NCBI GenBank assembly: GCA_964517985.1 | Contig: CAZFCV010000001.1 | Location: forward strand, 1-24,977 | From: an uncultured Dehalococcoidales bacterium | GTDB taxonomy: Bacteria > Chloroflexota > Dehalococcoidia > Dehalococcoidales > W111 | DNA length: 24,977 nt | Reading direction: 5' to 3' | Shown: positions 1-24,977 of the stretch, piece after piece | Layout of the letters: each line of letters starts with the position of its first letter | Position numbering within the stretch: position 1 is the stretch's first letter | Translations under genes and position numbers: made by a program | Notes under the pieces: generated by a model | The model's database searches: none | Seen by the model: only the letters and a program-made list of their open reading frames with translations | Told to the model about the DNA's origin: nothing

Positions 1-180
1 CTGGCGACGGACGTTCCCACTGCCTGTGGCGAGATATTTGGGGGTAGAATGAGGATTACCGACTACCTTAATTCCCTGAAGGGCAGGAAGGAGTTTGCCG
101 TCCTGTCAATTAGCGACCCTCTGCCCTTCTTCGCCGAGTTACTCATGTTTCCCTACCTGTTGCGAAAGAGGGGCTTCTAA
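1..180 (+). CDS. 3' end of a CDS entering from the left edge; probable ATP-grasp (carboxylate-amine ligase-like) protein of surface-polysaccharide loci
   Basis: Frame 1 is open from base 1 to TAA 178-180: LATDVPTACGEIFGGRMRITDYLNSLKGRKEFAVLSISDPLPFFAELLMFPYLLRKRGF. The Y-L-x-S-L...EFAV...DPLPF.AE C-terminus resembles that family (recognition only, no search run). Confidence 0.45.
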   Translation: MATDVPTACGEIFGGRMRITDYLNSLKGRKEFAVLSISDPLPFFAELLMFPYLLRKRGF

Positions 181-244
181 GGACGGAATGAAGCTGTTAT
201 ATGCCCGAAGCAAATATGCCGAAGACAGACAAGGATAGTTAAGG

Positions 245-1237
245 ATGCAGAGAAAAGTATTAGACTACCTGTGTTGCCCGAATTGCCGGCACGAACTCAC
301 GTTATTGGAAAAAGAAGTGGTTCACGGTGAGGTTATTCACGGGGTTCTCCAGTGTGACAGCTGCGAAAAATCCTTCGCAGTAGTGAGCGGCGTCCCCAGA
401 ATGATTGTTGATCTGGGTGACCGGATTGATTTAGCGGAAAGCTGGGGGTTCCAGTGGGCTAAGCAAGCCGAAGGCAGGCTGGAGACCGATACCTATTATG
501 GAGAGACAGAAGAGCAGGAGGTGGGCAATTTTTTCAATTACCTCGGCATAACCCCGGATGATTTATACGGCAAGACCGTCCTTGACGCTGGCTGTGGATG
601 CGGGCGACTGACCAGAGCCCTGGCGGCGTACGGGGCTGAGGTTATCGGTATTGATATCGCCTCTTCAATAGAGGGCATTTATGAATACTGCCAGCCACGC
701 CAGAATATACACATAATCCAGGCGGATATCGTTAATCTGCCGTTTAAAAACGGGGTTTTTGATTATGTGTGGAGCAAGCTGGCTATATGTTATGCCCATA
801 ATCCGGAACGTGTGTTTGAGAATCTTGCCGGGCTGGTCAGTCCGTCCGGTAAAATGATGGTTGCCGTGCCGGATAAGACAGACCTGGCATTCACCGTAAA
901 ACTGAAGAACTTCCTGCGAATATCTCACCGGATACCCCTGAAGCTGTTGCTCTACCTCAGCTGGTGCCTTGCTCCGGCGTTGTCTCTGGCAAAGAGAATA
1001 GCGGGAAACCCCGTGACTTCCCTGAGGTCAAACGCCTTTTTCCTCTTCAACTCTCTCCACCCCAGCTTTATGACCAGCCATACCAGTGATGAGGTGGTCG
1101 GCTGGTTTGATAATAATAAGTTCCGTCACATAACCCTGGTTGACGGCATGGAACACCTGATATTTGCCCGGGGAGAGAAAATCAGCGACAAACAGGGGTC
1201 AATGCCTTCGTGCCTTCCGGGAAATAGGGGTTCCTAG
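245..1237 (+). CDS. Class I SAM-dependent methyltransferase with N-terminal Trm112-like zinc-finger domain
   Basis: N-terminal LDYLCCPNC...LQCDSC...GVPRM Trm112 pattern; motif I VLDAGCGCG, then GIDIA and ADIVNLPF...FDYV. Confidence 0.85.
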   Translation: MQRKVLDYLCCPNCRHELTLLEKEVVHGEVIHGVLQCDSCEKSFAVVSGVPRMIVDLGDRIDLAESWGFQWAKQAEGRLETDTYYGETEEQEVGNFFNYLGITPDDLYGKTVLDAGCGCGRLTRALAAYGAEVIGIDIASSIEGIYEYCQPRQNIHIIQADIVNLPFKNGVFDYVWSKLAICYAHNPERVFENLAGLVSPSGKMMVAVPDKTDLAFTVKLKNFLRISHRIPLKLLLYLSWCLAPALSLAKRIAGNPVTSLRSNAFFLFNSLHPSFMTSHTSDEVVGWFDNNKFRHITLVDGMEHLIFARGEKISDKQGSMPSCLPGNRGS

Positions 1238-2107
1238 ATGACATTTTATATTTTCGCCTTAAGTCTGGTGCTGGCTCTGGTATTGCTACCGCTGCTTGCC
1301 TGGAAGTGGCATATAGGGATGAAGGAAGCGGTAGCCGGCGCTATCATTATTGGCGGGCTAAGCGGGCTCATTGTGGGCTGGCTGGACTCTCTGGCTGCCG
1401 GGCAGCTTGATATCGCCGCGGTAGTCCTTCTTGAGCTAGCCCTGATTTTCCTGTTGACCTTTATCGCCATCGCTGTCCGGTTCTACCGTGACCCGGAGCG
1501 AACCCCGCCGGAAACGGAGGGGGTGGTGCTTTCTCCCGCCGACGGCAAGGTTATATACGTCAACCGGGTGGAGGGAGGCGTCTCCCTTGTTTCCACCAAG
1601 AGGGGGAAAAGCTTCCGGCTGGAGGAGATAGCCGCCACCGATTTGCTGGCTGGCGCCGCCTATCTGATAGGGATAGAGATGAACATACTGAATGTCCACG
1701 TGAACCGGTCTCCGGTTGGCGGTAAGATAGTCCGGCAGAAGCATATTGCGGGGAAGTTTATGTCTCTGGGTAAGCCAGAATCGGAGACGATGAACGAAAG
1801 GGTTACCACCGTTATTGATAGCGGGGCGTTCCGGGTTGGTATTGTCCAGATAGCTTCGCGGCTGGTGAGGAGGATAGTCAGCTACCTTAAGGAGGGCGAC
1901 CGGGTGGATATCGGGCAGCGGCTGGGGATGATACGGTTCGGGTCTCAGGTGGATGTTGCCCTCCCGGCGGTGGAGGGGCTTGAGCTCGGTGTCAGTCCGG
2001 GGGACCGGGTCCGGGCGGGGGTCTCCGTGATAGCCCGGTATGGTGAAACGGGTTCCCCCGTTGGCTCGGGGCAAGCGGGCGGAGAGGATTTGGGAGGTTC
2101 AGGATGA
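1238..2107 (+). CDS. psd: Phosphatidylserine decarboxylase-family proenzyme (pyruvoyl-dependent) with N-terminal transmembrane helices
   Basis: RFYRDPER, VLSPADGKV, HVNRSP, QIASRLVRRI, and autocleavage motif GMIRFG-SQVD (G/S at ~1940-1945). ATG abuts the upstream stop. Confidence 0.85.
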   Translation: MTFYIFALSLVLALVLLPLLAWKWHIGMKEAVAGAIIIGGLSGLIVGWLDSLAAGQLDIAAVVLLELALIFLLTFIAIAVRFYRDPERTPPETEGVVLSPADGKVIYVNRVEGGVSLVSTKRGKSFRLEEIAATDLLAGAAYLIGIEMNILNVHVNRSPVGGKIVRQKHIAGKFMSLGKPESETMNERVTTVIDSGAFRVGIVQIASRLVRRIVSYLKEGDRVDIGQRLGMIRFGSQVDVALPAVEGLELGVSPGDRVRAGVSVIARYGETGSPVGSGQAGGEDLGGSG

Positions 2108-3855
2108 GATTTGGGAAGGTGCTGCTGGTTAATCCCGCCTACCATGCGGAGTGGCGGGGGGTTACGCCGCATATAGGTCAGGCGTATCTTGCCCAGACCC
2201 TGCTGGAGAACGGGATTGAATACGATATCCTCGATATGAATCTGGGCTATAAGTGGAAGCATCTGCGGCAGAAGATTAAGGACTTCCAGCCGGAGCTTAT
2301 CGGTGTCAGCCTGATTTCTCTGGAGTACAAGAGGCTATATGCACTCCTATCGGCAATCAAGGATTTTGACCGGCGGGTAAGAATCGTGGTCGGTGGTCCC
2401 CATGTGACCATTATGAGGGAAAGGGTGCTGGAGGACTGCGCTGCCATAGACTACGGTGTTGTTTATGAGGGGGAGGGCACCCTTACCGAGCTCTGTATCG
2501 GCGCACTTCCTGAAAAGGAGATTAGGGGGCTGATGTTCCGGGACGGCGATAGGGTGGTTTATGGCGGGGATAGGGAGTTTGCTGCCAACCTGGATGAGGT
2601 GCCCTGGCCGCGATATGATAAATTTGAGCTGGGCAGGTATATCCAGGAGAGGACAATCTATTCCAGCCGCGGCTGCCCGCAGCAGTGTACATTCTGCCCC
2701 AACCGGATAATATCACCGCTGTTCCGGGCGCGGAACGCCGAAAATGTCGTTGATGAGATTGAATACTGGTACCGCCGGGGCTACCGGCAGTTCAATGTGG
2801 ATGATGACAACTTCAATCAGATAAGGGAACGGGTCTTTGCCGTATGTGATGAAATTGAGCGGCGCGGGCTTACGGGAATGTTCCTGCGTTGCTCCAACGG
2901 CATCCGGGCTGACCGGGTGGACAGGGAGATGCTTGTCCGTATGCGTGAGGTGGGCTTTCGCTATATTGCCTTCGGCGTTGATGGCGGCAATAACCGGATA
3001 GCCGAGAATTTCACCAGCCGCAATAATATAGTTGTTGCTTCAGGCGGTCGTGTCATGGGGCATTACACCGATACCATCCCGGTGGCACAGCAAACGGACA
3101 CCTGGGAGTATAATTGCCTTGATGCCGCTACGGCAAGCAGTGATTGGTTCGGCTTCTACTATGGAACCAGATATGAATCGCTGTCTCAGGTTCAGGCAGC
3201 CGGCTATGAGCTGCATAGCATTGACCTTGCCTCGTTGCTGGCTGACCCCGAAAATGGTGACTTCAGCCTGCAGAGTGGCTCGCCATGCCGGAATTCCGCC
3301 ACGCTTATCTATGGTATCAATGACCCCGATTCACCGTGGCCCTATGAGGGCACTGCTCCCGATATAGGGGCATTTGAGTACGGTTCCGGAGGAGCGACCA
3401 ATTATCCGCCGTCACTTGCCTCCATTGGCAGCCGGTCGGTTGGTGAGGGGGAACTGCTGCAGTTCACCGTCTCCGCCACCGACCCCGATGGTGACGCGCT
3501 GACCTACTCAGCGTCCAACCTGCCGTCAGGGGCGAGCTTTACCCCGGCTACCCGGCTCTTCTCCTGGACACCGACATCGGGCCAGGCAGGAACCTATAGC
3601 AATGTCCGCTTTGAGGTGTCGGACGGAGTCCTGACTGACTACGAGAATATAACCATAACCGTGAACGGCGCTGGGTCGACCTATGAAGACTGGGATGTCA
3701 ACAGTGACGGAGCGGTTAATGTCCTTGACATGGTTCGTGTCGGGCAGTACTGGGATGAGACCGGTACGGTGGCTTGGGTACGGGAAGATGTTAATGAAGA
3801 CGGGGCGGTCAATGTCCTGGATATGACACTAATCGGGCAGCACTGGACTGGATAG
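2104..3855 (+). CDS. In-frame chimera: B12-binding radical SAM N-terminal part (~aa 1-299) fused to the C-terminal tail of a secreted beta-helix-type protein + Ig-like domain + type I dockerin
   Basis: B12-binding domain (LLVNP...VGGPHVT), CxxxCxxC motif CPQQCTFC at 2674-2697, DDNF, FGVDGGNNRI. At ~3001 it switches to NFTSRNNIV...NGDFSLQSGSPC...PDIGAFEYG, then an Ig-like repeat (ATDPDGDALTYS...FSWTP) and two DVNxDGAVNVLD dockerin repeats (3691-3852). Confidence 0.8.
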   Translation: MRFGKVLLVNPAYHAEWRGVTPHIGQAYLAQTLLENGIEYDILDMNLGYKWKHLRQKIKDFQPELIGVSLISLEYKRLYALLSAIKDFDRRVRIVVGGPHVTIMRERVLEDCAAIDYGVVYEGEGTLTELCIGALPEKEIRGLMFRDGDRVVYGGDREFAANLDEVPWPRYDKFELGRYIQERTIYSSRGCPQQCTFCPNRIISPLFRARNAENVVDEIEYWYRRGYRQFNVDDDNFNQIRERVFAVCDEIERRGLTGMFLRCSNGIRADRVDREMLVRMREVGFRYIAFGVDGGNNRIAENFTSRNNIVVASGGRVMGHYTDTIPVAQQTDTWEYNCLDAATASSDWFGFYYGTRYESLSQVQAAGYELHSIDLASLLADPENGDFSLQSGSPCRNSATLIYGINDPDSPWPYEGTAPDIGAFEYGSGGATNYPPSLASIGSRSVGEGELLQFTVSATDPDGDALTYSASNLPSGASFTPATRLFSWTPTSGQAGTYSNVRFEVSDGVLTDYENITITVNGAGSTYEDWDVNSDGAVNVLDMVRVGQYWDETGTVAWVREDVNEDGAVNVLDMTLIGQHWTG

Positions 3856-4359
3856 GAGGAATGAGAGATGAGATTTGGGGGTTGGTTTAACCTCTTAAGG
3901 TGCGGGGCTATCCTGCTGATAGTCGGGCTGGGTGTACCCCTAGCCGGGCTGGTGGCGGCGGCGGGGGAGACGATTGTCAGTGTTTCCCCGTCGAGCCAGA
4001 CCGTTGACGCCGGGGGAACGTTCACCATAGACATAGCTGTCGAGCCGGGGGAGGCAATAGCAGGCGTGCAATTTGACCTTGGCTTTGACCCCTCGCTGGT
4101 AACGGTAAGCGGTGTTGAAGAGGGGAATCTGTTAAGTCAGGGTGGAGCGAGCACCTATTTCATTTCTGGTGATATTGACAATGGAGCGGGGACGGTAACG
4201 GGGGTAGCGGGGGCGATAATAAGCCCGGGGCAGACGGTATCCACGGCAGGGACGTTTGCCGTAATAACGCTGGTGGCGGGGACGGTAGATGGGACGAGCT
4301 CTCTTGAGCTATCCAACGTGGTAGCTGGTGATATAAACGGCAATTCGGTGCCGATAATT
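3478..4359 (+). repeat. Direct repeat copy 1 (882 bp): Ig domain + dockerin + stop + RBS + signal peptide + cohesin
   Basis: Compared line by line with 4468-5349 (offset 990) with no mismatch found; diverged homology continues over ~3415-3477 and 4360-4377. Confidence 0.97.
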
Positions 4360-4845
4360 CTAGCCGGTGGCGAGGTAGCAGTTGATGTTAACCAGTCACC
4401 GCTTCTTGCCTCCATTGGCAACCGGTCGGTCAATGAGGGAGAGCTGCTTCAGTTCACCGTCTCCGCTACCGACCCCGATGGTGACGCGCTGACCTACTCA
4501 GCGTCCAACCTGCCGTCAGGGGCGAGCTTTACCCCGGCTACCCGGCTCTTCTCCTGGACACCGACATCGGGCCAGGCAGGAACCTATAGCAATGTCCGCT
4601 TTGAGGTGTCGGACGGAGTCCTGACTGACTACGAGAATATAACCATAACCGTGAACGGCGCTGGGTCGACCTATGAAGACTGGGATGTCAACAGTGACGG
4701 AGCGGTTAATGTCCTTGACATGGTTCGTGTCGGGCAGTACTGGGATGAGACCGGTACGGTGGCTTGGGTACGGGAAGATGTTAATGAAGACGGGGCGGTC
4801 AATGTCCTGGATATGACACTAATCGGGCAGCACTGGACTGGATAG
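3868..4845 (+). CDS. Secreted cohesin - Ig-like - dockerin protein (adaptor scaffoldin-like)
   Basis: RBS AGGAGG; signal peptide ending VAAA-G; cohesin-like VSVSPSSQTV..G.TFTIDI...AGVQFDLGFDPSLVTVSGVEEG.LL...GTFAVITL; Ig-like repeat; C-terminal dockerin DVNSDGAVNVLD/DVNEDGAVNVLD. Confidence 0.85.
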   Translation: MRFGGWFNLLRCGAILLIVGLGVPLAGLVAAAGETIVSVSPSSQTVDAGGTFTIDIAVEPGEAIAGVQFDLGFDPSLVTVSGVEEGNLLSQGGASTYFISGDIDNGAGTVTGVAGAIISPGQTVSTAGTFAVITLVAGTVDGTSSLELSNVVAGDINGNSVPIILAGGEVAVDVNQSPLLASIGNRSVNEGELLQFTVSATDPDGDALTYSASNLPSGASFTPATRLFSWTPTSGQAGTYSNVRFEVSDGVLTDYENITITVNGAGSTYEDWDVNSDGAVNVLDMVRVGQYWDETGTVAWVREDVNEDGAVNVLDMTLIGQHWTG

Positions 4846-5349
4846 GAGGAATGAGAGATGAGATTTGGGGGTTGGTTTAACCTCTTAAGGTGCGGGGCTA
4901 TCCTGCTGATAGTCGGGCTGGGTGTACCCCTAGCCGGGCTGGTGGCGGCGGCGGGGGAGACGATTGTCAGTGTTTCCCCGTCGAGCCAGACCGTTGACGC
5001 CGGGGGAACGTTCACCATAGACATAGCTGTCGAGCCGGGGGAGGCAATAGCAGGCGTGCAATTTGACCTTGGCTTTGACCCCTCGCTGGTAACGGTAAGC
5101 GGTGTTGAAGAGGGGAATCTGTTAAGTCAGGGTGGAGCGAGCACCTATTTCATTTCTGGTGATATTGACAATGGAGCGGGGACGGTAACGGGGGTAGCGG
5201 GGGCGATAATAAGCCCGGGGCAGACGGTATCCACGGCAGGGACGTTTGCCGTAATAACGCTGGTGGCGGGGACGGTAGATGGGACGAGCTCTCTTGAGCT
5301 ATCCAACGTGGTAGCTGGTGATATAAACGGCAATTCGGTGCCGATAATT
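4468..5349 (+). repeat. Direct repeat copy 2 (882 bp)
   Basis: Identical to 3478-4359. Confidence 0.97.
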
Positions 5350-6447
5350 TCAGCCGGTGGCGACGTAACGATAACCGGGGGTACGACTCCCCCACCGGAG
5401 GGTGGCGGTGGTGGGGGAGGGATTGGTCCTACCGAGGATATAACACCACCCCGAATCCACGATGTCCTGGCTCGGGACATCACCAAGACCGGTGCCGATA
5501 TCTGCTGGGAGACAAATGAGTGGAGCACCAGCCAGGTGGAGTACCGGGCAAGCCCGAGCCAGCTTTCGCCCCTTGATGAGACAGCCGTCATCGCCCATAC
5601 GGTTCGGCTGAGCGGACTTGCCCCGGCGACTACCTACTTCTTCCGGGTAATGTCCCAGGACGAGGCGGGTAACCGGGCAGTGTCTGATGAATACAGCTTC
5701 ACCACCCTGGGAGAGCCAGCCGCTTTTACCGTGAGCGCACTGAATATAGATCCGGCTGATGTCTACGTTGGGGAGGCAGTACCCATCTTTGTCCTGGTGA
5801 CGAATAACGGCGATGTTGCCGGGGACTATGAAGTAGTGCTGAAGATTGATGGTGTGGTGGTGGCGACAAAAAATGTCACCGGCTTAGCCAGCGGTGCCAG
5901 CCAGGAGGTAACGTTCAACGCAGCCAGAGATAGTGCCGGGGTCTTCACGGTTGATGTTAATGGCGTTACCGCTTCATTTATCGTTAGAACAGTGCCAACG
6001 GCAGAGCTAGCCCTGGCTAGCCTTACTCCCCGGTATGATGCGGAGACGCAGCAGCTTACCTTTGCCCGGGTAATCTACCAGGTGGACAATCTGAACGAGC
6101 CGATGTCAGACGTTGAGCTTATCCTAAAGGTGAGCCTGGATGGCGAACCCCTGGAAGAGCTCTCTCTCCTCTCGGCAAGCCGGCTGGACCTGGGGGGGGC
6201 GGGCGGTATCCTGGATTATTCACCTCCGCAGGGGTGGCAGAGCGGTATCTATACCTTTGAAGCGGAACTATATACCGGCGGCAGGCTGCACACAACCACA
6301 GTGAAGGAACTGGAAGTCACGGTAAACCCTGATGCGGCAGTGGTCAGCTGGGCTGTCCTGGGCGGAATAATCGGAGTCACCATGATTGCCATTGCCGGTA
6401 CGATGCTGGTTGTATTACGGCGCCGGCGCAGTATGCTGAGGGCTTAG
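4858..6447 (+). CDS. Membrane-anchored surface protein: signal peptide, cohesin, Pro/Gly linker, FN3-like, CARDB-like and a further beta domain, C-terminal TM helix (anchoring scaffoldin-like)
   Basis: Same signal peptide and cohesin as 3868; linker TTPPPEGGGGGG; FN3-like DITPPRI...ICWETNE...LSGLAPATTYFFRV; CARDB-like FTVSALNIDP...VTNNGD..G.YEVVLKIDG; hydrophobic WAVLGGIIGVTMIAIAGTMLVVL then RRRR. Confidence 0.85.
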   Translation: MRFGGWFNLLRCGAILLIVGLGVPLAGLVAAAGETIVSVSPSSQTVDAGGTFTIDIAVEPGEAIAGVQFDLGFDPSLVTVSGVEEGNLLSQGGASTYFISGDIDNGAGTVTGVAGAIISPGQTVSTAGTFAVITLVAGTVDGTSSLELSNVVAGDINGNSVPIISAGGDVTITGGTTPPPEGGGGGGGIGPTEDITPPRIHDVLARDITKTGADICWETNEWSTSQVEYRASPSQLSPLDETAVIAHTVRLSGLAPATTYFFRVMSQDEAGNRAVSDEYSFTTLGEPAAFTVSALNIDPADVYVGEAVPIFVLVTNNGDVAGDYEVVLKIDGVVVATKNVTGLASGASQEVTFNAARDSAGVFTVDVNGVTASFIVRTVPTAELALASLTPRYDAETQQLTFARVIYQVDNLNEPMSDVELILKVSLDGEPLEELSLLSASRLDLGGAGGILDYSPPQGWQSGIYTFEAELYTGGRLHTTTVKELEVTVNPDAAVVSWAVLGGIIGVTMIAIAGTMLVVLRRRRSMLRA

Positions 6448-6479
6448 GGGGGGGGCATTTTCCGAAGGGAGGAAAGAAT

Positions 6480-6767
6480 ATGCCGCCTTTCGGCAGGCGA
6501 CTTAGATTTGCCATACTTGTCCTGATAAGCCAGGTACTGCTGATAGCCATGGCTATAGCCTGGGTCGTCCAGATGTCCCTCATCGCCAGGAACGGCGCTG
6601 TTTACTTCATAGAGGCAAACCCCTGGATACTGTGGGGAGAAATCATCGCCACGGCGCTTATAACCCTCTTCGCCACGGCAGTCTTTTCCCTTCAGCTTTA
6701 CCGGCTGGGGGAGAGGCGGGGTGCCGACCGGAGGCGGGCGGGTGGTTCCGGTAACCGGAGCAGCTGA
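6480..6767 (+). CDS. Small membrane protein, two predicted TM helices, unknown function
   Basis: RBS GGAGG upstream; two hydrophobic stretches and a basic C-tail. Confidence 0.75.
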   Translation: MPPFGRRLRFAILVLISQVLLIAMAIAWVVQMSLIARNGAVYFIEANPWILWGEIIATALITLFATAVFSLQLYRLGERRGADRRRAGGSGNRSS

Positions 6768-6838
6768 GTTTCCCATTCGGGCCCCTTTGACGTAGGGGTG
6801 CTAACAGCCCGTATGCCCGGACGCAGAAGCGCCCCCAT

Positions 6839-6867
6839 TTGACAACGGGGGAGCAGTGTTCTAATCT
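6839..6867 (+). promoter_or_regulatory. Sigma70-type promoter for uppP-birA
   Basis: TTGACA (6839-6844), 17 nt, TAATCT (6862-6867). Confidence 0.55.
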
Positions 6868-6922
6868 TTCCCGGTAGGCAGAAGGCGGACTGACGTTTGA
6901 TGTTGACTGCAAGGGCAGAGAA

Positions 6923-7738
6923 GTGACGGCATTCTTTTCCGACCTGATACTGGGGGTGGTTCAGGGGATAACGGAGTGGCTACCGGTAAGCAGTGAGGGT
7001 ATCAATACCCTTATTCTGTTGCACTTCTTCCACAAGCCGCTGAGCGAAGCCATTCGCCTCTCCATATGGCTGCACACCGGCACCCTTCTCGCCGCTCTGG
7101 TCTACTTCCGGAGAGACGTCGTGGAGCTGTTGCGCTACCTGCCCCGGTACCTGAGGGGGCTGGGGGGTGGTAGCCAGACGGAGCGGGACAGGCTGACCAC
7201 CTTCCTGGTGGTATCAACGGTGTGTAGCGCCGTGATAGGTGCCCCGCTGATGGTCTTCGGCTTGAGCCAGTGGGAGATTCCAACCGGCTGGGTGATAGCC
7301 GTTATCGGTATATTCCTGATAGTCACCGGTCTGGTGCAGAGGTATGCCCGCCGCTCTTCGGGGACGAAAACAACCGCCGGAATCAAGGACGCTGTCCTGC
7401 TTGGCGTGGTGCAAGCCTTCTCCGTAATCCCGGGGCTGAGCCGCTCCGGTATCACCGTGTCAGCCCTCCTCTTCAGAGGGTATGAGGCAAGGGCGGCAAT
7501 GAGGCTAAGCTTTCTGATGAGCATCCCGGTAGTCCTGGTTGCCGGGGTGGGGCTGGGTCTGCTCGGTGGTGCCAGTTTTGACCTGCCCGCTCTGGGTGGT
7601 ATTGCTGCTGCCTTTGTCTTTGGTCTACTGACTATCGGGGCACTGCTCCGGCTTGCCAACCGGATACCGTTCTGGCAGTTCTGCCTCTTTCTGGGGGGGG
7701 TGAGCCTGTTACCCTTACTGCTGGAGGCGTTCTCATAG
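6923..7738 (+). CDS. uppP: Undecaprenyl-diphosphate phosphatase (BacA/UppP)
   Basis: QGITEWLPVSS, HTGTLLA, PGLSRSG and SFLMSIP motifs; GTG start; multi-TM profile. Confidence 0.93.
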   Translation: MTAFFSDLILGVVQGITEWLPVSSEGINTLILLHFFHKPLSEAIRLSIWLHTGTLLAALVYFRRDVVELLRYLPRYLRGLGGGSQTERDRLTTFLVVSTVCSAVIGAPLMVFGLSQWEIPTGWVIAVIGIFLIVTGLVQRYARRSSGTKTTAGIKDAVLLGVVQAFSVIPGLSRSGITVSALLFRGYEARAAMRLSFLMSIPVVLVAGVGLGLLGGASFDLPALGGIAAAFVFGLLTIGALLRLANRIPFWQFCLFLGGVSLLPLLLEAFS

Positions 7739-7770
7739 CTCTGGATGACGCCTCTCTGCGGGGGTGAAAG

Positions 7771-8550
7771 ATGACCGAAGATAGCCTATCGCCGGCGGCC
7801 ATTACCCGTAATCTGGAGACCCGTTTTGTCGGGCAGAGGGTTATTTACCTTCCCCGGGTGGGGTCGACAATGGAGATGGCACGGCGGGAGGCGCAGCAGG
7901 GGGCTGCTGAGGGGACGGCGGTTATTGCCGGGGAGCAGACCGGGGGAAGGGGACGGGCGGGGCGGCGCTGGCTGTCACCCAGGGGCACTATTTCCCTGTC
8001 CATTGTTCTCTATCCCGCTCTGGCTTACCTGCCTTCTCTCATCATGCTTGCCTCCCTGGCGGTGGTCTACAGTATCGGGGCGGTCACCGGCTTGGGAGCC
8101 GGTATCAAGTGGCCCAATGATGTCCTGGTGGGTGGGCGGAAGGTCTGCGGGGTGCTCATTGAGAGCGGGGTGAGGCGGGGCAGGGTGGACTACGCTATCA
8201 TCGGTATCGGCATGAACGTTAACCTTGAGCTCTCCCGTTTCCCGGAGATTGCCCCGACGGCGACCAGCCTTTCCGGCGAGCTGGGGAGGGCGGTATCACG
8301 CCGGAAACTACTGCGCAGTCTGTTGGTTGAGGCGGAGGGGTTGTATCTAGCCCTTCAGGCAGGCGGCTCTATCTACGAGGCATGGCGGGACAGCTTGGTG
8401 ATGCTGGGCAAGCCGGTCCAGGTAACGGAGGAGAATACGGTACACGAAGGCATAGCGGAGTCGGTGGGCAGGGATGGCAGCCTGTTCCTGCGCCAGCGGG
8501 ATGGCGGGCTGCTCAGGGTTGTTGCCGGGGATGTCTCCCTGCGCTACTAG
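7771..8550 (+). CDS. birA: Biotin--[acetyl-CoA-carboxylase] ligase without N-terminal HTH (group I)
   Basis: Q..GRGRAGRRW, IKWPNDV, RKVCGVLIE, GIGMNVN motifs. Confidence 0.95.
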   Translation: MTEDSLSPAAITRNLETRFVGQRVIYLPRVGSTMEMARREAQQGAAEGTAVIAGEQTGGRGRAGRRWLSPRGTISLSIVLYPALAYLPSLIMLASLAVVYSIGAVTGLGAGIKWPNDVLVGGRKVCGVLIESGVRRGRVDYAIIGIGMNVNLELSRFPEIAPTATSLSGELGRAVSRRKLLRSLLVEAEGLYLALQAGGSIYEAWRDSLVMLGKPVQVTEENTVHEGIAESVGRDGSLFLRQRDGGLLRVVAGDVSLRY

Positions 8551-8563
8551 CCGGGGGAGTGGC

Positions 8564-8602
8564 GCCCGGAGCCGGCTTTAAACTGGCTCCGGGCTTATTT
8601 TT
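8564..8602 (+). terminator. Intrinsic terminator between convergent birA and the SPFH gene
   Basis: 12-bp stem GCCCGGAGCCGG (8564-8575) / CTGGCTCCGGGC (8583-8594) with one G-U pair, followed by TTATTTTT. Confidence 0.85.
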
Positions 8603-8614
8603 ATCTCCGGCAGG

Positions 8615-9391
8615 CTACTTCTTCTTGTCCTGCTCCAGTGCTGGCCTATCTTTCTTCATGAACATGGAGATAAGGTCCAGGGGCAGGGGGAAGATGAGGG
8701 TGCTGTTCTTCTCCGAGGCTATCTCGGTCAGTGTTTGCAGGTAGCGCAGCTGCAGCGTCACCGGCTCCCGGGCTATGACACTGCCGGCTTTCGCCAGCTT
8801 CTCCGAAGCCTGGAACTCGCCGTCGGCGTGGATGATTTTGGCACGCCTCTCCCGTTCCGCCTCAGCCTGAGCCGCCATGGAGCGCCGCATTGTTTCCGGA
8901 AGCTCAACCTCTTTAATCTCTACCGTGCTGACCTTGACCCCCCACGGGTCGGTATGCTCGTCAATTATCTTTTGCAGCATCTGGTTGAGCTTTTCCCTCT
9001 GTGCCAGCAGCTCGTCAAGCTCGGATTGCCCCAGCACATTTCTCAGCGTCGTCTGGGATATCTGCGAGGTGCCCCGGATATGGTCCAGGATCTTGACCAC
9101 CGAGGCTTCGGGGTCAACCACCCGGAAGTAGACCACGGCGTTCACCCTGACGGTAACGTTATCCTTGGTGATGACCTCCTGCGATGGGACGTCAAGGGTC
9201 ACTACGCGCAGGTCTACCTTCACCATCCGGTCCACGAAGGGGATGATGAGGAATAAGCCCGGTCCCTTGGCGCCAACCAGCCGCCCCAGGCGGAAGATTA
9301 CCCCCCGCTCATACTCGGTGACAATCTTCACTGTCATCGGGATAAGTATGAGTACTGCCAGAACAATTACACCGATAAGAAAATAGTTCAT
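8615..9391 (-). CDS. SPFH/stomatin (slipin) family membrane protein
   Basis: [64 protein letters not shown]. Confidence 0.95.
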
Positions 9392-9407
9392 TATTTTCAG
9401 CCTCCTT

Positions 9408-10730
9408 TTATTCTTTCTTGGTTACCCTCAGTTTCAAACCGTCAATCTTGGTAATGAGCACCTCCTCTCCGGGTTCCACCCGGCCTTTCTCTGATACTGC
9501 GTTCCACCGTTCGCCCTTGAAGAAGACCAGTCCCTCCGGGTCAAGGGCTGTTCTGGCTACCGCCGTCTTTCCGGACAGTTCCTCCCTGCCGGTAGACGCC
9601 TGGTGGCGGTGAGCCCGGATTATACGACTGATGACGAAGGCGAACAAGCCGGCAATAATAATGGTCACTATAGCGATTAGCAGTGGATTAACTGGTGCAA
9701 ACACTGGAGAGCCTCCTGGGATTAATATTACAGCGCCGAGGACCAGCGACACTACACCACCGGCGGTGAACAAGCCGAAGGTGGTCGTAAATACCTCGGC
9801 GACAAAGAGACCGAAGGCGAGAACTATGAATAGAACCCCCGCCCAGTTTACCGGCAGCTGCCCCAGTGAGTAGAAAGCCAGTATGCCGCAGATGGCACCA
9901 ACGATACCGGGGAAGATAAGCCCGGGATTCAAGACTTCAACGAGGATGCCGAGCGATGCCAGGCTCAGCAGCATGAAGGCGATGTTGGGGTCGGCAATTG
10001 TGTGCAGAAAGTCCTCCGCCACGCTCATTGTGAAATAGTCGATGCCCGCCTCTCCCGTGTGCAGGGTGACCACGCTGCCATCAAGCAGGGTCACCTCTCT
10101 GCCCTCAAGCTGGGAGAGCAGGTCATCAAGGTTGGCGGCGACCAGGTCAATAACGTTGCTCTCCAGAGCCTCCTGCTCGGTGATGGAGGCAGCTTCCCTC
10201 ACGGCTTCCTCCGCCCACTCGGCATTGCGCCCCCGGGACTCGGCAATGCTTCTGATGTAGGCGGCGGCGTCATTGATAATCTTTTCCTGTAGCTCATCCG
10301 GTGTCTCGCCCTCGCCCAGTTGTATCGGGGTGGCGGCGCCGATAGCGGTGTTCGGTGCCATGGCGGCGACATGAGCCGATATGGTGATAAAGAGCCCGGC
10401 GGAAGCCGCCCGACCCCCGGAGGGGGAGACATAGACTACCACCGGTACCCGGGCATTCAGGATATCCTGCACAATATCGCGCATGGCGGTGTCCAGACCG
10501 CCGGGGGTGTCCATCTGGATTATGCAGACCCGGGCGTCACTATCCTCGGCATGCTCAATGCCGCGCTCAATATAGTCGGCGACGACGGGGTTGATGGTGC
10601 CTTTCACCTCAAGGACGACAATATCGGATGTGGCTGCCTGGGCACTAATGGCGGTAAGGGTAACCACCAGCAAACCGGCTAGGAATAGAATACGTATTAC
10701 TCTGATTACTCTGAGCATAACCATCCTCAC
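9408..10730 (-). CDS. nfeD: NfeD-family membrane-bound ClpP-class protease (start may be 10721 or 10718)
   Basis: MDTPGGL, AASAG catalytic Ser, EKIIND Lys, TM bundle and C-terminal OB-fold (G.VF..GERWNA); canonical pairing with SPFH. Confidence 0.92.
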
Positions 10731-10750
10731 CTAAGGTGATGTAAAGGATA

Positions 10751-10780
10751 ATTATATTCTGTGTTGGGGTTGGGAAGCAA
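10751..10780 (-). promoter_or_regulatory. Promoter for nfeD-SPFH
   Basis: Minus strand TTGCTT (10780-10775), 18 nt, TATAAT (10756-10751). Confidence 0.5.
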
Positions 10781-10813
10781 GTCCCGGGGAAAAAAGGGGC
10801 GCTGGTGGCGAGG

Positions 10814-10842
10814 TTGAAGAGCTACGTGGTTTGGTGTACAAT
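10814..10842 (+). promoter_or_regulatory. Promoter for the his operon
   Basis: TTGAAG (10814-10819), 17 nt, TACAAT (10837-10842). It overlaps the ORF-track start at 10831, so the true hisZ start is probably ATG 10870. Confidence 0.65.
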
Positions 10843-10869
10843 TTACCAGCTACTGTGGAGAGGGTGACA

Positions 10870-12129
10870 ATGAAAATGCAGAGGTGCAAGGGCAGCCGGG
10901 ACCTTTCCCCTGAGGAGATGAGGCGGTTCCGCCTCATTGAGGGGGTGTTCCGGGATTGCTGTCTCGGGGCAGGCTACGGGGAGGTTAGAACGCCGACGGT
11001 GGAATACCTGCACCTCTTTACGGCGACGGGGACACTTACCCCGAGCACGCTGCGCCGGGTATATTCCTTTCTGGACTGGGATGGCTGGAGCGGGGAGAGG
11101 GTTGTCCTGAGACCCGATGGCACCATTCCCATCGCCAGGCTCTATGTTGAGAACACGGCGATGGAGCTGGCAAAGCTGTTCTACGTTGCCAATGTCTTTA
11201 TCTTTGAGGAGACGGGGGCGAAGACAAGGGAGCGGTGGCAGGGTGGGGTTGAGCTTATCGGTGCCGGCTCGGCTCTGGCTGACGTGGAGCTGATAACGCT
11301 AGCTTGGGATGTCCTGAGCCGGTTGCCGCTTGGGGGGGTGGAGCTGAGGCTATCGCACGTTGGCTTGATACGGGCGCTGCTTGTTGAGCTCGGGCTGAGC
11401 CGCAGCGAGCAGATAAAGGTATTTGACCAGATTATGGACGGTGATGCTGGGGCGCTGGCGAGGCTAAAACCAAAGCACTCGGAGCTGGGCAGGGCGCTTT
11501 CCCCCTTGCTGGAGCTCAAGGGCAATTCTTCCGGGTTTCTGCACAACTTCAAGACGCTGTGCCACCGGGAGCTGCCCCGCCTTGAGCCTCACATTGACGA
11601 CTTTCTCGCCGTCGTTAGCCTGCTTGATGCCCTTGGCTATGACTACCAGATTGACATTGCCTCCGGAGCGGGGTTTGAGTACTATACCGGGGCGACCTTT
11701 CAGTTCTTCCTGGGTGGGGAGAAGATAGGGGGTGGGGGGAGATATGATGCCCTTATCCCCCTGATGGGGGGGCGCAGTGTTCCCGCCTCCGGGTTTGCCC
11801 TTTACCTTGACCGGCTGATGAGCCGGCTGTCGCGACAGAGCCGGGCAGAGCCCCCATCGCGCCGCATCCTGGTTATCGCTGACCCCGGTGACGAGCGGGC
11901 ATTACAGCAGGGCTTTGCCGTTGCCCGCTGCCTCCGTGAAGCCGGATGGGTGGCGGAGCTTGGTCTGGTTGCCCGGCAGCAGGCTGATTTCCGCTGGACT
12001 GTGGAGGCTAAGCCACCCCACTTTGTCCTGACCGACCGGGTCGGGCAGAGAAGATTTGAGGTGCCGGCGGCGGACGAGGTCCGGGCGCTGCTGGAAAAGG
12101 AAGGTGCCGATGAAGCTGGCGCTGCCTAA
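10870..12129 (+). CDS. hisZ: ATP phosphoribosyltransferase regulatory subunit (HisRS paralog)
   Basis: KGSRDL, VRTPTVEY, VVLRPDGTIPIAR, Q.GVELIG, FEYYTG..F, GGGGRYD. Motif 2 is degenerate relative to HisRS; located directly upstream of hisG; RBS GGAGAGG before ATG 10870. Confidence 0.85.
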   Translation: MKMQRCKGSRDLSPEEMRRFRLIEGVFRDCCLGAGYGEVRTPTVEYLHLFTATGTLTPSTLRRVYSFLDWDGWSGERVVLRPDGTIPIARLYVENTAMELAKLFYVANVFIFEETGAKTRERWQGGVELIGAGSALADVELITLAWDVLSRLPLGGVELRLSHVGLIRALLVELGLSRSEQIKVFDQIMDGDAGALARLKPKHSELGRALSPLLELKGNSSGFLHNFKTLCHRELPRLEPHIDDFLAVVSLLDALGYDYQIDIASGAGFEYYTGATFQFFLGGEKIGGGGRYDALIPLMGGRSVPASGFALYLDRLMSRLSRQSRAEPPSRRILVIADPGDERALQQGFAVARCLREAGWVAELGLVARQQADFRWTVEAKPPHFVLTDRVGQRRFEVPAADEVRALLEKEGADEAGAA

Positions 12130-13522
12130 GGGGCGCCTTTTGCCGGAGATAGCTGCCCTGCTCCACAGTGCCGGTTGGGGGCTGGGTGGCTATCATGAGG
12201 GGGGGCGCTCTTACCGCCTGAAGCCGGCAAAGTTTCCCGACCTGCTCGTAAAGGTATTCCATGAGAAGGACATCCCGATTCAGGTGGCGGTGGGCAACTA
12301 CGACCTGGGAATCTGTGGCCGGGACTGGATTGAGGAGCTTCTGGCAAAATACCCGAGCAGTGCCCTGGTGAAGGTAAAAGACCTGGGGCAGGGCAGGGGC
12401 ATATTGTTTGTCGCCGCCAGCCGCCGTGCCGGGGTGCCCTCGGTTGCCCGGATGCAGGCGAGAAAGGATACCATTCGTATCGCCAGTGAGTACCCCAATC
12501 TGGCGGAGTCCTTTGCCGTTCAGCTGCGGCTGCGGCGGTTCAGCGTCTTCCCGGTGTGGGGAGCCGCCGAGGTCTACCCGCCGGAGAGCGCCGACCTGGT
12601 ACTGATTTCGGTGCCGGGCGAAGAGGAGCTTGCCGCTTGCGAGCTGGTGCCGGTGAGTGAGGTCTTTGCCTCCAGCGCTTTTCTGATCGCCAACCGGGAT
12701 AGCTGGGAGTCCAGGGACATGCGCCCGGTACTGGCTTCAATCTATGGCAGCCTGCCGGCTGATGATAGCCCGGTTTTTGCCCGCAGCGCCATAAAGGCAG
12801 CGCCCGCCACCGGCAGGCAGCGGACAGAGCCGGCGACGGATGACACGGTCTGGCTGGCTCTGCCCGATGGTCACCAGCAGGAGCCTGCCCTTGACCTGCT
12901 GACCCGGGCGGGCATTGAGATTAGTGATTATCCCTCGCCGTCGGGTAACCGCCGTCCGGCGATTGGACTTCCCGGGGTCAGGGTCAAGGCAATAAGGCCC
13001 CAGGACATGCCGCAGCAGGTTGCCAGCGGTAACTTTGACCTGGCTATTACCGGCCGGGACTGGCTCCGGGAGCACCTTTACCAGTTCCCTTCCAGCCCGG
13101 TGACCGAGCTTTTGTCCCTCAAGTTTGGCAGGGTAAGGATAGTGGCGGTGGTCAGCAACGAGCTGGCGGTGGCGGATATTGATAGCCTGCGGCAGCTTAG
13201 CCGGGAAAGGGCGGTGCCGCTCCGGGTGACCTCGGAGTATGTCAATATTGCCGATAAGTATGCCCGGGATAATCACCTCGGCTGGTACCGGGTGGTGCCG
13301 AGCTGGGGGGCGAGCGAGGGTTTTTTGCCGGAGGACGCCGATGTGCTTATTGAGAACACCCAGACGGGGCGGACACTATCCCGGAACAACCTGAAGATTA
13401 TTGATAACCTTTTTACCTCAACAGCCTGCCTTATCGGCACCACCGGGGCGGTATCCCGCCCGGGCAAAGAGGAACGCATAAGAAAAATCGTTGCCACCCT
13501 ACAGGCGGCAGTGGAGGACTAA
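12110..13522 (+). CDS. hisG: ATP phosphoribosyltransferase made of two tandem short-form HisG domains (470 aa)
   Basis: ATG 12110 (MKLALPKGRL) after AAGGAAGG. Second domain starts at ~12845 (VWLALPDG...DLAITGRD...ENTQTGRTLSRNNL). Confidence 0.9.
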   Translation: MKLALPKGRLLPEIAALLHSAGWGLGGYHEGGRSYRLKPAKFPDLLVKVFHEKDIPIQVAVGNYDLGICGRDWIEELLAKYPSSALVKVKDLGQGRGILFVAASRRAGVPSVARMQARKDTIRIASEYPNLAESFAVQLRLRRFSVFPVWGAAEVYPPESADLVLISVPGEEELAACELVPVSEVFASSAFLIANRDSWESRDMRPVLASIYGSLPADDSPVFARSAIKAAPATGRQRTEPATDDTVWLALPDGHQQEPALDLLTRAGIEISDYPSPSGNRRPAIGLPGVRVKAIRPQDMPQQVASGNFDLAITGRDWLREHLYQFPSSPVTELLSLKFGRVRIVAVVSNELAVADIDSLRQLSRERAVPLRVTSEYVNIADKYARDNHLGWYRVVPSWGASEGFLPEDADVLIENTQTGRTLSRNNLKIIDNLFTSTACLIGTTGAVSRPGKEERIRKIVATLQAAVED

Positions 13523-13523
13523 A

Positions 13524-14846
13524 TTGATAGTTATTGAGGGTTTTCAACCAGCAAAACTGGCGCTGACCCGGTCTCCCCTTGCCGAATCGTATCCGGTATC
13601 TCCCGTATTGCGGGAGAGGCTAAGGGAACTGTTCGGGGTGGAGATTAGCCCGGAGGAGGCGGTGAGGCAGATTGTTGCCGAGGTGCGGGACAGGGGGGAT
13701 GCCGCAATCTGTGATTACACGCTGCGGATTGACGGGGTAGAACTCACCTCGCTGGAGTTAAGCCGGGAGCAGGTAACCAGTGCTTACTATGAGGTGGGTG
13801 AGGAACTGGTATCCGCCCTTAAATTGGCAGCGGGGCGAATCCGCTCCTTTCACGAGGCGCAGAGAAGCGAAATCTGGGGGCAGGCGGCGGGGGAACCGCG
13901 CTGGCTAGTACGGCCGCTGGAGCGTGTCGGTGTTTACGCTCCCGGCGGCACCGCCAGTTACCCGTCAACGGTGCTCATGACGGCTATCCCGGCCAGGGTT
14001 GCCGGGGTTGAGGAGGTTGTTATGGTTACGCCGCCGGGACCGGAGGGGGTCGTCCCCCCGCCGACGCTGGTGGCGGCAGACATCGCCGGGGTTGACCGCA
14101 TCTTTTCCGTTGGTGGCGCCCAGGCAATCGCCGCCCTCGCCTTTGGCACGGAGTCCATTCCCCGGGTGGACAAGATTTGCGGGCCGGGTAATATCTTTGT
14201 CGTCCTGGCAAAGAAGATGGTCTACGGGGCGGTGGCGATTGACGGGCTTCAGGGGCCGAGCGAGGTGGTGGTTATCGCTGACGAGACCGCTGACCCCGGC
14301 TATTGCGCGGCTGACCTTCTGGCTCAGGCGGAGCATGACCCGCTAGCCTCGGCTATCCTGATAACCACCTCCGGACAGCTGGCACTGGCGGTTAACCGTG
14401 AAGTGGAGCAGCAGGTGAGGGATTTGCCCCGTCAGGCGCTGATTACCGAGTCCCTGGAGAACAGGGGGATGATTGTGGTGGTGGCGACAATAGACGAGGC
14501 GATAGAGCTGGCTAACCGGTATGCCCCGGAGCACCTTTGCCTGATGGTGGACAGGGCGGCTTCGTACGTTAGCCGGATAACTAACGCCGGGGCGATAGTT
14601 GTTGGCCGGCAGGCGACGGTGGTCCTGGGCGATTACGTGGCGGGACCAAGCCACGTTCTGCCCACCGGTGGCACCGCCCGGTTCAGCTCGCCGCTCAACG
14701 TGGCTGATTTTATCAAGCTGATAAACGTGGTTAATATAGACGAGGCTACTTCCGGGAAGCTGGGTCAGGCGGCGTCAGTTATTGCCCGGGCGGAGGGGTT
14801 GACGGCTCATGCTCGGGCAATAGAGCGGCGACTCAAGGGCGGTTGA
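13524..14846 (+). CDS. hisD: Histidinol dehydrogenase
   Basis: VYAPGG.ASYPSTVLM, GGAQAIAALA.GT, KICGPGN.FV, GPSEV, QAEHD, APEHL, DY.AGPSHVLPT; TTG start at 13524 with RBS GGAGGA. Confidence 0.97.
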   Translation: MIVIEGFQPAKLALTRSPLAESYPVSPVLRERLRELFGVEISPEEAVRQIVAEVRDRGDAAICDYTLRIDGVELTSLELSREQVTSAYYEVGEELVSALKLAAGRIRSFHEAQRSEIWGQAAGEPRWLVRPLERVGVYAPGGTASYPSTVLMTAIPARVAGVEEVVMVTPPGPEGVVPPPTLVAADIAGVDRIFSVGGAQAIAALAFGTESIPRVDKICGPGNIFVVLAKKMVYGAVAIDGLQGPSEVVVIADETADPGYCAADLLAQAEHDPLASAILITTSGQLALAVNREVEQQVRDLPRQALITESLENRGMIVVVATIDEAIELANRYAPEHLCLMVDRAASYVSRITNAGAIVVGRQATVVLGDYVAGPSHVLPTGGTARFSSPLNVADFIKLINVVNIDEATSGKLGQAASVIARAEGLTAHARAIERRLKGG

Positions 14847-14872
14847 CAATCATTTACCCCTTATGTTAAACT
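14843..14872 (+). promoter_or_regulatory. Internal promoter overlapping the hisD stop codon, driving leader-hisC-hisB
   Basis: TTGACA (14843-14848), 18 nt, TAAACT (14867-14872) with extended -10 TG at 14864-14865. Confidence 0.65.
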
Positions 14873-14899
14873 TGACAGCGAGTTGGGGGTTGTAAAGGC

Positions 14900-14983
14900 A
14901 TGTTTGGCTATCCTGCTTCCCACTTTCATTATAACTTCGCGTTTACCGGGCGCACCAGGTGCGCTTGGGGGGTATTCGTGTAG
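14900..14983 (+). CDS. Putative attenuator leader peptide MFGYPASHFHYNFAFTGRTRCAWGVFV (27 aa)
   Basis: 8 of the first 15 codons are Phe/Tyr/His; lies between a promoter and a terminator hairpin; its 3' part can pair with the terminator 5' arm. Confidence 0.7.
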   Translation: MFGYPASHFHYNFAFTGRTRCAWGVFV

Positions 14984-15022
14984 CCGGTGAGCTGATTAGG
15001 GCTAGCAGGAATGAAGCGAGAA

Positions 15023-15051
15023 CCCTCCCGGGCGGGAGGGAATTTTGTTTT
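15023..15051 (+). terminator. Attenuator terminator upstream of hisC
   Basis: Stem CCCTCCC (15023-15029) / GGGAGGG (15034-15040), 4-nt loop, then AATTTTGTTTT. Confidence 0.75.
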
Positions 15052-15084
15052 AGCGGGCTAGGGTAAGCCGAAGTTATCGGGAGG

Positions 15085-16206
15085 GTGCAAGGGAAAATGG
15101 CTGAGATTGCTGGAATAGAGGGAATGATAAGACCGGAAGTCTTTGCTGTCGGCGGTTATGTTGCCAGCAAGTCCCCGGACTCCCTGAAGGGGGAGGTGGA
15201 GGTGCCGGTAGGGGATATTATCAAACTGGATGCCAATGAGAACCCCTATGGCTGTTCCCCAAGGGTGGCGCCGGCTCTGGCGGAATTCCCCGGTTTTAAT
15301 ATCTATCCCGACGCCGAGCAGGGGGAGCTAAGGAGCCTGCTCTCCGGGTATGCCGGTATCGGCAGAGAGCATATTGTCGCCAGCAGCGGCAGTGACCAGC
15401 TAATAGACCATGTGCTGCGCCTGTTTGTCGGACCCGGTGATGAGGTGATAAACTGTATTCCTACCTTTGATATCTTCCGTTTCCGCACGCAGATGTGTGG
15501 TGGCACCCTGGTTGAGGTGCCCCGGGACGAGAATTTTGCCGTTGACGTCGCTGCGGTAAAGGCAGCCGTAACCAAGAAGACCAAGATAATACTGCTGGCG
15601 ACGCCCAACAACCCCACCGGGACCTTAATCCCCCGGGAAGATATCCTGGAGCTTGTGGGTACCGGGTTGCCGGTTCTGGTGGATGAAGCCTATGGCGAGT
15701 TCGCCGGGGAAACCGCCACGCAACTGGTGCCGCAGTATGAGAATATGATGGTGCTGCGGACCTTCAGCAAGTGGGCGGGGCTGGCTGGCTTGAGAATGGG
15801 CTACGGTATCTTCCCGCTCACCATAGCCGGCTACCTGATGAGAATCAAGCTTCCCTATAGCGTGAATGTTGCCGCCGTGGTCGCCCTCCGTGAATCGCTA
15901 AACGACCTTGAGTATCTGCAGAAAAACGTGAAGGCGATAGTTGCCGAGAGGGAAAGGCTTTTTGCCGGGCTGGAGAAGATGAAATTCCTGAAGCCCTTCC
16001 CCTCACGAGCCAACTTTATTTTCTGCTCCGTCCTGAGTGGCCGGGCGAGCGAGGTTCAGGAGAGATTGCAGAACAGGGGGCTGCTGGTTCGTTACTTCGA
16101 TATCCCGCTGCTCCAGAATGCCATCCGCATTGGCGTGGGCAAGCCGGAGCACACTGACGCCCTGCTCAAAGCACTCCGGGAGATAGGGGAGGAGATAGAT
16201 GGCTGA
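15085..16206 (+). CDS. hisC: Histidinol-phosphate aminotransferase (alternative start ATG 15097)
   Basis: [34 protein letters not shown] (PLP lysine). Confidence 0.95.
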
Positions 16207-16789
16207 CCGACAGGCTGTCGTTAAACGGGAGACAGGGGAGACCAACATTAGCCTGGAGCTCAATCTTGATGGTCGTGGCGAGTGGGAGATGAACACCGGG
16301 AACAGGACGTTTGACCATCTGCTGTCCCAGCTTGCCCGCCACGGTCTATTTGACATAAAAGTATCGGCTACCGGTGATGACCAGCATCACCTGGTTGAGG
16401 ATGTCGCCATTTGCCTGGGCAGAGCCTTCAGTGAAGCCCTGGGCGAGAGGCGGGGTATCGTTCGCATGGCGGATGCTACTGTACCCATGGATGATGCCCT
16501 GGCGGTGGTGGCGGTGGATATCGGGGGGCGGGGGTATACTGTTCTTGACCTGCCCTTTAGTGACAATGATATGGCTGGGTTTCCCACCGACCTTATCCGC
16601 CACTTCCTGGAGTCGTTTGCCATTGAAGCCCGGCTCAATCTCCATGCCCGGGTTGCCTGTGGCACCAACGATCATCACAAGGCGGAAGCCCTGTTCAAGG
16701 CTCTGGGCAGGGTGCTGGGGGTGGCGACCGGTATTGACGGGCGAATTGGCGATGTACCCCCCAGTACCAAGGGTCTGTTGGAGGGCTAG
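16199..16789 (+). CDS. hisB: Imidazoleglycerol-phosphate dehydratase (monofunctional)
   Basis: [39 protein letters not shown]. Confidence 0.97.
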
Positions 16790-16793
16790 GGCT

Positions 16794-17138
16794 TTGAATT
16801 ACGACCTGCTTACCATCGGTGGTGTTATCGTCCTTCTGCTGCTGGCGTTGTTTTTCATCCCCCAGTGGCGCATGAAGCGGGCAATTCCCCAGGTGATACG
16901 CACCTTCCGGGAACGCAGCGCTACCAGTGCCAGGGATGCCAGGACGATTGATGAGCTGGGGCTCAGGCCGCGCAGCCTGGTGCAGGGGATGTTCCGGGGG
17001 CGTGACTACCGGCAGTACGCCCTTGAAATGCTGCTGAAGGCGGAGATTGTCGTGATGACCGAAGAGAGGAAGCTATACCTTTCCGAGGATAAGCTCTACA
17101 GTTCCGGGCTTGATAAGCGCCTTCTGCCTTCCCGCTAG
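16794..17138 (+). CDS. Hypothetical membrane-anchored protein, 114 aa
   Basis: TTG 16794 after RBS GGAGGG. MNYDLLTIGGVIVLLLLALFFIP TM anchor plus a basic cytoplasmic domain; this is the real 3' part of track ORF 16374..17138. Confidence 0.75.
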   Translation: MNYDLLTIGGVIVLLLLALFFIPQWRMKRAIPQVIRTFRERSATSARDARTIDELGLRPRSLVQGMFRGRDYRQYALEMLLKAEIVVMTEERKLYLSEDKLYSSGLDKRLLPSR

Positions 17139-17142
17139 AGCC

Positions 17143-18060
17143 CTACCCCGGTTTCTGGCCGGTTAGCCTCTGGTAAGCCTGCTCGTATCTTTTCGTTGTG
17201 CTGGCAATGACCTCTTCTGGTAGTGGTGGGGCGGGGGGCTCCTTGTCCCACCCCGAGGCGATGAGCCAGTCCCGAACCGGTTGCTTATCATAGCTGGGCT
17301 GGTCCTGACCGAGCCTGTACTGGGCGGCGTCCCAGAACCGGGACGAGTCCGGGGTGAGCAGCTCGTCAATAAGGATAAGCCCCTTATTATCCAGCCCGAA
17401 CTCCATCTTGGTATCGGCGATGATAATGCCCCGGCTTGCCGCCAGGTCCTGAGCGTAGCGGTAGATGGCAAGCGTTTTTTCCCTTAGCTCCTCCGCCCGG
17501 GCTTCCCCGACCAGCTCTTTCATCTCGTCATCGGTCAGGGGCTGGTCGTGCCCGCTTTCTGCCTTGGTGGTGGGTGTGAACAGCGGCTGGGGTAGCTGCT
17601 GGCTCTGTTGTAAGCCCCTTTCCAGGGCTACCCCGGAGACGGTGCCCAGTTCCTGATACTCCGCCCATGCCGAGCCGGCGAGGTAGCCGCGGATAACGCA
17701 CTCGACAGGGAGGCGTTCTACCCTCTTCACCACCATTGCCCGGCCGGCAAGGTAGGCGGGGTAGGCGAAGCGGCTCCGGGTGGGGAGGTAGTCATCAAGG
17801 CGGCGGGCGTCATCAACTGCGGCTATCAGGTGGTTGGGTATCAGGTCTCTGGTCCTGTCAAACCAGAAGGCGGAGAGCTGGTTGAGCACCGCCCCTTTTC
17901 CGGGGATGCCGCAGGGCAGCACGGAATCAAAGGCGGATATCCGGTCGGTGGCGATGATGAGCAGCCGGTCGCCGAGCTCGTAGGTATCCCGCACCTTGCC
18001 CCGGATGAACAGGGGCAGTGGCAGATCGGTGTCCAGTAAAACCGGTTGGTTTGTCTTCAT
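17143..18060 (-). CDS. purC: SAICAR synthetase
   Basis: RGKVRDTYE, ATDRISAFD, PVECVIRGYLAGS, IIADTKMEFG, DELLTPDSSRFW, DKQPVRDW. Confidence 0.98.
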   Translation of the reverse strand: MKTNQPVLLDTDLPLPLFIRGKVRDTYELGDRLLIIATDRISAFDSVLPCGIPGKGAVLNQLSAFWFDRTRDLIPNHLIAAVDDARRLDDYLPTRSRFAYPAYLAGRAMVVKRVERLPVECVIRGYLAGSAWAEYQELGTVSGVALERGLQQSQQLPQPLFTPTTKAESGHDQPLTDDEMKELVGEARAEELREKTLAIYRYAQDLAASRGIIIADTKMEFGLDNKGLILIDELLTPDSSRFWDAAQYRLGQDQPSYDKQPVRDWLIASGWDKEPPAPPLPEEVIASTTKRYEQAYQRLTGQKPG

Positions 18061-18068
18061 AATGCTCC

Positions 18069-19418
18069 TTACAGGGCTCTTGGCGTCAGGTCGATCGGTT
18101 TAGTTGTCTTGGGCTTCCACTGTGTGCTGGTCAGCCCCAGGCGCCGGAAGATGTCATCTATATAGCGCAGGTAGTACTGGACATCAAAGAGCGCCTCCAG
18201 CTCTGGCTGGGGGAGGACAGCCGTAACCTCGGGGTCAGCCTTGAGCAGGGTGAGGAATTTCTTGTTCTGCAGCCAGACCCGCATGGCATTGCGCTGTACC
18301 ATCTCGTAGGCTTTCTTCCGGGAGAGACCTTTCTCAATAAGCGCCAGCATCACCCGCTGGGAGAAGACCAGCCCCCGGGTAATATCAATATTCTGCCTCA
18401 TCTTCTTGGGATAGATGTGTAGCCCGCTCACCACGGAGGTGAACACGGCGAGGCAGTAGTCGGCTAGCAGGCAGGCATCGGGGATGGTGATGCGCTCGTT
18501 TGAGGAATGGCTGATGTCCCGCTCGTGCCACAGGGCGATGTTCTCCATTGCCGTCAGGGCGTAGCTGCGCACCAGCCGTGCCAGCCCGCAGATCCGCTCG
18601 CAGAGCTCCGGGTTCCGCTTGTGGGGCATGGCTGATGAGCCCGTCTGCCCGGCGCTGAAGGGCTCCTCCACCTCCCGCGCCTCCGTTTTTTGCAGCCCCC
18701 GGACCTCGGTGGCAAATTTCTCCAGCGAGCTGGCAATTATCGCCAGGGTGGTGATGAACTGGGCGTGGCGGTCACGCTGCAATACCTGGTTGGAGACCGG
18801 CGCCGGGGACAGCCCCAGCCGAGCGCAAGCCTTATCCTCAACATCGGGCGGTACCGTGGCGTAGGTGCCGACGGCGCCGGAAATCTTGCCCACGGCGATT
18901 ACCTTTCTGGCTTCTGCCAGCCGCTGCTGGTTGCGCCTCATCTCCTCGGTCCACAGTGCCAGCTTCAAGCCAAAGGAGATTGGCTCGGCGTGCACACCGT
19001 GGGTGCGACCAATCATCGGGGTATATTTGTGCTCTATTGCCTTATGTGCCAGTACTGCGATGAGGTCCTTTATATCCTGCATCAGTATCTCGCCAGCCTC
19101 AACCATTTGCAGACTGAGCCCGGTGTCAATGACATCGGAGGAGGTAAGGCCGAGGTGGACAAAGCGGGCTTCCTCGCCCAGGCTCTCCGATACGGAGCCG
19201 AGGAAGGCAGTCACATCATGGTGGGTCTCCTTGAGGATTTCCTCCATGCGCTTCAGGTTGCACCTTGCCAGTTTTATCTTGGGCATCGCTGCCTTGGGAA
19301 TGACACCCAGCTCTGCCCAGGCGTCGCAGGCGGCTATCTCGACCTCAAGCCACTTGTGGAACTTGTTTTCGTCAGACCATATTCTCTTCATCTGGGGGCG
19401 GGAATAACGCTCAATCAT
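18069..19418 (-). CDS. purB: Adenylosuccinate lyase
   Basis: MIERYSRP, HDVTAF, GLTSSD, GRTHGVHAEP, GSSAMPHKRNP, WHERDISHSS.ER. Confidence 0.98.
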   Translation of the reverse strand: MIERYSRPQMKRIWSDENKFHKWLEVEIAACDAWAELGVIPKAAMPKIKLARCNLKRMEEILKETHHDVTAFLGSVSESLGEEARFVHLGLTSSDVIDTGLSLQMVEAGEILMQDIKDLIAVLAHKAIEHKYTPMIGRTHGVHAEPISFGLKLALWTEEMRRNQQRLAEARKVIAVGKISGAVGTYATVPPDVEDKACARLGLSPAPVSNQVLQRDRHAQFITTLAIIASSLEKFATEVRGLQKTEAREVEEPFSAGQTGSSAMPHKRNPELCERICGLARLVRSYALTAMENIALWHERDISHSSNERITIPDACLLADYCLAVFTSVVSGLHIYPKKMRQNIDITRGLVFSQRVMLALIEKGLSRKKAYEMVQRNAMRVWLQNKKFLTLLKADPEVTAVLPQPELEALFDVQYYLRYIDDIFRRLGLTSTQWKPKTTKPIDLTPRAL

Positions 19419-19426
19419 GGCTCTCC

Positions 19427-19876
19427 TTACAGTTGGCTGCGGTATTTCTGGTAGTTTTCTAGTATCTCGGGGTGCTTCAAGCCCAGGATTTCGGCGGCAA
19501 GGTAGGCGGCATTTTTGGCTCCGGCGCTGCCGACGGCTACCGTGGCGACCGGTATGCCGGCGGGCATCTGGGCTATGGAGAGCAGGGCATCAAGCCCTTT
19601 CAGGTCGCTGCTGGCTAGGGGTACACCAATAACAGGCAGGGTTGTCCAGCTTGCCATTACCCCGGGCAGGTGGGCTGCCCCGCCGGCGGCGGCAATGATG
19701 ACCTCAATGCCGCGGCTGGTGGCGTCCTGGGCGAACTGCCTTGCCTTCTCCGGGTTGCGGTGCGCCGAGATTACATTCACCTCATAGCCGATACCGAGGC
19801 TGTCCAGCGTATCCAGTGTTGCCTGCATCACTGCGGCATCTGATTTAGAGCCCATAACGACGGCGACTGGTGGCAT
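19427..19876 (-). CDS. purE: N5-CAIR mutase (class I PurE)
   Basis: MGSKSD, SAHRNP, AGGAAHLPG, DALLSIAQMP.GIPVATV. Confidence 0.98.
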   Translation of the reverse strand: MPPVAVVMGSKSDAAVMQATLDTLDSLGIGYEVNVISAHRNPEKARQFAQDATSRGIEVIIAAAGGAAHLPGVMASWTTLPVIGVPLASSDLKGLDALLSIAQMPAGIPVATVAVGSAGAKNAAYLAAEILGLKHPEILENYQKYRSQL

Positions 19877-19882
19877 ATCCGG

Positions 19883-21142
19883 TTATCCTCCTACCAGGGC
19901 AATGTCTTTGCGGTAGTGGCAGCCCTCAAATTTAATGCGCGATATATTATCATAGACCTTTTTTCTCGCCCCGGCAAGTGTCCTTGCCGTTGCCGCCACG
20001 GTGAGCACCCTGCCGCCGCCGGTCACTACCTGCCCCGATTCCATCCTGGTGCCGGCGTGAAAGACCATTATGTCCCGGTCCACCTCGTTCAGCCCGCTGA
20101 TGGGAAAGCCCGTCTGGTAGCTTCCCGGGTAGCCGCCTGATGCCAGGACAACACCGGCGCAGGCGTCCTCGCTCCACGCCACCTCTATCTCGCCGAGCCG
20201 GTTGTCGGTCACCGCCAGCATGATGTCCACCAGATCGGTCTTGAGGCGGGGCAGGGTGACCTGGGTCTCCGGGTCACCAAAGCGGGCATTGAACTCCAGC
20301 GCCTTTGGCCCGTTATCAGTAATCATCAAGCCGCCATAGAGGACGCCCTTGTACGGGCTTCCCTCTTCGTGCATTGCCCTCACCGTGGGTTCCATAATGG
20401 TCTCGGCGACTGTTTTCTCCAGTGCCCCGGTGAGGAAGTGGGGCGGGCTGAAGCTGCCCATGCCGCCGGTGTTGGGGCCCCGGTCGCCATCAAAGGCAGG
20501 CTTATAGTCGCAGGCGGGTACCATCGGGATCACGGTATGGGCATCGGTGAAGGCAAAGGCGCTCATCTCCCTCCCGGAAAGGTGCTCCTCAATAACCACC
20601 CTGTCACCGGCGGCGCCGAAGACCCGGAACTCCATAATATCTCTCAGGGCATCCAGAGCCTGCGCCATTGTCCCGGCGATGATAACCCCCTTCCCCGCCG
20701 CCAGCCCGTCTGCCTTGATAACGATGGGCAGCGGCTGCCTCTGGACATACTCCCTTGCCTCGTTGTAATCGGAGAAGCTGGCGCTGCGGGCGCAGGGGAT
20801 GTTGTACTTCTGCATCAGCTCTTTGGCGAACACCTTGCTTGATTCCAGCCGGGCGGCTTCCCTGGTGGCGCCGAAGACCGGGAGCCCCCGGACGAGGAAC
20901 TCGTTGCCGATGCCGCTGGCTAGCGGTGCCTCTGGCCCAACGACGGTAAGGTCAACCCGGTTATCGCCGGCTGCCCTGACCAGCGCCCCGATATCGGTCG
21001 GGCTGATATCAAGGTTACGGGCAAGCTGCGCCGTGCCGGCGTTACCCGGGGCAGCATAAATCTCCTTGACCTTGGGGCTCTGGGCTAGCTTCCAGACCAG
21101 GGTATGCTCCCTAGCCCCGCCCCCGACCACCAGTATTTTTAT
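19883..21142 (-). CDS. purD: Phosphoribosylamine--glycine ligase; apparent ATA start codon
   Basis: (I/M)KILVVGGGAREH, APGNAG, VVGPEAPL, LESSK.FAK, KADGLAAGKGV, D.GPNTGGMG, EFNARFGDPE, GGRVL. The frame is closed by TAG immediately upstream of ATA 21142. Confidence 0.95.
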   Translation of the reverse strand: MKILVVGGGAREHTLVWKLAQSPKVKEIYAAPGNAGTAQLARNLDISPTDIGALVRAAGDNRVDLTVVGPEAPLASGIGNEFLVRGLPVFGATREAARLESSKVFAKELMQKYNIPCARSASFSDYNEAREYVQRQPLPIVIKADGLAAGKGVIIAGTMAQALDALRDIMEFRVFGAAGDRVVIEEHLSGREMSAFAFTDAHTVIPMVPACDYKPAFDGDRGPNTGGMGSFSPPHFLTGALEKTVAETIMEPTVRAMHEEGSPYKGVLYGGLMITDNGPKALEFNARFGDPETQVTLPRLKTDLVDIMLAVTDNRLGEIEVAWSEDACAGVVLASGGYPGSYQTGFPISGLNEVDRDIMVFHAGTRMESGQVVTGGGRVLTVAATARTLAGARKKVYDNISRIKFEGCHYRKDIALVGG

Positions 21143-21159
21143 CTACCTCACCCCCTCAG

Positions 21160-21287
21160 ATTTCTGTTGAACCCCATCCCCTTTATCCCCTTCCCCTTAA
21201 CAAGGGGAAGGGGAAGTAATTATATAAGAGGGGCGAAGCCCCTCTTGGACACCCCTTGGATTAACCTCCTTTACAGATATTTCTGTT
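21160..21287. repeat. REP-like double-hairpin element flanked by a 9-bp direct repeat
   Basis: Perfect stems TCCCCTTCCCCTT/AAGGGGAAGGGGA (21186-21214) and AAGAGGGGC/GCCCCTCTT (21226-21246); ATTTCTGTT at 21160-21168 and 21279-21287. Confidence 0.7.
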
Positions 21288-22959
21288 ACTCCCACTCAAT
21301 GGTTGAGGGGGGTTTGGAGGTAATATCGTAGACGACGCGGTTGACGCTGGGGACTTCGTTGACAACCCGGTTGGAGATGCGCGCCAGCAGGTCGTAGGGG
21401 AGGCGTGCCCAGTCGGCGGTCATGGCGTCGTCGCTGGTTACGGCGCGGACGGAAATCAGGTAGCCGTAGGTGCGGTAGTCGCCCATTACCCCGACGCTCT
21501 TGACGTCGGTGAGCACGGCAAAGCTCTGCCATAGCTGGCGGTAGAGCTTTGCTTTCTTTATCTCGTTCATGACGACCCAGTCGGCGTCACGCAGTATCTC
21601 CAGCTTCTCTCTGGTCACCTCGCCGATGATGCGGATTGCCAGACCGGGTCCGGGGAAGGGCTGGCGCCATACCATCTCCTCAGGCAGCCCCAGCTCCAGC
21701 CCGACCAGGCGCACCTCGTCCTTGAAGAGGTAGCGCAGCGGCTCAAGCAGCTTCAGTGTCATCCGGGCGGGCAGACCGCCAACGTTGTGATGTGTCTTTA
21801 TTGTTGCTGAGGCATTGCTCACCGATGAGGTGCTCTCAATGACATCGGGGTAGAGTGTCCCCTGAGCCAGGAAGTCAACCGTGCCTATCTTCTTGGCTTC
21901 CTCCTCAAATACGGTGATGAACTCCCCGCCGATAGCCTTGCGCTTCGTCTCCGGGTCAGTTATCCCTTTCAGGCGGCTGAGGAAGCGCTCCGTGGCGTCA
22001 ACATGGACGACATTCATGCCCAGGTTCAGGTGGAAGGTGTTAAAGGTTCTCTCCACCTCTTCGCGGCGGAGCAGCCCGTTGTTGACGAATATACAGGTGA
22101 GCTGGTCGCCGATGGCATGGTGGACGAGGGTGGCAACGACCGCCGAATCAACCCCGCCGGAGAGGGCGACGATAACCCTGCCTTCCCCCACCTGCTCCCT
22201 GATTCGGGATATGCTTTCGTTCATGAAATTGCCCATTGTCCAGTTGCCCTGGCAGCCGCATATCCGGTAGGCAAAGTTCCGGAGGATGGTCTTGCCGTCC
22301 GGGGTATGGGCGACCTCGGGGTGGAACTGGAGCCCGAATATCCGGTCATCATTGCCCATGACGGCAACGGGCGAGTTTTCCGTATAGGCAAGGGAGGTGA
22401 AACCGGGGGGCATTTCCTCAATCTTGTCGGCATGGCTCATCCATACCGGGGAGGGGGAGGGTAGGTCGGCAAAGAGCGGTGAATCTACATTGCTCAGGTG
22501 AAGGACGGCATGCCCGTATTCTCGTTTTGCTCCCGGTGACACCTGCCCCCCCAGCTGTTTGGTGAGAACCTGCATCCCGTAGCAGATGCCGAGTACGGGC
22601 AGGTGGCTCTCATAGATATAGGCTGGAGCCAGCGGCGCCTCCGGGTCATAAACGCTAGCCGGTCCGCCGGAGAGGATAAATCCCTTGGGGTTTAAGGGGG
22701 CTATCTTTTCCCAGGGGGTATCATGGGGCACAAGCTCGCAGTATACCTGGCACTCGCGTATGCGCCGGGCGATTAGCATGCTGTACTGTGAGCCGAAGTC
22801 AATGACGATTATCGCCTCGCGCTCCGCCGGGGATATGGCTTCCTCTGCCGTGACCGGCTGCTCACCGGCTATTCCCTTGGCAATCTCCAGGTAGGTGGAG
22901 ACCTCAATATCATCGCTGGTGGCTATTCGGTGGCTGTTGGCTGCCTTCGTCTTGTCCAT
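21286..22959 (-). CDS. guaA: GMP synthase (glutamine-hydrolysing) with ~45-aa N-terminal extension
   Basis: [66 protein letters not shown]. Confidence 0.98.
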
Positions 22960-22988
22960 TTACCCTCCACTGGGTGAGGAATAACACC

Positions 22989-23018
22989 ATTATACATGAC
23001 TCCCCGCTGCCACGACAA
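22989..23018 (-). promoter_or_regulatory. Promoter for guaA-purD-purE-purB-purC
   Basis: Minus strand TTGTCG (23018-23013), 18 nt, TATAAT (22994-22989); RBS GGAGGG before guaA. Confidence 0.55.
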
Positions 23019-23061
23019 TAACCGTGGATGATGAGTTTTGTTTATTGGCTTGGGGCGGCGG

Positions 23062-24201
23062 CTATCTGGTGTACCAGGCGAATAAGCCGGTTCCGACAAC
23101 CATTATTCCGGCGGCGGAGTAGAATACCGAATCAATGTTAACGAGTTCTTCAATGCCCCCGCCGATAAGGGGACCTATCGCCATGCCGATGCTCAGTGCC
23201 ACGTTCATCAGGGCCATGGTTGAGCCCATGCCAAACTTCTTGCCCTCATCAACCGTCATTGCTGAGTGGGAGGGCATAAAGAGTGCGCCGCCGAGGCCGC
23301 CCAGGACGCAGATGCCCAGCAGGGGCCAGAAGCTGTGTGTCAGGGGAATCAGAGCCAGGAAGGCGAGGGTGAGGGTGCTGCCCAGGATTACCAGTGTTCT
23401 ACGGTCAAATCTATCGGCGATACCGCCGGAGAAGCCCTGGAGCAGAGCCATCAGCAGCATGTTGGTTGCCAGCAGTATGCCGATGAGGGATGTGTTCAAG
23501 CCGAGATACAGGGCGGCAAAGAGGGGGAGGAAGGTGGCAAAGATACCCCTGCCCAGAGCAAAGGACAGGCGCTGGAGGAAAAGCCCTTTAACTGCGTTGC
23601 TGTCTCTCAACTGATGGAATGATGAACCGGAACCGGCGGCTCGCTGTGGCGTCCTGGCGTTGGGCAGGAAGAAGAGAACGCCGAGGAAGGCGATGAAGTT
23701 AAGTCCGCTCATGGTAGAGAAGGCAAATGTCATACCCAGGTGTTCCGTTAGCAGTCCGCCCAGCAAGGGGCCGACGCCAAAGCCGGCGAAGAAGGCAGAC
23801 TGAAAATAGCCCATCCACCTCCCCTCTTCACCCTTTGGAGCGATGTCACCGACATAGGCTTGAGCAATGGGCAGAATCATGCCGGTAGCGGCGCCGTGTA
23901 CGAGACGGACTATGGTTAGCTGGAGGACACTGTCTGCCGGTATGTAGCCCAGGGAAATGATGGCAAGGGCAAGAAGCCCGGTGGTGAGGTAGGGCTTTCG
24001 CCTACCCCGGTCGGAAAGCCGGCCGACAATGGGCATTATCAGGGTCCGGGAGAAGAAAAACGCGCCAAAGATAATGCCCACCCAGATACCGGTTGCCCCC
24101 ATACGCTCGGAGTAGAGGGGCAGGAGGGGGGCTATTATGCCGGCGCCGAGCATGGTGGAGAAGACGGCCAGGGCAATTATGGGAAAGACCTTTTTGATCA
24201 T
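23062..24201 (-). CDS. Major facilitator superfamily transporter
   Basis: Multi-TM profile; motif A GRLSDRGRRK and its repeat GGIADRFDRR; YVGDIAP..EEGR.MG. Confidence 0.92.
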   Translation of the reverse strand: MIKKVFPIIALAVFSTMLGAGIIAPLLPLYSERMGATGIWVGIIFGAFFFSRTLIMPIVGRLSDRGRRKPYLTTGLLALAIISLGYIPADSVLQLTIVRLVHGAATGMILPIAQAYVGDIAPKGEEGRWMGYFQSAFFAGFGVGPLLGGLLTEHLGMTFAFSTMSGLNFIAFLGVLFFLPNARTPQRAAGSGSSFHQLRDSNAVKGLFLQRLSFALGRGIFATFLPLFAALYLGLNTSLIGILLATNMLLMALLQGFSGGIADRFDRRTLVILGSTLTLAFLALIPLTHSFWPLLGICVLGGLGGALFMPSHSAMTVDEGKKFGMGSTMALMNVALSIGMAIGPLIGGGIEELVNIDSVFYSAAGIMVVGTGLFAWYTR

Positions 24202-24212
24202 CGGATGCCGTT

Positions 24213-24242
24213 ATTATAATACCCTGTCACGGAGCATGGCAA
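24213..24242 (-). promoter_or_regulatory. Promoter for the MFS gene
   Basis: Minus strand TTGCCA (24242-24237), 18 nt, TATAAT (24218-24213). Confidence 0.6.
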
Positions 24243-24252
24243 ACGACGGTAA

Positions 24253-24281
24253 TTGCACTTGCCGCTGGTGGTTGGTATAAT
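24253..24281 (+). promoter_or_regulatory. Promoter for thrS
   Basis: TTGCAC (24253-24258), 17 nt, TATAAT (24276-24281) with extended -10 TG. Confidence 0.75.
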
Positions 24282-24308
24282 TCAGTGTGTTTATGGTGGA
24301 TATCGGCA

Positions 24309-24977
24309 GTGGCTGTTGACCGGGAGAAGCCCGTGGTTGAAGACGACAGGCTGGAGGCGATGCGGCATTCGGCGGCTCATGTTATGGCGGAAGCCGTCCT
24401 GTCGCTCTTTCCCGATGCCAGGCTGGGCATCGGTCCCGCTATTGAAAACGGCTTCTATTATGACTTTGAGTTGCCCCGCCCCCTGACCCCGGAGGATTTG
24501 CCCCTTATTGAAGCCGGGATGAGGGAGATAATTGCCTCTGCGCAGCCCTTCATCAGGGAGGAGGTAGGCAAGGAAGAAGCCCGCCGCTTATTTGCTGCTC
24601 AGCCCTACAAGCTGGAGCTTATTGACGAAATCCCCGATGCCACGGTCAGCCTGTACCGGAATGGCTCTTTTGTTGATTTGTGCCGCGGTCCCCATGTCGG
24701 CTCCACCGGGGAGATAGGCGCTTTTAAGCTGGTCGGCATCGCCGGGGCATACTGGCGCGGGGAGGAACACCGCCCCATGCTGCAGCGCCTCTACGGGGTA
24801 GCCTTCGCTACCGATAAGGCGCTGGCGGAGCATCTGGAGAAACTGGAGGAAGCCGCCCGGCGCGACCACCGGAAACTGGGCAGAGAGCTTGACCTGTTCA
24901 GCATCCATGAAAAGGCGGGACCGGGGCTGGTGCACTGGCACCCCCGCGGGGCAGTAATACGCCGTGTTATTGAGGAC
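24309..24977 (+). CDS. thrS: Threonine--tRNA ligase, 5' part, runs off the window; lacks the N-terminal TGS domain (start 24309 or 24333 uncertain)
   Basis: Frame of ATG 24360: MRHSAAHVMAEAV, IGPAIENGFYYDF, DLCRGPHV, GAYWRG....MLQRLYG, RDHRKLGRELDLF, WHPRG. Not in the ORF track because there is no stop in the window. Confidence 0.96.
   Translation, partial: MAVDREKPVVEDDRLEAMRHSAAHVMAEAVLSLFPDARLGIGPAIENGFYYDFELPRPLTPEDLPLIEAGMREIIASAQPFIREEVGKEEARRLFAAQPYKLELIDEIPDATVSLYRNGSFVDLCRGPHVGSTGEIGAFKLVGIAGAYWRGEEHRPMLQRLYGVAFATDKALAEHLEKLEEAARRDHRKLGRELDLFSIHEKAGPGLVHWHPRGAVIRRVIED

Follow-up and report, generated by a model that had tools for sequence, protein, structure and literature searches.

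A candidate cohesin-dockerin surface-display operon with a putatively stackable adaptor in an uncultured marine Dehalococcoidia bacterium

Three neighbouring genes of an uncultured marine Dehalococcoidia bacterium are read here as a compact non-cellulosomal cohesin-dockerin surface-display operon with a stackable adaptor, and a probability of roughly 0.6 is assigned to this sequence-based reading. The products of the cassette probably assemble into a variable-length stalk at the cell surface, by analogy with the rumen adaptor ScaH. The window, i.e. the whole stretch of DNA analysed (24,977 nt), is an entire contig of a metagenome-assembled genome (MAG) of 1.2 Mb that is 92% complete, consists of 175 contigs and has a depth of about 4x (3-6x).

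Organization of the locus and its tandem repeat

The three open reading frames (2104-3855, 3868-4845 and 4858-6447; genes A, B and C) are co-oriented on the + strand with 12 bp between neighbours, and a GGAGGA ribosome-binding site is located inside both 12-bp gaps. Cohesin, He_PIG and Dockerin_1 domains were all found across the three frames with scores above the Pfam curated cut-offs. The features of the locus are:

2104..3006, + strand: gene A, start of the frame, corresponding to residues 1-301 of a B12-binding radical SAM enzyme (Pfam; 78% identity to P0128)
3007..3405, + strand: gene A, aa 302-434, a beta-rich segment from the end of an extracellular-type protein (sequence; weak DUF5123 match)
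3406..3855, + strand: gene A, He_PIG (aa 435-521) and dockerin (aa 531-583), with a TAG stop at the end (Pfam)
3415..4377, + strand: repeat copy 1, perfect core 3478-4359, running from the He_PIG-dockerin end of gene A across the 12-bp gap, ribosome-binding site included, into signal peptide and cohesin of gene B
3868..4845, + strand: gene B, adaptor, 325 aa, signal peptide 1-33, cohesin 34-172, He_PIG 176-264, dockerin 268-325 (Pfam, homologues, AF2, Foldseek)
4405..5367, + strand: repeat copy 2, perfect core 4468-5349, running from the He_PIG-dockerin end of gene B across the spacer into signal peptide and cohesin of gene C
4858..6447, + strand: gene C, anchor, 529 aa, signal peptide, cohesin 34-172, Gly/Pro linker, FN3 198-283, CARDB 292-367, beta region ~375-490, TM helix 498-520 (Pfam, sequence)

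The domain list of the first-pass annotation held for the co-orientation and for the cohesin, Ig, dockerin, FN3, CARDB and TM assignments, but gene A starts at 2104 instead of 3001, and its supposed beta-helix had no Pfam match. The Pfam bounds were 39-157 (Cohesin), 178-263 (He_PIG) and 273-319 (Dockerin_1) for gene B, and 39-155 (Cohesin), 198-283 (FN3/Pur_ac_phosph_N) and 292-367 (CARDB) for gene C. Both genes encode signal peptides, and the TM helix of gene C (nt 6349-6417) is followed by an RRRRSMLRA tail.

Positions 3478-4359 and 4468-5349 are identical in 882 of 882 bp at an offset of 990, within a broader repeat (3415-4377 and 4405-5367) of 98.9% identity over 963 bp. Due to this perfect repeat, the tails of genes A and B are the same from nt 3478 on, residues 459-583 of A being equal to 201-325 of B with both dockerins included, and residues 1-164 of B are equal to 1-164 of C. 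The earlier observations that the two dockerins are identical and that the two cohesins differ only in their last few residues were thereby confirmed.

The radical SAM fusion and the assembly of the locus

Gene A combines half of a radical SAM enzyme, a cytoplasmic-type protein, with a dockerin tail and is as such a broken cargo gene. Its residues 1-301 correspond to the first 63% of a B12-binding radical SAM enzyme of 477 aa (the length of P0128, to which they are 78% identical), and the homology stops exactly at residue 301 (~nt 3006). The B12-binding domain (16-130) is followed by a Radical_SAM match (186-303) that covers profile positions 2-120 of 166 only, and no complete radical SAM core was found behind the B12-binding domain. 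The fusion joint at ~3006 is flanked by two GCAATAA heptamers. Behind the radical SAM part, the frame continues into the C-terminal ~280 residues of a dockerin protein, namely a beta-rich tail ending in a DPENGDF..PDIGAFEY motif, a He_PIG domain (435-521, 54.3 bits) and a dockerin of two F-hand repeats (Dockerin_1, 531-577). No Pfam beta-helix model matched residues 302-430, for which the sole hit was DUF5123 (E=0.03), and no alignment of this segment with the beta-helix cargo at related loci was obtained; the description of a beta-helix tail could thus not be upheld.

No signal peptide was found on gene A, and its product is therefore unlikely to be displayed at the surface here, which leaves the present genome with no recognisable exported cargo. 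The role of exported cargo or tip that had been proposed for this gene does not fit a product that carries a radical SAM half and lacks a signal peptide. The 5′ part of the cargo gene and its signal peptide would have been lost via the fusion to the truncated radical SAM gene. Because the cargo gene is broken, the copy of the cassette in the window is a partly degraded instance; decay of the locus may be underway, and judged from the sequence only the adaptor and anchor genes look functional in the present genome.

It is quite unlikely that the distinctive traits of the locus (the perfect 882-bp repeat, the lone middle gene, the fusion with radical SAM) are in large part products of low-coverage metagenome assembly, in which case the number of units might differ and an intact cargo gene might lie elsewhere. 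The fragmentation into 175 contigs at about 3-6x depth speaks for such an origin, as do the lack of a second radical SAM-dockerin fusion in a collection of 5.8 billion proteins and the synteny of PS-decarboxylase and radical SAM genes, which is kept in relatives without the cassette downstream. Independent k-mer (Logan) contigs of the public runs X1-X4, produced by another assembler, were compared with the window and span each of the four joints with 0-2 mismatches, which speaks against an artefact. For the fusion joint, however, only X1, probably the MAG's own sample, has such a contig (2596-3507, 0 mismatches), and X2 covers both sides without 2934-3163, which points towards an artefact. The left shoulder is bridged in X1, X2 and X4, the B-specific joint from cohesin to He_PIG in X1 (3872-4497), and the joint from the repeat to gene C in X3 (5226-5487). 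In favour of an artefact, too, the depth of the repeat in X1 (3.4-5.9) is not clearly double that of the flank (4.1), and the contigs cannot fix the copy number of the 990-bp unit. Against an assembly artefact, moreover, hundreds of homologues retain the linker specific to gene B, the missing C-terminal half of the radical SAM gene is absent from all other contigs of the MAG, and no loose ends point to an alternative join at ~3006. The three-gene layout is regarded as real because other loci show the same offset repeat with 76-92% identity.

Cohesin and dockerin modules and their predicted binding

The cohesins are genuine members of their family in both profile and predicted fold, and so are the dockerins in profile. 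Genes B and C scored 31.8 and 29.7 bits against Cohesin PF00963 (cut-off 24.1), and genes A and B scored 35.7 and 36.2 bits against Dockerin PF00404 (cut-off 22.9), so that the Pfam check suggested by the first-pass annotation turned out in favour of its assignments. A profile of the cohesin family alignment matched the solved cohesins 5lxv (E=3.6e-7), 5n5p, 4uyp and 2xdh. In the AF2 model of gene B, the cohesin (residues 40-170) and the Ig domain were predicted with pLDDT >90, and the cohesin model, a nine-stranded jelly-roll beta-sandwich, was matched by Foldseek to A. fulgidus 2xdh (TMt 0.76), C. acetobutylicum CohA2 (0.79), CipA 1aoh (0.76) and R. flavefaciens 5n5p (0.76) with a probability of 1.00 each. 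The dockerin retains both Ca-binding F-hands (DxNxDGxxNxxD) in intact form and has near-symmetric halves; in the repeats DVNSDGAVNVLD and DVNEDGAVNVLD, D1, N3, D5 and D12 are invariant or nearly so among 49 homologues. The dockerin profile matched the solved dockerins 2y3n_B (2.5e-7) and 2b59_B (3.3e-5). AF2 gave pLDDT <50 for the dockerin (B residues 267-325), and the partner pLDDT in the predicted cohesin-dockerin complex was 58, both in models without Ca2+.

Since the cohesins of B and C are identical over residues 1-164, a ligand of one should suit the other, and, the modules being identical, self-binding of the adaptor would necessarily be possible with a cognate pair of cohesin and dockerin. 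That they are cognate is what we infer, and it is very unlikely that the cohesins and dockerins are not mutual partners and each binds others (S-layer components, glycans or proteins of neighbouring cells), their adjacency reflecting shared regulation. Such separate partners would be in line with the many archaeal and bacterial cohesin and dockerin modules outside cellulosomes whose partners are unknown (PMC9012536). However, genes B and C carry the only cohesins of the MAG, and the candidate plugs are the cassette dockerins plus one other, on one unrelated small protein (contig C133), which brings the dockerins of the genome to three. Furthermore, the operon is conserved across many species with a spacing that suggests translational coupling, the conversion unit always pairs a dockerin with the cohesin of the next gene, and archaeal cohesin-dockerin pairs put to the test do bind, according to work cited in PMC9012536. 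The proposed survey for further dockerin proteins thus yielded cargo genes in relatives, but in the genome itself only the small protein on C133.

A cellulosome was considered and rejected, given that the MAG encodes no multi-cohesin protein (two single-cohesin proteins and three dockerins were found) and that relatives have a single cargo gene.

A display system with a non-polymerising adaptor, which closes in cis, forms a closed head-to-tail dimer or acts as a single fixed spacer, is the less likely but most serious alternative. Cohesin and dockerin lie in one chain, one Ig domain of ~90 aa apart, and binding in cis and in trans is equally compatible with the present measurements. Additionally, the cohesins of adaptor and anchor are merely 46-60% identical at 6 of 20 loci, a difference that could make the adaptor dockerin favour the anchor and thereby establish a hierarchy; equal specificity is hence not universal among relatives. 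In the present genome, however, no hierarchy is possible because the cohesins (to residue 164) and the dockerins are identical. The short linkers on either side of the Ig domain (~5-8 residues) would disfavour fold-back, and the precedent, ScaH of R. flavefaciens, recognises itself in trans (PMC5301203).

For the favoured stackable adaptor, the following assembly is proposed. Gene C would raise its cohesin on a stalk of FN3, CARDB and a further beta domain, with the C-terminal helix in the cytoplasmic membrane. Gene B would be a secreted monovalent adaptor of cohesin, one He_PIG Ig spacer and dockerin, and the first gene of intact relatives would provide a secreted dockerin-tagged protein, often glycan-related and sometimes minimal. 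Because adaptor and anchor share the cohesin and adaptor and cargo share the dockerin, the adaptor dockerin could plug into the cohesin of the anchor or of another adaptor. Zero, one or several adaptors might thus be stacked between membrane and cargo, resulting in a variable stalk length.

Conservation, known systems and implications

The whole cassette, with the same gene order and spacers of ~10 bp, was found in about 17 Dehalococcoidia species genomes and several metagenome contigs, and in the same genus the cassette also exists as two genes, with no adaptor. The middle gene is not a local accident, since a large family of cohesin-He_PIG-dockerin proteins of ~320 aa is known from metagenomes. 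More than 100 metagenomic proteins of 310-340 aa share the architecture of gene B with 57-65% identity, and adaptor homologues contain one to three He_PIG domains (~320, ~410 and ~500 aa). An orthologue of gene C from the same genus has the same architecture and 51% identity. The cargo domains of relatives are glycan-related (beta-helix, DUF4838/GH20b, ConA-like, malectin) or minimal. As far as gene order and domain content tell, the layout of anchor, adaptor and dockerin protein is a conserved Dehalococcoidia operon, and the cassette is an accessory feature in some Dehalococcoidia. The suggested division into anchor, adaptor and cargo is borne out by this layout but fails for gene A in the present genome, with its fused radical SAM half and missing signal peptide.

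At 9 of 20 loci, the cohesins of adaptor and anchor within the locus share 82-98% identity, clearly more than the 63-79% to the best orthologue. In the cohesin tree, the adaptor/anchor label has to change 14 times, at least as often as with shuffled labels, and seven same-locus pairs have SH-aLRT values of at least 95. The cohesins thus group by locus and not by position, which indicates concerted evolution of adaptor and anchor cohesins without a specificity hierarchy and fits a stackable adaptor. The tandem unit, composed of He_PIG-dockerin of one gene and signal peptide-cohesin of the next, would be homogenised by recurrent gene conversion, by which plug and socket would stay matched. Homologous recombination at the 882-bp repeat could in addition gain or lose exactly one adaptor gene.

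The concept of a stackable adaptor is not new, because the ScaH dockerin of R. flavefaciens binds its own cohesin as well as the anchor ScaE (PMC5301203) and ScaH has been called a variable-length adaptor (PMC12270676). The novelty claimed for the system in Dehalococcoidia-like bacteria is hence limited to the host, for which it stands, since no paper in the searched literature connects cohesin and dockerin with Dehalococcoidia. Like ScaH (PDB 8AJY), gene B encodes one cohesin and one dockerin per secreted-type chain, here with the anchor gene 12 bp downstream, and its near-symmetric dockerin resembles the symmetric one of ScaH, which is of the dual-binding type; ScaH is described as setting the distance from the cell surface, a role that gene B may share. 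In contrast, ScaH belongs to the large cellulosome of a Gram-positive Firmicute with the sortase-anchored ScaE and type III modules, whereas the cassette, from a 1.2-Mb Dehalococcoidia MAG, comprises three genes in total with a single cargo, a C-terminal TM helix as anchor and a He_PIG Ig spacer between cohesin and dockerin of the adaptor. The similarity to R. flavefaciens modules is at profile level only (5lxv, E=3.6e-7).

Archaeal non-cellulosomal proteins (A. fulgidus 2xdh; ANME, Methanolobus; PMC9012536) share the cohesin fold (2xdh, TMt 0.76), cohesin and dockerin in one chain without cellulases, and host envelopes of S-layer or membrane only. Adaptor homologues of the type Coh-He_PIG-He_PIG-Doc (40-55% identity) form the C-terminus of Methanolobus proteins of ~1000-1560 aa, and Coh-Doc tails occur in ANME-1/2c and Hadarchaeota. 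In archaea, however, Coh-Doc mostly forms the end of a giant protein, behind which a small cohesin gene sometimes lies, whereas the cassette has a stand-alone adaptor of ~320 aa between the cargo and TM anchor genes. Clostridial scaffoldins (A. cellulolyticus ScaB/ScaC, C. thermocellum type I/II) follow the same logic of anchor, adaptor and dockerin protein with Ca-binding F-hand dockerins and jelly-roll cohesins (TMt 0.7-0.79 to many). Unlike cellulosomes, in which divergent cohesin-dockerin types order the assembly, the cassette has identical adaptor and anchor modules, one cargo gene, and no multi-cohesin scaffoldin, CBM, SLH or sortase anchor.

A further-reaching and rather unlikely proposal is that the locus acts as a genetic and physical "accordion", in which conversion-matched adaptor genes are gained and lost by repeat recombination, stacking varies the reach of a displayed glycan-binding protein across the population, and the system is shared with methanogenic and methanotrophic archaea by horizontal transfer. 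If true, stalk length would be heritable and tunable in wall-less Dehalococcoidia.

To our knowledge, what is known about cohesin-dockerin pairs comes almost entirely from cellulolytic Firmicutes. The cassette represents a minimal three-gene version (anchor, putatively stackable adaptor and cargo) in uncultured marine Dehalococcoidia, and modules homologous to its own occur in Methanolobus strains that can be cultured. As a simple natural system, it lends itself to studies of the roles of non-cellulosomal pairs on membrane- or S-layer-bounded cells and could serve to test the formation of variable-length stalks by self-recognising adaptors. The identical, self-compatible Coh-Ig-Doc modules are possible building blocks for protein polymers, and the concerted evolution of the plug-socket unit would be an example of how interacting modules stay matched.

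Gene layout, tandem repeat and domain identity

The genes of the cassette, A (dockerin fusion), B (adaptor) and C (anchor), lie on contig C1, which the window covers in full, in a MAG of 1.24 Mb (175 contigs, 92% complete). Domains were assigned with Pfam, and every call lies above its curated cut-off:

Gene A, 2104-3855, co-oriented with B and C, 583 aa: B12-binding 16-130; Radical_SAM 186-303; He_PIG 435-521; Dockerin_1 531-577
Gene B, 3868-4845, co-oriented with A and C, 325 aa: Cohesin 39-157; He_PIG 178-263; Dockerin_1 273-319
Gene C, 4858-6447, co-oriented with A and B, 529 aa: Cohesin 39-155; FN3/Pur_ac_phosph_N 198-283; CARDB 292-367

The Radical_SAM profile in A is matched at just 120 of its 166 positions. 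The A-B and B-C spacers are identical, each of 12 bp with a GGAGGA ribosome-binding site overlapping the stop codon. B and C have a common N-terminal signal peptide in their sequences, and C ends with RRRRSMLRA, preceded by a hydrophobic helix (498-520). A promoter scan yielded no candidate above chance, and a terminator scan found a weak hairpin 3' of gene C (6484-6499). This hairpin overlaps the start of an ORF of 95 aa immediately downstream of the anchor gene (6480-6767). The product of the ORF is predicted to have two TM helices, and its tail is rich in Arg and Gly. The upstream region 245-2107 encodes a class I methyltransferase that has a Trm112-like zinc ribbon at its N-terminus, and a protein similar to phosphatidylserine decarboxylase.

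Self-comparison of the window at an offset of 990 bp showed a perfect match of 882 bases between 3478-4359 and 4468-5349. Both shoulders have diverged, with about 85% identity over 3415-3477 and a partial match over 4360-4377, and the repeat as a whole comprises 963 bp at 98.9% identity. Because its unit consists of the He_PIG-dockerin end of one gene, the spacer and the signal peptide-cohesin start of the next gene, residues 459-583 of A equal 201-325 of B and residues 1-164 of B equal those of C. The identical dockerins and near-identical cohesins described in the first-pass annotation are borne out by this perfect 882-bp repeat, and all four domains hold as cohesins and dockerins against the curated Pfam cut-offs.

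The cohesin profile matches solved cohesins (5lxv at 3.6e-7, also 5n5p, 4uyp and 2xdh), and the top of the Foldseek list consists of cohesins throughout, namely A. fulgidus 2xdh (TMt 0.76) and clostridial and ruminococcal cohesins (0.7-0.79). Solved dockerins are matched by the dockerin profile (2y3n_B at 2.5e-7, 2b59_B at 3.3e-5). Both F-hand loops of the dockerin are intact and its halves are nearly symmetric, with NVLDMxx[VI]GQxW in each; in known dockerins such near-symmetry accompanies a dual binding mode (PMC12484212). Complex prediction for cohesin (alignment A2) and dockerin (alignment A3), run without controls, scored 0.27, below the mark of 0.32, and speaks neither for binding nor against it.

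Recurrence of the cassette and homogenisation of its modules

A search with B returned over 100 proteins, 310-340 aa long, with 57-65% identity, full-length coverage and the same Cohesin, He_PIG and Dockerin architecture, as well as longer homologues of about 410 and 500 aa in which He_PIG is present twice or three times. In long metagenome contigs the adaptor gene is placed between genes for a dockerin protein and a cohesin protein, separated by spacers of about 10 bp, in the orders DUF4838-He_PIG-Doc / adaptor / Coh-Ig-CARDB, Beta_helix-He_PIG-Doc / adaptor / small Coh-TM and minimal He_PIG-Doc / adaptor. A GTDB scan of one genome per species, annotated with HMMs built from alignment A1, gave 78 loci. 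The order [X-(He_PIG)n-Doc][SP-Coh-He_PIG-Doc][SP-Coh-...-TM] was found in about 17 Dehalococcoidia MAGs, and a two-gene form without the adaptor in other genomes including one of the same genus (G001). Genomes of the window's own order rarely carry the element: a full-length stand-alone adaptor was present in 4 of 201 sampled, and in a fifth the module set ends a protein of 1350 aa. The cassette is a real, conserved feature. The middle gene as a local accident was rejected, as its Coh-He_PIG-Doc architecture and specific linker are kept in hundreds of proteins and the cassette recurs. Two loci deviate in gene content: L028 (2085-11415, Chloroflexota MAG) holds two cassettes in tandem, the full three-gene set and after it an additional He_PIG-Doc gene and an additional Coh-He_PIG-He_PIG gene, and L034 (3093-8062) has Coh-...-TM anchor genes on both sides of the adaptor, without a dockerin-only cargo gene.

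In the relatives, a right-handed beta-helix, DUF4838 with GH20b, Laminin_G_3, Malectin or a short region precedes He_PIG-Doc. Such cargo suggests a function in binding or processing glycans and not in degrading cellulose.

The offset repeat was also seen in other loci, at 91.6%, 87.9% and 75.8% DNA identity. In 9 of 20 loci the adaptor and anchor cohesins are clearly more alike than either is to its best orthologue (for example 97.8 vs 68.6, 97.1 vs 73.0, 96.4 vs 73.0 and 89.8 vs 75.9% identity), whereas in most of the remaining loci the within-locus identity is below that of the orthologue, down to 46%. The dockerins of the 20 loci follow a similar pattern. In a maximum-likelihood phylogeny of the 40 cohesins, 14 changes of the adaptor/anchor label are required, the average for shuffled labels being 13.8; well-supported branches force at least 9 changes, and both cohesins of one locus are sisters (SH-aLRT of at least 95) in seven loci including the window. 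The B-specific linker is kept family-wide, so the adaptor arose once, and gene conversion has repeatedly homogenised the flanking modules. What is converted is always a dockerin plus the cohesin of the next gene, which is exactly the predicted binding pair.

Gene A fusion and assembly check

The radical SAM homology of A (78% identity to relatives of 477 aa) ends exactly at residue 301, at about nt 3006, and is followed by a beta-rich tail, He_PIG and the dockerin. The tail had been read as a beta-helix, which is not supported: it has no Pfam beta-helix match. Its equivalence to the beta-helix cargo of relatives was likewise unsupported, as the cargo of loci L023, L038 and L049 aligns over He_PIG-Doc only. 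The combination of radical SAM and dockerin is absent from all other proteins in a collection of 5.8 billion sequences, and the missing C-terminal radical SAM half is on no other contig of the MAG. Origin by simple deletion from a cassette normally located 3' of the radical SAM gene was discarded, as two relatives (L103 and L104) retain the upstream PS-decarboxylase / radical SAM synteny with other genes downstream. Copies of GCAATAA at 2987-2993 and 3020-3026 flank the joint and are possible microhomology for illegitimate recombination.

Logan contigs, made independently from four public sequencing runs (seawater or marine), were mapped onto 1500-7000. A contig of 912 nt from run X1 covers 2596-3507 with 0 mismatches and so crosses the left shoulder as well as the fusion joint; another of 626 nt covers 3872-4497 including the B-specific cohesin-to-He_PIG joint, and the repeat-to-C joint is covered by a contig from run X3 (5226-5487). 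With these joints bridged, an assembly artefact of the locus as a whole is distinctly improbable. It is somewhat less so for the fusion joint alone, which is bridged in one sample only, probably the MAG's own; run X2 from a separate study matches perfectly on either side, with no contig over 2934-3163. At a depth of 3-6x (about 4x) the repeat is not clearly at twice the flank depth, and the count of 990-bp units cannot be fixed.

Fusion protein A lacks a signal peptide, which makes its display on the surface as the cargo or tip previously proposed very unlikely in the source genome. As the cargo gene is truncated and fused, the window's copy of the cassette is partly degraded.

Predicted assembly and relation to known systems

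The only cohesins of the genome are those of B and C. A survey for further dockerin proteins, suggested in the first-pass annotation, returned one unrelated small protein in addition to A and B. This third dockerin, cut by the contig end, follows a signal peptide on contig C133 (1-252, minus strand) and adjoins a glycine-repeat-rich protein of 359 aa resembling a phage tail-fibre or adhesin protein.

With no other cohesins in the genome, the simplest interpretation is that the dockerin would plug into the cassette's own cohesin. Since adaptor and anchor share an identical cohesin, the dockerin of B could not tell anchor from adaptor, and zero to several adaptors should therefore be able to line up between anchor and cargo, which would give a stalk of variable length. 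That homologues differ in their number of He_PIG domains is consistent with a spacer role. Closure of the adaptor in cis, or closed adaptor dimers, are less likely than stacking; the AF2 model of full-length B (cohesin and Ig domain pLDDT >90) is uninformative on cis docking, as its dockerin is below 50.

Self-polymerisation of the adaptor is plausible and has precedent. ScaH of Ruminococcus flavefaciens is a monovalent Coh-Doc adaptor; its dockerin binds both the anchor scaffoldin ScaE and the cohesin of ScaH itself (PMC5301203), and ScaH has been termed a variable-length adaptor (PMC12270676). The claim that no such system is characterised in Dehalococcoidia-like bacteria stands insofar as no paper in the searched library joins cohesin, dockerin and Dehalococcoidia; the logic itself is already that of ScaH, with binding predicted for the Dehalococcoidia adaptor. 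Unlike ScaH and cellulosomes, the present system has a Dehalococcoidia host, a TM helix as anchor, an Ig spacer, a minimal set of three genes with one cargo, and concerted evolution in place of diverged specificities.

In the GTDB species scan, Coh-Doc tails were found in ANME-1, ANME-2c and Hadarchaeota, with a small cohesin gene after them; cohesin-dockerin proteins of ANME have been catalogued (PMC9012536). Methanolobus, cultured strains included, carries Coh-He_PIG-He_PIG-Doc tails on proteins of about 1000-1560 aa. Those of M. bombayensis DSM 7082, M. vulcani PL-12/M and B1d and Methanolobus sp. ZRKC3 (loci L052, L060, L065 and L079; about 1100-1560 aa) are 40-47% identical to the Dehalococcoidia adaptor. 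This similarity suggests inter-domain transfer, and the cultured Methanolobus strains provide a culturable test system for these modules.

Follow-up and report, generated by a model that had tools for sequence, protein, structure and literature searches.

Organization of the hisD–hisC region

The DNA examined here, a stretch of 24,977 nucleotides referred to as the window, carries the his operon of an uncultured marine Dehalococcoidales bacterium, arranged in the order hisZ–hisG–hisD–leader–hisC–hisB. All features described below lie on the forward (+) strand. The element under study, located ahead of hisC, is preceded by hisD, which encodes histidinol dehydrogenase (13491–14846; Pfam PF00815, 527 bits). 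The first gene behind it is hisC, encoding histidinol-phosphate aminotransferase (15097–16206; NCBIfam TIGR01141, 302.6 bits versus a curated equivalog cut-off of 276.55), the best solved relatives of which are HisC enzymes. The gene for imidazoleglycerol-phosphate dehydratase, hisB (16199–16789; Pfam PF00475), overlaps the end of hisC by 8 nt, and hence also lies behind the putative attenuator. No leader was found upstream of hisZ, where the 5′ UTR is short. The sequencing runs containing the locus are DNA runs from seawater metagenomes only.

The stop codon of hisD (14844–14846) overlaps the −35 box of a predicted internal sigma-70-type promoter (14843–14872), composed of TTGACA (14843–14848), an 18-nt spacer, TG (14864–14865) and TAAACT (14867–14872)—the top-ranking promoter-like sequence within 8 kb (10/12 matches, with TG). 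Downstream of this promoter, an ATG-started ORF of 27 codons (14900–14983) encodes the putative leader peptide MFGYPASHFHYNFAFTGRTRCAWGVFV, with aromatic and histidine residues at F2, Y4, H8, F9, H10, Y11, F13 and F15. The stretch H8 F9 H10 Y11 N12 F13 A14 F15 (14921–14944) contains the putative control codons, a designation based on the relationship between codon content and the downstream gene. The Shine-Dalgarno sequence of the leader is weak, being either a GGGGG run that ends 10 nt before the ATG or an AAAGG that ends 1 nt before it. The distal part of the ORF is embedded in a 44-nt core conserved across a family of leaders (14933–14976; 68.2 bits with covariance model R1, 99 sequences in alignment A2), with the layout TTC-nnn-TTTACC, hairpin, TT and G-tract. 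The heart of the hairpin, GCGCAC (14950–14955) paired with GTGCGC (14959–14964), is lengthened by ViennaRNA to 10 bp with a CAG loop (14946–14968, −17 kcal/mol). The 5′ strand of a predicted antiterminator, GGGGGGUAUUCGU (14967–14979), can form a duplex with a 3′ strand, GCGAGAACCCUCCC (15016–15029), that shares the 5′ arm of an intrinsic terminator (15023–15051). This terminator comprises CCCTCCC (15023–15029), a GGGC loop, GGGAGGG (15034–15040) and a AAUUUUGUUUU tail with its T-tract at 15043–15051; its 7-bp stem has 6 GC pairs and a core energy of −14.7 kcal/mol, and it was the top terminator-like site of the region scan. A preliminary description of this DNA had proposed a promoter, a 27-aa ORF, a hairpin, a G-tract with its antiterminator and a terminator between hisD and hisC, and our analysis recovered every one of them at the same positions.

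A leader family across Dehalococcoidales

To place the element in a broader context, we built the covariance model R1 on the 44-nt core (14933–14976) from 13 seed sequences. Of 151 genomes belonging to the order, 111 gave matches, with one to three per genome. The core of the window obtained the highest score of all (68.2 bits, E 1.7e-14 in its own genome), a value that is partly a product of construction since the window is among the seeds. Independent family members, 99 of which were aligned in A2, displayed a consistent architecture. Among the first matches parsed, 86 of 88 contained an ORF that begins with ATG and is in frame with the conserved TTT codon; a terminator-like hairpin followed in 85 of these 86, mostly some 100–120 nt after the conserved Phe codon. 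Moreover, a promoter of the form TTGACN-16..19-TAnnnT preceded 100 of 106 family leaders (and 5/7 of the first hisC leaders). The window shows the same combination of 44-nt core, in-frame ORF and, further downstream, a CCYTCC/GGRGG terminator. The element is not a unique feature but belongs to a leader family that spans the lineage. In its own genome, regex and R1 searches for a second R1-type copy returned the hisC leader alone; the genome does have a DAHP-synthase leader, with a diverged core.

This conservation bears directly on a reading in which no regulation takes place, i.e., the ORF is open by chance and the region is no more than an internal promoter and a leaky terminator dividing two transcription units. 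In line with such a reading, the region as a whole holds no excess of terminator-like sites (7 seen versus 7.1 expected), and the complete 186-nt stretch folds with unremarkable stability (z = −0.8). We nevertheless deem it highly improbable, given that ORF, frame, hairpin/G-tract core and terminator are kept in approximately 130 leaders from more than 100 genomes, with codons specific to the gene that follows, and that a terminator in this position, directly after a promoter and ahead of the gene it drives, would serve no purpose unless conditional.

Searches against Rfam yielded nothing at gathering thresholds, either for the whole window or for 11 related loci, nor did a permissive search of 14700–15250; the best sub-threshold match was rnk_pseudo (16.9 bits versus a cut-off of 55). 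The His_leader, Phe_leader, Trp_leader and T-box covariance models likewise gave no match at gathering thresholds in the window and the 11 related loci. We also searched for a tRNA or tRNA fragment, and none was found. In the searchable literature, we found no paper on leader peptides in Dehalococcoidia or Chloroflexi, and no description of leader-peptide attenuation in Dehalococcoidia.

Codon content follows the downstream gene

Comparison across the family revealed that the codons upstream of the core agree with the pathway of the regulated gene: Tyr codons before DAHP-synthase genes, Phe codons before pheS, and Tyr/Phe plus His codons before hisC. The 37 DAHP-synthase leaders found by R1 share the core, frame, terminator and M-L-x-Y...YYxYF layout of the window element and are YYxYF-rich, with 110 Tyr among 220 residues at positions −8 to −3. 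The window copy differs from them in being located between hisD and hisC, in having gained conserved His codon(s), and in carrying Phe and His codons in place of most Tyr codons. Leaders before pheS are Phe-rich, and those before acyl-CoA-ligase genes, the largest class, have no codon run, two conserved Phe codons alone remaining. In Tyr-type leaders, TTC at position −2 is replaced by TAC, a swap of aromatic codons that breaks a base pair. The attenuator reading advanced in the preliminary description is supported by this pattern, in which the ORF, its frame, the core and the terminator persist and the codons ahead of the core differ according to the gene under control.

The residues encoded past the conserved Phe vary (T/S/P/I/A, then G/W/R/E/K/V), which indicates that the peptide itself is not conserved and that conservation acts at the RNA level. 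A nascent-peptide arrest motif (FxFTGRT) was considered as well and ruled out, as these residues vary non-conservatively and the nucleotides stay conserved; the FTGRT peptide motif is a by-product of RNA-level conservation. From a practical perspective, the core marks a regulon that includes DAHP synthase, hisC, pheS, CoA-transferase and acyl-CoA ligase. Present in about three quarters of the sampled genomes, it could guide the annotation of uncharacterised genes in uncultured marine and subsurface relatives.

Predicted alternative pairing and ribosome position

We then analyzed the pairing upon which attenuation would depend. The antiterminator duplex between 14963–14982 and 15011–15032 (GGGGGGU...UUCGU with GCGAG...ACCCUCC) has a predicted energy of −21 kcal/mol (duplexfold). 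In ViennaRNA folds, the MFE structure of a transcript that ends at 15031 includes the antiterminator. The preliminary description had called for folding with and without ribosome masking: a ribosome at the stop codon abolishes the antiterminator in these folds, but in the window this structure already forms ribosome-free, such that a protector of the trp style (1:2 pairing) is not clearly present there. In the family, ribosome-free folds of truncated transcripts paired the G-tract with the terminator arm in 28 of 68 leaders. With a stalled ribosome, the pairing was present in 41–56 of 68 (codons −8 to −2) or 37 of 68 (codon 0), and with the ribosome at the stop in 12 of 68. The stop codon itself is most commonly offset by +14 nt from the start of the G-tract, and 63 of 94 family stops are placed where a terminating ribosome would cover the G-tract.

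The preliminary description had also called for a check of relatives for conserved control codons and compensatory stem changes. In the hisC leaders, Tyr/Phe and His codons are kept, and in 7 of the 10 hairpin pairs both partners change at some point within A2; for the G-tract and terminator arm, matched duplexes show no energy difference from mismatched ones (permutation p = 0.2), this lack of significant covariation reflecting excessive conservation of the two strands. Most family terminators keep the CC(C)TCC(C) 5′ arm, and what speaks for the predicted antiterminator is conserved complementarity instead of significant covariation. In the conserved hairpin, 92% of the cells in the alignment are paired. 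The GCGC...GCGC portion is invariant in 98–99 of the 99 A2 sequences, and the near invariance of the hairpin means that it provides little covariation evidence. The lower protector helix admits two registers (TTC or TTT with the G-tract), both compatible with the alignment. The hairpin with these extensions is compatible with a protector or pause role that would give termination of untranslated leaders; in the window, however, the antiterminator still forms ribosome-free. The hairpin is a candidate for pausing RNA polymerase or for partly shielding the G-tract.

For a pause or protector helix, conservation of the hairpin sequence goes well beyond what would be required. This excess could point to a protein- or ligand-controlled RNA switch, in which the GGCGCAC/GTGCGC hairpin binds a trans-acting factor and the ORF is secondary or incidental—a notion that would also suit the large acyl-CoA-ligase class, where no codon run extends beyond the two Phe codons. 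Against it stand the open, single-frame ORF of nearly all leaders, a codon content that tracks the downstream gene, the base pair lost to the TTC-to-TAC change at position −2, the stop codon sitting over the G-tract and the lack of an Rfam match, and we regard a switch of this type as improbable.

Taken together, these features make it likely that the element is a ribosome-mediated leader-peptide transcription attenuator—a copy of the Dehalococcoidales aromatic leader, placed between hisD and hisC. In the proposed mechanism, transcripts starting at the leader's own promoter or at the upstream his promoter would both meet the terminator at 15023–15051, the 5′ arm of which could alternatively pair with the G-tract region (14967–14979) as the antiterminator. 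A ribosome finishing the 27-codon ORF would cover the G-tract region at the stop, allowing the terminator to form and preventing transcription of hisC–hisB. With uncharged tRNA, the ribosome would stall at F9, Y11, F13 or F15, and probably at H8 or H10; the G-tract would stay free, the antiterminator would form and read-through into hisC–hisB would follow. This scheme supposes that the leader ORF is translated and that ribosomes stall on it.

Probable aromatic and histidine inputs of the hisC leaders

Leaders between hisD and hisC occur in 27 genomes, comprising the genus of the window and one sister family, and the orthologous leader ORF was identified in G001 and 25 sister-family genomes. 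In the HisC tree, the leader-bearing genes fall into one supported clade (f1+f39, 95/91). The orthologous hisC leaders contain as many as nine Tyr codons, including a run of eight, and the dominant predicted signal in the relatives is Tyr. The attenuator very likely senses Tyr/Phe, and the aromatic input put forward in the preliminary description is strongly supported by these orthologs.

The histidine input also finds support, in this case through codon conservation only, His being enriched in the hisC class of leaders alone. A His codon is located about eight codons before the conserved Phe codon in 26 of 27 hisC leaders, with both synonymous codons in use (CAC 20 times, CAT 12 times), as compared with any His codon in 4 of 37 DAHP-synthase leaders and 1 His in 220 residues at their positions −8 to −3; since the hisC leaders stem from two related lineages, this statistic overstates independence. 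Most hisC leaders have a single His codon, at the edge of the reach of a stalled ribosome to the core.

These data have to be weighed against a purely aromatic (Tyr/Phe) attenuator, in which the His codons are not sensors and are kept by shared ancestry or another constraint. Most hisC leaders combine their one His codon with 3–9 Tyr codons, a ribosome stalled some eight codons upstream would barely reach the core, and inheritance alone could explain the conservation in 27 leaders of one clade; in addition, one leader (L163) has Tyr where the others have His. Conversely, the residues around His vary widely over 8–10 genera as His stays, either synonymous codon is used, and the parent DAHP-synthase leaders have almost no His. 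Furthermore, a ribosome at codon −8 raises antiterminator formation in the family folds (46/68 versus 28/68), and hisB, required for histidine synthesis only, is gated too, which would make a His input physiologically sensible. On balance, we consider the purely aromatic reading a serious contender, although a rather doubtful one. The attenuator probably senses His too, with the His codons acting as a second input.

Relationship to known attenuators and possible origin of the element

As in the enterobacterial attenuators trpL, hisL, pheL/pheA and pheM/pheST (Rfam Trp_leader, His_leader and Phe_leader), the element combines a short ORF carrying cognate control codons with a terminator whose 5′ arm can pair upstream instead, as an antiterminator, and the choice of structure by ribosome position—predicted in the window—is shared as well. 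It departs from them in having a lineage-specific core without an Rfam match, in lying inside an operon with its own promoter, in drawing its control codons (Tyr/Phe) from a pathway other than that of the operon (his), and in the lack of a clearly present trp-style protector helix in the window. One peptide can integrate the charging of several tRNAs, as exemplified by the E. coli ilvGMEDA leader, with Ile, Leu and Val codons, and the thr leader, with Thr and Ile codons. The amino acids sensed by those multivalent leaders share one biosynthetic pathway, whereas the aromatic and His inputs of the window would share only HisC.

A further precedent is offered by supraoperons with hisC or hisHb, such as B. 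subtilis aroF-...-trp-hisC-tyrA-aroE and proteobacterial pheA-hisHb-tyrA-aroF, some with putative attenuators (PMC1173090, PMC9309667). In these, a HisC-family aminotransferase is co-regulated with aromatic synthesis because final transamination is its job. There, hisC moved into an aro operon or was duplicated in it; here, the only hisC has kept its place in the his operon, with an aromatic leader inserted ahead of it.

We tentatively propose, as a scenario somewhat short of an even chance, a two-key attenuator: the aromatic leader would have been copied before the single hisC of one clade and then have gained a conserved His codon, thereby integrating Tyr/Phe-tRNA and His-tRNA charging, with the core serving as a portable module before at least seven gene families and only the sensor codons re-tuned. 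One terminator would integrate both charging signals because HisC is the shared last- or late-step enzyme of both pathways. Regulation would thus have been rewired by moving a small leader instead of a gene, followed by the adjustment of single codons (His).

A potential dual role of HisC

The preliminary description had taken the leader to imply that HisC doubles as the Phe/Tyr aminotransferase. No aminotransferase is encoded in the window organism's own aro operon, which runs from the leader and DAHP synthase through pheA and tyrA, and HisC, an AspC-like enzyme and DapL are the sole class I/II aminotransferases found in the genome (92% complete). The AspC-like enzyme is encoded on contig C19 (10183–11373). 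Bifunctional HisC enzymes are known from B. subtilis and T. maritima (PMC9309667), and HisC-family genes act as aromatic aminotransferases in aro supraoperons, some of which have putative attenuators (PMC1173090). With good, if indirect, support from the aromatic leader, the gene inventory and these precedents (PMC9309667, PMC1173090), we infer that HisC also serves as the Phe/Tyr aminotransferase; alternatively, the aromatic aminotransferase role could fall to the AspC-like enzyme. Among the relatives, no correlation was observed between the presence of the leader and the number of class I/II aminotransferase genes. The leader amounts to a prediction of enzyme function drawn from sequence only, namely that the his-operon HisC of this clade should be a Phe/Tyr aminotransferase—and, if the dual role is true, the missing last step of an aminotransferase-less aro operon would be filled.

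Gene order and contents of the hisD–hisC gap

In the window, the his genes lie on the plus strand in the order hisZ (ATG 10871), hisG (ORF 12056–13522), hisD (13491–14846), hisC (ATG 15097 to 16206, with an alternative GTG start at 15085) and hisB (16199–16789), followed by a small conserved membrane ORF of ~114 amino acids with an N-terminal membrane helix (16790–17138, plus strand; also conserved in the congener G001); purC and purB lie 3' of this ORF in convergent orientation. The gap between hisD and hisC measures 250 nt to the ATG and 238 nt to the GTG. On its plus strand it holds a promoter-like site (14843–14872; TTGACA, an 18-nt spacer and TG-n-TAAACT) that ranked best in 8 kb, a leader ORF of 27 codons (14900–14983) with a weak Shine-Dalgarno sequence, a GC hairpin (14950–14964; 10 bp when extended to 14946–14968), a run of six G (14967–14972) and the top-ranked terminator-like site (stem 15023–15040, T-tract to 15051)—so that the promoter, ORF, hairpin, G-tract and terminator claimed in the preliminary description are all present at these coordinates. 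A further promoter-like site, TTGAAG-17-TACAAT, lies within 10814–10870, with only a short untranslated stretch between it and hisZ; no leader, attenuator or T-box was found there, upstream of hisZ at the start of the operon.

A leader family across Dehalococcoidales

The element gave zero matches in Rfam, at gathering thresholds or in a permissive search, and a tRNA search found none in it. When the hisD–hisC junction was compared by BLAST with 40 relatives, hisD and hisC were adjacent without an insert in most of them, and a ~40-nt piece of the gap recurred at other sites in these genomes. Each recurrence begins with a TTGACA-type promoter and a short ATG ORF, continues into the core TTC-nnn-TTTACC-GGGCGCAC-loop-GTGCGC-TT-GGGGGG and, after a 46–61-nt spacer, ends in the terminator pattern (A)CC(C)TCC(C)-loop-GGRGG(G)-T-tract. 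R1, a covariance model built on the 44-nt core, matched 111 of 151 sampled genomes of the same order, with one to three copies per genome; the window's own genome has a single match, at the hisD–hisC site. The leader of its aro operon (MSLNIAPQGLFYAYYWFYTPAERLGG...; G000 contig C25 ~2990–3150, L160 ~390–550) retains both G-tract and CCCTCC/GGAGGG terminator and is missed by R1 because the GCGCAC hairpin has been lost. Since R1 misses such diverged leaders, the family counts are underestimates.

Parsing of 86 leaders, and then of ~45 more, revealed that leader codon content tracks the class of the downstream gene. The ~51 leaders of AMP-dependent acyl-CoA-ligase-like genes (..RLERTKFV-FTRRT.VRLGG; e.g., L046:1501–1545, with others among L045–L132 and elsewhere) carry two conserved Phe codons and no other codon run, and the 37 of DAHP synthase genes (ML.Y.A...YYxYF.-FTGRT) contain 110 Tyr among 220 residues at positions –8 to –3, counted from the conserved Phe codon as 0. 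The remaining classes are hisC (27 leaders), CaiB-like CoA-transferase genes, and pheS, MBL-fold and opine-dehydrogenase-like genes with two leaders each. The pheS leaders correspond to the pheM-pheST attenuator of E. coli; one (L113, genome G070) is Phe-rich (MKYNTSFQFNFNFMFTGR*), with Phe at five alternate positions, and the other (L127, G035) has three Phe codons. A second family leader precedes a CaiB-like CoA-transferase gene in most sampled genomes of the sister family f39 (25 loci, ~24 of 30 genomes); these leaders contain Tyr or Phe codons (L065, L071, L124, L140, L144, L164, L166, L168–L170, L172–L183, L185, L186, L188, L189) and would tie the supply of aromatic amino acids to a CoA-transferase operon that is uncharacterised. 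In the window's own genome, the acyl-CoA-ligase-like gene lies 3' of a liv-type ABC transporter gene, and no recognisable leader core was found upstream of it (G000 contig C57 ~5530–5620).

We rejected FTGRT as a conserved peptide: the residues 3' of the conserved Phe differ non-conservatively (T/S/P/I/A, then G/W/R/E/K/V/A) over conserved nucleotides, and loop indels shift the downstream reading frame in family leaders; the motif thus reflects conservation at the RNA level. At codon –2, by comparison, Tyr-type leaders replace TTC with TAC—an aromatic swap that disrupts a potential base pair and so points to codon-level selection there.

Leaders of hisC and their histidine codon

A leader between hisD and hisC was found in 27 genomes, namely the window's, G001 and 25 from at least eight genera of f39, all sharing the synteny NfeD, hisZ-hisG-hisD-[leader]-hisC, purC. 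Among the best 80 HisC loci of a species-level genome collection, only two had the core within 600 nt upstream. In the HisC tree, f39 and the window's family f1 form one supported clade (95/91) that contains all seven of the tree's leader-bearing genes together with two f1 genomes lacking the leader, a composition that fits one leader gain and one or two losses; an AU test on monophyly (p = 0.056) gave neither clear rejection nor proof. The M-[LI]-x-Y start common to both classes makes the hisC leaders look like a copy of the DAHP-synthase leader.

The hisC leaders are rich in Tyr, the highest count being nine codons, of which eight are consecutive. A His codon occurs in 26 of the 27, mostly eight codons ahead of the conserved Phe (CAC 20 times, CAT 12 times), versus any His codon in only 4 of 37 DAHP-synthase leaders (Fisher's p ~1e-12 when leaders are counted and 6e-9 when residues are counted, values that overstate independence in these related lineages). 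The window's leader is the most His-/Phe-shifted of all, reading H F H Y N F A F from –7 to 0. In two f39 hisC leaders, L052 (G127) and L145 (G140), the –10 box stands just 9–13 nt from the leader ATG, and some leaders may therefore be translated from (nearly) leaderless mRNAs. G127 also carries a 268-amino-acid lipoprotein-like ORF between hisD and the leader (L133:9286–10092, minus strand).

Predicted switch mechanism

The proposed geometry, in which a ribosome at the stop codon masks an antiterminator, was supported by the predicted folds. In the window, the G-tract region (scored 14963–14982) pairs with the terminator 5'-arm region (15011–15032) at –21 kcal/mol, and the core terminator stem has –14.7 kcal/mol. 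With the transcript cut at 15031, so that the terminator 3' arm is absent, the antiterminator is in the minimum-free-energy (MFE) structure without a ribosome and with one at codons 9–15, and is gone once a ribosome occupies the stop codon (footprint 14964–14993). The full-length MFE contains the terminator in every case, as expected of a kinetic switch. Among 68 family members, the antiterminator pairing formed in 28 without a ribosome, in 41–56 with one at codons –8 to –2 (46 at –8), in 37 at codon 0 and in 12 at the stop. The preferred stop-codon position is 14 nt 3' of the G-tract start, and 63 of 94 stops are placed so that a ribosome terminating there would cover the tract. Matched and permuted G-tract/terminator-arm duplexes did not differ in energy (p = 0.2), because both antiterminator strands are so conserved. 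The hairpin might serve as an RNA polymerase pause element or, with TTC/TTT:G-tract extensions, as a partial protector; both protector registers (TTC or TTT with the G-tract) are compatible with the 99-sequence core alignment A2.

Taken as a ribosome-sensed aromatic attenuator, which we consider probable, the element would work in the same mode as the classical trp, his and phe attenuators and, from general knowledge, like the multivalent leaders of ilv and thr. Our literature search turned up no report of leader-peptide attenuation for Dehalococcoidia or Chloroflexi; for Dehalococcoides, the RNA-based regulators of amino-acid genes that it turned up were all T-boxes (PMC2494555). The new points are that an aromatic leader sits inside the his operon, that it has a conserved His codon and that it predicts a function for HisC.

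Implications for HisC

The gene behind the leader encodes a genuine HisC: it scores 302.6 bits with TIGR01141, above the cut-off of 276.55, and its best relatives among solved structures are HisC enzymes. The 92%-complete genome has one HisC, one AspC-like aminotransferase, whose gene adjoins an AsnC-type regulator, and DapL. Its aro operon, behind its own, more diverged leader with Tyr, Phe and Trp codons, encodes DAHP synthase, DHQ synthase, DHQ dehydratase, shikimate dehydrogenase, EPSP synthase, chorismate synthase, chorismate mutase/prephenate dehydratase and prephenate dehydrogenase; no aminotransferase was found in it. In B. subtilis and T. maritima, HisC acts as both histidinol-phosphate and aromatic aminotransferase (PMC9309667), and aro supraoperons widely use HisC-family genes as aromatic aminotransferases, some with putative attenuators (PMC1173090); C. 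glutamicum has a narrow HisC plus a HisC-like AroT (PMC3896937). The best explanation for an aromatic leader in front of the only hisC is that HisC performs the last step of Phe/Tyr synthesis; we consider a dual histidinol-phosphate and Phe/Tyr aminotransferase somewhat more likely than not. Aminotransferase gene number displayed no pattern between relatives with and without the leader.

As the attenuator would also gate hisC and hisB for histidine synthesis, a His input could be protective: it would keep cells with ample aromatic amino acids from running short of histidine, which would explain why the His codon is conserved. We give a functional His input slightly less than an even chance. 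The ~114-amino-acid membrane ORF distal to hisB is presumably behind the attenuator as well. Finally, hisG has an unusually long ORF (an ORF listing gives up to 488 amino acids) in which two stretches match the HisG domain, and the hisG ORFs of G127 and G001 also reach ~470 amino acids; DNA of the window's locus is matched in seawater metagenomes.
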